Source: an uncultured Nitrososphaerota archaeon (GTDB taxonomy: Archaea > Thermoproteota > Methanomethylicia > Culexarchaeales > Culexmicrobiaceae). Taken from it: a stretch of DNA of 64,000 bases. Both the position numbers and the translations under genes were made by a program. Positions 1 through 64,000 of the stretch are shown here, in pieces. A model generated the notes under the pieces. The model worked only from the letters and a program-made list of their open reading frames with translations, did no database searches and was not told the DNA's origin. The DNA lies in contig CAYWZQ010000007.1 in assembly GCA_964462875.1 (NCBI GenBank), forward strand, positions 325 through 64,324, read 5' to 3'. How positions within the stretch are numbered: position 1 is the stretch's first letter; each line of letters begins with the position of its first letter.

Positions 1-146
1 TATCGTCTTAAGCGCTTAGATCTACCGAAACCGCAAGCTGCACAGTACTTCTTTCTTACATGATAGGCATGCCTACCGCAGCGCCTACATCTGATGTGAG
101 TTTTTCCTCTACCTCTCTTACCAAATGATGGTGTGCCTTTACCCAT
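1..146 (-). CDS. rpl37e: 50S ribosomal protein L37e (3' end runs off the window)
   Basis: Manual translation [48 protein letters not shown] with the L37e zinc finger; follows an Sm gene as is usual in archaea; absent from the ORF track. Confidence 0.95.
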
Positions 147-158
147 TTATTTCCCTCC

Positions 159-389
159 TCATGCTTCTGTTGGGGATATTAATACAACATTATCTCCTCT
201 AATTATTAGGATGCCAAGCTTCTTAGGTTCTTGCCCCTCAACTATTTCCTCCGCCTCCTCCAAGACTAAGTTTAAGTGCTGATCAAAGCTTTTAAGGATG
301 CCTCTAATTGATCTTCCACCTTTCAATTTAACTAATACTAATCCTCCCAAAGCTTTGGATAAAACCTCTGTCGTGGTCGCCTCTGCCAT
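159..389 (-). CDS. Sm-like (Lsm) protein SmAP1
   Basis: Sm1 motif G.L..FD.HLNLVL and Sm2 motif IIRGDNVV; linked to rpl37e. Confidence 0.95.
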   Translation of the reverse strand: MAEATTTEVLSKALGGLVLVKLKGGRSIRGILKSFDQHLNLVLEEAEEIVEGQEPKKLGILIIRGDNVVLISPTEA

Positions 390-489
390 TAACCATCACC
401 AGCCCTGCTGTCATGGTAAAGCAAAAGCTATAATTTAAAAGTAGCGGTTTGACAGTTAAAGAATGCGATTAACCCTGGAGAGGAACGCT

Positions 490-999
490 ATGAGAGTTAA
501 GCATAGACATGCCTTGAGGAGGAGAGATGTAAAAAATTTGATTGAGGAATTATCAAATAAATTCCCCGAACTACTTGAAGTAGTGGAAATTGAAGGTATT
601 AGGCATGCGAAAGTGGAACTACTAATAACAGATAAAGAACATGAAGTTTACGTGCTTGATGGTAAGCCAGTGATAATTAAATACTCCGAGATATTTTATC
701 CAACAATTGAGGTGGCTAATCAATATTCTAAAAGACTACCCCGAGTAGTTGTCGATAGAGGAGCGGTTCCCCACATTGCAAATGGCGCTGATGTAATGGC
801 ACCGGGAATAGTTAGGGTTGATGGAGCGTTCAGTGCGGGAGATATCGTGCTGATAGCTGAAGAGACCTATGGAAGAGTTATTGCCATTGGAAGAGCACTT
901 GTATCCTCAAATGAAATAGGTAGTAGGGGTAAGGTTGTTGAGAACCTGCATTACGTTGGAGATAGATTGTGGAGGCTGCTACGCGAAATTTATGGTTAA
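490..999 (+). CDS. PUA-domain RNA-binding protein (MCT-1/Tma20-like)
   Basis: VVVDRGAVPHIANGADVMAPGI PUA signature; C-terminal HYVGD.LW. Confidence 0.9.
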   Translation: MRVKHRHALRRRDVKNLIEELSNKFPELLEVVEIEGIRHAKVELLITDKEHEVYVLDGKPVIIKYSEIFYPTIEVANQYSKRLPRVVVDRGAVPHIANGADVMAPGIVRVDGAFSAGDIVLIAEETYGRVIAIGRALVSSNEIGSRGKVVENLHYVGDRLWRLLREIYG

Positions 1000-1012
1000 T
1001 TAATTTATTTGG

Positions 1013-2926
1013 CTACTTTAATCTAATGGTTTCAAGATTTCTAGGAGCATAAGCATCAACTTTAAATATTTGCTTAAGTGTTTCAGCTAGATTAACGGCC
1101 TTCGCCTCCTCTCCATGACAGACAATAACTCTCTCAGGTCTGGGAGTAACCCTCTTCATGAAACCAAGCAGCTGCCTCCTATCGCTATGACCAGAGAACC
1201 CTTGAATTGAATGAACCCTCATTTTCACTTGTATTATTTCGCTTTTACCAGCCCTACTCACTATTGGTATTTCCTTAACTCCACTCAAAACCCTTCTACC
1301 AAGAGTTCCCGCAATTTGATATGATACGAATATTATGGAGTTCCGCTCATCTGAGGCCATTAGCTTGAAGTATTCTAATGCTGGTCCACCAGTTAACATG
1401 CCTGAAGTAGCTAGGATAATGCATGGATCTCCCTCAACTATTTCTTCGCGATTAACTTTCGGTGGAAGCATTCGAAATGATTCACCGATAAAAGGGTTCT
1501 CATCTTCATGGAATATCTTCTCCTTCAACTGTCTAGATAGATTTTCCGGATAAGCCATGTGGATCGCAGTTGCCTCCTGAACCATACCCTCAATATATAC
1601 TGGAACCTTTGGCAGATACTTCATCTTAAGGGCCTCGTTTAAAACTATCATGATCTCTTGTGCACGACCAACTGATAGCACAGGTATTAGTACCTTGCCT
1701 CCTCGACTAATTGTCTGACTAACGATTTCTATGAGCTGGTGTTCAGCTTCAATTCTCTGTGGAAGCACGTCAGAGGGGGCACCGTAAGTGCTTTCTATAA
1801 TTAGCGTTTCAACTCTTGGAAAGACATATGAAGCAGGCTCGAGTAGGCGTGTTCTACCAAATTTAAAGTCGCTCGTGTAAACTAGATTGTGCTCACCTTC
1901 ACCTATGTGGAGATGAACCATTGCTGAACCCAAAATGTGGCCTGCATTATGGAATGTTAATCTCACATCAGGTGCGATGTCGGTTACCTCACCATAATCC
2001 AGTGGAATCGTATGTAAAAGTGCTTCTCTAACTTCCTTCATAGTATATGGGGTTAGGCCGCCCTCCCTTGCCGCTACCTCTAGATAATCTATTTGGAGGA
2101 GAGCCATAAGGTCTCTAGTCGGCTTTGTGCAGTATACTGGTCCATCATAGCCGTACTTAAATAGGAATGGTAAAAAGCCGCAGTGATCCAGATGTGCATG
2201 CGATATGACAACTGCATCAAGCTTTTCTATGTCGAACTCCGGAATATCGAGCCTTGGAAATTCATTTATTGAGTAGCCCACGCCAGTCTTGATTCCGCAA
2301 TCCAGCAGTATCATGCTTTCAGGTGTTTCCACTAATATAGCTGATCTACCAACCTCTCTAAATCCGCCGAGGCAAGTAATTCTTATGCTTCCGGACGAGA
2401 ATATTAGTGGCCTATGAATTCTGGCGCCAACACTCCTCAATATTCTCTTCCTACTTTCACTCTCAGCTATAGTTAATCTTCTAACCCAATCAAGAGTCGT
2501 CGACTTCATTGGACATGTCCGCGTAACTCTAGGCCTCCAACCTGTTTCTATCATTAATTTCCTAAGAATACCGCCATACTTGCTTATCATTAACCCAGGC
2601 TTGTCTACCTCAATAATAACCTCACCGAACGAGTCATCGAAAAATATGTTGCTTAGCTTTATTTCCTCCGGCATATTGGCTTTTATCGCTTCTTCAGTTA
2701 ACTCCTTCTTCTTTCTAATTGATGGATCACCTCTAACAACTATTCTCTTCTTGATTACCTTAGCTATCTTCTTAACTATAGACTCATCTTCGATTAGTAT
2801 CTTGGGATTGGCTGAATAAATTGCTATTTCGGGTCCTTCAAATTCAATTCTAGTAACTCTGGCCTCCAGTGGCACAGTCTTGAATATTACCTCTCTTATC
2901 ATTACCAGCGAATCCTCAAACACCAA
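1013..2926 (-). CDS. fttA: beta-CASP ribonuclease aCPSF1 / transcription termination factor FttA
   Basis: N-terminal KH domains (EFEGPEIAIY), SHAHLDH, AGHILGS, GFSGHSD; 637 aa; adjacent to proteasome beta gene. Confidence 0.95.
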   Translation of the reverse strand: MVFEDSLVMIREVIFKTVPLEARVTRIEFEGPEIAIYSANPKILIEDESIVKKIAKVIKKRIVVRGDPSIRKKKELTEEAIKANMPEEIKLSNIFFDDSFGEVIIEVDKPGLMISKYGGILRKLMIETGWRPRVTRTCPMKSTTLDWVRRLTIAESESRKRILRSVGARIHRPLIFSSGSIRITCLGGFREVGRSAILVETPESMILLDCGIKTGVGYSINEFPRLDIPEFDIEKLDAVVISHAHLDHCGFLPFLFKYGYDGPVYCTKPTRDLMALLQIDYLEVAAREGGLTPYTMKEVREALLHTIPLDYGEVTDIAPDVRLTFHNAGHILGSAMVHLHIGEGEHNLVYTSDFKFGRTRLLEPASYVFPRVETLIIESTYGAPSDVLPQRIEAEHQLIEIVSQTISRGGKVLIPVLSVGRAQEIMIVLNEALKMKYLPKVPVYIEGMVQEATAIHMAYPENLSRQLKEKIFHEDENPFIGESFRMLPPKVNREEIVEGDPCIILATSGMLTGGPALEYFKLMASDERNSIIFVSYQIAGTLGRRVLSGVKEIPIVSRAGKSEIIQVKMRVHSIQGFSGHSDRRQLLGFMKRVTPRPERVIVCHGEEAKAVNLAETLKQIFKVDAYAPRNLETIRLK

Positions 2927-2953
2927 TCCCTTTCCCTCACACGATGTGTAGAG

Positions 2954-3604
2954 CTAGGGGAGCTTGAATGGCAGTTTCTCGCATGGAAGCTCCACATACT
3001 TGCCACGCGATATCATCACTATATCGAAACCCCCACCGCTTGCCGGATCTCGTTTCATTGCAGCTTGTAATGCCCTCGCTACTACAGGTAATGCTTCCTC
3101 AATGGGCATATCACTTCTAAACAAGTCTTCTAATATGCCTATAGCCGTCGGCGAACCAGAACCAGTTGCCACGTATTTCTCCTCGGTTAGCGATCCAAAT
3201 GGATCTATAGCATAAAGTCTTGGACCAGTCATGTCGACTCCTCCAACTAGCACCTGCACTATATATGGGAGAAGTCTTGAACCCGCCAGTATGTTTGACA
3301 ATAGGGTTGCAGCTGATTTAACCTTCATGGGTAGCCCAGTATAGTACTTGTAGAGGCGGGCATTAGTACTCACTATATCCATTATTTGCTGGGCATCTGC
3401 AACAACACCAGCAATGGTAGCGGCCAGATGGTCATCTAGCCTATATATTTTCTTCGTCCTTTTATGCACAATTATGTGCCCCGATGTCACCCTTCTATCA
3501 GCTCCAAGAATAACACCATCCTTACAGACCACCCCAATGGTAGTGGTTCCAGTAACATATATTCCTGGTTGGGATTCCAAGTACCTATGAGGAGCATGAT
3601 GCAT
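2954..3604 (-). CDS. psmB: Proteasome beta subunit (catalytic type)
   Basis: Propeptide followed by TG|TTT, D.R, ATGSG, RDPASGG. Confidence 0.95.
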   Translation of the reverse strand: MHHAPHRYLESQPGIYVTGTTTIGVVCKDGVILGADRRVTSGHIIVHKRTKKIYRLDDHLAATIAGVVADAQQIMDIVSTNARLYKYYTGLPMKVKSAATLLSNILAGSRLLPYIVQVLVGGVDMTGPRLYAIDPFGSLTEEKYVATGSGSPTAIGILEDLFRSDMPIEEALPVVARALQAAMKRDPASGGGFDIVMISRGKYVELPCEKLPFKLP

Positions 3605-3704
3605 TTGAATTCCTCCGCAGAAGTTGGTTTTCCAGAAGCTTCGCTTAAAGAGAAGAGCATCAACTATTTAAGTGTTACTTTAAAATTCAACTTATTACTA
3701 ACTA

Positions 3705-4778
3705 ATGTTTTTGGGTAGTGATATCTTGAAAGTGCATGAGATAGAACTCCCTCAATACATACTTGTAGGCCATGGAGTACTAGAACTAGTTGGAAGCACA
3801 TGTAAGAAGCTGGGCATTGAAGGTTCAGTTGTAATAGTGTCCGGCCCAAATATTTGGGGAGTAGTGAAGAGCAGAATCATGGGGGGAATTGAAGAAGAAA
3901 AATTGAACCCAGTAGTTTATACTGCCAAAAAACCCTCATTGGATGAGGTTGAGGATGTCAGGAAAGTAATTAAAGAGGTTAAAGCTAGGGCGGTGATAGG
4001 TGTCGGAGGAGGGAAGGCAATAGATGTGGCCAAGCTATCATCTTATGAGGAAGGAATTCCCTTTATAAGCGTGCCAACAGCTGCAAGCCATGATGGAATA
4101 GCTTCACCAAGAGCTTCACTTAAGGGATTAAGTAGGCCGACATCAATCTCGGCGCACCCACCAGTGGCAGTGGTAGCTGATGTAGATGTAATAATGAAAG
4201 CACCTTATAGGCTAATAGCTAGTGGATGTGGCGATATTATTGCCAAGCTAACTGCAGTCAAGGATTGGAGATTAGCGCATAAGCTGAAGGGAGAGTACTA
4301 TGGAGAGTATTCTGCATCTCTTGCTCTAATGTCAGCCAATCTCGTATCGAGGCATGCCGAGTATATACCGCAATTAATGCCGGAAAGCATTAGAACAGTG
4401 ATTGAGGCATTGATAAGTTGCGGCATTGCAATGTGCATTGCAGGTACAAGTAGACCATGCAGTGGTTCCGAACATCTCTTCAGTCATGCCCTGGACATTG
4501 TAGCTAAGAAACCAGCACTACATGGCGAGCAATGCGGTGTGGGTACAATAATGATGATGTACCTTCATGGAGGGAACTGGAAGAAAGTAAAGAAAACCCT
4601 AAAAACCATTGGTGCTCCAGTAACAGCTAAGGAGCTGGGAGTAAGCGATTATGAAGTAATTAAAGCTCTAACTATAGCTCATAAAATTAGACCTGAGAGA
4701 TATACGATACTCGGAGCAAACGGCTTATCATGGGAGGCTGCTGAGAAACTTGCAAAGATTACAGGGGTCATCGACTAG
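3705..4778 (+). CDS. egsA: sn-glycerol-1-phosphate dehydrogenase
   Basis: GGGKAIDVAK, PTAASHDGIAS, SRPCSGSEHLFSHALD, LHGEQ; true start may be a few codons downstream. Confidence 0.95.
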   Translation: MFLGSDILKVHEIELPQYILVGHGVLELVGSTCKKLGIEGSVVIVSGPNIWGVVKSRIMGGIEEEKLNPVVYTAKKPSLDEVEDVRKVIKEVKARAVIGVGGGKAIDVAKLSSYEEGIPFISVPTAASHDGIASPRASLKGLSRPTSISAHPPVAVVADVDVIMKAPYRLIASGCGDIIAKLTAVKDWRLAHKLKGEYYGEYSASLALMSANLVSRHAEYIPQLMPESIRTVIEALISCGIAMCIAGTSRPCSGSEHLFSHALDIVAKKPALHGEQCGVGTIMMMYLHGGNWKKVKKTLKTIGAPVTAKELGVSDYEVIKALTIAHKIRPERYTILGANGLSWEAAEKLAKITGVID

Positions 4779-4782
4779 CATA

Positions 4783-5208
4783 GTGACTTTGATTGGTGAA
4801 AAGCTCGCGAAGAAAGGATTAAAATTTATTCATGAAGGAGGAGCTGAGGAATGCGTGAAATGCATGCTTAGAAAAATTTGCGTTGAAAAACTTAAGAAAG
4901 GGAGAGCATATGAAATAGTTAATGTTAGAAGAAAAAAGCATTTATGTCCGGTGCATGGGAAAGTTGTGGTTGTTGAAGTTAGGTATACGAGTATTGAAGC
5001 AGCAATTAAATCGAGATTTGCCATTGAAAACATGATAGTGAGATTTAGTCCAGTTAAATGTAATGAAGAATGCAAGTTCAAAAGTTTGTGCCAGCCTGAG
5101 GGGCTGTATGATGGAGATAGAGTGAAAATTGAAAAACTAATGGGAAAAATTGATTGCCCAAGGAAGTTGAAGCTCATTAGAGCTAAACTTATCCTTCTGC
5201 CCGACTAG
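4783..5208 (+). CDS. UPF0179 family protein
   Basis: VTLIG..LA..G..F start with Cys-rich motifs; usual egsA neighbour. Confidence 0.8.
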   Translation: MTLIGEKLAKKGLKFIHEGGAEECVKCMLRKICVEKLKKGRAYEIVNVRRKKHLCPVHGKVVVVEVRYTSIEAAIKSRFAIENMIVRFSPVKCNEECKFKSLCQPEGLYDGDRVKIEKLMGKIDCPRKLKLIRAKLILLPD

Positions 5209-5902
5209 CCTCCTCCCTCTTAAACTCGTATTTTTCCACAAATCTAACGGACCTAATTTCGGGGAAGAACTTCTCTATATCCCTAGCTATACCTCTCTTA
5301 GCATACTGGAGGCCCTCAATGAAATATGCTTCCTCCGGCACTTCTATCGTTACGACGCCACTTCTAATCCTTACATCAAATTTTTCCACTGGAACTCTAG
5401 GTATGCGCCTATGTATCAGAGCTAAAATTTTCTCCTTACTACTCTCTAGCTTCCTCACTATTTTGACGTTATACACTAGGGTTTTTCCGGCCAATGGGTG
5501 ATTGAAATCAACTACTACTCTACCCCCTCCAACGCTTCTAATCACAGCTGGTCGACCGTCCAGCTCAATTCTGGCTCCAGGTCTTGGAGTTATTCCTCTT
5601 CTAGTAAGCTCTCTTGCAGGTATGATCTTCACTTTTGATGGATCTCTAGGTCCAAATGCTTTTTCAGGTGGAAGCTCTATAGTTTTCTGCTCTCCTGGAT
5701 TCATTTTCATTAGCTCCTCTTCTAAGCCATCTAGAATCCATCCCTCTCCAAATACAACAAGCATTGGTTCGTAAATTTCATCTTCACGATAAATGTTTTC
5801 CTTCTTGGCCACCTCTTCGATTGTCAAATCAAAAATCTCTCCAGTTTCCTTCACTCTTGCAACGAAGTCTATCAGTATAAAGTCTCCTTTAGCGAAAGGC
5901 AT
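5189..5902 (-). CDS. Long-type archaeal FKBP peptidyl-prolyl isomerase (SlyD-like)
   Basis: LPPEKAFG.RD, GGRVVVDFNHPLAGK.L. Confidence 0.93.
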   Translation of the reverse strand: MPFAKGDFILIDFVARVKETGEIFDLTIEEVAKKENIYREDEIYEPMLVVFGEGWILDGLEEELMKMNPGEQKTIELPPEKAFGPRDPSKVKIIPARELTRRGITPRPGARIELDGRPAVIRSVGGGRVVVDFNHPLAGKTLVYNVKIVRKLESSKEKILALIHRRIPRVPVEKFDVRIRSGVVTIEVPEEAYFIEGLQYAKRGIARDIEKFFPEIRSVRFVEKYEFKREEASRAEG

Positions 5903-5976
5903 GCTGATCACCTTATGCACCAGAACTTAATTTGAGAGTTAAATTAATTTTTTCGCATTCGCAAACTCTACTTGCC

Positions 5977-6210
5977 ATGTGCTTAGCAGTTCCAGCCAAG
6001 GTAATATCAGTTAGCGGAGATACAGCCAAAGTGGATTTTGGAGGAATTCAGAGAGAGGTTGTTATAGCATTAATAGAGAATGACTTGAAGCCAGGAGACT
6101 ATGTTATGGTTCATGCTGGCTTTGCAATAGAAAAGATAGATGAAAAAACTGCATTAAGCATATTAGAGCTTTGGCGGGAAATACTAGATACTTCAGCAAT
6201 TCAAGGTTAA
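5977..6210 (+). CDS. hypC: [NiFe]-hydrogenase maturation chaperone HypC/HupF
   Basis: N-terminal MCLAVPAKV and GDYVMVHAGFAI; start moved to the ATG before the Cys. Confidence 0.95.
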   Translation: MCLAVPAKVISVSGDTAKVDFGGIQREVVIALIENDLKPGDYVMVHAGFAIEKIDEKTALSILELWREILDTSAIQG

Positions 6211-6236
6211 TTATTAGAGGAGTATCGGATTAACTG

Positions 6237-6803
6237 CTATATGTGTATAACCTTGTTTTCATGAAGCCTAAAGCATTCAGTATGTCTAATTAGCTTAGAA
6301 GCCCTAAGCTCATAAAGTTCAATGAGCACATTTTGCTCCCTAAAGTGCATTATCATGAGGCTGGGAATTAGAGAGCCTCCTCCACCACCCCAGCAACCAG
6401 TTGCACTACCAGGGTTCAATAGCAGCACTCCTTCTTTCAAATCTATAAATGGAGCATGAGTATGACCTGAAATTAGAATATTGACATTTAAGCTTCGAGC
6501 TATTTTCAGTAATTTCTCCCTGTCGCCTCGCGGATAAACTTGATGACCATGAATAAGCCCTATTTTAAAACCATTGACTTTCAGTTTCCGTTTAAGAGGG
6601 GATGAGGCAAAGAAGTCCATATTACCAACAACCCAAATTGTCCTAGCTATTCCCTCTAACTTTCTCAGTACTCTTTCCTCAACAAAGTCTCCGGTACATA
6701 GTATCAGCTCTATATCAGTTTTCATAATGATTTCCCTTAATTTTTCGGGAATATTTCTGGCTCTAGTTGGTATGTGAAAATCGCCTATCACTAGGATACT
6801 CAT
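6237..6803 (-). CDS. YfcE/MJ0936-type metallophosphoesterase, Vps29-like
   Basis: GDFHIP, CTGD, GNMD, IHGH, SGHTH, NPGS motifs. Confidence 0.9.
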   Translation of the reverse strand: MSILVIGDFHIPTRARNIPEKLREIIMKTDIELILCTGDFVEERVLRKLEGIARTIWVVGNMDFFASSPLKRKLKVNGFKIGLIHGHQVYPRGDREKLLKIARSLNVNILISGHTHAPFIDLKEGVLLLNPGSATGCWGGGGGSLIPSLMIMHFREQNVLIELYELRASKLIRHTECFRLHENKVIHI

Positions 6804-6843
6804 ATCTCGAAAATTTAATTTTTAACTTAAAAAATATTTGTTT

Positions 6844-6911
6844 TGCGTGGATGATGAGCTGGCTGAGCGCTTACGATTAAGTATGACGAAAGTTAAAAGC
6901 TCTGACACGCA
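6844..6911 (+). ncRNA. C/D-box methylation guide sRNA, predicted to target tRNA-Lys
   Basis: Terminal stem TGCGTG/CACGCA; C box ATGATGA 6851-6857; D' CTTA 6870-6873; C' ATGACGA 6883-6889; D box CTGA 6902-6905; two 12-nt guides; intergenic with AT-rich upstream DNA. Confidence 0.85.
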
Positions 6912-6915
6912 TCAA

Positions 6916-8016
6916 TTACTTAACTGTATGGCTGAAATGTGAAACCGCATCTTCAATAGCCGATAGAGTTCTTGAAACAATGTCTAGCGATACTATTCCC
7001 ATGCAACCTATCCGTATTACCTTTCCCTTCAATCTGCCCATTCCACCCGCAATTATGATTTCATGCTTTTCTCTCACAAACTTTCTTATTTGGTCTGGTT
7101 GAAGGTTGTTCGGTGGGATAGACACTATCACAGTGTTCGATCTGAAATCCTCTCTTGGGTAAATTTTAAACCCCAGCTCTTCGAGACCTGAATACATTGC
7201 CCTAGCGCACTTTCTGTGTCTCTCTATCCTATTTTCTAAGCCCTCCTTTTTTATCAATTCAAGAGCAGCATCGAGCGCGTAGAACAATGGAATTGCCGGC
7301 GTGAATGGAGTTTCCCTTTTCTCATGGAATTGCTTCAATTTAATGAAATCAAAGTAGAAGCTGCCACGCCTCGGTCTTTCGCTTGCCACTTTGAGAGCTT
7401 TATTACTAACTGATATTAAAGCTAGGCCAGGCGGACAGGCCAGGCACTTTTGGCTTCCAGTAATGCACACATCAATATTCCATTTATCAACGGGTAATAA
7501 ATCTCCGCCTAGAATGGAAATAGCATCAACTATGAAGAGCATGTCTTTCATAGAGGTAAGCTTCCCAATTTTCTCCATATCCTCGCTTCTAACTTTGGCT
7601 CCTGTTGAAGTCTCGTTATATACTAATGCTACTGCCTTGGCATCCTTATGCTCGTTAACGGCTTCCTCGATTTGCTCATATGAAGCAGCAGAGCCCCAAT
7701 CAACAACTACCTTGATTGGTTTGCCCCCATATATTTCGATGCACTCGCAAAGCCTTTCAGAGAAAACCCCGCCAACAGGTACTATGACTTTATCACCACG
7801 TGAAATTAAATTGCTTATTGCACATTCAACGCCACCTGTACCAGATGATGTAAGTACGAAAACATCATTTTCAGTTTGGAAAACGTACTTTAAGTTCTCG
7901 GAAATTCTTGAATATAGCCTATGAAATTCCTCGCCCCTATGACCTATTATCGGCTTGGTCATGGCCTCAATCACTTCATTTGGAACATTTGTTGGGCCAG
8001 GGAGCATTATTAGCAT
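6916..8016 (-). CDS. Class V PLP aminotransferase (serine-pyruvate/alanine-glyoxylate type)
   Basis: MLPGPT, HR..EF, YNETSTG, VDAIS, GSQKCL..PPG. Confidence 0.92.
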   Translation of the reverse strand: MLIMLPGPTNVPNEVIEAMTKPIIGHRGEEFHRLYSRISENLKYVFQTENDVFVLTSSGTGGVECAISNLISRGDKVIVPVGGVFSERLCECIEIYGGKPIKVVVDWGSAASYEQIEEAVNEHKDAKAVALVYNETSTGAKVRSEDMEKIGKLTSMKDMLFIVDAISILGGDLLPVDKWNIDVCITGSQKCLACPPGLALISVSNKALKVASERPRRGSFYFDFIKLKQFHEKRETPFTPAIPLFYALDAALELIKKEGLENRIERHRKCARAMYSGLEELGFKIYPREDFRSNTVIVSIPPNNLQPDQIRKFVREKHEIIIAGGMGRLKGKVIRIGCMGIVSLDIVSRTLSAIEDAVSHFSHTVK

Positions 8017-8083
8017 AGCAGCATTCACCTCGACATCATGTTTATGTGAGTTAAATCATTAAAACTTATTGCAGGTGTTGCCG

Positions 8084-8884
8084 ATGAGAGCCAATGTAAT
8101 AACCTTATTAACAGATTTTGGAAGCAAAGACCCTTATGTTGCCGCAATGAAAGGGGTTATAATAAGCATTGCACCGCATGTTAGGTTAGTTGATATAACT
8201 CATGAAATCAGCAAGTTCAATGTCATTGAGGGAGCATTTGTGCTGGCATCAGCAGCCAAGTATTTTCCTAAAGGTACAATTCATGTGGGGGTAGTTGATC
8301 CCGGTGTTGGAACGAAGAGAAGAGCCATAATCGTATCTACAAAGAGCTATTTGTTCGTGGGCCCAGATAATGGCTTACTCATGCTTGCTGCAAATAATGA
8401 GGAATTATTAGGTGTTTATGAAATAGTAAATCCGAAATACATGCTCAGAGACATATCATCAACATTTCACGGTCGAGATATCTTCGCACCAGTAGCGGCA
8501 CACTTGGCAAATGGGGTGCAACCTGAGGAGATTGGGAAAAAAGTGGAGGACTATGTTAAATTACCATTTCCAGAACCTAAGGTACGCGAATATCAAGTAA
8601 GCGGTAGGGTCATTTATATCGACGGTTTTGGAAACATAGTCACTAATATTTGCAGGGAAATAATTAATGAACTGGGAATTAAAAAAGGAGACATAATTCA
8701 CGTAAAAATTGGAGAACATGTTCTTAGACTGCCCTTCTATAAATCTTATGGTTATGTGCAAAAGGGAGAGCTTCTTGCCTTAATAGATAGCTATAATATG
8801 CTTGAAATAGCAGTCAACATGGGTAATGCTGCTAAGAGATTGAAGATAAATGTTGGAGACGAAGTTTGTATTGAAGTTCAATGA
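8084..8884 (+). CDS. SAM hydroxide adenosyltransferase (DUF62, chlorinase/fluorinase family)
   Basis: TLLTDFG..D.Y, VVDPGVGT.R, GPDNG, STFHGRDIFAP, D.FGN. Confidence 0.93.
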   Translation: MRANVITLLTDFGSKDPYVAAMKGVIISIAPHVRLVDITHEISKFNVIEGAFVLASAAKYFPKGTIHVGVVDPGVGTKRRAIIVSTKSYLFVGPDNGLLMLAANNEELLGVYEIVNPKYMLRDISSTFHGRDIFAPVAAHLANGVQPEEIGKKVEDYVKLPFPEPKVREYQVSGRVIYIDGFGNIVTNICREIINELGIKKGDIIHVKIGEHVLRLPFYKSYGYVQKGELLALIDSYNMLEIAVNMGNAAKRLKINVGDEVCIEVQ

Positions 8885-9424
8885 TCACGCTTTCACACGG
8901 TCTTTTAGGGATAGAGTTTTTAGGCGCTCGACTCCCCCAATAGACTTAATGTAGGAAGCTACGGATGGAGGGACAAGTTTTTCCCAGTTCTCACCAGCTA
9001 TGATGCGTCGTCTAACTTCTGTTGCTGAGAAAGTCTCTCTATTAAAGTACGGTATTCCCTTAACTTCAAAGCCGGCCTCTATGAATAGTCTTCTTGTAAG
9101 AGGATCATTTGAAAAAACAACTTCGAATTTGGGAGTATAGCTGAGTACTCTTGAAACCCACTCAGCATGTACTCCATTGGTGTCGGGTACTGGCACAATT
9201 ATATATTTCTCACAGGAGATTCCAGCTTCTCTTAACGCTAACCTAATCATTTCGATACGCTCGCCAGCTGTAAATGGGTTTTTCAGTGTGTGACTATACT
9301 GGGCGCTTCCTAAAATGATTATTAGCTCATTAACCCTTGACAGTATGTATTCGATACACTTTAAATGACCATTGTGAAATGGTTGAAAGCGGCCGACATA
9401 TGCCCCTCTACTCCAAGCAGTCAC
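8885..9424 (-). CDS. nadM: Nicotinamide-nucleotide adenylyltransferase
   Basis: GRFQPFHNGH, GSAQ.SH...NPFTAGER, SATEVR. Confidence 0.93.
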   Translation of the reverse strand: MTAWSRGAYVGRFQPFHNGHLKCIEYILSRVNELIIILGSAQYSHTLKNPFTAGERIEMIRLALREAGISCEKYIIVPVPDTNGVHAEWVSRVLSYTPKFEVVFSNDPLTRRLFIEAGFEVKGIPYFNRETFSATEVRRRIIAGENWEKLVPPSVASYIKSIGGVERLKTLSLKDRVKA

Positions 9425-9517
9425 GCTTATAAGCCCCGAAGAGAAATTCTCTATGCCACCATTTTAATGTTCATGCTAAATTTCACCTTTAAACATGAAG
9501 AAGCGTGGTGAAAGTGC

Positions 9518-10603
9518 ATGGTTGAGGTAATTGAGATAGACGGATCAATAGGGGAGGGTGGTGGTCAAGTGCTTAGAACAGCACTAGCACTATCAGCTCT
9601 GAGCTTAAAGCCAGTAAGGATATATAACATCAGAGCCAAGAGACCTAATCCAGGTCTTAGACCTCAACACTTAGTAGGCTTGAAAATCCTAGCTACACTA
9701 ACAAAGGCTGAAGTTGACGGAATGAGAGTTGGTTCAACAGAAGTGCTATTTAAACCTAAAACACGTCGATCAGGCAATTTACGAATTAGCGTTGGAACTG
9801 CTGGAAGCATTTCACTTGTTTTACAGGCAATTTTGCCTGTTCTAGCATTTGCCCCCTCCAAGAGTGTAATTGAAATCACTGGTGGGACGGATGTTAAGTG
9901 GAGCCCTCCAATAGACTATGTGAAATATGTTTTCCTACCCCACTTAAAGATGATGGGGTACGAAGTTGAGGTTCAGATTCTTAAAAGAGGTCATTACCCT
10001 AAAGGAGGAGGAAGTGTTAGAGTAATAGTAGAGCCAGTAAGGAAGCTTAAACCCATAAGACTTATTGAAAGAGGAAATGTTAATTGCATTGAGGGAATAT
10101 CGCACTGCGTAAAGTTGCCTAGACATGTTGCTGAAAGACAAGCAAAAGCAGCGAAAGCTTATCTTGAGGATAGAGGGTTTAGTAATGTGAGAATAGCAGT
10201 GGAATGGCATGAGCCAAAGAGAAATCGTCATTTAGGTCCTGGAAGTGGCATAGTTCTATGGGCAAAATGCTCTGCAAAAGCCATTTTGGGCGCAGATTCT
10301 CTTGGAGAGCCCGGCAAGAGAGCTGAGAAAGTGGGTGAAGAAGCGGCTGAGAAACTAGTTGATGAAATAGATAGAGGAGCTCCCGTGGATAGGCATATTG
10401 GAGATATGCTACCTCCATACATGGCTGTAGCAGACGGTGTCTCAGAAATCTATATAACTAATCTAACGCTTCACGCTGAAACTAATATTGAAATAGTGAG
10501 CAAAATTCTCGATGTCAAATTCACAATTGAAAGGGAGAAAGGCAATAAGGCCAAGATTAGGGTTAGGGGATTAGGGTTAATTAATCAGCGGTTAGCTTGT
10601 TAG
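9518..10603 (+). CDS. rtcA: RNA 3'-terminal phosphate cyclase
   Basis: IDGS.GEGGGQ.LR, R..PGL.PQH, GGTDV..SP, YP.GGG, catalytic His in TLHAETN. Confidence 0.95.
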   Translation: MVEVIEIDGSIGEGGGQVLRTALALSALSLKPVRIYNIRAKRPNPGLRPQHLVGLKILATLTKAEVDGMRVGSTEVLFKPKTRRSGNLRISVGTAGSISLVLQAILPVLAFAPSKSVIEITGGTDVKWSPPIDYVKYVFLPHLKMMGYEVEVQILKRGHYPKGGGSVRVIVEPVRKLKPIRLIERGNVNCIEGISHCVKLPRHVAERQAKAAKAYLEDRGFSNVRIAVEWHEPKRNRHLGPGSGIVLWAKCSAKAILGADSLGEPGKRAEKVGEEAAEKLVDEIDRGAPVDRHIGDMLPPYMAVADGVSEIYITNLTLHAETNIEIVSKILDVKFTIEREKGNKAKIRVRGLGLINQRLAC

Positions 10604-11634
10604 TCTTTAGCATAGCTTTTCTTCGCTCTAAAATGCAGGGCTAACTTTACAGCTTCAGCTAGAACATCATCAACACCGACATCGTCCTTAGCAATCATCT
10701 TTGGAATAGAAGCTTTAAGGGAGCTTTCACATCTCTTTATTTGAATTGATGAAGCAATATCCACTTTATTGAGAACGGGCAAGACAGGTATTTTAGGAAA
10801 AGCACTCTTTATCTCCTTTAAGAGTGAAAGTTGCTCCTCAATAGTGTATCCGCTCGACTCCGAGGGATCGATCATGAAAATTATTGAGTCCGCAAGATAT
10901 TGAATAGCTGCTATGGCCATCCTCTCAATTCTGTTTCTCTCTGATAGAGGCCTGTCAAGCAATCCCGGGGTATCAATTATTTGAACTCTCTTGTCATTTA
11001 GCATTAAATGGCCAACTACTATTTCAGTTGTAGTAAATGGGTATTCAGCTATCCTGGGTTTTGCAGTTGATACTTTACTTACAAACGTTGATTTCCCGAC
11101 GTTGGGATAACCCGCAACTACAATTACAAGTTCATCGGGATCTACTGAAGGTACTTTACCGAGCTTGATTCTCACATCTTCTAGTAAGTTTAAATTTCTC
11201 TTTATTCTCTTTACTACTGAGAGAATTCGTCCATAAGCTTCCCTTCTCAATTTAGTAACTTCTTCAGGAGTAGTTGCCTGTCTTATTCTTCGTATGTAGT
11301 CTCTCGTGAGTCTTCGAATTATTTTCACGGAGTATCTGAGCTTTCTCCTAGATGCATCGTAATTGCTTAGGGGCACTATTAGCTCTAAAAGAGCTTTATA
11401 AAATGGATGAAGAGCATTTGATGGGGGAAGGAATTTATATACGCTAATTAGCTTGCTACATATAATGTCACTTAGAGCTCTAATCCTGGCTTCAGCTAAT
11501 CGCTTTGTTTTAATCGTTCTGGATACACGTAGCGGTATTGGTGGAGATACTTTCATGCTTCTTTGATAGGCTATTTGAATAAGCTCGGCTGCATCATGAA
11601 TTTTTGGTATTCTTGAAAATGGTTGCTGAGCCAT
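10600..11634 (-). CDS. NOG1-family GTPase
   Basis: GYPNVGKS, YPFTT, DTPGLLDRP..ERN..E, NKVD; N-terminal LHPFY. Confidence 0.93.
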   Translation of the reverse strand: MAQQPFSRIPKIHDAAELIQIAYQRSMKVSPPIPLRVSRTIKTKRLAEARIRALSDIICSKLISVYKFLPPSNALHPFYKALLELIVPLSNYDASRRKLRYSVKIIRRLTRDYIRRIRQATTPEEVTKLRREAYGRILSVVKRIKRNLNLLEDVRIKLGKVPSVDPDELVIVVAGYPNVGKSTFVSKVSTAKPRIAEYPFTTTEIVVGHLMLNDKRVQIIDTPGLLDRPLSERNRIERMAIAAIQYLADSIIFMIDPSESSGYTIEEQLSLLKEIKSAFPKIPVLPVLNKVDIASSIQIKRCESSLKASIPKMIAKDDVGVDDVLAEAVKLALHFRAKKSYAKD

Positions 11635-11887
11635 ATTTTCTCGACCTCCATACCACTTGCTTTGAATCAATAGTTCTTATCTCGACTATTCTATGGAAAG
11701 GTATTCTAGCGCGCTCATTTCCAAGGGAGTATTCGAAACTTCCCGGATTTATCTTAGTGACGCACCACATGGGTATTACCTTTAAATTATTTGGCGCACC
11801 TCTGTGGATAAACACTATCTCGTACTTTCTTGGGTCTTCCTTTGGATGCCAAATTATTCTATTTAGTACTCTTCTAATTTCGCTCAT
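11594..11887 (-). CDS. DUF504 / RNA-repair-associated domain protein
   Basis: LN.I.W, HRGAP, IPFHRI.EI, VW.R motifs. Confidence 0.8.
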   Translation of the reverse strand: MSEIRRVLNRIIWHPKEDPRKYEIVFIHRGAPNNLKVIPMWCVTKINPGSFEYSLGNERARIPFHRIVEIRTIDSKQVVWRSRKYGSATIFKNTKNS

Positions 11888-11942
11888 TTGCAAATCAATT
11901 ATAGCTTACGAAGTATATAAAGTAACTTGGGTTGTGGGCTCT

Positions 11943-12545
11943 GTGAAAAAGAAGGTAATAGTCATCCATGGTACGCCTGGAACAGGTAAAACTACCATAT
12001 CAAGATATTTGTGTAAGAGAATTGGAGCAATACACATTAACATTTCAAAGATTGTCAGAGATGAGAGGCTCTATGTGGGGGTTGATGAAAGAAGATACTG
12101 TACGTTAATAGCAGATATCGAAAAGCTAACTAAAAGACTAGTTGACTTAATAAAATCAGATGATGATAAATATTTTGTAATTGAAGGACACTTCGCCGAT
12201 ATTGTGCCGAGAGAATACGTGAAAAAGGTAATTGTCCTAAGATTAGATCCTCGAGAGCTGGAAAAAAGGCTCATTAAAAGGGGATGGCCGGAGAAGAAGA
12301 TTGCTGAAAATGTTTTAGCTGAAATACTTGATGAATGCTTAATAGAGGCAGTGAATGCTTATGGAGAGGAAGTTGTAAGGGAAATTGACGTTACTGGAAA
12401 ACAAATAGATGAGATCGTGGCCGAGATCGTTAAGGCAGTGGAGGACGGCGATGAATATAAACCTGGAAAAGTTAATTGGCTGAAAAAGCTAGAGCATGAA
12501 GGTGTGATGGATGAGTACTTAAGCTGGTTATCCTCCAAGGCCTAG
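11943..12545 (+). CDS. Atypical adenylate kinase AK6/Fap7 (hCINAP) family
   Basis: GTPGTGKTT, IEGH, RL..RGW...KI.EN..AE; GTG start at 11943 (upstream ORF extension is spurious). Confidence 0.9.
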   Translation: MKKKVIVIHGTPGTGKTTISRYLCKRIGAIHINISKIVRDERLYVGVDERRYCTLIADIEKLTKRLVDLIKSDDDKYFVIEGHFADIVPREYVKKVIVLRLDPRELEKRLIKRGWPEKKIAENVLAEILDECLIEAVNAYGEEVVREIDVTGKQIDEIVAEIVKAVEDGDEYKPGKVNWLKKLEHEGVMDEYLSWLSSKA

Positions 12546-12773
12546 AAAGCTCATTATTTTATTCCATAAATCGTTTAGTGCATTCATGAAATCTTCCGTT
12601 ACAAAGCCCAGATTTCTGACTATATCTTGTACACCACTTAGAATACCTACTACCATGGAGAACACTACAGTGAGAGTCATAATTGCCAAACCTATTAAAA
12701 GCCCCTCTTCTAAAAGAGGAGAAGCCTTTTTACACTTAAATAGAGAAATCATAGTACGTAGCATTTGCTTCAT
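12528..12773 (-). CDS. Putative small Flp-like / class III signal peptide pilin
   Basis: Basic leader FKCKKA, then SPLLEEGLLIG with Glu at +5 and a ~20-aa hydrophobic helix; 81 aa; last gene of a Tad-like cluster. Confidence 0.6.
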   Translation of the reverse strand: MKQMLRTMISLFKCKKASPLLEEGLLIGLAIMTLTVVFSMVVGILSGVQDIVRNLGFVTEDFMNALNDLWNKIMSFLGLGG

Positions 12774-12804
12774 ATATTGCCCCCAAATTTACTTTTCAAG
12801 TATA

Positions 12805-13632
12805 TTATTTAAAGGCTAGCAGCGCCGAAGCAAGGATATATGCCAGGAAATATATGGTTAGTGCAGTGATTGAGAGTAGAAGTGAGGATCTGATTCCCGT
12901 AATAAGTGACACATAATAGCTGTTAACAAGCACTAGTATAGCGAAAGCAATGAAAAGAGAAGCTGAGAATTCCTTACTGAGTCCTGTGATAATTGAGACT
13001 GAATGAAAAGTATAGTTCTGAAGTGAGAAACCTATTGTCATAATAGAGGAGAGACGAACCATAAGCGCATACACGAGAGAGGAAATCATTGCAAGTAAGA
13101 GTGCGCGCACTCTCATTTGAGACATCATGATTTCTAGCTCCAGTTTAAGGTCTCTTATTTCTCTTAAGTTTCTAATTACTTCATCCCACATCCTACCAGC
13201 TCTCTTGGGTTCCTTCTCAACTAATTTTGCAAATAACTTCAATATTCTCTTGCTTTCTGGATACAGTAAATGTGTACTTAAAGCATGTAGTAGATGTGAG
13301 GCTTTAGCACCCGAATAAAGTTGATTTTCTATAAGCAATTTTATTTTCTTCTTTAGAGAGCCATTATATTCATTGCAAGCTCTTGCAAGGGCAAATTCTG
13401 GACTGAAGTCGAGCTTTAAATATGAGGCAAGTATTGATATGAAGCTTTCTACTTCTATTAGCTCATTTTGTAAATATTTAATCTCGAATTTTCTTTTCTT
13501 GATGAATTTCCTAGCTAGCAGAAGAGAGATTATAGCAATTAATATTGTTAATGCAGTTAATACTATTCTGAAATAAATTTCATTCCTGCTAAAGATAGGC
13601 ATGAATACACTATTGAAACATTCACTATGCAT
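12805..13632 (-). CDS. TadB/TadC-like (T2SS-F/ArlJ-type) pilus platform membrane protein
   Basis: N-terminal TM segment, soluble domain with 'LASYLKLDFSPEFAL', several C-terminal TMs; downstream of a secretion ATPase. Confidence 0.6.
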   Translation of the reverse strand: MHSECFNSVFMPIFSRNEIYFRIVLTALTILIAIISLLLARKFIKKRKFEIKYLQNELIEVESFISILASYLKLDFSPEFALARACNEYNGSLKKKIKLLIENQLYSGAKASHLLHALSTHLLYPESKRILKLFAKLVEKEPKRAGRMWDEVIRNLREIRDLKLELEIMMSQMRVRALLLAMISSLVYALMVRLSSIMTIGFSLQNYTFHSVSIITGLSKEFSASLFIAFAILVLVNSYYVSLITGIRSSLLLSITALTIYFLAYILASALLAFK

Positions 13633-14465
13633 TAACCTATCACCCTCGCCAACCTACTAATGAAGCTTCTCATTAAAATGGAAAGCACAATTAATTGAGA
13701 AAGCACAAAAAAGAGGGGTAATAATGATGGGTCAATTAAAGTATACTGCCTAATTAATAGCAGTGAGGTTAGAAAGTATGTTATTGGCACTAAGAAACTT
13801 TGAACAATTATTATTAGACAGTATAGCTCAAGCTTGGAGTTCAATTTCTTAATTTGCTCTTTTACTTCTGATAATGGTTTAAAGCATATTGAAGAGAGAT
13901 TAATAGAGCGCTCTGGATAGTATGAAAGCAAGACTAGCCCGGACCTTAATGTACTAGACGGTTGATAATGAGCGTATTTTCGCAGCACTTTTTGGGGAGG
14001 AAGACCGTTCACTATGTTTAATATTAGAAAACGAGCATCATGCGATATTTCGGGATAGCTTCCTTGAGCAAGAAAGAGAAGCGCATCATGAAGCGACTTT
14101 GTAGCCGATAAAGTTATTCCAACTTCCCTTAATACTAAATATGCATATCTCGAATAAGTTAGCCGGTCAACCTCATATATGTTAATAATGTATGATGACA
14201 AGTACGTGTATAGAGCGAAAATGGTCAATATGGAGACAAGTATTGAGAGCAGTGAATTAGCTGATACCATTTGAATTAACACCGCTATTAATGAAGATGC
14301 TAGGACTGAAAGCAATATTGAACATGCTATTACCCCTTCCGGCGTTAGCTTTACTCCATACTTTAATGACAAGTATTTTACAGCTTCTCTTAAATTGCTT
14401 GAAACAAAGCGAGCAAATATTTTATTTATACTGGGAATATTAGCACTTCTATATAGACGAAACAT
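13632..14465 (-). CDS. TadB/TadC-like pilus platform membrane protein
   Basis: Two N-terminal TMs, 'SLHDAL..LA....YPEIS....NG..PQ..L..YA...PS..L' T2SS-F-like domain, two C-terminal TMs; overlaps the ATPase stop. Confidence 0.65.
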   Translation of the reverse strand: MFRLYRSANIPSINKIFARFVSSNLREAVKYLSLKYGVKLTPEGVIACSILLSVLASSLIAVLIQMVSANSLLSILVSILTIFALYTYLSSYIINIYEVDRLTYSRYAYLVLREVGITLSATKSLHDALLFLAQGSYPEISHDARFLILNIVNGLPPQKVLRKYAHYQPSSTLRSGLVLLSYYPERSINLSSICFKPLSEVKEQIKKLNSKLELYCLIIIVQSFLVPITYFLTSLLLIRQYTLIDPSLLPLFFVLSQLIVLSILMRSFISRLARVIG

Positions 14466-16548
14466 AGCTCATAAGCCTCCTTGAATCTTGGGTATTTGAT
14501 CGTAACAGAAAGTAGGCCTTGGAAAATATTTTCCTCACCTTTTTCGGCTCTGTGAAGTTTTTTCTTATTAATTTCTCAATTAGCTTTTCAATGAAATGTA
14601 GTTCCTCATAAAATGAACACTCATTCATTAGCTCTTCATTCTTAAGCTTCTTTAAAACTGGAGTATTAAATAGATCGTCAATGACTGGAATGAGCCTATT
14701 ATGAGCATCTCGTCTAAATATATCAATAATTCGCAACTCAGCGCAATTTGATTCTTGACAGCTGATTTCACAAATTCTCCAAACAATACGCTTATTGAGG
14801 AAAGGCTCTAATACTCTCTTCATACATACTATGATGTCTAACTCAGAGAGGAACGCTTTAGGCACTCTATAGTGGAATAACCATTTGTTAAGTAGAGCAT
14901 CCGGAGAGGAAGCATGACATGTCCCTAGGCATTTGAGTCCAGACATTAAAGCGTAGAATAGAGCATGAACATGCTCTCGCGTAAGCACCTCACCTATGAA
15001 CAGATAGTTTGGTGATCTATGGAGAAGCTTTATGACCTCATAGTATTTACGCCTCATGGGCGAGAGATGTTCGAACGGATCAACTCTATATCTTACCTGA
15101 AACTGGTTTGAATTAAATTCTTCAACTGTTTCAATGGCTGATTCAATAGATACTTTTCTCCAATGGGGTGGAGTTACCATGTCCAATGCATTAATTAAAG
15201 TAGTTTTTCCAGATGCAGGTTCACCTACTGCAATTATGCTTCTCTTATGGAAAAGGCAGAATATTAAATATGAGGCAGCTTTCAGAGATAAAGTGTTGTT
15301 TTTAATTAAATCTATTATTGTCAGCGGCTTTCTTTTGAAACGCCTAAAAATCAATGCAGGACCATCAACGGCTAGCGGAGGGATATCAATTGAAGCCCTT
15401 ATGTGAAAGAATTTTGTCCTTACATCTGTTTTAAGAGAGGGAGAAGTTACGTCAAGTCTAAGACCGCTTTCTGCCTTGAGTTGAGTAATTAGCCTCTCCA
15501 CATCATAACGCGTTACAATGACATTACTTTTGCATCGACCTAATTTTGCATGATCTAGATATATAACTGAATTTGGAGAGTCAATAAAAATTTCCTCTAC
15601 ATTATCATCGAGAAGAAATGGAATTAGCTTTGCAAAACCTATGGAATCAAGGCTAGCTATTAGGGAAAGTGTCTTTCTTTGCTTACTTGGGACTTCAGGG
15701 TATAACTCTTTCAAGGCCTTGAGTGCATACTTGATACGAGCAGTCATAATTCTCGAGATAAATCCATGGCCAGCTTTAATGTGCCCAATATTTTTTAACT
15801 GCGCAATTAGACTTAGAGACCAAACCACTGGAAGCAGAAATATGACATCATCAATATAGCTCACTATATATATTGGGCCTTCTCGCTGAGAGCTCGATGC
15901 TATTGAAATCCTGAAGAGATCACCTATTGTATAGCTCAAGATGCTTGATTTCGCATTAATTTCACTATTTTTAGATAATTTGTTTAAATCTATAAATTCA
16001 AGTATGGAAGATGAATTATCAATTAAATGAAGAATTCTTTGAATACTCTTTCTAATTCTTTTATCAAAATATTTATAATAATATTTATCAATTATTTCTT
16101 TTAATCGATTTACTTTCTCTAAATTATAGTAAATAGATTTATTGCCAATGGATATGAGACGTACGAGTTCATTGTTATGTGTGCAGTTGCTAGATACATT
16201 AGTAAAACGTTCTACTCTACTTGAAGTTTCTCTCTTGAGTAATTGACTTATGGTTTTTCGGCTCTTAAATCTTAAATCATATATTAGATCGGCTAAGGCA
16301 GTTATCAGCTCTTCATTAAGATCTTTACAGGGGAAATTAATTTTTATTCTTGAATTTGAGTTGTAAAGTTTTTGAATAAAAAATTTGCATGAAGCGATTG
16401 CGAAGGCTAATGAGGCAACGCAGTAGTTGTCTCCTAAAAAAAGTTTTGCTTCGCAATTTCGTGGGCAACCAAATCTCAAAACTATTGAATTTTGAGTTTT
16501 AAAGCGAACTAGGGGGGAAAGAAAGCAGATAATACCCTTTGGAACCAC
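14449..16548 (-). CDS. CpaF/TadA/VirB11-family pilus assembly ATPase (divergent)
   Basis: L.D..VEEIFID, PPLA.DGP...RRF, Walker A GEPASGKTT, Walker B HRSPNYLFIGEV, His box TCHA. Confidence 0.85.
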   Translation of the reverse strand: MVPKGIICFLSPLVRFKTQNSIVLRFGCPRNCEAKLFLGDNYCVASLAFAIASCKFFIQKLYNSNSRIKINFPCKDLNEELITALADLIYDLRFKSRKTISQLLKRETSSRVERFTNVSSNCTHNNELVRLISIGNKSIYYNLEKVNRLKEIIDKYYYKYFDKRIRKSIQRILHLIDNSSSILEFIDLNKLSKNSEINAKSSILSYTIGDLFRISIASSSQREGPIYIVSYIDDVIFLLPVVWSLSLIAQLKNIGHIKAGHGFISRIMTARIKYALKALKELYPEVPSKQRKTLSLIASLDSIGFAKLIPFLLDDNVEEIFIDSPNSVIYLDHAKLGRCKSNVIVTRYDVERLITQLKAESGLRLDVTSPSLKTDVRTKFFHIRASIDIPPLAVDGPALIFRRFKRKPLTIIDLIKNNTLSLKAASYLIFCLFHKRSIIAVGEPASGKTTLINALDMVTPPHWRKVSIESAIETVEEFNSNQFQVRYRVDPFEHLSPMRRKYYEVIKLLHRSPNYLFIGEVLTREHVHALFYALMSGLKCLGTCHASSPDALLNKWLFHYRVPKAFLSELDIIVCMKRVLEPFLNKRIVWRICEISCQESNCAELRIIDIFRRDAHNRLIPVIDDLFNTPVLKKLKNEELMNECSFYEELHFIEKLIEKLIRKNFTEPKKVRKIFSKAYFLLRSNTQDSRRLMSYVSSI

Positions 16549-16580
16549 GGGCTTTCACCTTGACAATAAATAGTGTGACA

Positions 16581-17564
16581 TTAGTTTAGCAACGAGGAGC
16601 ATTTAATTCCAAGCTCTTTTGAAATTATCTTGAAATGCTGTCTTATGGTGTACTCGGTTGTTTTGAGACTCATGGCAAGCGCTTTTTGGGATAGTACAGG
16701 TTTATAACCATGCTGTTGTGCAATTACTTTATCAGCTGTATAGACTATTGAAACAGCCATTAGATATGGATTTTTCCCCATTTTTATATGTTTACTGAGA
16801 ATATTAGATATTTTATATGATAATTTAATTAATTCATTGAAGTAGTGTTCTTGGTTTATTTTATTCTCTCTTAGTTTTTCAATTATTCTTTCATTATTTT
16901 TTAATTCGTTTATTACTCTAGGTATATAATTTCCTATCGCACTAAACTTCCAATCTATATTTAACTTTCTAGATATTAAGAAAGCAGTTTTCAATAGAGT
17001 TCTCGCGACAACTCTATGACCCATTTTTGAAAAAGCATCAACAATCTCCTTTAATGTCACTGGATAACCTAATTCGCGAACAGCTAACAATAGAGATGCA
17101 GCAGCAATTCTATAGCTTGAACCAAACTTCTTTGCTTGTTTCATGGCTTTCAAGTAAATATATGATGCACGATGAAAAACATGCTTCGGAACTCCGAGAT
17201 TTGAACAAGCTCTTCTAAGAGAACAGAGTGCACCTAATAAAGACTTGTATGGCGCTATGGAGGACAGGTGATGTAGTGAGCTTAACCTCATAAATTTCAG
17301 TATTTTCTCACTATCTTCCACTCTATTAGATAAATCTCTAAACCCAATTATTACGCTTCCAAGCCAACCATCCTTAATGGGCTTACCGTCAGGGCTTACA
17401 TAAACCCTATTTGGAGCAGAGAAGTCCGAGAGAGGTTCTATTTCAAATAAAGGTGGAAGATATATTTTATCGTTGACTAAGCCGCAATTGGAGCATACTA
17501 GCTCTCCATGATCTGAGATCACTAATCTACCGCCGCACTCTTTACATTTTATACCGTCGTTCAA
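16581..17564 (-). CDS. Divergent transcription initiation factor IIB (TFB) paralogue
   Basis: N-terminal Zn ribbon CKECGG...GELVCSNCGLV; cyclin repeat 1 'IAAASLLLAVRELGYPVTLKEI'; repeat 2 'GKNP...A...Y....SQK.LA....TEYTIR'. Confidence 0.85.
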   Translation of the reverse strand: MNDGIKCKECGGRLVISDHGELVCSNCGLVNDKIYLPPLFEIEPLSDFSAPNRVYVSPDGKPIKDGWLGSVIIGFRDLSNRVEDSEKILKFMRLSSLHHLSSIAPYKSLLGALCSLRRACSNLGVPKHVFHRASYIYLKAMKQAKKFGSSYRIAAASLLLAVRELGYPVTLKEIVDAFSKMGHRVVARTLLKTAFLISRKLNIDWKFSAIGNYIPRVINELKNNERIIEKLRENKINQEHYFNELIKLSYKISNILSKHIKMGKNPYLMAVSIVYTADKVIAQQHGYKPVLSQKALAMSLKTTEYTIRQHFKIISKELGIKCSSLLN

Positions 17565-17722
17565 ATCCTACACCCCCTAAAAAGCAATTATAAAAATAAT
17601 AAATATTAACTTTTTCTTACAACTTTATTCGATTAATTTCTATTGTTATACTATAAAACATATATATTATGTACTTAATTGATTGGTTAAATAGGGGAGA
17701 GAGAAGAGTGAAAGTATTGGAA

Positions 17723-18097
17723 TTATGCTTGCTTAACTATACCAATCCACACCTTCTCTATGCCCTTAGCCACTTCAGTTTTAGTTTCAATTCTAAACTG
17801 TAGTCCATGAATGGATATCCAGTACCTAACCTTGTCATTTAATGGTACTTTTTTGTAAACAATTCCCTCGCATAGAATTAGTGGTTGCCCACGCTTGCTT
17901 AGCTCATCAATTGATAGCGGACTGCTCGATAGTACTAGAGCCACCTTATCGTTTGGAGAGATTTTCCCTCCAATGAGCTTTTCGGGTAATTCGCCTAGTA
18001 CGTGAGAGCCATTTGCTCCCGTTAGGTGCAGTATTAGAATTCCCTTGATTTCTGATTTCTCTATCTTGCTAATAGTTAAGGGAATGCAGTTGCTCAT
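17723..18097 (-). CDS. rpo8: DNA-directed RNA polymerase subunit Rpo8 (RpoG, Rpb8 homologue)
   Basis: 'ISKIEKSEIKGILILHL' and 'GIVY...ISIHGL' match the recalled Rpo8/Rpb8 OB-fold pattern; divergent from SmAP3-tgtA as in Crenarchaeota. Confidence 0.75.
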   Translation of the reverse strand: MSNCIPLTISKIEKSEIKGILILHLTGANGSHVLGELPEKLIGGKISPNDKVALVLSSSPLSIDELSKRGQPLILCEGIVYKKVPLNDKVRYWISIHGLQFRIETKTEVAKGIEKVWIGIVKQA

Positions 18098-18171
18098 TAT
18101 TGCTCGCCGAAAGTTTATTGAATAAGAAAACAAATAAATTCTTTTGCGCCAATTGGATTGGAGGCTGGTTT

Positions 18172-18618
18172 ATGGCAAGTAGCTTAACTGCGCCTGGAAG
18201 CGCGAGGTTTCTTAGAGAACTAGCTTCATTGCTTGACAAAACAGTGAGTGTAAAAACCGTTCATGGAAGGACATACTTTGGTAAATTAATTGGATATGAT
18301 CCAAATACGCTGAGCCTATGCCTCTCAGAGGCAAAAGATGAGCAAGGTTCGGTATATGCGAGAGTATTTATACGTGGGGACGTGATTTCAGAAATCATAA
18401 GGCATGAAGAGCCCTTTGATTTAAGGGGATTAGCTGAAAGGCTTAAGAAAGTATTTCCGCCTGATATGATTGAACTTTACGAAGATGCAGGGGTAATAGT
18501 TGTAATGAATAAAATCAGAGTTACGGAGGAGGGGGTCATAGAGGGAAGTGGACCTGTAGCTGAGCGTGTGAGGAGAATTTATGAACAGTTTGTAGCAGAA
18601 AAGAAGAGAGAAAAATGA
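18172..18618 (+). CDS. Augmented Sm-like protein SmAP3 (Lsm with C-terminal domain)
   Basis: Sm fold (G.L.GYD...L.L, FIRGD.I) plus C-terminal domain 'FDL..LA..L...FP...GSGP.A.RV'. Confidence 0.9.
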   Translation: MASSLTAPGSARFLRELASLLDKTVSVKTVHGRTYFGKLIGYDPNTLSLCLSEAKDEQGSVYARVFIRGDVISEIIRHEEPFDLRGLAERLKKVFPPDMIELYEDAGVIVVMNKIRVTEEGVIEGSGPVAERVRRIYEQFVAEKKREK

Positions 18619-18630
18619 ATGAGAAGTTCA

Positions 18631-20271
18631 ATGATATTCGAAATAATAGATAAAGATTTAGCCGGCAGGATAGGTAAATTAATTACTAAGCGTGGAGTAA
18701 TTGAGACCCCAGCATTTTTTCCAGTGATTAATCCTCAAAAAGAAATAATCTCAATCAAACATTTGAAGGAAAAATTCAAGCTTAAAGCCCTAATAACGAA
18801 TGCGTACATTTTAAGTAAACAGCTTGCACATGCTGGACTGCCATTAAGAGATATACATGAAATACTAGAATTCGACGGCATTATAATGACTGATTCAGGA
18901 GCATATCAAATTCTCATATATGGAGATGTACCTATCGATCCAATAGAAATAGTAAAAATTCAAGAGAAGCTTAATTCCGATATAGCAGTAATTCTAGACA
19001 TTCCAACACCCGGTGGCGCAACATACGAGCAAGCTAAAGAGACAGTAAACAGAACCCTTGAAAATGCGGTGAGAAGCCTACAGGAAGTTAGTAGGAATGA
19101 TATAATATGGGTGGGTCCAGTCCAGGGAGGTACCTATCCTGATCTAGTCAGATATTGCGCGCGAAGAATTGGAAAAATGAATTTTCAAATGCATGCTATT
19201 GGAGGACCTACACAGTTAATGGAAAACTACAGATTTGACAACTTAGTTGAATTAGTGGTTAATGCGAAGATTGAATTACCAATCAATAAGCCAGTGCACC
19301 TATTTGGGGCTGGCCACCCCCTAATTTTACCATTACTCGTAGCCTTAGGATGCGACACATTTGATTCAGCATCTTATGCAATTTATGCAAGAGATGAAAG
19401 ATACATGACTCCATTTGGAACAAGAAAATTAAATGAGCTCTACACATTTCCATGCGAATGCGAAGTATGCAGGAAGTATTCTGTAGATGAAATTAAAGAG
19501 ATGAGCAGGGAAGAAAGGATTCAAAAATTGGCTGAACATAATTTGTCAGTCATACTCAGAGAAATTGAGAATATAAAGCAGGCAATACATGAGGGAACGC
19601 TATGGGAACTGGTGGAATTAAAGGCAAAGGCGCATCCATTACTCTATCAAGCGCTAGTTAAGCTATCGAAATACAAGAAGTATATCGAGAGGCTTGATCC
19701 AATACTTAAAAGTAAGGTTAGAGGAATATTTTACACGACTAATGAAGGGCTTACTAGACCTGAAATTTTAAGGCATATTAGCAGGTTGAAGAACATGCGC
19801 TTTCCGGGTAAAAAGCTATTGTTATTAATTGCTGATCCTAATGAGAAGCCATACAGTAGGAATCCAAAAATTAAGGAGATAATCAGCATAGTTGAGGAAA
19901 TTGCTGGTGATAATAAAAGCATTGTTCACGAATGCGTTTATTGTATTCCCTTTGGAATTATTCCGCTTGAAATAGATGAAATGTATCCGCTTTCACAGCA
20001 TGAAAAAGCTTGTTGCAAGGATATCCGCGCCTTTAATATTATTGCAAAAGCACTTCACAACTTAATGCGAAATAATAACTATGTGAGTGTCATAATATAT
20101 GAGGAAGGGGAGAATTACTTAGCGGGACTTGCAGAGAAGAAATTGAGCAAAATATGTAATAGATTTGGAATAGAAGCTGTAATTGCGAGGAACATTGAGG
20201 AACTGAAGTTGGCATTAAAACGAGAGATTGGGAAGTTTACATGTAAAGAGTCTTCCCATGAGAAGTTTTAG
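18631..20271 (+). CDS. tgtA: Archaeosine tRNA-guanine(15) transglycosylase
   Basis: KDLAGRIG, MTDSGAYQ, PVQGG, HLFGAGHP, DTFDSASY, C.C..C zinc site, HNL. Confidence 0.95.
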   Translation: MIFEIIDKDLAGRIGKLITKRGVIETPAFFPVINPQKEIISIKHLKEKFKLKALITNAYILSKQLAHAGLPLRDIHEILEFDGIIMTDSGAYQILIYGDVPIDPIEIVKIQEKLNSDIAVILDIPTPGGATYEQAKETVNRTLENAVRSLQEVSRNDIIWVGPVQGGTYPDLVRYCARRIGKMNFQMHAIGGPTQLMENYRFDNLVELVVNAKIELPINKPVHLFGAGHPLILPLLVALGCDTFDSASYAIYARDERYMTPFGTRKLNELYTFPCECEVCRKYSVDEIKEMSREERIQKLAEHNLSVILREIENIKQAIHEGTLWELVELKAKAHPLLYQALVKLSKYKKYIERLDPILKSKVRGIFYTTNEGLTRPEILRHISRLKNMRFPGKKLLLLIADPNEKPYSRNPKIKEIISIVEEIAGDNKSIVHECVYCIPFGIIPLEIDEMYPLSQHEKACCKDIRAFNIIAKALHNLMRNNNYVSVIIYEEGENYLAGLAEKKLSKICNRFGIEAVIARNIEELKLALKREIGKFTCKESSHEKF

Positions 20272-20956
20272 CCCTCTTTGCTAGCTGTTGAAGCATCTTA
20301 ATTTCACTTTCAATTCTCTCTGCGTCTCTTATTAGCTCGGAAACATCTATGCTTAAACCTAGAAAACTGTTTAAAAAGTTAATTGCATTGGCTGCAGCTA
20401 GAGGGTCGGGCCTGGAAGCATCAGCATATGGTAAAACTGCTATTGCTGGAAAATCTCTAATTTCAAATCTTGCCAGTAGAAGTGCAAGTAAGCCATAGGC
20501 GTGTAAACCCTTATCCAATAGTGGTAGCTCCTTGCTCACCAATCTTTTAAAGGCAGATGTTACGAGAAACTTGCATAATACATTATCGCTACATTTAAAT
20601 CTCTTATCCAATCCCCCTATTAAAATTGCTTGCGAAAATCCACTCCTAACAACCCAATCAGCTATAACCTGGGATAGCTGATAGACTTCCTTATCGTGTG
20701 GGGGAAATTCTGTTATAAAGAAAACGTACTTATCGTGCTTGAATAGCTCAAATGGAGTAGCTATAATATAGCTATCTCCAACGGATATAAATGGAGGGAG
20801 AAAACGCGATTCTATGAAACCTATTCTCTCCGCATTTAAGCATTTTACCAAGTGCTTAACTGCAATAAAACCAGTTAACCCTACACCATGAAAACCCGAT
20901 ATGAAAATGCAGTTTCTTAAATCTGGGCTGCCTTTTAGGACGATCCTCATTTTCAT
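20237..20956 (-). CDS. PAC2-family proteasome assembly chaperone (PbaA/PbaB-like)
   Basis: GF.G.G.TG..A..HL, IGGLD, PDP.AA, L...A..IE; C-terminus LYM. Confidence 0.88.
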   Translation of the reverse strand: MKMRIVLKGSPDLRNCIFISGFHGVGLTGFIAVKHLVKCLNAERIGFIESRFLPPFISVGDSYIIATPFELFKHDKYVFFITEFPPHDKEVYQLSQVIADWVVRSGFSQAILIGGLDKRFKCSDNVLCKFLVTSAFKRLVSKELPLLDKGLHAYGLLALLLARFEIRDFPAIAVLPYADASRPDPLAAANAINFLNSFLGLSIDVSELIRDAERIESEIKMLQQLAKRAKTSHGKTLYM

Positions 20957-21020
20957 GACACTTCCCATACACAAGTTTGATAAACAGCGTTTAAAGTTAT
21001 CTTATGTTGAGTGGAGAATA

Positions 21021-22289
21021 ATGAAAATCGAAGTACTTGGCGGTGGAGGAGAAATAGGTAGAATAGGAATCCTACTAAAATGCAATGAGCATGATAAGAA
21101 GTTACTACTCGACTATGGAGTGATGTTAACTGACGGAGAGCCAGAGTTTCCATTACACGTGTCTCCAAGAGAACTGAAGGCTATTGTTTTAAGCCATGCC
21201 CATTTAGATCATTCAGGTGGAATTCCACTCTTATATGTGAGTGAAGAACCAAAATTGATAACTACCAAGCTAACTGCGGAGATGACTGAGCTATTAATTC
21301 AGGACTTTATAAAGATCTCCGGATACTACTTGCCTTATGAAAGCCTAGAGCTCAATTTAATGCTCAAGAATGTAGAACCAGTCTTCTATGGACAGGAATT
21401 AAAGTTGGGAAAAATTGGTTTGAGATTTTTTAATGCTGGACATATACCCGGCAGCATGATGACGTTAATAGAAGTTAGTGGTAAACGCATTTTATATACG
21501 GGTGATATTAACATCATTAACACTAGGCTACTCAAAGGGGCGCCACGAAAACTCCCTAAAGTTGATTTAGTGATAATTGAGGGGACATATGCAACAACAG
21601 ATCACCCTAACAGAAAAGAGTTGGAGAAGAAGTTTGTAGCCGAAGTGAATGAGGTGGTAAGTAATGGAGGAATCGTTTTGATACCAGCGTTTTCAGTAGG
21701 CAGATCTCAGGAGGTACTATGCATATTGACTGCATATAAAGTCAAGCATAAAGTTTACCTTGATGGAATGGCTAGAAAAGCAAGCAGAATAATGTTAAGG
21801 CACCCAGGGTATTTTAGAAGCTATAAGTTACTTGTGAAAGCACTTGAGAAAGCTATTTGGATTTCTGGTAAAAGTCATAGAAAGAAAGCATGTAAAAATC
21901 CGGGAATCATAATTTCGCCAGCAGGCATGCTTAAGGGAGGAACTGCAGTTTTCTATATGAAAAAGCTTGCAATGGACGAGAAAAACGCGGTATTTCTTGT
22001 CTCATATCAAATACCAGGCACACCAGGACACATACTGCTAGAAAAAGGAGTATTTAATTTTGGGGATAGAATAGAAAAGGTTAAAGCAAAGGTTGAATGG
22101 TTTGATTTTTCATCACATTGTGGTAGATCAGAACTAATAGAATTCATTAAAAGAGCTAGAGAGAAAGGGGCTGAAATAGCAATGATTCACTGCGAAAAGG
22201 ATAGCGCAAAAATATTAGCCGAAAGCATTAAGGACGAATTAGGAATAAGCATAACACTACCATCAACTGGAGAGGAGCTAATAATTTAG
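21021..22289 (+). CDS. MBL-fold beta-CASP ribonuclease (aCPSF2-like)
   Basis: LGGG.EIGR, SHAHLDHSG, AGHIPGS, YTGD, PAFSVGRSQE, FSSH; no KH domains. Confidence 0.9.
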   Translation: MKIEVLGGGGEIGRIGILLKCNEHDKKLLLDYGVMLTDGEPEFPLHVSPRELKAIVLSHAHLDHSGGIPLLYVSEEPKLITTKLTAEMTELLIQDFIKISGYYLPYESLELNLMLKNVEPVFYGQELKLGKIGLRFFNAGHIPGSMMTLIEVSGKRILYTGDINIINTRLLKGAPRKLPKVDLVIIEGTYATTDHPNRKELEKKFVAEVNEVVSNGGIVLIPAFSVGRSQEVLCILTAYKVKHKVYLDGMARKASRIMLRHPGYFRSYKLLVKALEKAIWISGKSHRKKACKNPGIIISPAGMLKGGTAVFYMKKLAMDEKNAVFLVSYQIPGTPGHILLEKGVFNFGDRIEKVKAKVEWFDFSSHCGRSELIEFIKRAREKGAEIAMIHCEKDSAKILAESIKDELGISITLPSTGEELII

Positions 22290-22322
22290 TTTGACCATAA
22301 AGTACAGCCAATTTGATAATAA

Positions 22323-22399
22323 TGGTGGGCGGGGTGGGATTCGAACCCACGATCACCGCCGTGTGAGGGCGGCATCCTAACCAGCTGGACCACCCGCCC
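22323..22399 (-). tRNA. tRNA-Val(CAC), CCA encoded
   Basis: Full cloverleaf GGGCGGG...CCGCC-CTCACAC-GGCGG...TTCGAAT...CCCGCCC-ACCA. Confidence 0.97.
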
Positions 22400-22494
22400 C
22401 CAAGTTGAAGTCTATTGAAAAACTCTATAAAGTTATCTGTGGAATGCTATGGAAATAATCAAGTAGACTTTTGCCTTGTATGAAATAAGAGCCT

Positions 22495-22656
22495 TTATCG
22501 CGTTCGTTCTCTCCGCTTCCATCTTAAATTTTTACTTCTACAGCGCCTACACTTCTCTGCAGAAGCAGGATTGCGTGCACCGCATTTTCTACAAATTTTT
22601 ACCATGAGCCTACGTTGCTGCGCAATTCTTAGCTTTTCAGGGTCACTTATTGGCAT
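22495..22656 (-). CDS. rpl40e: 50S ribosomal protein L40e
   Basis: Manual translation MPISDPEKLRIAQQRRLMVKICRKCGARNPASAEKCRRCRSKNLRWKRRERTR; below the ORF-track cut-off. Confidence 0.95.
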   Translation of the reverse strand: MPISDPEKLRIAQQRRLMVKICRKCGARNPASAEKCRRCRSKNLRWKRRERTR

Positions 22657-22775
22657 GATGAACTCCCTCTCCACTTAGTTAACGTTAGCTCTATAAATTT
22701 TTGACGCTTATCTAATTAGATAATCTAAAGGTATGGAGAGATAATTCATAAAAACGACATGCGCCATGAGCATGA

Positions 22776-23645
22776 CTAGATCAATTGCCCTATTAATTTC
22801 GGTACATCAGATGGCTTGTTGGCTACTGGAACACCAGCTCTATTAAAAGCCTTAATTTTGCTTTCAGCCGTGCCATATGACCCAGAAATTATTGCACCAG
22901 CATGACCCATTCTTTTTCCAGGTGGAGCTGTCCTACCAGCTATAAAGGCTACTACTGGTTTCGGATAATTGGTTTCCTCAATGTACTTAGCGACCTGTTC
23001 CTCAGCATCACCTCCAATTTCACCTATAATTACAATTGCCTTCGTTTGAGAATCCTCTCTAAATAGCTCTAAAACATCTATAAAACTCAATCCAACTACT
23101 GGATCTCCACCTATGCCAATACACGTGGATTGACCGAAGCCGCTATGAGATAGATTCATAGCAATCTCATAAGTTAAGGTACCGCTTCTAGAGACCAAAC
23201 CTATAATGCCCGGCTTAAATAGAGACCCAGGCATAATGCCCACTTTACATTCACCCGGCGTTATTATTCCAGGAGTATTTGGTCCTATGATAATCGAACC
23301 CTTAAACTTGGCTAAAGCCACCATTTTGATTGTGTCATGAACAGGTATGTGCTCCGTTATAACTACTACATTTTTAATTCCTGAAAGTACAGCCTCTACA
23401 ACTGCATCATAAGCATAAGGTGCCGGTACAAATACTATTGAAGTGTCAGCGCTATGGTGTTCCAATGCCTCATTGACAGTGTCATAGACTGGAATACCAT
23501 GAACTTCTTGACCACCTTTACCGGGAGTAACACCCGCGACTATTTTTGTACCATATTCAAGCATTAATTTTGTATGAAAACTTCCCTGTCTACCAGTTAT
23601 TCCTTGAACTATTACTTTTGTATTTTTATTGACAATGATTCCCAT
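22776..23645 (-). CDS. sucD: Succinate-CoA ligase alpha subunit
   Basis: [36 protein letters not shown]. Confidence 0.95.
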
Positions 23646-23648
23646 ATG

Positions 23649-24785
23649 CTATGCGCCCCTGGCAAGTTCAACTGCCTTTTTAACAGCCTCCTCCATTGAT
23701 GTAAGAGCTATCAATCCGGCGCTTTCCAGTATTTTTCTTCCTTCAGCTTCATTCGTTCCAGTAAGCCTAATTACTAGAGGTTTCTTTAAGCTAATAGCTT
23801 TTAGTGCCTTTAAAATCCCCTTGGCAACCTCATCGCATCTAGTTATTCCACCCAGAATATTTATTAAAATAACTTTAACTCTCGGATGATCAAGCAGTAT
23901 TCTTAGTGCAGTAGCTATCGCCTCAGAAGAAGCCCCTCCACCTACATCAAGAAAGTTTGCCGGATTTCCACCATAAAGCTTTACCAAGTCAAGAGTTGCC
24001 ATGACTAGCCCAGCACCATTGCCGATAATACCGATATCCCCATCTAACTCTACATATGAAAGACCAGACTCTACAGCTTCAAGCTCATATTTAGAGTACT
24101 GTGAGATGTCTTTTAAGTCTCTCACCTCAGGATGTCTGAAAAGGGCATCCGAGTCAATATTTAAGCGCGCATCGGCGGCGATTAATAAGCCATCCTCTGT
24201 TAAAACAAGAGGATTTATTTCCACAAGCTCAGCATCATAATCAATTGCGATTTTATACAGAGAATACAGCATTTGGGACATCCTATTCAATAATGGGCCT
24301 TTAAAGCCTATTTTCTTCAGCATTTGCCTGGCCATAAATGGTTGAAAACCTATCAATGGATCAATATGTTTTTTAACTATCAGATGGGGATGTGATCTAG
24401 CAATTTCTTCAATATCAATTCCTCCCTTAGAACTGGCAATTGCAACAAGCCTTTTAGCAGATCTATCAATAGTTAAGCCTAAGTAGTACTCTTCTCTGAT
24501 CTTCAACTTCTCTTCTACAAGCACTCTGTTCACTTTAAAGCCTTTAAATGACATTCCAAGAAGTGTGCTAGCAATTTTTTCAGCTTCATCAGGCGAATCA
24601 GCGAATCTTATCCCGCCTGCCTTTCCCCTTCCACCCACTAGAACTTGCACCTTAATAGCTACGGGCTTATTCAATTTCTCAGCTATCTCCCTCGCTTCCT
24701 TCGGTGAGGTAGCAACATCTCCTTCAGGTACTCGAATACCATAAGCTTTGAATATTCTCTTCGCTTGATATTCGTATAGCTTCAA
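23649..24785 (-). CDS. sucC: Succinate-CoA ligase beta subunit
   Basis: L.EYQAK, GGRGKAGG, EINPL, NGAGL.MAT.D, PANFLDVGGG. Confidence 0.95.
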   Translation of the reverse strand: MKLYEYQAKRIFKAYGIRVPEGDVATSPKEAREIAEKLNKPVAIKVQVLVGGRGKAGGIRFADSPDEAEKIASTLLGMSFKGFKVNRVLVEEKLKIREEYYLGLTIDRSAKRLVAIASSKGGIDIEEIARSHPHLIVKKHIDPLIGFQPFMARQMLKKIGFKGPLLNRMSQMLYSLYKIAIDYDAELVEINPLVLTEDGLLIAADARLNIDSDALFRHPEVRDLKDISQYSKYELEAVESGLSYVELDGDIGIIGNGAGLVMATLDLVKLYGGNPANFLDVGGGASSEAIATALRILLDHPRVKVILINILGGITRCDEVAKGILKALKAISLKKPLVIRLTGTNEAEGRKILESAGLIALTSMEEAVKKAVELARGA

Positions 24786-24803
24786 CTTACTTGTACCTCC
24801 AAC

Positions 24804-25289
24804 TCATTCCTTAAGTTTCTCGATAACTATGTGTGCAGATGTAGATAGCACGCCCTCTATCTGGGAAACACTTCTCAAGAAACTGTCAAGAGCAGTTTGA
24901 TCTACAACGGCAATTAGATCAACATCTCCCGTCACTCTGAGAAGCTTATTTACTGATGGAATTCTCCTTATTCGCTCATATGCAACGGTTCTCATTTGTG
25001 GTTGAACTCTTATGAAAACAAATGCATCAGCGGATTTGACATTTAACACTCTAAGTGCTTTTTCCGTTAAATCTATGAAACCCCTACCAGTACGCACCAG
25101 CCCCTCATCCTTAAATTTTCTTAGATGAATGCTCAGTGCTTGACGTGTTATGCCGAGTTCTCGGGCTATTTCACTTTGAGATTTATTAACCGTATAAACA
25201 GTCAAGCTTTTAGAGCTCTGATACAGCTTGAGAAGAAGTGAGCGCTGACGCTCAGTTAAGCTAATGCTCAACTGTTCACTTTTAGACAT
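24804..25289 (-). CDS. Lrp/AsnC-type transcriptional regulator
   Basis: HTH 'SQSEIARELGITRQALSIHLRK' plus C-terminal RAM-like domain (RVTGDVDL). Confidence 0.85.
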   Translation of the reverse strand: MSKSEQLSISLTERQRSLLLKLYQSSKSLTVYTVNKSQSEIARELGITRQALSIHLRKFKDEGLVRTGRGFIDLTEKALRVLNVKSADAFVFIRVQPQMRTVAYERIRRIPSVNKLLRVTGDVDLIAVVDQTALDSFLRSVSQIEGVLSTSAHIVIEKLKE

Positions 25290-25433
25290 TGCATCACCAC
25301 CGACATATGTAAAAAACGCCAATATATTTCTTCCCATTCATGAGCAAAGCCTGGAAAACCTAAATCTTATAAATGTCGCTGTAATATTATCTTTAAGCTT
25401 ACACCCACAAGTCTAAGGGAGGGAGAGAGAAAA

Positions 25434-25715
25434 ATGTCTCAAGAAAACGCTGTGCTCGTGGGTAGCAAGCCAATAATGAACTATGTTCTAGCATGCCTAA
25501 CACTATTTCATCAGGGAGCTAAAGAAATAAGCATTAAAGCTAGAGGGAGAGCAATAAGCAAAGCAGTCGATGTAGCTGAAATCGTTAGAAACCGCTTTCT
25601 AACAGACGTCGAAGTTAAGAAGGTTGACATAGGAACTGAGCAAATTACAACACAGGACGGAAGAACAATAAATACGAGCACTATTTCAATTGTGCTTACT
25701 AGGGGAGCTAAATAA
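25434..25715 (+). CDS. albA: Chromatin protein Alba
   Basis: [24 protein letters not shown]. Confidence 0.97.
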
Positions 25716-25761
25716 ACCAGCATACAACTATCCCCTAATTTCTTTCATTGGGGGAAGACGT

Positions 25762-26265
25762 GTGAAATTGCCAGTATGCTCTGTATGTCTAAAAAGTGGG
25801 ATCCTATGTCCAAGCTGCCAGGAGAAAATGGATAGAGGAGAGATTTCTCAATTGGATATTGAAGTAGCCAAGCGTTTACTTGAAATAGAAAAGAAATTTC
25901 CAATATTAAAGGATGCAACTTTCTTTAAGGCAATAGATGCTGGTAGAATGCTCATAGTTTTAGTTAAAAGTAATGGTAGGGTTATGCGACCAATATGGAA
26001 CAAAATCTCAAGAATGCTAAGCAATATGATGAAGAAGCCAGTGAGAATAATTGAGAAGACAGCAAGTATAAGGCAAATAGCTGAGCAGGTTCTTTCACCT
26101 GTGAGAATTTTGGGCGTAAATATTGTATGGCTTCCGGATGGTAGTAGAGAAAATTACATTAAAATTTCGAAGCTAGATCTTAAGAGATTGCCCTTCGAAT
26201 TGAATTTAGCAGAAAGAGTAATTTCAGAATTTACGAAAGAAACAATTAAGATAGTAGCTGAATAG
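25762..26265 (+). CDS. NusA-like KH protein with N-terminal zinc finger
   Basis: LP.C..C.KSG.LC..C, KH-like C-terminus 'L.P.RILGVN.VWLPDG'. Confidence 0.8.
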   Translation: MKLPVCSVCLKSGILCPSCQEKMDRGEISQLDIEVAKRLLEIEKKFPILKDATFFKAIDAGRMLIVLVKSNGRVMRPIWNKISRMLSNMMKKPVRIIEKTASIRQIAEQVLSPVRILGVNIVWLPDGSRENYIKISKLDLKRLPFELNLAERVISEFTKETIKIVAE

Positions 26266-26274
26266 TGGTGGGCC

Positions 26275-27594
26275 ATGAAATTAGATGAATTGAAGAATTG
26301 GAGGAAAACACATTATACGAATGAAATAACCCCTGAACTAGAAGGACAAGAAGTAATTCTGCTCGGTTGGGTTGTAGATGTTAGAGATTTAGGGGGAATA
26401 AAATTTATCATACTAAGAGATCGGGAGGGAACTATTCAAATAACAGCCCCCAAAAGGAAGGTATCATCAGCTGTACTTGATAAGATAAGACAGCTGAAAA
26501 GGGAGACGGTTATAGGAGTTAAGGGTATTGTAAAAGCAACCAAGCTAGCTCGTAGAGGAGTAGAAGTAGTACCTGAAGAAATCAAGATACTTAATACTAC
26601 AAAAGCTCCTCTTCCACTTGACACAACAGGGCGTACACCTGCTGACCTAGACACCAGGCTTAATGCACGCATACTGGACTTGAGAATACCAGAGAACCTT
26701 GCAATATTTAAGATACATCACGTAGCGCTAAATGCTATGAGGCAATTTTTAATAGATGAAGGATTCATAGAAGTCTTCACACCCAAAATACTAGTGACCG
26801 CAACCGAGGGAGGAGCCGCTCTCTTTGAAGTTAAGTACTTCGAGAAAAAAGCATATCTAGCACAGAGCCCGCAATTGTACAAAGAAATTCTAACATCAGT
26901 ATTTGAAAAGGTATTTGAAATTGCACAGTTCTATAGAGCTGAGGAAATGAATACTACATATCACTTAAATGAATTCATCTCAGTTGATATAGAAGCAGCA
27001 TTCATGGAAGCTGAAGATGTTATGCAAATTCTTGAAGACTTAATAATCCACACCGTGAATATAATAAGAAAGAAGTGCGATAAAGAGCTGAGACTTATGG
27101 GCGTGGAGCTCAAGGTGCCGGGCAAACCATTTAGAAGAATAACTTATACAGAAGCACTTGAACTACTTAAGGAGCACAACTTAAAACTTGAGTGGGGAGA
27201 GGATTTACCAACAGCCGCAAACAGGATACTGGGTAAAATATACAGGGAACCGTACTTTATAGTAGATTGGCCTAGAAAGCTCAAACCGTTTTACATAAAG
27301 CCCAAACGAGATGATCCTAGAATAACGGAATCATTTGATTTAAATTGGTCTTGGCTTGAATTAGCAAGTGGAGGTACTAGAATTCATGAAAAAGAAATGC
27401 TTATTGAAAGACTTAGAGAACAGAATTTAATACCCGAGCACTTTGAGCCGTTCTTATCATTCTATGAATATGGTATGCCGCCACATGCGGGTTGGGCAAT
27501 AGGTTTTCAGCGCTTCTTAATGATAGTCACTGGAAGAAAGAACATCAGAGAAGTTACATTATTCCCGAGAGATCGATATAGACTAGCACCATAG
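26275..27594 (+). CDS. aspS: Aspartate--tRNA ligase (archaeal type)
   Basis: TEGGA.LF, LAQSPQLYK, HLNEF, GMPPHAG, FPRD. Confidence 0.95.
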   Translation: MKLDELKNWRKTHYTNEITPELEGQEVILLGWVVDVRDLGGIKFIILRDREGTIQITAPKRKVSSAVLDKIRQLKRETVIGVKGIVKATKLARRGVEVVPEEIKILNTTKAPLPLDTTGRTPADLDTRLNARILDLRIPENLAIFKIHHVALNAMRQFLIDEGFIEVFTPKILVTATEGGAALFEVKYFEKKAYLAQSPQLYKEILTSVFEKVFEIAQFYRAEEMNTTYHLNEFISVDIEAAFMEAEDVMQILEDLIIHTVNIIRKKCDKELRLMGVELKVPGKPFRRITYTEALELLKEHNLKLEWGEDLPTAANRILGKIYREPYFIVDWPRKLKPFYIKPKRDDPRITESFDLNWSWLELASGGTRIHEKEMLIERLREQNLIPEHFEPFLSFYEYGMPPHAGWAIGFQRFLMIVTGRKNIREVTLFPRDRYRLAP

Positions 27595-27598
27595 CATA

Positions 27599-28924
27599 TT
27601 AGAAGCCTGAATTTACAACATCAATTGGCTTAATAAACTCCCTTAACACAACAGTTGCGTAAAATCCTCTTCTCAATATGAACTGGATAGTTATGGCGGG
27701 TTTCTGCACATTATCTAAAACGACCTCTTTAATTCTCAAGTCTTCAATTTCAAAAAGAGCCGGCCTATACATTCCAGGACTGCTTAAGCTCGGCAACTGC
27801 TCAATCAAGAAATCATTAAATGAAACATTCTCATCATCCATTACTGCATCTATCGGTTCTCTCGCCAAGCCGCATGGCAGCTTTTTAATTTTATATCCGG
27901 GAACAGGCAGTACTATCGATAATATCCTCTGCTTTATCAGTCTATTTACTCTGTCTATGTTGGTTCTATCGACTTTGAATACGTACTCGGGGGGAACACT
28001 ACCATATGCGGGTAATCCAACTAAGTCTCCTATAACCGCGCGATTTAATGGAATATTCATTTCTATGCGCTTACTTAATATTTTATTGAATAAATAAGAT
28101 TGATATGCGTGCACAAAAAGTCGACGTATCGGTAAAAATATTTTTCTTAATGATTTGATTGCGCTCTCGACGCCTCCTTTAAAGTGCTTTGCCAGTATAC
28201 GCTCATAACCACTTATCACTTTTTTATTCTCGATTTTATGTTCATTTTCTGCTAAGTTAAGTAGGCATTTTATTGCGGATTCGAAATCACGCTTAACTAT
28301 GTATCTTCCAACTATGTGGGTTATCGGTCTTGTAGTTCCAAATCTTTGGTATCCAAAATATGCTAGAACCCCACCTGTTTCCTTTATCTCCATGATTACT
28401 TCCTCCATCCTTTTAAGAGCTACATTTATTGGCATGTCAATATCCCTTATGGTTATGGTAAATCTATTTCCATATAACTCATGTAATTTGAGGGGGACTT
28501 TAGAACGCGAGTAGTAGGTTAATGATAGTCTAGGCCATTGTAGCATAGGAATGTCTTTTTGAGTCTTAATGCTAATTAATTGAGCTGAAACTGCTCTTGC
28601 ATCCTTAAGTCCCAGATATGAAAAAGCATCAATCGGTAATTTAAGGTTTTGAGCAAGCTTTAGTATAGCGGAAATAGTATCGTATCCTCGCTTCACCATG
28701 ACTGCTCTTACATAATTTCCCTCACTGCTTGACAATGGTATTATTATTTTCCTTGCATTAAAACTTGCAGGAACGATAAACTTTCCTCTCAAAATCTCCT
28801 CAACTATGAAATCTTCAATTTTCACCCTTATTTTAGCATTAAAAAACCTTTGTGATGAAGTGGTGTAGTAGTGCATGCCGAGAGCGACATCTATCTTCGA
28901 CCTCGTTGGACTAAGCATTTCCAT
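27599..28924 (-). CDS. truD: tRNA pseudouridine(13) synthase TruD
   Basis: EDFIVEE, GLKDARAVSAQ, GNRFTI, YFGYQRFG, HAYQSYLFN, GFYATVVLRE. Confidence 0.93.
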   Translation of the reverse strand: MEMLSPTRSKIDVALGMHYYTTSSQRFFNAKIRVKIEDFIVEEILRGKFIVPASFNARKIIIPLSSSEGNYVRAVMVKRGYDTISAILKLAQNLKLPIDAFSYLGLKDARAVSAQLISIKTQKDIPMLQWPRLSLTYYSRSKVPLKLHELYGNRFTITIRDIDMPINVALKRMEEVIMEIKETGGVLAYFGYQRFGTTRPITHIVGRYIVKRDFESAIKCLLNLAENEHKIENKKVISGYERILAKHFKGGVESAIKSLRKIFLPIRRLFVHAYQSYLFNKILSKRIEMNIPLNRAVIGDLVGLPAYGSVPPEYVFKVDRTNIDRVNRLIKQRILSIVLPVPGYKIKKLPCGLAREPIDAVMDDENVSFNDFLIEQLPSLSSPGMYRPALFEIEDLRIKEVVLDNVQKPAITIQFILRRGFYATVVLREFIKPIDVVNSGF

Positions 28925-28935
28925 CAGCCTATGTT

Positions 28936-29298
28936 TTAGAGCAATGGCAAGGAACCAGTAACTTTGTCGATTAAATAGGAGGGAGCAGGTCCTAATCCTG
29001 CACAGGTAATTGTGCCCGGGGGGAGTTCAGTTAAACCTCTGTCAACAATTATTGCAGAGGGAATACCCATGGTCTTTGCCTTTTCATAAATTTCCATCAA
29101 ATACTTCTCATCATTAACCTTTACAACTACTTTCTTCTGACCTGAAATCATCCATACCTTCCACCATAACTCATTTTCAACCCTTGCCTTCTCAGCAGCT
29201 GCGACTGCAGCATGAGCAACTTGTACGGCTAGCTTACCCTTGCTCATTTTTAAGTCAGCTCTGACTACTATGACTTGCTTAACTTCACGCAACGTCAT
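28936..29298 (-). CDS. pth2: Peptidyl-tRNA hydrolase Pth2
   Basis: KQVIVVR.DL.M.KGK.A.Q.AHA, D.GLTE, GP...ID.VTG.L.LL. Confidence 0.95.
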   Translation of the reverse strand: MTLREVKQVIVVRADLKMSKGKLAVQVAHAAVAAAEKARVENELWWKVWMISGQKKVVVKVNDEKYLMEIYEKAKTMGIPSAIIVDRGLTELPPGTITCAGLGPAPSYLIDKVTGSLPLL

Positions 29299-29408
29299 TG
29301 GACACCCTATCAAGCTAGTAGAAACCTAAAATAAAAGCTCAGCGATTGAATAGGAAAATTTTTATTTTAATTGCTCAAATTGCCTTTAAAGGTGGAGGAA
29401 TACATAGT

Positions 29409-29594
29409 ATGGTTAGTGGAGAGGAACTTAAGTTACCTACATGCATATCATGCAAGACACCAATCATACCAGGTGAGAAGGGAGTTTGCTTTCCATGTCC
29501 CAATTGCGGAGAAGTAATTATTTGGAGATGCCAAAAGTGCAGGTCCACGGCAAATCCATATAAGTGTCCTAAATGCGGATTTGAGGGGCCATAA
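29409..29594 (+). CDS. Small zinc-finger protein (DUF1610/HVO_2753-like)
   Basis: C.SC...F.CPNCG..I.RC..CR....Y.CP.CGF.GP; upstream of EF-1beta as usual. Confidence 0.9.
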   Translation: MVSGEELKLPTCISCKTPIIPGEKGVCFPCPNCGEVIIWRCQKCRSTANPYKCPKCGFEGP

Positions 29595-29604
29595 GGTGAT
29601 TTAA

Positions 29605-29874
29605 ATGGGTGAAGTACTTGCAATATTTAAAATATATCCAAAGGACATAAATATTGACTTAAATAAAATAATTGATGAACTGAAGAAGGCGCTGCCGGAA
29701 AACATTAAGATTGCGAGAACCGAAGAAGAGCCAATAGCATTCGGTCTTAAAGTTCTAAAAGTGGCAATGATTATGCCAGAGGATTTGGAGGGCGGAACAT
29801 CTACAATTGAAGATACCATATTAAAGCTACCGCAGGTTAGTCAAGTAGAAGTCGAATATGTTACGAGAGTGTGA
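29605..29874 (+). CDS. ef1b: Translation elongation factor aEF-1beta
   Basis: EPIAFGLK.L motif, 89 aa. Confidence 0.95.
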   Translation: MGEVLAIFKIYPKDINIDLNKIIDELKKALPENIKIARTEEEPIAFGLKVLKVAMIMPEDLEGGTSTIEDTILKLPQVSQVEVEYVTRV

Positions 29875-29929
29875 TGAAAGGGAAAGCACAAACTATATAC
29901 ACCTAAGACTGCAATAGTAACTCGCTTAA

Positions 29930-32152
<2,223 letters not shown>

Positions 32153-32166
32153 AGTCGTGATGAACC

Positions 32167-32412
32167 ATGCCTAAAAACACTTTATGGCCTTCCGAGCCTT
32201 TAGAGACAACAATACTATCTATTTTAAGAAGAAGAAAGGCCATGAGAGACATGGAACTCTTTGAAAACTTAAGACAACAATATGAAAATCTATCCTATAA
32301 GGAGTTCAATAAGGCTCTTATGAGATTAGAGATCTGGGGAAAAATTCTTGTAACAACGACTCGAAGAGATTTTAGGAATATAAGTTTAATAGAGGGAGAA
32401 CATGGGCGTTAA
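32167..32412 (+). CDS. Small winged-helix protein
   Basis: 'D.ELF..L......S..EFNK.LM.LEI.GKI.V' wHTH pattern between cdc48 and fen. Confidence 0.65.
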
Positions 32413-33454
32413 TCTCAGAGACTTAATACCTGAAGAAGCTGTAGAAACCATTGAATTAAATCAGTTAAGAGGAAAGACTTTAGCAATTGATGCTTACAAT
32501 GCACTTTACCAATTTCTATCGATAATACGCCAACCAAATGGTACACCGCTAAAGGATTCGAAAGGCAGAATAACTAGTCACTTAAGCGGTTTATTCTATA
32601 GGACAGTTAATTTTCTTGAAGCAGGAATTAAACCAGTATATGTATTTGATGGCACTCCGCCAGAGATAAAGGAGTTGGAAATAGAGCGGAGAAAGAAAAT
32701 TAAAAAAGAGGCGGCAAAAAGGTACGAAGAAGCGTTAAAGAAAGGAGATTTAGAGGCAGCACGGACATATGCTCAGCAAACGGCTACACTTACGGAGGAA
32801 ATGGTTAATGATGCGAAAAGACTACTGGATGCTCTCGGTATTCCATGGGTGCAGGCTCCATCTGAAGGAGAAGCCCAAGCAGCATACATGGCAATAAAAG
32901 GAGATGTATGGGCAACAGCAAGCCAAGACTACGACTCACTACTATTCGGAACACCCAGACTAGTTAGAAATTTGACAATATCCGGTAGGAGAAAGCTCCC
33001 TAAGAAGAGAGAATACATTGAAATAAGTCCTGAAGTGATATATTTAGACAAAGTGCTGAAAAAACTTAAAATCACGCGAGAACAACTAATTGACATAGCA
33101 ATATTAATAGGAACGGACTACAATCCGGATGGTGTGAAGGGGGTAGGCCCCAAAACAGCGCTAAAACTCATAAGATTTCACGGTTCATTAAAGAAGGCAT
33201 TGAAGGAGATAAGAGAAGCGCATTTTCCTGTTGATCCAGATGAAATAAAGAAGATATTTCTTGAACCAAGAGTTACAAGCAATTACAAGCTCTCATGGAA
33301 TGAGCCGGATAGAGATAAAATAGTGAAGGTGCTATGCGATGAGCATGATTTCTCACTTGACAGAGTTCAAAGAGCCGTAGATAGAGCATTGAAAGCCTAT
33401 GAGGAATTAGTTAAGCAAGTTAGCCTGGAAAGATGGTTTAAATTTAACTATTGA
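32402..33454 (+). CDS. fen: Flap endonuclease 1
   Basis: [41 protein letters not shown] box QVSLERWF. Confidence 0.97.
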
Positions 33455-34145
33455 AATTCAACTTCCATCCATACCTACCTATTAATGGCACAAACATGCA
33501 TCCTCCTGCACTAACTGTTTTAAGTGAACCATCAGCATTTTTTACGCCCACTATTAACTCTTGGTAGTAGCTTCCGCCAACAGGAATTACTATTTTACCA
33601 CCAATAGTTAATTGATTCACTAATGGATCAGGAATTTTAGGTGAAGCAGCAGTAACTAAAATTCTATCGTATGGAGCTGCTTCGGGATATCCTAAACTTC
33701 CATCTCCCAAGATAACAGTCACCCTATTTATGTAACCGGTCTTTTCCAAATTTCTCCTAGCAAAATCGACTAGCTCCGGTAATCTTTCAATCGTAAATAT
33801 GTGACCCCACTTTTCAGGATCTTCATCGGAGGGCGCAACTATTTCTGCGCATACAGCTGCATGATATCCGGAACCAGTACCTACTTCCAAAACTTTCATT
33901 CCAACATCTAACTCCAGTAATTCACACATTATTGCAACCATATGGGGAGCTGAAATTGTCTGACCACTCATAGTCGGTAATGGAGAATCAACATAAGCAT
34001 ATTCCCGATATCTTGGAGGAACAAATTCTTCTCGGGGAACTCTGAGCATGGCTTTAATTACTCGTGGATTTTTTAGAACACCTTCACTAATTAATTTGCT
34101 AATTAGCTGTTCCCTCCTCTTTTTGAAATTGCTTACGCTCATCAC
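33444..34145 (-). CDS. pcm: Protein-L-isoaspartate O-methyltransferase
   Basis: [33 protein letters not shown]. Confidence 0.95.
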
Positions 34146-34179
34146 AATTTATAATCGAGCTCGAGAGGTATAAAGATAT

Positions 34180-34617
34180 GTGGAGGAGATCATTGACATA
34201 ATTAAGGGACATGGACATCCAAACATAACTGCCACGCATAAAACAACATTAGAAGTTTCTAGGGAAGAGTACCTAACGCTGAGGGGGAATTGCATAGTGG
34301 TTATCGGCGCAGATAAGGGGGCATTGCAATTATCAGACAATCTTAAGAAAGCAATTAGAATGGGGGCTATGATTAGAGTAACAATTGAAGTTGACAATTT
34401 GAAAGATGAAATCATAGGGTATGGACATCCTAAGATAGAGCTAAATGATCCTATAAGCATAGTGGTGAGAAAAAGCAGCTACATTTGCCCAAGAACACTC
34501 ATGATAAAAGCAAATAAGGCTGCCTCAGACATTGATAGAAGGTTAATAAATAAAATCAAAAAAGAATATTGGAAAGAAGTAGTGATCACCATAACAGCCA
34601 AGCTTAATGAGAGATGA
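34180..34617 (+). CDS. DUF371 family protein
   Basis: GH.NI.A.H.TT.E, LT.RG.CI, V.RKS.Y...RT....A.KAA.D. Confidence 0.85.
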   Translation: MEEIIDIIKGHGHPNITATHKTTLEVSREEYLTLRGNCIVVIGADKGALQLSDNLKKAIRMGAMIRVTIEVDNLKDEIIGYGHPKIELNDPISIVVRKSSYICPRTLMIKANKAASDIDRRLINKIKKEYWKEVVITITAKLNER

Positions 34618-34640
34618 GTCATTGCGATGTTTGAAGCCCA

Positions 34641-35708
34641 TCAATTACCGAATTTAATATCAAGCACTACTTGCCATTTTTTAGGAGCAATTGCCCTAAT
34701 CATCCTCCAATTAATTATACTAAATGTCCCCCTCCAATAGCTTGAGAGAGCTTCTTTTACTTTATTCACGGCCTCTTCTATGGGCTCTTCACCTCCAGCA
34801 AAAGCATAGTAGTGTACTACACCCCCAGGCTTGATAAGTTTGCATGCGACATCCAAGTACTCGATGGCTTTCTCGGGTAAATTCATTATTACTCTATCAA
34901 CCATGTTCTCGAGCTTGCATGACATAAATATGGCTTTAGAATCACCCAAAATGGGATATACTTCCCCTTTCAGCTTGTTTAACTTAATATTTTCATTTAA
35001 GAGATGAATCGCATATCGGTTTATATCACAGGCAATGACCGTTGCATTGACCTTTTTTGCAATCATTATTGAGAAGGGGCCGACACCAGCAAACATATCG
35101 ACTATTAATTCACCGCTCCTAGCTTGATTCGAAACTCTATTATGCTCTGTTGATAGACGGGGACTAAAATATGTTCTCGCAATATCAACTTTGAAAAGGC
35201 AACCAAATTCTTTATGTATGGTTACGGTCCTATGCTCACCATAAATATGCTTTAACTCTCTAACTCTGAAGAGGCCGCTCACTGGCCCAGCTTTACTAAA
35301 AACCGCTTTAACTCTTGGATGAACTTTGATGATGGCTTCACCTATTAACCGCTCATATTTAGAAAGCTCAGGGGGGATTTCAATTATTGCGATGTCACCT
35401 ATTATATCGAAGGATCTTGGAAGACAAGCCAATTCCGAAGGCGTTAAAGCGTTTTCTAAAGCTTCAATTAAACTTTTCGGTCTCACGTGCCTTTCTTCGA
35501 ACGATGAAGTTATGAAGTCTACATCTCCTAGCTGTTTTCTTATTAAATTTTTCTCGTATTCATCTGGAGCTCTAATTAAGGGTATTAAAAGCGCATTGCT
35601 ATCAGCCAATTTAATTTTCTTCTTTTTATCTAATAGCTCAAGTCTTCTAAGTAAAGCAATTGCTTTATCACCCATCATTTTGCTTACTTTAATTGCTTGT
35701 GTCATCAA
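34641..35708 (-). CDS. trm5: Trm5-family tRNA (G37-N1) methyltransferase
   Basis: D.IGDIA, YFSPRL..E, DMFAGVGPF, DIN, MNLP. Confidence 0.88.
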   Translation of the reverse strand: MMTQAIKVSKMMGDKAIALLRRLELLDKKKKIKLADSNALLIPLIRAPDEYEKNLIRKQLGDVDFITSSFEERHVRPKSLIEALENALTPSELACLPRSFDIIGDIAIIEIPPELSKYERLIGEAIIKVHPRVKAVFSKAGPVSGLFRVRELKHIYGEHRTVTIHKEFGCLFKVDIARTYFSPRLSTEHNRVSNQARSGELIVDMFAGVGPFSIMIAKKVNATVIACDINRYAIHLLNENIKLNKLKGEVYPILGDSKAIFMSCKLENMVDRVIMNLPEKAIEYLDVACKLIKPGGVVHYYAFAGGEEPIEEAVNKVKEALSSYWRGTFSIINWRMIRAIAPKKWQVVLDIKFGN

Positions 35709-35762
35709 AATAGAGCTTAGAAAATTACCATTAATAATTCACGCATTTAGAATACATATGGA

Positions 35763-35852
35763 TGGCGGGCCCGGCGGGATTTGAACCCGCGACCGACGGG
35801 TTAAGAGCTTCGGCTTTCCATCCGCCGCTCTTCCTGGCTGAGCTACGGGCCC
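35763..35852 (-). tRNA. tRNA-Lys(CTT) with a 13-nt intron at position 30/31 (35809-35821)
   Basis: GGGCCCG TA GCTC AGCCAGGAA GAGC G GCGG[ATGGAAAGCCGAA]G CTCTTAA CCCGT...TTCAAAT...CGGGCCC GCCA; BHB-like junction. Confidence 0.93.
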
Positions 35853-35968
35853 TCACCAACTAATAGAAGGAGGGAGTATAATTAATGTTTCGCTGAAGAG
35901 AAATGCATGAGATCCTCGGTTAGATTTAATAGGTCATTGAATCATCAAAAGCTGGTGGAGAACTAGCC

Positions 35969-36763
35969 ATGCTATTTTTCATAGGACTTGGACTCTATAG
36001 TGAGAAAGGAATCTCGGTAGAGGGATTGGAAGTAGCCAGAAGTGCAGATAAAGTTTATATTGAAACATACACCAGCTTAATGCCCAATTTATCCATTAAG
36101 AAACTCGAAGAGATGATAGGGAAAAAAATCATAGTGCTAAGAAGAGCAGACTTAGAGGGAAAGAAAAGTTACGATCTAATTGATGAGGCCTATAAATTGG
36201 ACGTTGCACTGCTAGTTCCTGGAGATCCATTTGTCGCAACAACACATATACATCTGAGAATCGAGGCTGAGAAAAAAGGAATAAAAACTAAAGTCATTCA
36301 TGCAGCATCAATAGTATCAGCCATTGCAGGTGAAACGGGATTATTTAGCTACAAATTTGGTCGCTCAGTTACCATTACATTTCCATTTAAGGGTAGAGTT
36401 TCTGAAACTGCATATGATGTTGTTAAAGAAAATCTTAGCAGAGGTCTTCATACGCTACTATTTCTGGACATGGATGTTGAGAAAAGGAGGTTCATGAACA
36501 TTAAAGAAGCATTGAATATACTACTGGATATAGAGGAAAAAAGGAGAGAAAACGTAATAACCGAAGATACGCTAATTGTTGGATTAGCAAGAATAGGAGG
36601 AGAGGATTCTGTGATAAAAGCAGATTTATTGGGAAAGCTCATCAATTACGATTTTGGGGAGCCACCTCATACATTAATTGTCCCTGGAAAGCTACACTTT
36701 ATAGAAGCTGAAGCTCTGATAGTATTGGCTAAAGCCCCCGAAAGCATATTACATGATATGTAA
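35969..36763 (+). CDS. dph5: Diphthine synthase
   Basis: IGLGL, E.YTS, GDPF.ATTH, YKFG, GLHTL.FLD, FG.PPH. Confidence 0.95.
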   Translation: MLFFIGLGLYSEKGISVEGLEVARSADKVYIETYTSLMPNLSIKKLEEMIGKKIIVLRRADLEGKKSYDLIDEAYKLDVALLVPGDPFVATTHIHLRIEAEKKGIKTKVIHAASIVSAIAGETGLFSYKFGRSVTITFPFKGRVSETAYDVVKENLSRGLHTLLFLDMDVEKRRFMNIKEALNILLDIEEKRRENVITEDTLIVGLARIGGEDSVIKADLLGKLINYDFGEPPHTLIVPGKLHFIEAEALIVLAKAPESILHDM

Positions 36764-36777
36764 TTTGGAGGAAGAAA

Positions 36778-37491
36778 ATGAGCAATAAAGACATTGAAAG
36801 TAAGATAGCAAAATACATAGATGGACTTAAGTATGTGCTTGATCAAATACGTGATAAGAGAATTGAAAAAGAAGAAGTCAGAAAAATAGTTGACCTAGCT
36901 GAGAAATATTTTGAGGATGCCAAATATTATCTCAAAAAAGGGGATTACTTCACTAGTTTGATCTGCGTGGTTTATGCTGAGGGATTAATAGATTCTTTGA
37001 GATTTATGGGTGAAATTGACTATTTATGGAAGTTTGAAGTTCCTAAAGCATCTGGGAAGAAGGTTGTTGCGGCAGGCACATTTGATCTAATACATCCAGG
37101 TCATTTATGGTTTTTAAGAAAGGCTAGTGAATATGGCAGACTAACAGTCATTGTTGCCAGAGATAAAACAGTTAAGAAAATTAAGGGTCATCCGCCCGTA
37201 ATTCCTGAAGATCAAAGATTACTCGTAGTACAGGGGCTTAAGTACGTTGATGAGGCAGTCCTTGGATTTGAAAATGATGATCTGCTAAAGATAATTGAGA
37301 AGTTGAAACCAGATATACTGGTTTTAGGACCAGATCAAAATTTTATTCCAGAAGAAGAGCTGAAAAGAAAATTAAGAGAGCGGGGTTTGAAGACCGAAGT
37401 CGTGAAGTTAAGAGAACAATTCAATAAATGCAAATTTTATAAGACATCGGATATCGTAAGGGAAATAAAGCGAAAAGCCTACTGGAGCTGA
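36778..37491 (+). CDS. ribL: DUF357 domain fused to FAD synthetase (RibL-like nucleotidyltransferase)
   Basis: N-terminal 'A..Y..DA.YY...GD..TSL....YAEG..D' (DUF357); C-terminal GTFDLIHPGH, VARD, LGPDQ. Confidence 0.85.
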   Translation: MSNKDIESKIAKYIDGLKYVLDQIRDKRIEKEEVRKIVDLAEKYFEDAKYYLKKGDYFTSLICVVYAEGLIDSLRFMGEIDYLWKFEVPKASGKKVVAAGTFDLIHPGHLWFLRKASEYGRLTVIVARDKTVKKIKGHPPVIPEDQRLLVVQGLKYVDEAVLGFENDDLLKIIEKLKPDILVLGPDQNFIPEEELKRKLRERGLKTEVVKLREQFNKCKFYKTSDIVREIKRKAYWS

Positions 37492-38156
37492 TATCTCCTC
37501 GATTTGCAGATATTATGAGAAATAAGTATAGGTTCAGGCATCAATGGGTGTTTAACGGTCATTGACACTAACTTGAGAGCTGTATTGAGACTAACTTTGT
37601 GTCCAATGCTTACATATAAATATTTATTTTTACCAACCTTCAAAGCTGCGCCAACAACCTTACCTCTATAGATTATGGGATATGCATTGAGTGATTCACA
37701 TATCCGCGTATCATACATTACTTGGCCGCACAACTTCTTTTTTGCAACTCCAATGGTTGGCACATCCATGACTACGCCGAAATGACATGCCAATCCAAAT
37801 AATCTGGGATGAGCTCTGCCATGAGCATCTATTAGAACAACATCTGGAGCAGTTTTCAGCTTCTTAAAAGCCAATATGCATGGACGCAATTCTCTAAATG
37901 CAAGTAGGCCGGGAATGTATGGAATGTCAACAATACAGTGGGCAATTGAGTACTCGACTAATTTTAATTCTGGAAAATTGAGAAGGGAAGCGGCAGCAAT
38001 CGCATTTCCCTTACGGTAAGAAACATCAATTCCGCATATGTACTTTGGCGGATAATTGAAGCAGTCATGCTCAATAACCCTTAAAGACAGAACTTTCTGC
38101 ATGAGAAATGCTCTTTTAGCACTAAAGTTTGATAAAGATTTGCTTCTCCTATTCAC
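37479..38156 (-). CDS. nfi: Endonuclease V
   Basis: GIDVSY, PYIPG.LAFRE, D.HG..HPR..GLA.H, GVAK, S.GH, PEP. Confidence 0.95.
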   Translation of the reverse strand: MNRRSKSLSNFSAKRAFLMQKVLSLRVIEHDCFNYPPKYICGIDVSYRKGNAIAAASLLNFPELKLVEYSIAHCIVDIPYIPGLLAFRELRPCILAFKKLKTAPDVVLIDAHGRAHPRLFGLACHFGVVMDVPTIGVAKKKLCGQVMYDTRICESLNAYPIIYRGKVVGAALKVGKNKYLYVSIGHKVSLNTALKLVSMTVKHPLMPEPILISHNICKSRRYQLQ

Positions 38157-38217
38157 AAGAAAGAAATTTATCTTAGCGATAATTTTAAGTTAATGCATTT
38201 GAATTTGGATTATCGGT

Positions 38218-39174
38218 ATGGAAGCGCTTACAAAGATAATAGAAACCTATAGGAAGCAGGGTTATCATTTTGTGGGGAAATACGCCTTAATTAAGCCATG
38301 CCACTGGTTAAAGACTTCCTTAACAACCAAGGGAGCAAAGTATTGCTATAAGCAAAAGTTCTATGGAATACCTTCACATAGATGCCTCCAAATCTCTCCA
38401 ACAATAGCATGTACACAGCAGTGTTTATATTGCTGGAGAGTGCAAGCCTCAGACTTAAATGTTGAGTGGAATGAAATGGTGTTGCCTGATTACGATGATC
38501 CAGAGGAAATAGTAATTAACGCTATGATAAAGCAAAGACAGATATTATCCGGTTATAAAAGCAGTGAGCGTGTTGATAAAAGGATGCTTGAAGAGGCATT
38601 TCGACCAATACATGCCGCAATAAGCTTGGTCGGTGAACCGACCCTTTACCCAGAAATAGATGAACTAATAGGTGCATTCTTCAACCATGGATTTAAAACA
38701 GTTTTTCTAGTTACAAATGGAACTATGCCTAATGTACTTGGTAAGCTAGACAACGAGCCAAGCCAGCTTTATGTCAGTTTATCCGCACCAAACAAGGAAA
38801 CTTATAAGAAGCTATGTAGGCCGAAGCTTGATGATGGATGGGAGAGAGTCATGGAAACTCTAGAGCTCCTTAAAAGCTTTTCCTGTCCAACAGTCATTAG
38901 AATCACATTGGTCAAGGGATTCAACATGAAAAACTTAGAAGAATACGCCAAAATAATATGTAAAGCGGAACCGACATATGTTGAACCGAAGGCAGCCATG
39001 AGTTTAGGCGGATTTAGATATAGACTTCCTATTACTTCAATGCCAAAGTATAAGGAAGTGGAGGAATTCGGCAAGAAGCTTGCTGAATTAACGGGGTATA
39101 AAGTGATTGATAGCGCATTTAGTTCAAGAATAGTCTTATTGAGCAGATTAGATAAACCAATAAAATTGATTTAA
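38218..39174 (+). CDS. taw1: 4-demethylwyosine synthase (radical SAM, TYW1/Taw1)
   Basis: K.CHW, CYK..FYGI.SHRC, CTQQCLYCWR, AISL.GEP, VTNG, E.K. Confidence 0.95.
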   Translation: MEALTKIIETYRKQGYHFVGKYALIKPCHWLKTSLTTKGAKYCYKQKFYGIPSHRCLQISPTIACTQQCLYCWRVQASDLNVEWNEMVLPDYDDPEEIVINAMIKQRQILSGYKSSERVDKRMLEEAFRPIHAAISLVGEPTLYPEIDELIGAFFNHGFKTVFLVTNGTMPNVLGKLDNEPSQLYVSLSAPNKETYKKLCRPKLDDGWERVMETLELLKSFSCPTVIRITLVKGFNMKNLEEYAKIICKAEPTYVEPKAAMSLGGFRYRLPITSMPKYKEVEEFGKKLAELTGYKVIDSAFSSRIVLLSRLDKPIKLI

Positions 39175-39182
39175 AGAGGCTA

Positions 39183-39779
39183 TTAACCTTCAACGGGGAT
39201 AAACTTCTCATTTGCACCTTTGCTAGTTATGGATAGAATATCTATACCATCACCCGAAATCGCATCTCTTTCTATGGCAGCTTTAATGGCCCTAATGATT
39301 AATTCCTCACCCTCCTCTACACTCATGTCTGCTCGATACCCGGCCTCAATAATGCTTATGGCTAGTGTTGAACCAGAACCAACGGCGGCATACTTATCCT
39401 CAATTAATGAGCCTAGAGGGTCCAGTACGAAGAGGTGTGGGCCTGATGAATCTATTCCGGCAACTATTGTCTCTGTGATATATGGCATTTGCTTTCTGTT
39501 ATAGAGAATTACGGAGAGTAGTTTGGCTAAGCTTTTAACTGGCATTGGTCTTTTATAATCAAGTTCGTAGAGATTTGCTTCAGCCATAAGCGAGCGAGCT
39601 ATTAGTTGCATGTCCGAAACAAGTCCAGCGCAAGCAATCCCGAGATAGTTGGTTATCTTAAACACTTTCTTACCAGCTTTGCTCAGAATGGTATATCCAT
39701 ATGCAATACGCTTTTCAGATCCCAAAACTACACCGTTTTTACATACAATACCAGCAGCTGTCGCGCCAATAGTCGCCAT
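39183..39779 (-). CDS. psmB: Proteasome beta subunit, second paralogue (probably non-catalytic)
   Basis: Beta fold (GSGS, RDAISGDG) but N-terminus is MATIG-ATA rather than G-TTT. Confidence 0.9.
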   Translation of the reverse strand: MATIGATAAGIVCKNGVVLGSEKRIAYGYTILSKAGKKVFKITNYLGIACAGLVSDMQLIARSLMAEANLYELDYKRPMPVKSLAKLLSVILYNRKQMPYITETIVAGIDSSGPHLFVLDPLGSLIEDKYAAVGSGSTLAISIIEAGYRADMSVEEGEELIIRAIKAAIERDAISGDGIDILSITSKGANEKFIPVEG

Positions 39780-39904
39780 ATTGCATCGCCGGAACAAATA
39801 ATGGATACTCAGAGTTATTAATGTAATGTTTAATCCAATTCGCAAAGAGGTTATGAGGACGGAGAAGTAAATACTTTATTGTAAGCTAATTCCCGTGTTT
39901 AGCA

Positions 39905-41449
39905 GTGGAGGATAAGAAAGTAGTGGAAATGGAAAGCCTAGAGTTAAGACAGATTGTAGCTAAACTCATTAAAGAGGGACTACAGTTAAGTCCAGAAGCC
40001 ATAGAGTTTCTAGCCCGCATAAAGGAACCCGACAAGATAATCAATAACCTAATTGCTGGAATTAGAGTCATGAAGCCGCGACCATTAATATTAACATTAG
40101 ATGTAATATTGAAAATACTTGGTGAAGAAGAGGAAAATGAGGAAGAAGAAATTGAGGAGAACATTGACATAGTATTCGATGCATCGAATTTAATAGGAGC
40201 TAGGGGGAGAATAGAGGACTTCGTGGCATATTTCATGAGTAGATTCAATAAGATAAGACAAATATTCATGAAAGAGCGTTACGACATAAGAGGAACAAGA
40301 AGTATAATTGATATAAAGAAATATGCGAGAGAAAATGAAAAAGTTAAGCTAATTGTCATGATAATCGGTAAGAAGAAAATAAATGATGGAAAAATAATTC
40401 TCGAAGTTGAGGATCCCACTGGAGCTATAAGGGTAATTGTTCCCCAAGAGAAGGATTTAACAGACAAAGTTGAGAAAATCGTGAAGGATGAGGTTATATA
40501 TTTGGAGGGGAAAGTGACTAGAGATTATATCATTCTAAGCGATATATCTCAACCCGAGGTTCCGAGAATTGATCTAAATAATAAGGTATACCGCAGAAAT
40601 GGAAGAGTAGAGAATGATATCTATGCAGTGCTCATATCCGACCTGCATATTGGAAGTAAGTATTTCATGCGTTCAGCATTCAACAGGTTTGTATTGTGGA
40701 TTAACGGGAAGCTAGGGAGAGGCAAGATTAGGAGAATAGCGAAAAGGGTAAAATACCTGATTATCGCTGGCGACATTGTTGATGGAATAGGTATTTATCC
40801 GAATCAGGAAGAGGAGCTATTAATTAAGGATATTAAGAAGCAATATGAAGTAGCAGCAAAATATCTGTCTCAAATATCAGTGAGGAAAAGAATAATTATA
40901 ATACCGGGAAATCATGATGCAACGAGACAGGCACTTCCATCACCAGCAATATTCAAGGAATACGCTAAACCCCTCTATGAATTGCCTAATATCACTATTT
41001 TAGGTGATCCTGCCTACATTAAATTGCACAATGTTCTATTTCTAGTAACTCATGGTAGAAGCTTAGATGATATCTTGTCATCTATCCCGGGCACGCATTA
41101 TGATAATCCCGCTGAGGCAATGGTTGAGCTCTTGAAAAGAAGGCATTTAGCTCCAATTTATGGAGGAAAGACGCAAATAGCACCGGAACCCGAAGACTAT
41201 TTGGTCATAGATAAAGTTCCAGAAGTTTTCCATGCAGGGCACGTCCATACTTTTGGCTATTTAAGGTACAGGGGAGTGTTGATCGTGAATTCAGGTACAT
41301 GGCAAAGGCAGACAGGCTATATGAAAGCTATGGGCATTAAACCTAACCCGGGCAAGGCAGTTGTCGTCAGTTTAAGTAGAAGAAAAGTTGAAATGGTACT
41401 AGATTTTGCCACTGAAGAACTGGTTGAAAGCTTGGAACTTGGGGGATAA
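39905..41449 (+). CDS. DNA polymerase D small (proofreading exonuclease) subunit DP1
   Basis: OB fold (EDPTG), SDLHIGS, AGDIVDGIGIYP.Q, PGNHD, HG.S.DD, RHLAP.YG, GHVH, NSGTWQ. Confidence 0.95.
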   Translation: MEDKKVVEMESLELRQIVAKLIKEGLQLSPEAIEFLARIKEPDKIINNLIAGIRVMKPRPLILTLDVILKILGEEEENEEEEIEENIDIVFDASNLIGARGRIEDFVAYFMSRFNKIRQIFMKERYDIRGTRSIIDIKKYARENEKVKLIVMIIGKKKINDGKIILEVEDPTGAIRVIVPQEKDLTDKVEKIVKDEVIYLEGKVTRDYIILSDISQPEVPRIDLNNKVYRRNGRVENDIYAVLISDLHIGSKYFMRSAFNRFVLWINGKLGRGKIRRIAKRVKYLIIAGDIVDGIGIYPNQEEELLIKDIKKQYEVAAKYLSQISVRKRIIIIPGNHDATRQALPSPAIFKEYAKPLYELPNITILGDPAYIKLHNVLFLVTHGRSLDDILSSIPGTHYDNPAEAMVELLKRRHLAPIYGGKTQIAPEPEDYLVIDKVPEVFHAGHVHTFGYLRYRGVLIVNSGTWQRQTGYMKAMGIKPNPGKAVVVSLSRRKVEMVLDFATEELVESLELGG

Positions 41450-41451
41450 AT

Positions 41452-42432
41452 ATGAAAATTGCTCAGTTAGGCGAGTGGAAGCTCATAGAGTGGATACTTA
41501 ATAGCATAACTAAGCATGAAAACCTAATGCTTCCCTACGGTGACGATGCATCAGCCTTCAGGGTTTCAGGGGCTGGAGACCTCGTTGTTATAAATACGGA
41601 TATGCTCGTAGGCTCCACGGACATACCTCCTGGAATGAACTATTGGCAAGTTGGAAGAAAAGCAGTTGTTATGTGTATTAGTGATTTGGCGGCCAAGGGC
41701 GCTAAACCAGCTTTTTTAATGTTTTCACTTGGACTGAAGAGAGATATGAGGATGAACGAGTTTCAAGAGCTAATAAGGGGGCTTAATAATGGCGCAAGAG
41801 AATATGACTCATATATTATTGGCGGTGATTTGAATGAAGCATGTGACTTGATAATTTCTGGTACTGCAATAGGTTTCAGCAAAAAAATCATTTCAAGAAA
41901 GGGAGCTAGAGCAGGTGATTTCCTGGCAGTTACAGGGTTCTTTGGAGATACGGCAGCTGGTCTCAAAATTTTACTTCATGAATTAAAGGTCGAAGAGCAT
42001 TTAAAGAAAAAGCTCGTGAATGCAGTTTATATGCCAAGAGCACATGTAAAAGAGGGGATAGCTTTAGCCAATAGCGGGGCGGTAACATCAGCCATAGATA
42101 GTAGTGATGGACTTGCAATTTCACTTCATGAACTCGTTAAGCAGAACAATATTGGATTCAAGATATATAAGTTACCGATATCTAAAGCGGCAAGAGAGTT
42201 TTCTGTATTAACAGGAATTGACCCTATCGAGCTAGTATTTTATGGTGGAGAAGAGTACAATCTAGTAATTACCATTAAAAGAGACATGTTAAATAAGGCC
42301 ATCGAAGCAGTGAGCAATGTCGGAGGAAAGCTTATAGTCATAGGGGAGGTTGTCGAAGAAAAGAAAGTAATATATGTAGAGAGGGGAAGGGAAGTGAAAA
42401 TTGAAAATAGAGGATGGGAACATTTCACGTAA
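41452..42432 (+). CDS. thiL: Thiamine-monophosphate kinase
   Basis: GDDA, SDLAA.GA.P, GGD, D.SDGL, GGEEY.L, GW.HF. Confidence 0.95.
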   Translation: MKIAQLGEWKLIEWILNSITKHENLMLPYGDDASAFRVSGAGDLVVINTDMLVGSTDIPPGMNYWQVGRKAVVMCISDLAAKGAKPAFLMFSLGLKRDMRMNEFQELIRGLNNGAREYDSYIIGGDLNEACDLIISGTAIGFSKKIISRKGARAGDFLAVTGFFGDTAAGLKILLHELKVEEHLKKKLVNAVYMPRAHVKEGIALANSGAVTSAIDSSDGLAISLHELVKQNNIGFKIYKLPISKAAREFSVLTGIDPIELVFYGGEEYNLVITIKRDMLNKAIEAVSNVGGKLIVIGEVVEEKKVIYVERGREVKIENRGWEHFT

Positions 42433-42450
42433 ACATTGGTGCAATTGAAT

Positions 42451-44178
42451 ATGAAGATTAAGCGGACAGTGATAATAGACGGATATAATGATGAACCAGC
42501 TGGATTAGGTGTTCCACCATATTTAGACATATATGCTAGGTACACTGCTGGAGCTATATGGACATATGATGGAAGCATTGAAGTATTATATTTCACAATT
42601 GATGAAGTTAGACAGAATTTTGATAAAATAATGAAAAAAGTAAATAATTCAGAGCTGCTGATAGTTTTAGGTGGAACGGTTGTTCCGGGAAAGTACCTTG
42701 GGGGAGAACCAATTAGACCGCATGAAGTATTGAAGATTGGAAAAGTAGCTACTAAGCCAATTAAGGTTCTTGGAGGACCCATGGCCAGATTCGGATTTGG
42801 AACAGAAGGTGGAAAGAAACCTGTATTATTGAAGGAATTGAAGGACTGTTATGACTTAATTGTGAAAGGTGATGTTGAAGTAGTTGTTTATAGGTTACTT
42901 GAAGAGAAGCTTAGAATTGAGGCTATAGATCCTAACGAGAAAAGAGAAAGTGCACACATGATAAGGGAGTTTGCAATCAGGGGAGCTAGGATAGTACTCG
43001 ATCATCCAAATTATGGTTTAAACCTTATATGTGAAATTGAAACATATAGAGGATGCCCAAGAGCGGTTGTTGGAGGATGCTCATTTTGTGCTGAAGTACT
43101 TCATGGACTTCCAGATTTTAGGCCAGTAGAGGATATAGTTGAAGAAATACGTGCACTCTATATGCTGGGTGTTAGATGTTTTAGGCTTGGAAGGCAACCG
43201 GACATATTCAGTTACATGGCCATTGGAGTTGGTGAAAAAGAGTTTCCGAAATTAAATCCACAAGCTTTGAACAAGCTTTTTGCAGCAATTAGAAGAGCCG
43301 CACCATCCCTTAAGGTACTACATATTGACAATGCGAATCCGGGGGCAATAGCACATCACCCAGAAGAGGCTAGAGAGATAGCGAAAATAATAGTAAAATA
43401 TCACACGCCAGGAGATGTTGCAGCATTCGGTATTGAATCAGCAGATCCAGTAGTAATTAAGTTGAACAATCTCAAAGCAACACCCGAGGAGTCGATGAAA
43501 GCCATTGAAATAATAAATGAAGTAGGGGCGAGAAGAGGTATTAATGGGTTACCAGAGCTCCTTCCAGGAATAAATTTTGTCTATGGATTAATTGGAGAAA
43601 CCAAGCAAACATACGAACTGAACCTAGAGTTCATGAAAGAAGTTCTGAGAAGAAAGTTGCTCGTAAGGAGGATAAACATAAGGCAATGCATACCACTTCC
43701 AGGAACAAGAATGTGGAGTGTAGGGGATAAGATTATGAGAAAGCACAAGCAACTCTTTAAAATATACAAGGAACGAATGAGGAGAGAAATTGATTTACCG
43801 ATGCTTAGAAGAATAGTGCCTAAATGGACTATCTTAAGAGAAGTATTTACCGAAAAATACGAGGGAAATCAAGCAACTTTAGCACGTCAAGTGGGCTCTT
43901 ATCCCCTATTAATATATATGCCCATGAAAGTGCAGCTAAATAAGTACATGGATGTAGTGATTGTTGATCATGGATATAGATCAGTAACAGGGTTACCATT
44001 ACCTCTTAATATAAATAAGATGCCTCTCAGTGCACTTATGAAAATACCTGGAATTGGTGCTAAGAGAGCTACTAAGATAGCTTCAAGGAGACCCTTCAAA
44101 GACTTAAGTGAGTTGGGGGAAGTACTACATGATGAAGAGTTACTTAAGAAACTAGCAGAAATAGCAGTATTCGAGTAA
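42451..44178 (+). CDS. Uncharacterised radical SAM protein with C-terminal helix-hairpin-helix
   Basis: DGY.DEPAGLGVPPY, ETYRGC-x7-CSFC, HIDNANP, RRINIRQ, HhH 'IPGIG.KRA'. Confidence 0.88.
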   Translation: MKIKRTVIIDGYNDEPAGLGVPPYLDIYARYTAGAIWTYDGSIEVLYFTIDEVRQNFDKIMKKVNNSELLIVLGGTVVPGKYLGGEPIRPHEVLKIGKVATKPIKVLGGPMARFGFGTEGGKKPVLLKELKDCYDLIVKGDVEVVVYRLLEEKLRIEAIDPNEKRESAHMIREFAIRGARIVLDHPNYGLNLICEIETYRGCPRAVVGGCSFCAEVLHGLPDFRPVEDIVEEIRALYMLGVRCFRLGRQPDIFSYMAIGVGEKEFPKLNPQALNKLFAAIRRAAPSLKVLHIDNANPGAIAHHPEEAREIAKIIVKYHTPGDVAAFGIESADPVVIKLNNLKATPEESMKAIEIINEVGARRGINGLPELLPGINFVYGLIGETKQTYELNLEFMKEVLRRKLLVRRINIRQCIPLPGTRMWSVGDKIMRKHKQLFKIYKERMRREIDLPMLRRIVPKWTILREVFTEKYEGNQATLARQVGSYPLLIYMPMKVQLNKYMDVVIVDHGYRSVTGLPLPLNINKMPLSALMKIPGIGAKRATKIASRRPFKDLSELGEVLHDEELLKKLAEIAVFE

Positions 44179-44236
44179 AGCATAGAGATAGAAAGCACAA
44201 ATACTTATAAACTCTCTAGTCTAACACGTTGTTGAG

Positions 44237-44341
44237 GGGCCCGTAGCTCAGCCTGGATAGAGCAACCTCACCATAGATGGTGAGGCTCGAGCCGGCCTTC
44301 TAAGCCGGGGGTCGTGGGTTCGAATCCCACCGGGCCCGCCA
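44237..44341 (+). tRNA. tRNA-Arg(TCT) with a 27-nt intron at 25/26 or 26/27
   Basis: Cloverleaf restored (CCGGC-CTTCTAA-GCCGG) after removing ~44264-44290; CCA encoded; TATA-like TTATAAA upstream. Confidence 0.93.
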
Positions 44342-44456
44342 CAACCATCAAATTAATGATGAACTCCATAATCAATAAGAGAAATTAATGTAATTTAGTT
44401 TTTATTTTAATTATGTTATTAAAATAAAAATTAATAATAGTAATTATTGAATTAAT

Positions 44457-45143
44457 TCACTTTACCTTATTTAAGTCTATTATTAGTTGAGGATATTTCT
44501 CCTTAATTATTTCTCCCGCTAGATCGAGTACGTGTTTTGCGCGTTCAATTATTATGTGATCACTTGAGGCCACTATTTCACCTTGTTCTATTACGGCTTT
44601 ATCAACTTGTTTGATGGCTTTAGCGTCTCCAGGTATACCGTGCTTCTTTAGCAGAAATCTAGTTAATCCAGCTATTTCACCGCTCTTGCTTATTGGACTA
44701 TCAAAGAAGAAAGCAATAAATTTAGGTTTATATTTCTTTAGGAAGTTTAAAGTGAGCTCTAATGAAAGCTTCGTTAAGTTCGAAAACTTATATTTACCGA
44801 AAATAGCAGATGTATCACGTATAAATCCATCATCACATAGAAATATTTTTTTACCCATAAGCGCGCTTTCAATGGTTATTAGCACATTAAACCCATCAAC
44901 TGCAACCTTTTTTCCTTTTATGTGAGTAGGACTAACGATTTTTCTCTTATGCTCAGCGGCTTGTAGCTTACTGTATACCGCTCTATAAAGAATAGCTTTC
45001 TCATCTTTCGAGAGCATGTATCTATTTGCTATGAAATTCACTGCAAGCTCTCTTTTATACCCCCTACTCAATAGATATCGCATATCCCTTATCGCTTCTA
45101 TGAGGTTAATGGAGATTGGGAGAAACGTGTTTCCCTCTACCAA
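44457..45143 (-). CDS. DUF434 / PIN-like domain protein
   Basis: YLL.RGY, DGFNVLIT, DDG..RD, FFD...S.SG, SSD..I. Confidence 0.85.
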   Translation of the reverse strand: MVEGNTFLPISINLIEAIRDMRYLLSRGYKRELAVNFIANRYMLSKDEKAILYRAVYSKLQAAEHKRKIVSPTHIKGKKVAVDGFNVLITIESALMGKKIFLCDDGFIRDTSAIFGKYKFSNLTKLSLELTLNFLKKYKPKFIAFFFDSPISKSGEIAGLTRFLLKKHGIPGDAKAIKQVDKAVIEQGEIVASSDHIIIERAKHVLDLAGEIIKEKYPQLIIDLNKVK

Positions 45144-45157
45144 TTTGTTTTTACCGC

Positions 45158-48061
45158 CTACTCCAGGTAAATAGCGGGTCTGAGCGGCAGTGCATTTACA
45201 GCTCTGTTTTTAGGATCATACCTCTCTGGGTCGTCTGCACCATATACTTGAACTTTTAAGTTCAGCTCCTTCTCAAAGAAAAGCCTTGCTCTCTCGAAAA
45301 TACTCTTTTCATCCAGCTTAATACTAATTCTAGTCTCACGCTCCTCAATCGTTAGATTCAAAAGCTTATCATAAGCATACTTCACTACTTTAACTGCTTC
45401 CCTCTCTCTTCCCTTAACATATGGTTTCTTCATTATTTCGCGCATTATATCGCTGAGCGATGATAGTCCTGAGTTAAGTAGCTTAGCTACTTCTCTAAAT
45501 ACTTTCCACTTCCACTGAGGAGCAGTATAAATTACTAGTTTAACAGGTCTACCTTTGAATATACGCATTATTTCAAAAATGTCATCCAATGTTTCTTTAA
45601 TTAGCTGCTCTGAAAACTCAGCTTCAGGTGATAGCGCATTAATGTCTAGTTCAGGCCACTTGGCTAGCGATATGAATGGTTTATGATTAGTTTTAATCCA
45701 TAGCTCCTCACATATAAAGGGTATGAAGGGGGAGAGAAGCTTTAGCCATATCTCAAGAGCTTTCAGTAGTAGGGCGCCGTTAACTTCATCTACTCTCCTC
45801 AAGTACCATCGGAATAAATTCCATATATTGAAGAAAGCTTCGTTAAAAGCAGTTCTTGTCTTCAGCTTCTCTAGGTTATCGGTTACCTTGGATATCGATC
45901 TATTAATGCTGCTAATTAGCCACTTATCAACAACATCAACATCTTTCCTTTTGCTGCTTAGAGCTGAGGAGTATAGTTGTAGCACAAATCTATAAAATGA
46001 TTGAAGATTCTTGTACATGTCTTCAGCATTTTTATTTCTCCAATCAGGGTCATCAAGGTCCTCAGCGCTGAGCAATAGAGTAGCTCTTATTACATCAGCT
46101 CCATACCGCCTTATTGCATCCTTTAGCGTTACGAAGATACCCTTGGACTTAGACATTGGTTTACCCTCGATCATTAGCATACCATTAACCCCAATAGCTC
46201 TTGGCCACTTATCTTCTGGGAAAATCGCCACGTGGTGAAATATAAAGAACGTTAGATGATTTGGCAGTAGCTCCTTAGCTGAAACCCTTAAATCCACGGG
46301 ATACCAGTAATCAAATTCTCTCCTCATAGACTTCAATACTTCAATTGGAACATCATATTTTTGAGAGAGATAGCTTGGATCCCCTTCGCCTAGGAATACG
46401 TAGTTTAAAACTTCATAGGTTAATTTTTCGGCTTCAATGAAACCTAAATTGATGTATTTACTAATGGTGTAGAAGGCCATATATATGGTTGAATCGCTTA
46501 AAGTTTCAACAAGCCACTTCTTATCCCACGGTAATGGAGTGCCGAGGCCGGAGAAGCGTGCACATGGTTTATCTTCTAACCATTCGATTACTTCTTCGAA
46601 GCTTTTTCTAGCTTCTGGTGGATATATTTTCATTTTACGTAGTGACTTTCTTGCAAGCTCCTTCCATGAGGGATCCGAGTACTTTAAAAACCATTGATTC
46701 TTAAGTACCTTAACTATGCACTTAGTTCCACATCTACAGACTACCCGCTGTGGGAGCTCATACATTATATCTGCATATCCCTTATCTACAAAGTCGCTGA
46801 TGATCCTCTCCTTAACTTCATGCACCCTCAATCCAGCATATTCACCACAATTACTTTTTAAAACTCCCTTGTGAAACTCTCTTTTATACACTATTTGAGT
46901 TGCTTCTTCAGCTTTAGGATCAAGCTGATCTTTAACGCCAAGCTTTTCAACTATTTCTATTGCGGGATAGTCTCCAAAGCCTTCAACTGAGATTATTGAT
47001 ATAGGCTTAATAGTTTTAATAAGATCTGGACTTAAACCATATTTTGAAAGTAATTCGGGCTTCTTCATTAAGTCCTTAAGAGCAAGCCAATCATATGGTG
47101 CATGAGCAGGAACGCTATATACGAGGCCCGTTCCATTATCGGGATCAACAAATGGAGCAGGTAGAATTATAATATCTCGGTTATTAACTGGATCCTTGCA
47201 TATTCTGCCAATAAGCTCTTTTCCCATTATTTTTCTCAGTATTCTGACTTTTTTGAGCTGATGTGATAGCTTGTATGCGGCCTGTTCACTAATAATCCAC
47301 TTCTCGCCATCAACTTCTGCCAGAACATATATTGCCTCTGGATTTACCCAGAAATTCGTTACACCATATATAGTTTCGGGCCTGAAAGTAGCGGCAGGGA
47401 GATAAGTGTCTTCGAGTTTGAACTTCATGAGTACATAGCGTTCAGGAGAGACACCTACTCCTTCAAGTCTATCGTGGTCACCTGTTGGACTTTTACATCT
47501 AGGACACCAAACTATTGGATACGTGCCTCTTACAACATATCCCTTCTCCCTTAACTTTAGGTACTGCCATTCTATGAAGCGGCTAAAGGCCTTATGATAA
47601 CTGGTTGTATGGAATTCTCTTCTCCAATCAACAGAAAAGCCCATGCGTTTAACTACTGTTCTGTTCTCATTAGTATAGTACCTCGCCATGTAGATTGGAT
47701 CGGTAAACTTCTTTATTTCTTCCGGTGGCACTCCATCTATTTCACGTAACACTCTTATTATTCTCTCATCACCTTCTTCAATTCTCTTTGCCGCACCAGC
47801 AATGGTGGCTCCAGTCCAATGCCAAGCCCATGGAAAGAGCACATTGTAGCCCTGCATTCTCTTAAATCTTGCATAAACGTCTACTCTTAAGGCAGTAAAA
47901 GCATGACCTAGATGTAGAGGACCATTCATATATGGAAATGGGAAAGTCACGAAGACTTTTGGTCTTTCATTGGGATCTGCTTCGAAGATTTTATTCTCTT
48001 CCCATAGTTTGAGCCACTTTTCCTCTATTTCATGTAAATCTACTTGCTCGAATTCCTTCAA
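45158..48061 (-). CDS. leuS: Leucine--tRNA ligase
   Basis: PYMNG.LHLGH, DHDR..G, T.RPET, SVPAHAP.D, MSKSKG, P.RPAIY; TTG start after a GGAGGT RBS. Confidence 0.96.
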   Translation of the reverse strand: MKEFEQVDLHEIEEKWLKLWEENKIFEADPNERPKVFVTFPFPYMNGPLHLGHAFTALRVDVYARFKRMQGYNVLFPWAWHWTGATIAGAAKRIEEGDERIIRVLREIDGVPPEEIKKFTDPIYMARYYTNENRTVVKRMGFSVDWRREFHTTSYHKAFSRFIEWQYLKLREKGYVVRGTYPIVWCPRCKSPTGDHDRLEGVGVSPERYVLMKFKLEDTYLPAATFRPETIYGVTNFWVNPEAIYVLAEVDGEKWIISEQAAYKLSHQLKKVRILRKIMGKELIGRICKDPVNNRDIIILPAPFVDPDNGTGLVYSVPAHAPYDWLALKDLMKKPELLSKYGLSPDLIKTIKPISIISVEGFGDYPAIEIVEKLGVKDQLDPKAEEATQIVYKREFHKGVLKSNCGEYAGLRVHEVKERIISDFVDKGYADIMYELPQRVVCRCGTKCIVKVLKNQWFLKYSDPSWKELARKSLRKMKIYPPEARKSFEEVIEWLEDKPCARFSGLGTPLPWDKKWLVETLSDSTIYMAFYTISKYINLGFIEAEKLTYEVLNYVFLGEGDPSYLSQKYDVPIEVLKSMRREFDYWYPVDLRVSAKELLPNHLTFFIFHHVAIFPEDKWPRAIGVNGMLMIEGKPMSKSKGIFVTLKDAIRRYGADVIRATLLLSAEDLDDPDWRNKNAEDMYKNLQSFYRFVLQLYSSALSSKRKDVDVVDKWLISSINRSISKVTDNLEKLKTRTAFNEAFFNIWNLFRWYLRRVDEVNGALLLKALEIWLKLLSPFIPFICEELWIKTNHKPFISLAKWPELDINALSPEAEFSEQLIKETLDDIFEIMRIFKGRPVKLVIYTAPQWKWKVFREVAKLLNSGLSSLSDIMREIMKKPYVKGREREAVKVVKYAYDKLLNLTIEERETRISIKLDEKSIFERARLFFEKELNLKVQVYGADDPERYDPKNRAVNALPLRPAIYLE

Positions 48062-48141
48062 TTCATTTACCTCCGTTCTTAACTGCACCCGCTTAAACTA
48101 GCTTTATAAGTCAGCTATATAATGTTCTCGGCTGAATTGGA

Positions 48142-50895
48142 TTAACCCTGCTGTTCTCTGCCTTTTGCAGCTATTTCTGCTATAGCCTTCTCAATAATCC
48201 TCCCGACTTCCTCGAGATTATCGGGTCTCCTTCCACTTCCCTGCGCAAAATCTACTTTACCTCCTCCCTTACCGCCAATAAAGTTTGAAATTTCTTTAGC
48301 TATTTGATTGGCGTTGAAGCCTAAAGATACAACTGGTTCTCCGGCTACAATAATGAATTCCACTCGCTCCTTCCCCCTTGGCGTGAAGAGTAGAATTACA
48401 CAGTTGCTGTTATCTCTAATTATACTTGTTGCAATATCTATTAGATCCCTGGTAGATAGTTGCTCAAATAATTCAGTTATTAAGTAGATTCCATTAACAA
48501 CCTTAGCTTTTTCAATTAACTTGCTTTTGATTAAATTAACGTAGCTCTTCCAGAGCCACCTATATCTTTGCTTTAACTCCTTTAGCTCAGCTTTAATATT
48601 GTATATTGCTTCAGGAGCCCTTTCTACTTGCGCATTTAATTCATTGGCAATTTTCGATAGAAGCTCCTCTCTACTCTGGACATATTTAACTGCCGACTCT
48701 CCACAAGTAAACTCTAGTCTTATTACTCCATCCTGAATTTTACTTGCCCTCAATATTTTAATTAGACCAACCTCACCCGTTGATCGGCAATGTGTTCCTC
48801 CGCATGCCTGAACATCTACACCCTCTATTTCAACTACCCGAATTTCTCTTCCAGGAACAACGCCTCCCTGATATAACCTAAAACCGTATTTTTGCTCAGC
48901 ATCTGTTCTATTCATAAATAGTGTTTTAACGTTAATGTTGGACATAACATATCTATTGGCTGCGATTTCTATGGCCTTTAATTCATCTGGGCTTATTGCT
49001 TTGTAATGAGTTATATCAAGCCTACTTTTATCAACATCCTTCTGAGCACCAGCTTGCCATACGTGTTTGCCCAAAATTTTGGTTGCTGCAGCCAATACTA
49101 TGTGGGTGGCAGTATGACTTCTCATTAGGGCAAGTCTTCTTCTTCGATCAATAATGCCAGTGACCACTATGCCTATTGGTGGAAGAGGCCCCCTAACTAC
49201 ATGAACTACTACTCCATCAACCTTCTTAACATCAATAACATCAGTCTTCCCGGAATCCCAAACAATTACTCCTTCATCAGGTGGTTGTCCACCGCCTTCA
49301 GGATAGAAAGCTGTTTGATCAAGCACTACGTAGTTTTTTATTGCATCAAGTACTTTCGCTTTGAATTCAAATAAATATGGATCATCGTAAAATAAAAGCT
49401 TCGTCTTAGGATATTTCGATACGTCGATTTCTATCTTAAATCGGCTAATTTTTTGTTTGATTTTTCTTTGATGTCTTTCAGCGACAATGGTATAGAAGTT
49501 TTCTGGTACTTCAACTTTCACATCTAGTTTGGAAGCTTCCTTTTCAATTATTTCGGGTGGGATTCCATGAGAATCATACAGCTCTATGAGAGCATCTAAT
49601 GATAACGTTCTTTTACCAGCCTTGATCAAGCGTTTACATACTCTTTCCACTATCTTTACGCCTTTATCAATCGTTTGCTTATACTTCCTCTCCTCATTTT
49701 CCACCATGTCAATTATTACATCCCTCATTTCAGCAAGTCTAGGGAAGAACTTGCTCCAGAAATCTATTTGCAAGGCAACTAGCTCGCTTAATGGATACTC
49801 GACATTTAATAGCTTTATTATCTTTAGAGCTCTTCTTATGACTAGTCGAGCCAAGTATCCTTCTCCACTATTTGATGGAACCACGCCATCAGCCAACATA
49901 AAAGCTAGGCACTTCGTGTGATCTAATATCGCAAAGAGGTGCTCTAGTGGAGCTACATGTTCAATTAGTTCATCATAACCTAATTCCAAGTGCTCTGCGA
50001 TTCTATGTTTGATAGAGCTATAATCGCCCTTAAATAGGCTCATGCTGTAGACATATTCTGATAGGAAAGAGTCAGATACTTTAACTCCAAGTATTCTAGA
50101 GAATTTGGGCAGCAAATTTGGGAATATTACATGGAAAGCTGTTGGCTCTCCACGTGAAACCCATGAAAGACGCTCAATACCATAACCGGTATCAACCACT
50201 TTTAGTGGCATTTCAACATACTTATCATTAACTGTCTTATAGCACATGAAAACGAGCGTAGCAACCTCAAGGCCACCTATGCATACTTCAAATGATGGGC
50301 CCGCGTTGCCTCCTCCCTCCCAAAAGCTCTCTTTATAGGTTATTGCTTTCGGATCTGCACCTAAGACTTCAGTTAGGAATTGATGACAATATTCAACGGT
50401 TCTACTTTTCCAGTAGATCTCTTTATTTGGATAGTTAAAGGCGTGATGTCCTCCCATTTCGAAAATAGTTAAATGTCGACCCATGGTTACGCCAACATTA
50501 TCTATGTCAACGAGTCGAATGCAAGGTTGAGAAATCACGAGGGGATTTGCGGGAGGAGGAATTATGCCATCAGTTACAAAGGGCTGAAAAAGAGCTATGC
50601 TCGCAATTGTCAAATATAAGTCGTCACGCCAACGTGCAACTACTGGTCGTGGATTTAAAACTTTATGACCATGATCCTCAAAGAATTTGAGAAAAGCGTT
50701 TCTCATGTCACTCAGACTATATCTTCCCTTAAAAACATGCTTTCTTAAGAAAGTATAAGGGTCACATGGAGACTCTCCACACGTAGTTCTGTTCTCATCT
50801 AATGTCCAAAAATAAGAACCACATTTAACACATTTTTTTCTGTGAAATGAATTTTCTATTAAGAAATTTATTTCAAACTCTTTGGGGTTAATCAT
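48142..50895 (-). CDS. alaS: Alanine--tRNA ligase
   Basis: ARWRDD, QPCIR, DTGYG.ER, HTATH, QACGGTH, GGG...AQG. Confidence 0.96.
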   Translation of the reverse strand: MINPKEFEINFLIENSFHRKKCVKCGSYFWTLDENRTTCGESPCDPYTFLRKHVFKGRYSLSDMRNAFLKFFEDHGHKVLNPRPVVARWRDDLYLTIASIALFQPFVTDGIIPPPANPLVISQPCIRLVDIDNVGVTMGRHLTIFEMGGHHAFNYPNKEIYWKSRTVEYCHQFLTEVLGADPKAITYKESFWEGGGNAGPSFEVCIGGLEVATLVFMCYKTVNDKYVEMPLKVVDTGYGIERLSWVSRGEPTAFHVIFPNLLPKFSRILGVKVSDSFLSEYVYSMSLFKGDYSSIKHRIAEHLELGYDELIEHVAPLEHLFAILDHTKCLAFMLADGVVPSNSGEGYLARLVIRRALKIIKLLNVEYPLSELVALQIDFWSKFFPRLAEMRDVIIDMVENEERKYKQTIDKGVKIVERVCKRLIKAGKRTLSLDALIELYDSHGIPPEIIEKEASKLDVKVEVPENFYTIVAERHQRKIKQKISRFKIEIDVSKYPKTKLLFYDDPYLFEFKAKVLDAIKNYVVLDQTAFYPEGGGQPPDEGVIVWDSGKTDVIDVKKVDGVVVHVVRGPLPPIGIVVTGIIDRRRRLALMRSHTATHIVLAAATKILGKHVWQAGAQKDVDKSRLDITHYKAISPDELKAIEIAANRYVMSNINVKTLFMNRTDAEQKYGFRLYQGGVVPGREIRVVEIEGVDVQACGGTHCRSTGEVGLIKILRASKIQDGVIRLEFTCGESAVKYVQSREELLSKIANELNAQVERAPEAIYNIKAELKELKQRYRWLWKSYVNLIKSKLIEKAKVVNGIYLITELFEQLSTRDLIDIATSIIRDNSNCVILLFTPRGKERVEFIIVAGEPVVSLGFNANQIAKEISNFIGGKGGGKVDFAQGSGRRPDNLEEVGRIIEKAIAEIAAKGREQQG

Positions 50896-50997
50896 TAAAT
50901 CACCACATCTGGTCTCAGCTAACCTATTAAGCACTTCTCAAATTTATATCAACAATAGCCTGCTCTTAAGAGTAATCGCTTATAGAATAGTTTGAAA

Positions 50998-51327
50998 CTA
51001 GCCGAATAGAGCCGCTAGTCCCTCAGCAATCTCTTCCTCGCTGGCCTCCTCTTTCTTCTCTTCCTTTTCTTCTTTCTTCTTCTCCTCTTTTGCTTCAGCT
51101 GAGGGGGCTGCAGCTGTTGGAGCAGCAGATGGAGCTGCTACTGGAGCAACGGTAGCTGCTGCACTTATAACTTCATCAATATTTATTTCCTTCAATGCTG
51201 CTATCATGGCCTTCAACCTGACTTCATCTACTTTTACGCCTGCTGCTTCAAGAACTTTCTTTAATGTGTCTTCAGTTATCTCTCTACCAGCATGATGGAG
51301 TAGGAGACTGGCATACACGTACTCTAT
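50998..51327 (-). CDS. rpl12: 50S ribosomal stalk protein P1/L12 (start codon uncertain, possibly ATA)
   Basis: [10 protein letters not shown], Ala-rich hinge, acidic tail GLAALFG. Confidence 0.95.
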
Positions 51328-51390
51328 TTCAACCACCTCCGCCGCGTTACTACGGAAATACATTCCAATATTTAAATTTTAATTTAACTG

Positions 51391-52401
51391 CTAGCCGAAT
51401 AGCGCGGCTAGTCCCTCAGCGATCTCTTCTTCCTCAGTTTCCTTCTCTTCTTTCTCTTTCTTCTCTTCTTTTTCTTTCTCGATTTTCTCTGGTACTTGCT
51501 GCGGGGTTATTTCGAGTAGCTTTGCTTCCGGTTTTATCTGCATTATTAGGTTTGCTAGGATTAAGGCTCTAGCAGTGGCAAGTCTAATAGACTCAACTAG
51601 GCTTTCCGGTACGGGGATGGCGGAGAGAGCCGATAGAAGTCTAGCTGCCGAAACTGCTTTCCTGAATATTATTGGGGCACTTTCACTTGTAATGAATGAT
51701 GTTTCAGCACAAACGTTTAGGGCAGCCTGATATGCTTCAGTGATTCTCCTTCTATATTCTTCAAGATCTAGGTGTAACTCATCGGCTGATAGTACATTCC
51801 CCTTGAAATATGCAACTTTAAGTTTTAGCTTTACTTCTATTGGCTTAATTCCCAGCCGCTTCAAGAGATCTGCCAATTCAGCAGATATGGTATCACCCTT
51901 TTTGACGACGACAGTATCCTTTGTTATCCATATGGAGCCCTCCTCGATTTTGACCGGTATCTTGAACATGCTGAACTTGCTCATGATTGGGCCGGGTGCA
52001 ATTCCAGTATTGCCAGCTGGAATCACTATATCATCTGGAGCTACATCCCCAGGCTTTGCTTCAGTCATTACCTTATACTTATCTAATATGAATGCGAGCG
52101 TAAATGGATTCTCATTTGAAAATATAAATGCATTTTGGCCTTTCAAGTGTTCTGCTAATTTTTCAAGCCCAACTTTTTCATTGCTACAAAGCTCAACTGC
52201 CTTTTTCATTAAGGTGTTCTTAGCGACCTTGATCAATGCAATACCCCTAAGAGCCTTTCTCAGTTCCTGCATCTGCCTTGCTCCTAAGCCATAAAGATCT
52301 GCAATAGCAATTACTTCATGGCCTAGAATTAGCTGGCATAGCTCCTTAACTCTAGCTATTTTTTCGGGCTTTACTTTCACTCTACGCTTAGCAATTAACA
52401 T
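51391..52401 (-). CDS. rpl10: 50S ribosomal protein L10/P0
   Basis: KNTL, GNTG..PGP, acidic tail GLAALFG. Confidence 0.95.
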   Translation of the reverse strand: MLIAKRRVKVKPEKIARVKELCQLILGHEVIAIADLYGLGARQMQELRKALRGIALIKVAKNTLMKKAVELCSNEKVGLEKLAEHLKGQNAFIFSNENPFTLAFILDKYKVMTEAKPGDVAPDDIVIPAGNTGIAPGPIMSKFSMFKIPVKIEEGSIWITKDTVVVKKGDTISAELADLLKRLGIKPIEVKLKLKVAYFKGNVLSADELHLDLEEYRRRITEAYQAALNVCAETSFITSESAPIIFRKAVSAARLLSALSAIPVPESLVESIRLATARALILANLIMQIKPEAKLLEITPQQVPEKIEKEKEEKKEKEEKETEEEEIAEGLAALFG

Positions 52402-52406
52402 GATCT

Positions 52407-53063
52407 TCACCTCCTTCTAAATTCAACCTTGACGGGTGGGCCCATGGTTGTTTTAACGTATATGGTTCCTATATTATAGGGGCCCTTTAATCTGCGCTCA
52501 ATAGCAGATATAACTGCTTCAGCATTTTCCGCGATCTTTTCAATGGGCATCGTTTCAGTACCAATTCTACATTGAACGAGGGGTTGGGCTCGAGTTCTTA
52601 CTCTAACAGTAGCCTTAACCCGCTTAATTGCAGCCGCAACATCTCCTGTTGGGGGAACTGGTTCAGGCATTTTACCTCTTGGACCCAAAACTGGACCTAA
52701 GCATCGACCTATAAGTGGCATGAGATCTGCCCTAGCTATGAACACATCATATTGTTTTGCAAGTTTTTTGGCTGTTTTTTTGTCGGCACCTAATCGTTCA
52801 ATATCGGCTTTACCCAAAACTAGATCAGCACCGGCCTCCTTCGCTTTAAGAGCGAAATCTCCCTCGGCGAAGACGCAAACTTTGACAGGCTTATCTACTG
52901 GATTTGGAAGGATGATCTTGGCATCGATTCTATTTTCAGGCTTTCTCATATCTAAGTCTCTTAGAACAATTATTAGGTCAACTGATTGAACGAAACGCCT
53001 CTTCTTAGAGTTTTTTAAGGCTGATTCAATTGCTTCAACTAGCTTCTCCCGTGGCACGGACAT
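52407..53063 (-). CDS. rpl1: 50S ribosomal protein L1
   Basis: F.QSVD, LGPRGKMP, KTTMGP. Confidence 0.97.
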   Translation of the reverse strand: MSVPREKLVEAIESALKNSKKRRFVQSVDLIIVLRDLDMRKPENRIDAKIILPNPVDKPVKVCVFAEGDFALKAKEAGADLVLGKADIERLGADKKTAKKLAKQYDVFIARADLMPLIGRCLGPVLGPRGKMPEPVPPTGDVAAAIKRVKATVRVRTRAQPLVQCRIGTETMPIEKIAENAEAVISAIERRLKGPYNIGTIYVKTTMGPPVKVEFRRR

Positions 53064-53068
53064 TTTTA

Positions 53069-53575
53069 TTACCTCTCACTTTCACCCTCATATCTAGATA
53101 TTAGCTCATCATATTTACCCTCATCAATTTCTCTTTGAACTACTCTTGGGTCTTTACCTTCAACTGTAACGCCCATGCTAAGGCATGTCCCAAGAATCTC
53201 TTTAATTGCACCCTTAAGTGTTTTGGCTAGTAGCTGAGGTCTTTTGATTTGAGCTATTTTAATTACTTGCTCCATGGTTAAATCTCCAATCTTCTTTTCA
53301 TGTGGTAGTCCCGATCCTTTTTCCGCTTTAACCTCCCTAATTATCAGTGCAGTTGTAGTTGGAATGCCTACTTCTACTTCGAACTCCTTGGTTTCAACAT
53401 CAACTGTTACCTTCACTGGCACTCTCATGCCGGAGAACTCTTTAGTGAGCTCATTTATTCTATTCACTACTTGCATTACATTGATTCCGAGTGGACCGAG
53501 GGCTGGACCTATTGGAGGGCCTCCTGTCGCCTTTCCTCCTTCAACGAGGAAATTAAATGTCTTCTTGGCACCCAT
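53069..53575 (-). CDS. rpl11: 50S ribosomal protein L11
   Basis: [21 protein letters not shown]. Confidence 0.97.
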
Positions 53576-53644
53576 GGCTGCTGGCCTCCGTCTATTTGTT
53601 TGCTAAAGTGAAATAGATGGAGTGCCACATATATTTTCCGTTAC

Positions 53645-54091
53645 CTACTTAGTGGCCTTCCTAACGGAGTCTCCGTGAACAGTTATTGGTAAGGTGTAAG
53701 CGGCTTCGAGCAATTCTAAAGTTACTTCCTCTTTAGCATAGTCTATGCGTGTGACCTTTCCCTTCATACCTCTAAATGGGCCGCTAATAATTTCCACTAT
53801 ATCCCCGATGTTCAGTCCCTCAAGGGGGGATTTGGGAACCAGGAAGCTCTCTATTTCATCTGGGTTTACCTTGCCCGGGACATATCCCTTGGCATGCTTT
53901 ATGCCTATAACGGCCTGCTCAACAAAATGAGGACTATCAGCTTCGACGAATATGAAGCCTCTAACTTCATCAGGTGAAATTATTGCTTTAATAGGTAGGG
54001 ATCTGGAGAGGCATCTGGCGAATATTAGAAGCGCAGTGCTTTTTTCTTGACCAGCAGTAGTTCTCACGGCGAAGTATGGGGCCAACTTCAT
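53645..54091 (-). CDS. spt5: Transcription elongation factor Spt5/NusG
   Basis: NGN domain (TT.GQE, G.I.VE) and KOW domain (GD.VE...GPF.G). Confidence 0.95.
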   Translation of the reverse strand: MKLAPYFAVRTTAGQEKSTALLIFARCLSRSLPIKAIISPDEVRGFIFVEADSPHFVEQAVIGIKHAKGYVPGKVNPDEIESFLVPKSPLEGLNIGDIVEIISGPFRGMKGKVTRIDYAKEEVTLELLEAAYTLPITVHGDSVRKATK

Positions 54092-54096
54092 CACCT

Positions 54097-54267
54097 TCAT
54101 GGGGGTAGGGCTTGAATTACTGTTGATAATAGCTGAATTATGAAAGCATAGGAGCCGAGCAGCAGTAAGCCTAGTAGACATATCTTCAGTGATAACATGA
54201 ATTCCTCCTTTGATGGCTTGCGGGATAGCCTGATAACTCTCTTAACAGATTCAATAAAGCTATTCAA
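54097..54267 (-). CDS. secE: Protein translocase subunit SecE/Sec61gamma
   Basis: RV..L.RKP..EEF plus one TM helix; upstream of spt5. Confidence 0.92.
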   Translation of the reverse strand: MNSFIESVKRVIRLSRKPSKEEFMLSLKICLLGLLLLGSYAFIIQLLSTVIQALPP

Positions 54268-54318
54268 CTCCCCTCCCACCTTCAAATTCAACGTTCAAGC
54301 AGTGATGCGTGAAGAGTA

Positions 54319-55254
54319 CTAAAGTAATAGAGCTAATAAGGCTTTCTGAGCATGAAGCCTATTCTCGGCTTGATCCCAAACAACCGATTTAGGACCATCA
54401 ATTACTTCATTAGTTATTTCTTGACCTCTATGAGCGGGTAAACAGTGCATTACTATAACGTCTTTAGGTGCATGCTCAAGTAGCTTCAAGTTTACTTGGT
54501 AAGGCGGGAAAATTTTTAATCTAACTTCAGCTTCAGCTTCCTGACCCATGCTAATCCAGACATCAGTATATATTACGTCAGCATCCTTGACTGCTTCAAT
54601 TGGTGAGTGAAGTACTTCAACTATAGATCCTGAGGACTCAGCGTTTCCCATTGCATAATTGAGGACCTCTTTTTTAGGCTCGTAGCCCTTTGGGCAGGCA
54701 ACTTTAATGTTAAGGCCTAGTTTTGTGCAGCCAATGAGTAGCGAATGGCACACATTATTGCATCCATCACCCACATAGGCTACATTTACACCTTCGAGTT
54801 TATCCTTCTTCTCCCATATGGTGAGCATGTCGGATAGTATTTGGCATGGATGGTACATGTCACTTAACCCATTGATCACTGGAATTGTAGCCGCACTCGC
54901 CATGTCAATTAAATCTTTGTGTGAGTAAACTCTAGCCATTATTCCATCAACATACCTACTTAGGACTCTAGCGGTATCCTCAATTGTCTCACCTCTCCTT
55001 AACTGCAAGTCATTCCAGTTTAAGTATAGGGCTTTCCCACCAAGCTGGTGCATTGCAACTTCAAATGATATTCTAGTTCTAGTTGAGGGTTTTTGAAAAA
55101 TCATTGCAAGTGTCTTTCCGGATAGAAGGGGGATTATTCTTTCACCAGCATAGAATCTCGCTTTTAACTGCTTAGCATACTCAATTATGAACTTTAGTTC
55201 TTGGGGGGTGAAGTCTTGTAGCGTTAAGAAGTCTTTCCCCTTTAAATTCACCAT
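54319..55254 (-). CDS. argF: Ornithine carbamoyltransferase
   Basis: STRTR.SFE, HPCQ, YTDVW.SMG, HCLP, QAENR. Confidence 0.95.
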   Translation of the reverse strand: MVNLKGKDFLTLQDFTPQELKFIIEYAKQLKARFYAGERIIPLLSGKTLAMIFQKPSTRTRISFEVAMHQLGGKALYLNWNDLQLRRGETIEDTARVLSRYVDGIMARVYSHKDLIDMASAATIPVINGLSDMYHPCQILSDMLTIWEKKDKLEGVNVAYVGDGCNNVCHSLLIGCTKLGLNIKVACPKGYEPKKEVLNYAMGNAESSGSIVEVLHSPIEAVKDADVIYTDVWISMGQEAEAEVRLKIFPPYQVNLKLLEHAPKDVIVMHCLPAHRGQEITNEVIDGPKSVVWDQAENRLHAQKALLALLL

Positions 55255-55322
55255 TACATGCACCCATGTGAAATAAGGGAGTACAGGTCTAATAAATGTT
55301 TGAATATTAGGAACTTGACTTT

Positions 55323-56246
55323 TCATTCACTCAATAATTGAGATATTAGCCATTGAGGGGTGAAGCGAACTAGGTCTTCATAGTTCGGTCCGACACCCAA
55401 ATATATTATGGGCTTCTTAGTTGCATATAGGACAGATATTGCGGTTCCACCTTTAACATCGGCGTCAACTTTAGTGAGTATTGAAGCATTAACACCTACC
55501 TCTTCATTAAACTTCTCTGCTTGAAAGAGAGCATCATTACCTGCAAGTGCATCGCCAACAAAGACCACTAGGTCTGAGCTTATTACTCTGACTATTTTCT
55601 TGAGCTCATCCATTAGATCTCGATCAGTTTGCATTCTACCAGCAGTATCAATTAGCACTACTGGTATGCGATGAGCTTCAGCGTGATGAGCTGCGTCATA
55701 TGCTACTGCTGCTGGGTCAGCTCCATATTTATGTTTAATCATTTTAAGCCCAAGTTTTCTAGCATGATATGCCAACTGCTCTTCGGCTCCAGCTCTAAAC
55801 GTATCACTGCAAGCTAAAATGCTGAGTATTCCTCTTTTCTTTAGCATGTAGGCTATCTTTGCGATTGTGGTTGTTTTGCCACTGCCGTTAACTCCAACGA
55901 AAACCATTTTGACGGGTATTTCTCCGCTCTTTATTCGATGCTCAATGAGATTTATCAGGTCAAGATCTCCAGCTTCACTAATTATTTTAAGAATTGCATT
56001 TTCAATAGCTCTCTTAACTAGTAGCTCTATGTTTTCGCTGAAACGCTTAACTTTAGCACCTATGAGCTCTTTTCCAACTTCGCGGGCTATATACTCGGCA
56101 ACGGGGTATGAAACATCGCATTCAATAAGCTTTAATTGCCAATTAAATAGTTCTTCTTCTAGCTCGGATTCACTCAAAGTTTTATATGAAACTGCTTCTA
56201 TTAAGTGCTTTAGCGCTTCTTTGAATTTTTGAAACAAGTCCTTCAC
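55323..56246 (-). CDS. ftsY: Signal recognition particle receptor FtsY
   Basis: GVNGSGKTTT, DTFRAGA, DTAGR, TKVDAD.KGG. Confidence 0.96.
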   Translation of the reverse strand: MKDLFQKFKEALKHLIEAVSYKTLSESELEEELFNWQLKLIECDVSYPVAEYIAREVGKELIGAKVKRFSENIELLVKRAIENAILKIISEAGDLDLINLIEHRIKSGEIPVKMVFVGVNGSGKTTTIAKIAYMLKKRGILSILACSDTFRAGAEEQLAYHARKLGLKMIKHKYGADPAAVAYDAAHHAEAHRIPVVLIDTAGRMQTDRDLMDELKKIVRVISSDLVVFVGDALAGNDALFQAEKFNEEVGVNASILTKVDADVKGGTAISVLYATKKPIIYLGVGPNYEDLVRFTPQWLISQLLSE

Positions 56247-56686
56247 CTTTGCTCCTGATAGCTCCTAGCCAATCTATTGAGCTCAGCTTGTAATATGGAA
56301 ATCCTGTTTGCTATTTCTTCAAGTTTCTTTTGGGTGGCCAGTTGCTCTCTTTGAAGTTGGAGTATGTGATTCTCAAGGTAGTCTTCAATATTTGAAATGG
56401 GCTTTTTGACCATGACTCCCGAGCCCACATTTAAAAGGGCATTTTCATTGTCTACTATTTGAACGTTTATCATGACAAGTGAGCCTAAGGGTATTAATAT
56501 GCTTGATCCCGTTTCGACTTCCTTAATTGTCTTCAGGGTATCCAGAGTTAGCTGTGCGTCAGTTATCATTTTAACTAGATTTTCTTGGTGCCTTTGAAGG
56601 GCTTCTGCAACCGAATTTAACATGTTGAGCTCAGCGTAGAGTCTACTTATCTTTTCATTCAGCTCAGATCTTGATTGGCTACTCAT
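56243..56686 (-). CDS. pfdA: Prefoldin alpha subunit
   Basis: Coiled coils flanking 'ILIPLGS...VGSG' beta hairpins; conserved operon position. Confidence 0.9.
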   Translation of the reverse strand: MSSQSRSELNEKISRLYAELNMLNSVAEALQRHQENLVKMITDAQLTLDTLKTIKEVETGSSILIPLGSLVMINVQIVDNENALLNVGSGVMVKKPISNIEDYLENHILQLQREQLATQKKLEEIANRISILQAELNRLARSYQEQR

Positions 56687-56930
56687 GGGACTTCAGCTCC
56701 ATAATGCTTTTAATTAACAAGTTTTTCGTTTCCTCTGGCGGTATTATGCTTATGCTCTTAATGTGTATGTGAGCGCGTTTAACTTTGTGTAGTCCGCTGA
56801 GAGTGGAGTATACTCTCTCGATTGCATGTTCCGCTTTGAGAGCTGGAATATCAATTACAAATCTCTGCCACTCACCAGTTCTTAGGAGAATTCTCCCTTC
56901 AATTCTATAAACCTTAACTTCTCCCGCCAA
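56679..56930 (-). CDS. rplX: 50S ribosomal protein L18Ae/LX
   Basis: KVYRI.G, A.E.VYS...H.VKR..I.I. Confidence 0.92.
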   Translation of the reverse strand: MAGEVKVYRIEGRILLRTGEWQRFVIDIPALKAEHAIERVYSTLSGLHKVKRAHIHIKSISIIPPEETKNLLIKSIMELKSHE

Positions 56931-56936
56931 TACGTA

Positions 56937-57608
56937 TCAACCCTCCACCAGTCCAAGAGACCTCTCTATATGTGCCAGCTCAGGTCCAGTTGTGGCTTCC
57001 CCAACTAAAGCGCCGTGCGAGTTTGCCACGGCGCCTATTCCAACAAATGGGTAGCCTGCATTAACTGTTCCAACGTCAAAGTTCACTTTAAATATTTCGC
57101 TCATACTTTTTAGCTCTTCCTCACTGGCTAGTGGATGTACTAGTCCACCTTTATTTGTCACTAATGCTGCTGCACCAACAATTGGCATTCCAGCGATTAA
57201 AAACTCAACTACCTCTACTCCCAGCACGTCTTCAATTACCTTTTTAGCTTTAACCTCCAATTCTGGATGTACTAATGCAGCTCTATTATTTACTAGAACT
57301 ATGTTTCCTAGGGCAGTCTTCTTGCTTGGAAGCACATCAACATTCACTTTGAGAGCCGATTTCAGAAGCGCTATTTCATCACTAGTTGCATAGTATGGTA
57401 ATAGAATGCCATTAGAATTTCCAACTGCTAGTGCACCTATAAGAACGGACTCCCCAATCCTAGTTTTAACTACAGGTACTTTAAGAACTTCCTCAACTAC
57501 TCTTACTGTTTTGTCCATTACATCTGGTGGTAGAAGCACATAAGAATCTGTTGCTAAGCAGAATACTCCTATACAATGGCTACCATAAATCGTTAAACGC
57601 TCAATCAA
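56937..57608 (-). CDS. eif6: Translation initiation factor aIF-6
   Basis: IGVF, GNSNG, GTVN.G, G..TTGPE. Confidence 0.95.
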   Translation of the reverse strand: MIERLTIYGSHCIGVFCLATDSYVLLPPDVMDKTVRVVEEVLKVPVVKTRIGESVLIGALAVGNSNGILLPYYATSDEIALLKSALKVNVDVLPSKKTALGNIVLVNNRAALVHPELEVKAKKVIEDVLGVEVVEFLIAGMPIVGAAALVTNKGGLVHPLASEEELKSMSEIFKVNFDVGTVNAGYPFVGIGAVANSHGALVGEATTGPELAHIERSLGLVEG

Positions 57609-57618
57609 CTCTCAAGAC

Positions 57619-57903
57619 CTACTCCTCTTTCTCTGCTAAGTAAACTTTAACGGTTCCATTTTCCTCCTTAACAGCCCTCACTCTAATTCGCCTTGGAGGC
57701 TTCTTTTTACCCCTACTCCAAATAGCCTCGTTTACCTCAGGTGAAATCCACACCCGCTCAGCTTTCATATGCCTCTCAATGAAACTCCTCAGAAACCTTA
57801 TTGCTCTGGGTACTCTCTTAGGTCTAGGTACTTGGAAAGCTATTCTGAATGGAATAGTGTAGATCCTTTCTTCAATTATCCTAGCTTTCTCCTCACTCAA
57901 CAT
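57619..57903 (-). CDS. rpl31e: 50S ribosomal protein L31e
   Basis: ERIYTIP, RA...R.F..RHM, VN..IW.RG...PP..IRV. Confidence 0.95.
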   Translation of the reverse strand: MLSEEKARIIEERIYTIPFRIAFQVPRPKRVPRAIRFLRSFIERHMKAERVWISPEVNEAIWSRGKKKPPRRIRVRAVKEENGTVKVYLAEKEE

Positions 57904-57912
57904 AAATCCCCC

Positions 57913-58068
57913 TTAAAGCTGTAATCGACTTCTACGCCAATGTCTCTGCTTCGGATGCCTTCTAAATTTCCCTCTAGTCTTAATTATCACCCAGAAGGGT
58001 ACGGGTGAATTTTGCTTTAATGCTCTTGCAAGCCTGCGTTTTTTAGCTGCAGGTTTGTTCCTAGCCAT
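57913..58068 (-). CDS. rpl39e: 50S ribosomal protein L39e
   Basis: Manual translation [51 protein letters not shown]; below the ORF-track cut-off. Confidence 0.96.
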
Positions 58069-58085
58069 TAAGCCACCTCCCAAAG

Positions 58086-58418
58086 CTACTTTCTCTTAAA
58101 TATTATTCGAGTAGGCCTATGCCGACCTGATAACCTGACTAAAATAGCTTTCAACTGCTCATCAGTTATAGGAGTTGGTATTCTACCTGCACGAGCCAAA
58201 TTTATTAATTGAATTTCAAGTTGCTCAGCAAACTCTGGGCGGACCATCTTTAAGTTCATAAGTCTACTTCTAGCTTTAGGCGTGAGAATTGCGCGGAGAA
58301 TTGCTTGCTTTTCAGCTTCAAGCTGCTCTCTCCTTCTAGCCTCCTCTATTCTCCTCTGGAGCTCCAGTAGTTTTCTGCGTCTAATGGCTTCAAGCTCCTC
58401 GTCTTCAACTTCAACCAT
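58086..58418 (-). CDS. PDCD5-like DNA-binding protein
   Basis: [19 protein letters not shown]...RPE, I.DE.LK.IL. Confidence 0.93.
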
Positions 58419-58441
58419 TAACTACACCTCAGCCGTGAAAT

Positions 58442-58909
58442 TTAGGTTGGGGCAACATATTTCTTTAACTCAGGCATTTTCTTTTGCAGCTCCCTAAAAA
58501 CTCTATGTGATAGCCTATCTAGAAGCGATTTACCCTCAGGTGTGAGCACTCTACCTTTACCCTCAATTTTAATTACCAAGCCTGCAGCCTCCAGCTGCTG
58601 GAGAGCTTTCCTGACAACTGCACCACTACCTTTTCTGAAGTGTTCTTTTCTAGTTCCTCTACGCTTTCTACCGCCATAGGCCGTTCTCAGCCTTGAAACT
58701 CCAACTGGCCCATAAATGTAGAGCTTCCTTAGGATAGATGCGCACCTAATATACCACCAATCAGGGTTTTGAGGAGGCCTTTCCTTGTGGACGCCTGTCT
58801 TGACAAAGGTAGCCCATGGAGGAGGCTTTATTTGCGGATAGTTTTCCTTCAAGTACTTTGCCAGTACATTAATTAGTAGCTGTGGGGGCACGCTATATGG
58901 TGTTGCCAT
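58442..58909 (-). CDS. rps19e: 30S ribosomal protein S19e
   Basis: P.W..FVKTG.HKERPP, WWY.R.AS..RK, LQQLE. Confidence 0.97.
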
Positions 58910-58960
58910 GGTCTTCCACCTTAAATAAATTGAAAGCTGAATCTGAGCTTGAAAGTACGC

Positions 58961-59266
58961 CTACTCCTTATAAAGTCTTCGCCTCCTCCTATACAGTACT
59001 GCAGTATAGCCTCTAATGTCTATTAGCTCGGCATTTACTGCCTCAGCAAGCTTTCTAGCAAGCTCTTTTCTACTGCACTTTTCAACTTGAAGTGCACTCT
59101 TCAAGAATCTAACCTTGATCACCTCGTGCTCTTCCAATTGCCGATCAACTTCACTTATAACTTCAGCTGATAATCCCTTTTTACCAATGTGCACGTGCGG
59201 CTTCATTTGCTGAATTAAATCAGCAATTCTACGCTTCTCCTTGGGTGGTAGTTTCAAGGTGAACAC
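58961..59266 (-). CDS. YhbY/CRM RNA-binding protein
   Basis: IGK.GL....I.E....L..HE.IKV, G...VLY. Confidence 0.9.
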   Translation of the reverse strand: MFTLKLPPKEKRRIADLIQQMKPHVHIGKKGLSAEVISEVDRQLEEHEVIKVRFLKSALQVEKCSRKELARKLAEAVNAELIDIRGYTAVLYRRRRRLYKE

Positions 59267-59309
59267 AGGCCTCTCTTAAAAGCTGTGTGAACTGAGACTT
59301 AAATTTATC

Positions 59310-59621
59310 TTATCTCTTATATGGATAACGCATTTGCCTGCCGCAATTGAGACAGGTAACGACTACATGGGGCATTCTATTAGAGCGAACTCGAACTCTA
59401 CAATTAACTCCCGGCCAGAGAAAAGAATAGCAGTGATGACAAAATCTTCTCCGCCACTTTCTCGGTATCCTAACTTTACACCTCATACTGATTTTGCGGG
59501 CCAGCTCAACGTATCTATTGGCTAAAGCGGGATTTTCAAGAAAAACTTGTTCAGCTAGCTGAAATAGCCTATCAATTCTCTGACGCGCAATATCCCTCAC
59601 CAAGCGCGACACAAAGAACAC
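59310..59621 (-). CDS. rnp4: RNase P protein component Rpp21
   Basis: IA..RI..L, RYV.LA..I, FC..C...PG...R.R, C..CG...R. Confidence 0.93.
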   Translation of the reverse strand: MFFVSRLVRDIARQRIDRLFQLAEQVFLENPALANRYVELARKISMRCKVRIPRKWRRRFCHHCYSFLWPGVNCRVRVRSNRMPHVVVTCLNCGRQMRYPYKR

Positions 59622-59661
59622 CGAAATAATTAAGGGTTTAGAGCTAAAAAGTTAGTCGACC

Positions 59662-60363
59662 ATGACCCATTTACACATAGTAATCGCTGAGGCAGCACTA
59701 GAGCTCATACCGAAAGAGATTAGAGGGCATCCATCAGTAATTAAGCATGCAAAGAAGAGGAAGAAAAAGCCTGGAGAAATACTGTTAGATGTATCATACC
59801 ACTATTACGCAATGAAAAATCTAGATGAGAAATGGAAGAGAGGAAGACCAGACATTATTCACACAACTCTTCTACAAATACTCGGTTCACCTGCAAATCT
59901 CGAAGGACACTTGGAAACCTACATACATACCATAAATGATAAAGTGATTTACATTAAGCCCGAAACCAGATTGCCAAGAAACTACTTGAGATTTACAGGA
60001 TTAATGGAACAGCTACTAGTTGAAGGGAAAGTTCCACCGAAATCAGAGAACCCATTAATGTGGGTGGAAGAGAAGAAGCTGAGTCAACTAATAAGCGAAA
60101 TTAGGTCAAGCAAAACAGTGCTATTGACAACAGAAGGAGAACAGTATACTCCACGGAAATTAGCAAGAATATTAGCGAACGAGGAGAAGCCAATTTTAAT
60201 TATAGGTGGATTCCCGCATGGAACATTTAGAGAAGAAACACTGCAACTAGCAGATATCAAGGCATGCATATATCCAAAACCACTAGACACATGGGTAGTA
60301 GCATCACTAGTAATTCACGCATATGAACTTGAAAAGAAAATCTATGAAAAAGCATGGTTATAG
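59662..60363 (+). CDS. nep1: rRNA small subunit pseudouridine methyltransferase Nep1/Emg1
   Basis: RGRPDI.H, R.PRNY.RF.GLM.QL, IGGFPHG SPOUT motif. Confidence 0.95.
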   Translation: MTHLHIVIAEAALELIPKEIRGHPSVIKHAKKRKKKPGEILLDVSYHYYAMKNLDEKWKRGRPDIIHTTLLQILGSPANLEGHLETYIHTINDKVIYIKPETRLPRNYLRFTGLMEQLLVEGKVPPKSENPLMWVEEKKLSQLISEIRSSKTVLLTTEGEQYTPRKLARILANEEKPILIIGGFPHGTFREETLQLADIKACIYPKPLDTWVVASLVIHAYELEKKIYEKAWL

Positions 60364-60427
60364 CTTCAGAATTTCCAGCTCAATTCATTGGTTTTTACCT
60401 CATTGACCCTCTTATCATCATCAGCTA
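60361..60427 (-). ncRNA. C/D-box methylation guide sRNA (D' guide complementary to the 23S rRNA H69 region)
   Basis: Minus strand: TAGCT stem, C box ATGATGA, guide TAAGAGGGTCA, D' ATGA, GGT-AAAA-ACC hairpin, weak C', guide, D box CTGA, AGCTA stem. Confidence 0.8.
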
Positions 60428-60588
60428 GTGGAAAGTAGAGAAAAGCGGAAAATAAAGTTAGCGCATCACCGAGAGTTGCTAGCTACCCAAGGCTTATGAA
60501 TATGGCTAAACATGGAATTAAACTTGAGTAAAGCCTTAAATTCAAAAGCTACTATTTAAATCACGAGGGAAATTAGAGGGAAAAGAAA

Positions 60589-61005
60589 TTGCAAATAAAA
60601 ATTTTAATAACAAGTGTATCAGCCGAGCGTTTATGGCCATTAGATAAGCCATATCCACCAAAACTACAGATAAGCACAAATTTGAATATTGTAAATTTAA
60701 AAGCAATAAGTGAAACAATAGTAGAAGCAGAATTCATATATACAGCAAATTATAGTCCACCAATAGCTCAAATAACAATGAAGGGAACCATTAAAATGGC
60801 AGGAAGCAAAGATGAAATAACAAAATTAGTAGAGAAACACCAAAAGAAGCAGATGCCACCAACCTTTATTCAGCCACTCATAAACACTGTGATAACTGAA
60901 GCAGTAATATTAGCCAAAACAATAGGTGCACCACCACCAATACCACTACCAACAATACCAACCAAACCAATAAAGCAGGGAAAAACATTAACCTACCACA
61001 CTTAA
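60589..61005 (+). CDS. Conserved archaeal hypothetical protein (possible SecB-like fold)
   Basis: 'F.Y..NY.P.IA.I...G' and C-terminal 'G.PPPIPLP' pattern seen in archaeal hypotheticals; TTG start with RBS-like GAGGG. Confidence 0.65.
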   Translation: MQIKILITSVSAERLWPLDKPYPPKLQISTNLNIVNLKAISETIVEAEFIYTANYSPPIAQITMKGTIKMAGSKDEITKLVEKHQKKQMPPTFIQPLINTVITEAVILAKTIGAPPPIPLPTIPTKPIKQGKTLTYHT

Positions 61006-61127
61006 AGTTTAACAACTCAAGCATGGCAAGGTAGAATCAAAGTACCATGAAACAAAAGACACTAAACACTTAAATACAAAAAACACCTTGATATCACGTT
61101 CAAAACTTTCATTGGAGAGTTAAGTCC

Positions 61128-62189
61128 GTGATTAAAAGCATTGAAGACAATCTTATACATGCATTTCATGCAAGCAATGAAGGGCAAAAACCATTCAATC
61201 CAAATGAATTAGAACAATTAAAAAAGTTAATTGAAAAGAAATACGTTAAAGTAATTGCATGCAATAGAGACTCCAGATCCCCACATAAAGCAAAATCTTG
61301 CAAAGTAAAAATTGCATGGCTTACAAAAAGGGGATTGGCTAAGTCTAGAAGATTGATCCTAAAGAAATTAGACAGCAAACTCACTAGGCTAAGTAATTAC
61401 CTAGACAATAAACCATCAAGACTCAGAATGATAGTCCTATATATGCTAACAGCACAACTAAACCCAGCAATCAACTATCATAAACACTATGAAAACACAA
61501 ACATACTAGAAGAAGTATTGCCAGGAGAAGTACTTCAAGAATATGATAAGCTAATAAATAAAATGATTGAACTAAATCTAGCAGCCAAAGCATCAATAAA
61601 TCACACAACCAAAGGATGGAAAAACCCGGAGCTTACAATTGCCAATACCATTAAAGAAAGAATACTAAAAAAGTATAGGCAAGTAAGTCTACCACTCATA
61701 ATAGACCTAGCAATAGTACTTTACCATGCAATTACAATTGAAAACAAGCTAATCAATGAATTAGCAATCCATGGATACATGGAAACCACAAAATATACGG
61801 AATATATAATCAAAAATGCAGCAAACATAAAACAGCTACTAACCATAACATCAAACCTCTACACAGCAAACATAAGATATGCTCAGGTAAATTGGAAGCA
61901 AATATTAAAAGCAGAAACAAAACAGCTCAAAACAACCAAAAACATAGCAATAAAAATACTACATGGCATAGCAACCCAAGGAGTACTTCAAGCATCACAT
62001 ACCAGACTGAAAACAACAAAGAAACTAATAAAAACACTAGTAACCCAATGGATCAAAACAGGACAAATTCTAAACCTCAAAATGGAAACCAATGACTGGG
62101 ACACCCTAACTCAAAAAGCCCATCAAAAAGAGATGAAACAATATGTGGAGAGACAGCTTAAACAGCAAAGCAATTCAATTACAAATTAA
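61128..62189 (+). CDS. Hypothetical protein (possible N-terminal winged helix)
   Basis: 353-aa open frame with GGAG upstream of GTG; no recognisable family. Confidence 0.55.
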   Translation: MIKSIEDNLIHAFHASNEGQKPFNPNELEQLKKLIEKKYVKVIACNRDSRSPHKAKSCKVKIAWLTKRGLAKSRRLILKKLDSKLTRLSNYLDNKPSRLRMIVLYMLTAQLNPAINYHKHYENTNILEEVLPGEVLQEYDKLINKMIELNLAAKASINHTTKGWKNPELTIANTIKERILKKYRQVSLPLIIDLAIVLYHAITIENKLINELAIHGYMETTKYTEYIIKNAANIKQLLTITSNLYTANIRYAQVNWKQILKAETKQLKTTKNIAIKILHGIATQGVLQASHTRLKTTKKLIKTLVTQWIKTGQILNLKMETNDWDTLTQKAHQKEMKQYVERQLKQQSNSITN

Positions 62190-62312
62190 GATTCCACTCC
62201 ATGAACAAGAACGTATAGATAAAATATAAATAATGGAGACATCATGGAGAAGACAATAAACTTAAACCTCAGACATCCAAGCTACTCCAAAGATCAGCAG
62301 CACACAAGTAAA

Positions 62313-62849
62313 CTATGCATACCTCAACATTTTCGATAATTCAAGAAGCCTCTCAGCTTCAGCAAGCGTTAAATACTTCATCCTACCAATAACTCTAAAC
62401 ACCCCAGCAATCTCACATAAAACCCTAAAGTTAACCTCAAGAACACTCCTAACATCAGAGCTACCCTTAATCTTCACAAGAAAAAGCTTCAAATTATTCA
62501 TCGCCAACCCAAAAACCTCATACTTCCTATCACCAGTCAAAGCATGAAGCATAATCGACAAATACGATAAAAACCTCACATCATGAAAATAAACTGAAAC
62601 CTGCAACCTCAAAACATCACTAGAAGCATTAGTACTAAGCAAGAAACCCAAAGTAGAATCCAAATCACCAAGCTCACCAAGCGGAACATCCGCAAACGCA
62701 TAAACACTATAAATCAAAAACCTCCTCCTCTCCTCCTCAACCCACCACCTATAAAAATAAGCACCAACACACACCCCCAACAACAAAACAACAACCAAAA
62801 ACAACCAAGACAAATACCTAGCAACAAAACCCCTAACATCAAAACCCAT
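62313..62849 (-). CDS. Hypothetical membrane-anchored protein
   Basis: Single N-terminal hydrophobic helix followed by a helical domain; extreme G/T codon bias; start uncertain (62849 or 62939). Confidence 0.55.
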   Translation of the reverse strand: MGFDVRGFVARYLSWLFLVVVLLLGVCVGAYFYRWWVEEERRRFLIYSVYAFADVPLGELGDLDSTLGFLLSTNASSDVLRLQVSVYFHDVRFLSYLSIMLHALTGDRKYEVFGLAMNNLKLFLVKIKGSSDVRSVLEVNFRVLCEIAGVFRVIGRMKYLTLAEAERLLELSKMLRYA

Positions 62850-62983
62850 AAAACACACCACCAAAACAAAAACCCACAAACAACAAAATAAACATGACAT
62901 CAATAACAAATCAACGACTAACCACAAGCGAGAATTCATTTTAGTTAGTTAAAGCAAATTATTACTTCAATTTTTATAAATTA

Positions 62984-63520
62984 ATGGAGAGGATAAGTTT
63001 GCTTGAGCTAGTAACTCTAATTCTCGTTATTGCCCTATTAGTACTACTATGGAATTACATAAGAATTAAAGGGGAAATCGAATATAGAGCCAGAATTCTA
63101 TTTAATACTTGGCGTACTAGAGAACTTGAGCGCGAAGCCAATGAGAGAGCTAGAATTCTCCTTGAAAAGTGGAAGCTCGAAGTCGAGAAGGAAATTAGAG
63201 AAGACGCAATAAAAAGATCCATGGCTACAATACTGGGACGCATCGGTGAACAACTAGCCCCAATAATTCTATTCTCAAATTACGGAATTGAACCTAAAGA
63301 CATCAGATTCCTCGGAACACCAATAGACTTCATAGCATTCAAAGGCCTACATAAAGGCGAATTAGAACAAGTAATATTCATCGAAGTCAAAAGCGGAAAA
63401 ACAACTACCCTCACCAAAACAGAAAAAGCAATAAAAGAATTAATTGAAACAGGCAAAGTATCATGGCTACTCTTACACATACCAGAAGAAATAAAGAAAA
63501 TTGAAACAAAAATCACATAA
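62984..63520 (+). CDS. Membrane-anchored Holliday junction resolvase-like PD-(D/E)xK endonuclease (Endonuc_Holl / COG4741 type)
   Basis: N-terminal TM, coiled coil, R.DAI.RS....G...EQL.P, RFLG.PIDF..F.G, F.EVKSG. Confidence 0.88.
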   Translation: MERISLLELVTLILVIALLVLLWNYIRIKGEIEYRARILFNTWRTRELEREANERARILLEKWKLEVEKEIREDAIKRSMATILGRIGEQLAPIILFSNYGIEPKDIRFLGTPIDFIAFKGLHKGELEQVIFIEVKSGKTTTLTKTEKAIKELIETGKVSWLLLHIPEEIKKIETKIT

Positions 63521-63610
63521 AGACCAATCCACATTATAGGCATATAAAAGACAACACTCATTCAACACTGAAGTGTAAAACAAGTATCTTAGCCATTGGA
63601 GGGAGAATAA

Positions 63611-63847
63611 ATGAATCTTAAAGTGCTATTTGAAGTCCACGAGAAAAACGAGGAATGGTTCAGCGCTCACCTAAAAGAGCTTGAGCCAAAATATAGAGGC
63701 AAGTTCTTAGCAATCAAAGATCAAAAAGTTATCGCTGCTGAAGAGAATCTAGAGAAGTTACTAGCCACTCTTAAAGAAAAAGGTATTGACCTCGACTTAG
63801 TTTTCATCGCATCCATCCCACCAAAAGATGTAGCTCTAATTTTATAA
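63611..63847 (+). CDS. DUF5678-like small protein
   Basis: 'N..WF......L...Y.GK.LAI....VI' pattern; GGAGGGAG RBS. Confidence 0.75.
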   Translation: MNLKVLFEVHEKNEEWFSAHLKELEPKYRGKFLAIKDQKVIAAEENLEKLLATLKEKGIDLDLVFIASIPPKDVALIL

Positions 63848-63942
63848 TGAGAATTTAAATGAAAATTCCTCCAAAGGTTTGAATATGCTTTCGAATAAAT
63901 GACCTCAAGAATTTGAAGCTAAAATCCACCAACCATAACTAG

Positions 63943-63987
63943 TGGTGGTAGCAGGTAAGTTAGAACCACTGACCTCGGGGTTGTGAG
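63943..63987 (-). pseudogene. Degenerate tRNA 3' half (possible att-site remnant)
   Basis: Minus strand CTCACAA-CCCCG-AGGTC-AGTGG-TTCTAAC-TTACC-TGCTACC-A-CCA has exact tRNA 3'-half spacing; no 5' half in the adjacent AT-rich bases. Confidence 0.55.
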
Positions 63988-64000
63988 TATGTTAATTAAT

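Follow-up and report, generated by a model that had tools for sequence, protein, structure and literature searches.

A TFB-linked, Tad-like gene cassette in a relative of Candidatus Culexmicrobium, probably a fuller form of archaeal subclade 4D

The closest described relative of the locus considered here is subclade 4D, presented by Makarova, Koonin and Albers (2016; PMC4858521) as an ATPase, a membrane protein with 4-5 transmembrane segments, a TFIIB homologue and RPB8 in one predicted operon. The main text of that paper reports the subclade for Pyrobaculum/Thermoproteus, without a pilin or secreted protein in the locus, and proposes that the machine has been repurposed. A 2026 survey in PLoS Genetics (PMC13705601) repeats the description as 'subsystem 4D' and, in its main text, both restates the repurposing proposal and reads the subsystem as a remnant.

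Parts of the same anatomy are familiar from other systems. Bacterial Tad/Flp machines (type IVc; TadA/CpaF, TadB, TadC, Flp, TadV) join one ATPase to two single-domain T2SS-F platform proteins, and their pilin, which is very short and has G/A at -1 and E at +5, is cleaved by a GXGD peptidase. The Flp motif is G/XXXXEY. In Sulfolobales the paralogue TFB3, which is truncated, unlinked and induced by DNA damage, is associated with the type IV pilus genes of the Ups pili and the Ced DNA importer. The cell-cycle factor TFB2 of Sulfolobus, encoded in a gar1-tfb2 operon, is a divergent, full-length Thermoproteota paralogue that follows gar1 and retains a GPEWR B-reader motif (bioRxiv 10.64898/2026.09.06.749720).

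The window, the whole 64,000-nucleotide stretch of DNA that was analysed, comes from a relative of Candidatus Culexmicrobium (class Methanomethylicia) and contains a cassette of five co-oriented ORFs, all on the minus strand, with the following features and flanks.

17723-18133, minus strand: rpo8, an RpoG/Rpb8-like RNA polymerase subunit, immediately upstream and co-oriented with the cassette
17586-17620, minus strand: AT-rich promoter-like element upstream of the TFBp gene, read from the sequence
16581-17564, minus strand: TFBp, a divergent full-length TFB/TFIIB paralogue (327 aa, TTG start; Pfam, NCBIfam, alignments)
14449-16548, minus strand: FlaI/VirB11/TadA-type secretion ATPase (699 aa, GTG start; Pfam, NCBIfam)
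13632-14465, minus strand: MemA, a polytopic membrane protein that has a single cytoplasmic domain of the T2SS-F type, as in TadB/TadC/PilC (277 aa)
12805-13632, minus strand: MemB, a MemA paralogue, likewise with one T2SS-F-type domain (275 aa)
12806-12813, minus strand: TTTAAATA, a TATA-like box that overlaps the stop codon of MemB and lies 33-40 nt 5' of the ATG of small81
12528-12773, minus strand: small81, a Flp-like prepilin candidate (81 aa; alignment of 19 orthologues)
11946-12545, plus strand: AK6/Fap7-type kinase gene (AAA_18, E 1e-24; PRK03839, E 2.7e-37)

The earlier note had described five co-oriented, tightly packed genes between rpo8 and AK6, and the ORF coordinates, which agree with those it gave, the strands and the spacing (in gene order, the first two genes are 32 nt apart, the next two junctions overlap by 17 nt and 1 nt, and the last two genes are 31 nt apart) bear this out, as do both flanking genes. 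Its anatomical assignments (TFB paralogue, secretion ATPase, two TadB/TadC-like proteins, small Flp-like protein) are upheld by family, profile and fold assignments. The window's rpo8 matches PF16992 at E 6.2e-5 (23.5 bits, below the cut-off of 27), and all nine of its orthologues (9/9) match the same family, five of them above the cut-off; adjacency to RPB8 is part of 4D as published in the main text of PMC4858521. The AK6-type gene converges on small81 with an 18-nt overlap, lies next to it in 31 of 40 ATPase-centred loci as well as in two Heimdallarchaeota loci, and is a conserved flank outside the machine. Where the kinase gene starts is uncertain (the ORF as listed begins at 11604). The claim that the block is AT-rich holds, though the effect is modest (35.3% GC vs 39.6% for the genome in the computed profile, the 4.7th percentile among 3492 equal-length windows). 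A recent AT-rich insertion was considered and rejected, the cassette occupying the same place, from Lsm/ArcTGT/rpo8 to AK6, in many Thermoproteota families. A prepilin peptidase is indeed absent from the block: profile searches of the window's contig returned no further T2SSE, T2SSF or Peptidase_A24 match, and the genome's single Peptidase_A24 gene and its other T4P genes sit on contigs C1 and C4.

The ATPase is recognised by Pfam (T2SSE, E 2.6e-9) and NCBIfam (FlaI, E 7.8e-32; TadA family, E 1.5e-19, both far under the equivalog cut-offs). Its catalytic half spans residues ~290-690, and across 19 orthologues from distant lineages the Walker A residues G442, E443, G447, K448, T449 and T450, the Walker B region residues L509, H510, P513 and E520, and T543 and H545 of the His box are invariant. 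The N-terminal ~285 residues form a conserved region bearing a Cys cluster, for whose predicted model (pLDDT 78) no fold matches were found.

Neither membrane protein, nor small81, directly matches Pfam or NCBIfam, and the three were therefore assigned by way of their orthologues, profile comparisons and a fold. Among MemA orthologues the leading Pfam family is T2SSF (9/19, best E 1.7e-5), which 7 of 20 MemB orthologues also match (best E 3.1e-5). Profile comparison with hhalign relates MemA to MemB (probability 93%, E 2.4e-7) and MemB to the genome's canonical two-domain platform protein (77%, E 2e-5). When the AlphaFold model of MemA (pLDDT 84) was compared with the PDB using Foldseek, the first nine matches were cytoplasmic domains of EpsF, OutF and PilC (probability 0.96-1.00, E 0.07-0.65). 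This evidence shows the T2SS-F fold.

small81 has a basic N-terminus, the segment K-A / S-P-L-L-E-E-G, a hydrophobic helix and a short amphipathic C-terminal helix, with a predicted mature form of ~64 aa. In the alignment of 19 orthologues the prepilin-like motif [KR][GA]-SPL[LV]EEG is conserved and L20, E22, E23, G24, L26, S39 and F62 are invariant; 73 loci carry the motif. Pilin_N of Pfam matches 3 of the 19 members (best E 0.0054), and no significant match to Flp or to solved pilins emerged from Pfam or from a profile search of PDB sequences. Within the family small81 is 57-77% identical vs 43-46% for the ATPase and is, as judged by these alignments, the best-conserved part of the cassette. 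Such conservation is unlike the rapid evolution typical of surface pilins, a point that counts against the explanation preferred below. A Shine-Dalgarno-like GGGGG run precedes the gene at 12781-12785, and TATA-like boxes occur at the equivalent relative position in loci L013, L014, L016, L020, L023 and L029; TTTAAATA may accordingly be read as an internal promoter for small81, and with a TATA-like box of its own the small gene could be expressed at a higher level.

TFBp matches TFIIB (E 3.2e-8) and a Zn ribbon (E 2.1e-7) in Pfam, and the NCBIfam TFB model aligns to residues 5-322 with 86.9 bits vs a cut-off of 384. It consists of a Zn ribbon (CxxC...CxxC) and two cyclin repeats; in family alignments the canonical B-reader EWR motif is lacking and a TEYTIR motif resembling the C-terminal recognition helix is retained. 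Identity to the genome's canonical TFB is 28% over residues 26-320, and all the linked TFB ORFs listed score better against TFBp than against the canonical factor. Upstream lie GTAAGAAAAAGTTAATATT (17620-17602) and another TATA-like stretch (17595-17586), and a Shine-Dalgarno-like GGGGGTG run immediately precedes the TTG start. Within the family and order to which the window belongs (the window and loci L013-L019), the GTAAGAAAAAGTTAATATT motif recurs 5' of the orthologous gene, and the element at 17586-17620 would act as a promoter.

It is in comparison with 4D, as set out in the main text of PMC4858521, that the locus is best understood. In both, the ATPase is of the VirB11 type and carries an additional Cys-bearing region at its N-terminus, and it is joined by a membrane partner (the 4-5 TM protein of 4D has been suggested to derive from TadC) and by a TFIIB homologue in the same predicted operon with RPB8/rpo8 alongside. 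The published version comprises two components plus TFIIB, whereas the window has two T2SS-F paralogues and a conserved prepilin-like gene. The 4D TFIIB has a single cyclin domain and is termed 'specific for Pyrobaculum-Thermoproteus', whereas TFBp is full-length with two; and the window's ATPase is complete, with a C-terminal domain reported to be missing from that of Pyrobaculum/Thermoproteus. The cassette also differs in belonging to Methanomethylicia, a lineage contrast that rests on the main text of the 4D papers and may narrow if 4D extends to more lineages. In a genome of another class (G140), rpo8, TFB (275 aa) and ATPase (525 aa) genes lie on one strand beside Lsm-ArcTGT, a layout that agrees with the text description of 4D, and in reciprocal searches the best matches of this ATPase and TFB are the window's genes. 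On sequence evidence the window cassette is orthologous to a 4D-type locus, and probably represents a fuller form of it. The earlier note had held that no archaeal pilus locus of this architecture was described; this does not stand, and since 4D was already published, what was found is largely a known T4P clade with the same gene order. Its overall interpretation therefore survives in the anatomy and fails in the novelty of the locus.

With bacterial Tad/Flp the cassette shares the logic of one ATPase and two single-domain platform proteins, the short pilin and the -1 and +5 residues, cleavage being predicted. It differs in that small81 has E-E-G where Flp has E-Y-G and has no Pfam Flp_Fap match, in the TadA-family score of its ATPase (70 bits vs a cut-off of 373), and in having a linked TFB paralogue and no secretin, TadZ or pseudopilin genes. 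Association of a TFB paralogue with type IV pilus genes recalls Ups/Ced, as does a HerA-like ATPase gene that, in 16 loci from other lineages, adjoins the small gene or overlaps it; TFBp, unlike TFB3, is full-length and adjacent. As with TFB2, the paralogue is encoded beside a small information-processing gene of the beta-barrel kind. In family f18, two genomes have a divergent TFB after an 81-aa Gar1-like ORF (PF04410, E 9.5e-5), and neither Lsm, rpo8, ArcTGT nor AK6 was detected in its vicinity. This TFB, whose score against the TFBp profile (about 4e-15) is below that of the canonical TFB, is not the positional orthologue.

ATPase matches were found in 30 of 40 relatives (E <= 5e-55) and in 67 of 301 genomes of the phylum (E <= 1e-60), at least two of these 67 being paralogues and three more probably so. 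Of 40 ATPase-centred loci surveyed for linkage, four were removed as paralogue loci (two by reciprocal search, two by likeness). The TFB paralogue lies within 8 kb of the ATPase gene in 35 of the remaining 36 (same strand in 31, abutting in 10), and small81 was found in 31, every time on the same strand. The synteny between Lsm/ArcTGT/rpo8 and AK6 extends across many Thermoproteota families. Asgard genomes also hold orthologues of the ATPase, TFB paralogue and small81, the full set occurring together in Frey- and Jordarchaeia, where the genomic context is distinct, ATPase-MemA-MemB diverges from small81, and each of the four loci of sufficient length includes the TFB paralogue (L068 stops short). 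The TFB and ATPase genes abut in Atabeyarchaeia and Njordarchaeota, and are 1.4-3.1 kb apart in many lineages, with intervening ORFs of which some run on the opposite strand. One family has the TFB gene inverted, on the far side of Lsm-ArcTGT. The genes are thus not co-transcribed in all lineages. Five genomes (three genera, one family) lack both an ATPase orthologue and small81 (0/5; positive control 5/5) and have TFB matches at the canonical level only. TFB-paralogue-level matches (E <= 1e-49) are confined to ATPase-bearing genomes, as checked in 20 of 21, the 21st lying outside the ATPase search. Elsewhere a Peptidase_A24 gene stands within the cassette (L115, E 9.8e-11, above the cut-off; L116, E 1.1e-3; L113, E 6.9e-3). 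The earlier note had proposed that a sigma-like TFB controls the pilus genes; linkage and joint loss favour a functional tie between the TFB paralogue and the pilus-like genes, although, the region being a conserved information-processing neighbourhood, the linkage may partly be inherited gene order.

The reading preferred here, at a probability of roughly 0.6, is that the cassette is a vertically inherited, functional Tad-like machine for a minimal filament or pseudopilus, tied to a dedicated TFB paralogue. small81 would be cleaved after [KR][GA] by the genome's single prepilin peptidase, encoded elsewhere, and the ATPase hexamer would dock onto a MemA/MemB (TadB/TadC-like) platform and, driven by ATP, raise the processed ~64-aa subunits from the membrane to build either a thin filament like that of Flp or a short pseudopilus. 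As for the TFB paralogue, it would be made from its own promoter, in this genome probably co-transcribed with the ATPase and platform genes, and would be an alternative initiation factor tied to the module. No RNA run containing the stretch was found.

An unlikely alternative, along the lines proposed for 4D in PMC4858521 and restated in PMC13705601, is a repurposed complex in which the ATPase, the platform and a small membrane subunit that is not a polymerising pilin act alongside RNA polymerase and the TFB paralogue in a pathway concerned with transcription or DNA. Adjacency of rpo8 and the TFB gene in many lineages, the conserved Cys-cluster region without known fold, the housekeeping-level conservation of small81 and the HerA-like neighbour all suit it; yet the cassette is a complete minimal T4P set with its signatures (ATPase motifs, two T2SS-F domains, G/A at -1, E at +5), and the in-cassette peptidase gene of some lineages is sensible only if a prepilin-type substrate is processed. 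Still more doubtful is the view that TFBp serves a regulon of its own as a general alternative initiation factor and is part of the Lsm/rpo8 neighbourhood, which the pilus-like genes merely adjoin. The ArcTGT-Lsm-(rpo8)-TFB ... AK6 order conserved across many families, the intervening ORFs and the inversion, the promoter-like motif of the TFB gene and one Atabeyarchaeia locus in which that gene retains a divergent Lsm neighbour would all be expected from it. Against this, in Frey- and Jordarchaeia about 1 kb separates the paralogue from the ATPase and small81, and neither Lsm nor ArcTGT nor AK6 was detected around them; the joint absence of all three genes from five genomes and the confinement of paralogue-level matches to ATPase-bearing genomes are at odds with mere adjacency. 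That the cassette is a decaying type IV filament remnant without present function, as the main text of PMC13705601 reads subsystem 4D, is highly improbable: the membrane proteins and small81 do escape direct family detection, but the five frames are all open and closely packed, no catalytic residue varies across distant lineages, small81 is strongly conserved and the cassette is kept in 30 of 40 relatives.

For the filament machine preferred here, strong conservation and vertical inheritance argue less for ordinary adhesion than for a core function connected with the envelope or DNA. Relative to 4D as described in the main text of the published accounts, what is new is a highly conserved small pilin-like gene in a system described as pilin-less, together with wide Thermoproteota synteny, Asgard orthologues, joint absence, and in-cassette peptidase and HerA-like genes.

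The five co-oriented genes described in the earlier note are there to the nucleotide, as minus-strand open reading frames between rpo8 and a gene for an AK6-type kinase:

17723-18133, minus: rpo8
16581-17564, minus: TFBp, a TFB paralogue
14449-16548, minus: ATPase of the FlaI/VirB11/TadA type
13632-14465, minus: MemA, a T2SS-F-type membrane protein
12805-13632, minus: MemB, a second T2SS-F-type membrane protein
12528-12773, minus: small81, an 81-aa prepilin-like candidate
11604-12545, plus: AK6-type kinase ORF, listed at 313 aa, 5′ end probably over-extended

From TFBp to small81 the successive genes are joined by a 32-nt gap, a 17-nt overlap, a 1-nt overlap and a 31-nt gap, and rpo8 lies 158 nt upstream of the cassette on the same strand. 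The AK6-type gene converges on small81, the 3′ ends overlapping by 18 nt (12528-12545), which leaves separate terminators no room; a matching overlap of the two genes occurs in a related locus, L013 (ends at 11968 and 11951). The AK6 reading frame is probably over-extended, since its kinase domain begins at about residue 115, its orthologues are about 200 aa long and the extension overlaps opposite-strand MJ1316-like and Nog1-like genes. An RtcA (RNA 3′-phosphate cyclase), a Nog1-like GTPase and an MJ1316-domain protein form one block (window 9518-11893), which is kept beside AK6 in the window's family (L013-L015, L033, L037, L038). The genome (1.85 Mb, 21 contigs) carries on its other contigs one canonical TFB, four further T2SSE ATPases, three canonical platform genes and one Peptidase_A24. 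The AT-richness claimed for the cassette is real but modest: its GC content is 35.3% where the genome as a whole has 39.6%, which places it at the 4.7th percentile among windows of its size. A horizontally acquired island was rejected, as the position of the cassette is conserved across families.

The ATPase matches T2SSE in Pfam (E 2.6e-9) and, over residues 275-677, the FlaI model in NCBIfam (E 7.8e-32), in an alignment extending to position 516 of 527. The Walker A motif, Walker B region and His box are invariant in 19 orthologues; compared with Tad/Flp systems, the protein has a T2SSE domain with intact motifs, but its TIGR03819 score is far under the cut-off (70.4 bits, cut-off 373). Its N-terminal stretch of about 285 residues bears a cysteine pattern common to the window's family, three others (f4, f7, f8) and the Frey- and Jordarchaeia, and lost in families f3 and f5. 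Modelled separately (pLDDT 78), these residues gave no Foldseek match in the PDB at E <= 0.001; the best Z of a wide VIA comparison, 5.8, was within noise, and the best ESM Atlas match scored 0.79.

MemA, MemB (about 275 aa each) and small81 have no direct family match in Pfam or NCBIfam. When orthologues from relatives were aligned and each member scanned against Pfam, T2SSF was the top family both for MemA (9 of 19 members, best E 1.7e-5) and for MemB (7 of 20, best E 3.1e-5). Profile comparison by hhalign related the two to each other (probability 93%, E 2.4e-7) and MemB to domain 2 of the genome's canonical two-domain T2SS-F platform protein (77%, E 2e-5), to which MemA is matched weakly (E 0.005). 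The first nine Foldseek matches of the MemA AlphaFold model (pLDDT 84) were cytoplasmic domains of EpsF, OutF and PilC, at probabilities of 0.96-1.00, E of 0.07-0.65 and target-normalised TM of 0.48-0.59. The expectation of a T2SS-F fold in the membrane proteins has accordingly held up in the family scans and in the MemA model with its Foldseek matches. In Tad/Flp systems, too, the platform consists of two proteins with a single T2SS-F domain each (TadB and TadC), and there is a dedicated prepilin peptidase; the single Peptidase_A24 of this genome is encoded outside the window, and cleavage by it is a prediction.

The most conserved part of the cassette is small81, with about 57-77% identity within the family, compared with 43-46% for the ATPase and 33-40% for the membrane proteins. 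A motif, [KR][GA]-S-P-L-[LV]-E-E-G, is fixed in 19 orthologues and is followed by one hydrophobic helix, and it is like that of type IV prepilins in having G or A at -1 and E at +5. The Flp pilin motif is G/XXXXEY. Set out in the same way, small81 ([GA]/SPL[LV]EEG) agrees with it at -1 and +5, but Flp_Fap finds no match among the orthologues, whose weak Pfam matches are to archaeal Pilin_N (3 of 19 members, best E 0.0054). The small81 profile had no significant match among PDB sequences, and the best ESM Atlas match, a 66-aa Thorarchaeota cluster (0.89), is a lead only. A TATA-like box, TTTAAATA, conserved in relatives, lies 33-40 nt upstream of the ATG.

TFBp matches the Pfam TFIIB (E 3.2e-8) and zinc ribbon (E 2.1e-7) families and aligns over residues 5-322 with the NCBIfam TFB model (86.9 bits, cut-off 384); one cyclin repeat is seen by Pfam, and the NCBIfam and BLAST alignments span both. 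All 22 orthologues compared have the zinc ribbon cysteines C7, C10, C24 and C27, and TFBp also keeps a motif like TEYTIR in its C-terminal part. Identity to the genome's canonical TFB is 28% over residues 26-320, and in the alignment of the two the canonical B-reader EWR motif is absent from TFBp, with PP(L/I)F... in its place, which marks it as a divergent paralogue and not the housekeeping TFB. A conserved promoter-like motif precedes the gene, and a homologue search returned 12 close relatives. A truncated factor of the TFB3 kind is ruled out by the full length of TFBp. The accessible text of a preprint places Sulfolobus TFB2 in a gar1-tfb2 operon (bioRxiv 10.64898/2026.09.06.749720). Orthology of TFBp with TFB2 was rejected, rpo8 and not gar1 being upstream of TFBp, and further because the TFB2-like divergent TFB of two f18 genomes, found after a Gar1-like ORF (PF04410, E 9.5e-5), keeps the EWR motif (as GPEWR) and scores lower on the TFBp profile; none of the cassette's flanking genes was found near it in either genome.

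The earlier note's claim that no such archaeal architecture had been described was mistaken, the outline having been published as subclade 4D of the archaeal type IV pilus-like systems. In the accessible text of Makarova, Koonin and Albers (2016; PMC4858521), the 4D ATPase is arCOG05558 of Pyrobaculum and Thermoproteus, with an extra N-terminal cysteine-bearing domain; it is accompanied by one protein of 4-5 TM segments, "possibly" derived from TadC, and by a TFIIB homologue predicted to share its operon, with RPB8/rpo8 alongside; according to the same text, no pilin or secreted protein is "ever" present in the loci. Two surveys of archaeal type IV filament systems take 4D to be pilin-less, possibly non-functional and, as regards its TFIIB, limited to Pyrobaculum/Thermoproteus. 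The window is alike in its TFIIB homologue (predicted operon, same strand, 32 nt from the ATPase gene), in the rpo8 alongside (158 nt upstream, same strand) and in the N-terminal region of its ATPase with conserved cysteines, and in place of one 4-5 TM partner it has two, both with a T2SS-F-type domain. It differs in that its ATPase retains the C-terminal domain and in that it carries the conserved small81 where the published loci lack a pilin. Absence of the C-terminal domain is stated in that text for Pyrobaculum/Thermoproteus only (PMC4858521), and as this makes it a feature of a 4D subset, the window is filed as a 4D variant and not as arCOG05558, a provisional assignment made from the published layout and from likeness to genome G140.

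G140 is a complete genome of 2.37 Mb from another class. On one strand, beside Lsm-ArcTGT, it carries rpo8 and genes for a 275-aa TFB, a 525-aa ATPase and a single 259-aa membrane protein, which is the layout given for Thermoproteus 4D in the accessible text of PMC4858521. Its ATPase finds that of the window as best match (E 4e-38; the next paralogue reaches 1e-12) and joins the cassette clade in a quick, arbitrarily rooted tree (SH-aLRT 86), and its TFB finds TFBp as best match in a reciprocal search. The small gene is absent from the G140 cassette locus, and an unlinked homologue lies about 450 kb away:

L144:5457-5693 (G140:C1:2198477-2198689), minus: small81 homologue of 78 aa (E 1.5e-7), R-G/D-I-F-I-E-E, with G at -1 and E at +5/+6

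This gene is in keeping with a reservation of the 4D authors, that pilins not yet identified might have their genes outside the loci (PMC4858521). It stands between two large ORFs that by eye look deoxyhypusine synthase-like and CTP synthase-like. In a limited literature set, searched without supplements, no earlier description was found of a 4D pilin, or of the cassette in Culexarchaeia, Methanomethylicia or Asgard. The general layout was in print before; new here are a more complete variant, a candidate subunit and a distribution far wider than the published one.

Among 40 relatives of the same class, the ATPase is matched at E <= 5e-55 in 30 and at paralogue level only (E >= 1.6e-35) in 10. 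Across 20 loci the genes run (rpo8)-TFBp-ATPase-MemA-MemB-small81 towards a convergent AK6 gene, adjoining or close by, and this arrangement is kept throughout the window's family and order. Searched for in 185,579 species genomes, the small81 motif gave 73 confirmed loci, by record title 43 of Thermoproteota type (Culexmicrobium, Culexarchaeum, Methanomethylicus, Methanosuratincola, Nezhaarchaeales, and other Thermoprotei/Thermoproteota MAGs), 28 Asgard, one "uncultured archaeon" and one labelled Bacillaceae with the whole archaeal block. The last of these (L085), which carries the ArcTGT-Lsm-TFB paralogue-ATPase-small gene-AK6 block, is almost certainly of archaeal origin and was put into the bacterial MAG at binning. 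Across a phylum sample the ATPase was matched at E <= 1e-60 in 67 of 301 genomes, a count that includes paralogues in family f30; the five f30 hits were set aside, two as paralogues by reciprocal search (L106, L108), two judged so from likeness and the lack of cassette neighbours (L109, L110), and one, G146, on its similar score. Linkage was counted in 36 ATPase-centred loci (40, less four paralogue loci). The TFB paralogue is within 8 kb of the ATPase gene in 35 of them, on the same strand in 31, and both within 200 nt and on the same strand in 10; of the linked TFB ORFs listed, every one gives a better score with TFBp than with the canonical TFB of the window's genome. The small81 gene is found in 31 of the 36, always on the same strand, 1.1-1.8 kb downstream.

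For the Asgard and DPANN genomes, scattered 4D components are reported in the accessible text of a recent survey (PMC13705601). In Frey- and Jordarchaeia ATPase-MemA-MemB is divergent from small81, and a TFB paralogue is found some 0.6-0.8 kb downstream from small81 in each of the four loci that are long enough (L061, L069, L087, L088; L068 ends too soon); Lsm, ArcTGT and AK6 were not detected near these cassettes. The TFB gene abuts the ATPase gene in Atabeyarchaeia and Njordarchaeota, and in two Heimdallarchaeota genomes small81 is beside AK6 with the ATPase about 10 kb off. In one Atabeyarchaeia locus the gene after the cassette ATPase encodes the DNA polymerase D large subunit, DP2 (L135:1494-6347, minus), with an intein that has a LAGLIDADG domain. 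Asgard cassette ATPases find the window's ATPase as best match in a reciprocal search. A quick tree of 36 chosen rows, with several long branches and an arbitrary root, separates all 30 cassette ATPases from the genome's own paralogues (SH-aLRT 86), nests those of Frey-, Jord- and Atabeyarchaeia (L061, L068, L135) among Thermoproteota rows (support 97-98) and gives those of Heimdall- and Hodarchaeota a separate deep branch of their own. The Frey-, Jord- and Atabeyarchaeia may have obtained the whole cassette by inter-phylum transfer, and if so the TFB gene moved along with it.

Other lineages carry further parts in or near the cassette:

L111:10928-12733, L029:4283-6097, L121:11867-13789 and 13 further loci: HerA-like ATPase gene (DUF87)
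L126:6450-8177, contig C11 of the window's genome: HerA-like orthologue, unlinked, between a UDG gene and an XPD helicase gene
L115:10147-10725, plus: Peptidase_A24 (GXGD-type prepilin peptidase), E 9.8e-11, above cut-off
L116:6809-7444, minus: Peptidase_A24, weak
L113:6090-6671, minus: Peptidase_A24, weak
L020:6828-7169, L021:6685-7092, L121:7429-7890 and 5 more loci: conserved coiled-coil ORF of 113-153 aa

The HerA-like gene, of about 600 aa, abuts or overlaps the 3′ end of small81 in all 16 loci (DUF87 E 1e-16 to 1e-20; best PDB match HerA, E 4e-17). The peptidase gene stands between the TFB paralogue and the ATPase in its three loci, and the coiled-coil ORF, which has no assigned family and is absent from the window, lies directly upstream of the ATPase in its eight.

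As an observation, then, the cassette of the earlier note is confirmed, and its interpretation, a self-contained module in which an alternative TFB controls a minimal pilus, is borne out in part; all functional claims are predictions. The cassette would be a working, minimal Tad-like machine for a type IV filament or pseudopilus, in which a prepilin peptidase would cleave small81 and the ATPase, acting on a MemA/MemB platform, would polymerise the product. The 32-nt TFB-ATPase gap suggests that in the window's genome the TFB gene is co-transcribed with the ATPase and platform genes; small81 would have a putative internal promoter in its own TATA-like box, and TFBp might drive the cassette promoters. 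Three features speak against an ordinary adhesion pilus, namely housekeeping-level conservation, vertical inheritance and the HerA-like gene that recurs as a neighbour; a core envelope or DNA-handling role is, speculatively, the more likely one.

In five f5 genomes from three genera (90-98% complete) the ATPase orthologue is missing, small81 is found in none at E <= 0.01 (positive control 5 of 5), and TFB matches are of canonical level only, at 1e-30 to 1e-36, compared with 1e-63 to 1e-98 in sister genera. TFB-paralogue-level matches (E <= 1e-49) occur only in ATPase-carrying genomes (151-genome sample; 20 of 21 such genomes checked). This co-occurrence and joint loss of ATPase, small81 and TFB paralogue, counted without a statistical test among kin that are not independent, is suggestive of a functional tie. 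A TFB-pilus linkage by mere inherited gene order has the joint loss against it, and we consider that reading quite improbable. A repurposed, non-filament complex working with transcription is an idea of Makarova, and a transcription-related function is suggested for 4D in the accessible text of PMC4858521; a TFIIB homologue and rpo8 are present here also, as is a conserved prepilin-like candidate, and this explanation appears unlikely, if worth keeping in mind. The available text of the 2026 survey treats 4D as a probable non-functional remnant with no putative pilin (PMC13705601). A fuller variant, with a candidate conserved subunit, intact enzymes and a wide distribution, contradicts the view of 4D as a pilin-less remnant, and decay, the worst fit to the data of the three, is highly improbable.

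A more far-reaching reading, less likely than not at a probability of roughly 0.3, is that 4D is an ancient core system of Thermoproteota and Asgard, a minimal Tad-like machine with an overlooked, highly conserved Flp-like subunit and a dedicated TFIIB paralogue. Its product would be a pseudopilus that serves DNA uptake or exchange, or another, transcription-coupled envelope task. Many lineages would add a prepilin peptidase encoded within the operon and a translocase of the HerA type, and the system would be neither an oddity of Thermoproteales nor a remnant. On this reading 4D may also stand close to the archaeal stock that gave rise to bacterial Tad/Flp pili.

The evidence points to a conserved prepilin-like subunit, intact enzymes and inheritance with a TFB paralogue across Thermoproteota, with part orthologues in Asgard. 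Concrete, testable candidates now exist for the filament subunit missing from 4D and for the regulon that an uncharacterised TFIIB paralogue may control, and some of the lineages that carry the cassette are in culture. These genes are also relevant to the way in which general transcription factors acquired special roles among the archaeal kin of eukaryotes.
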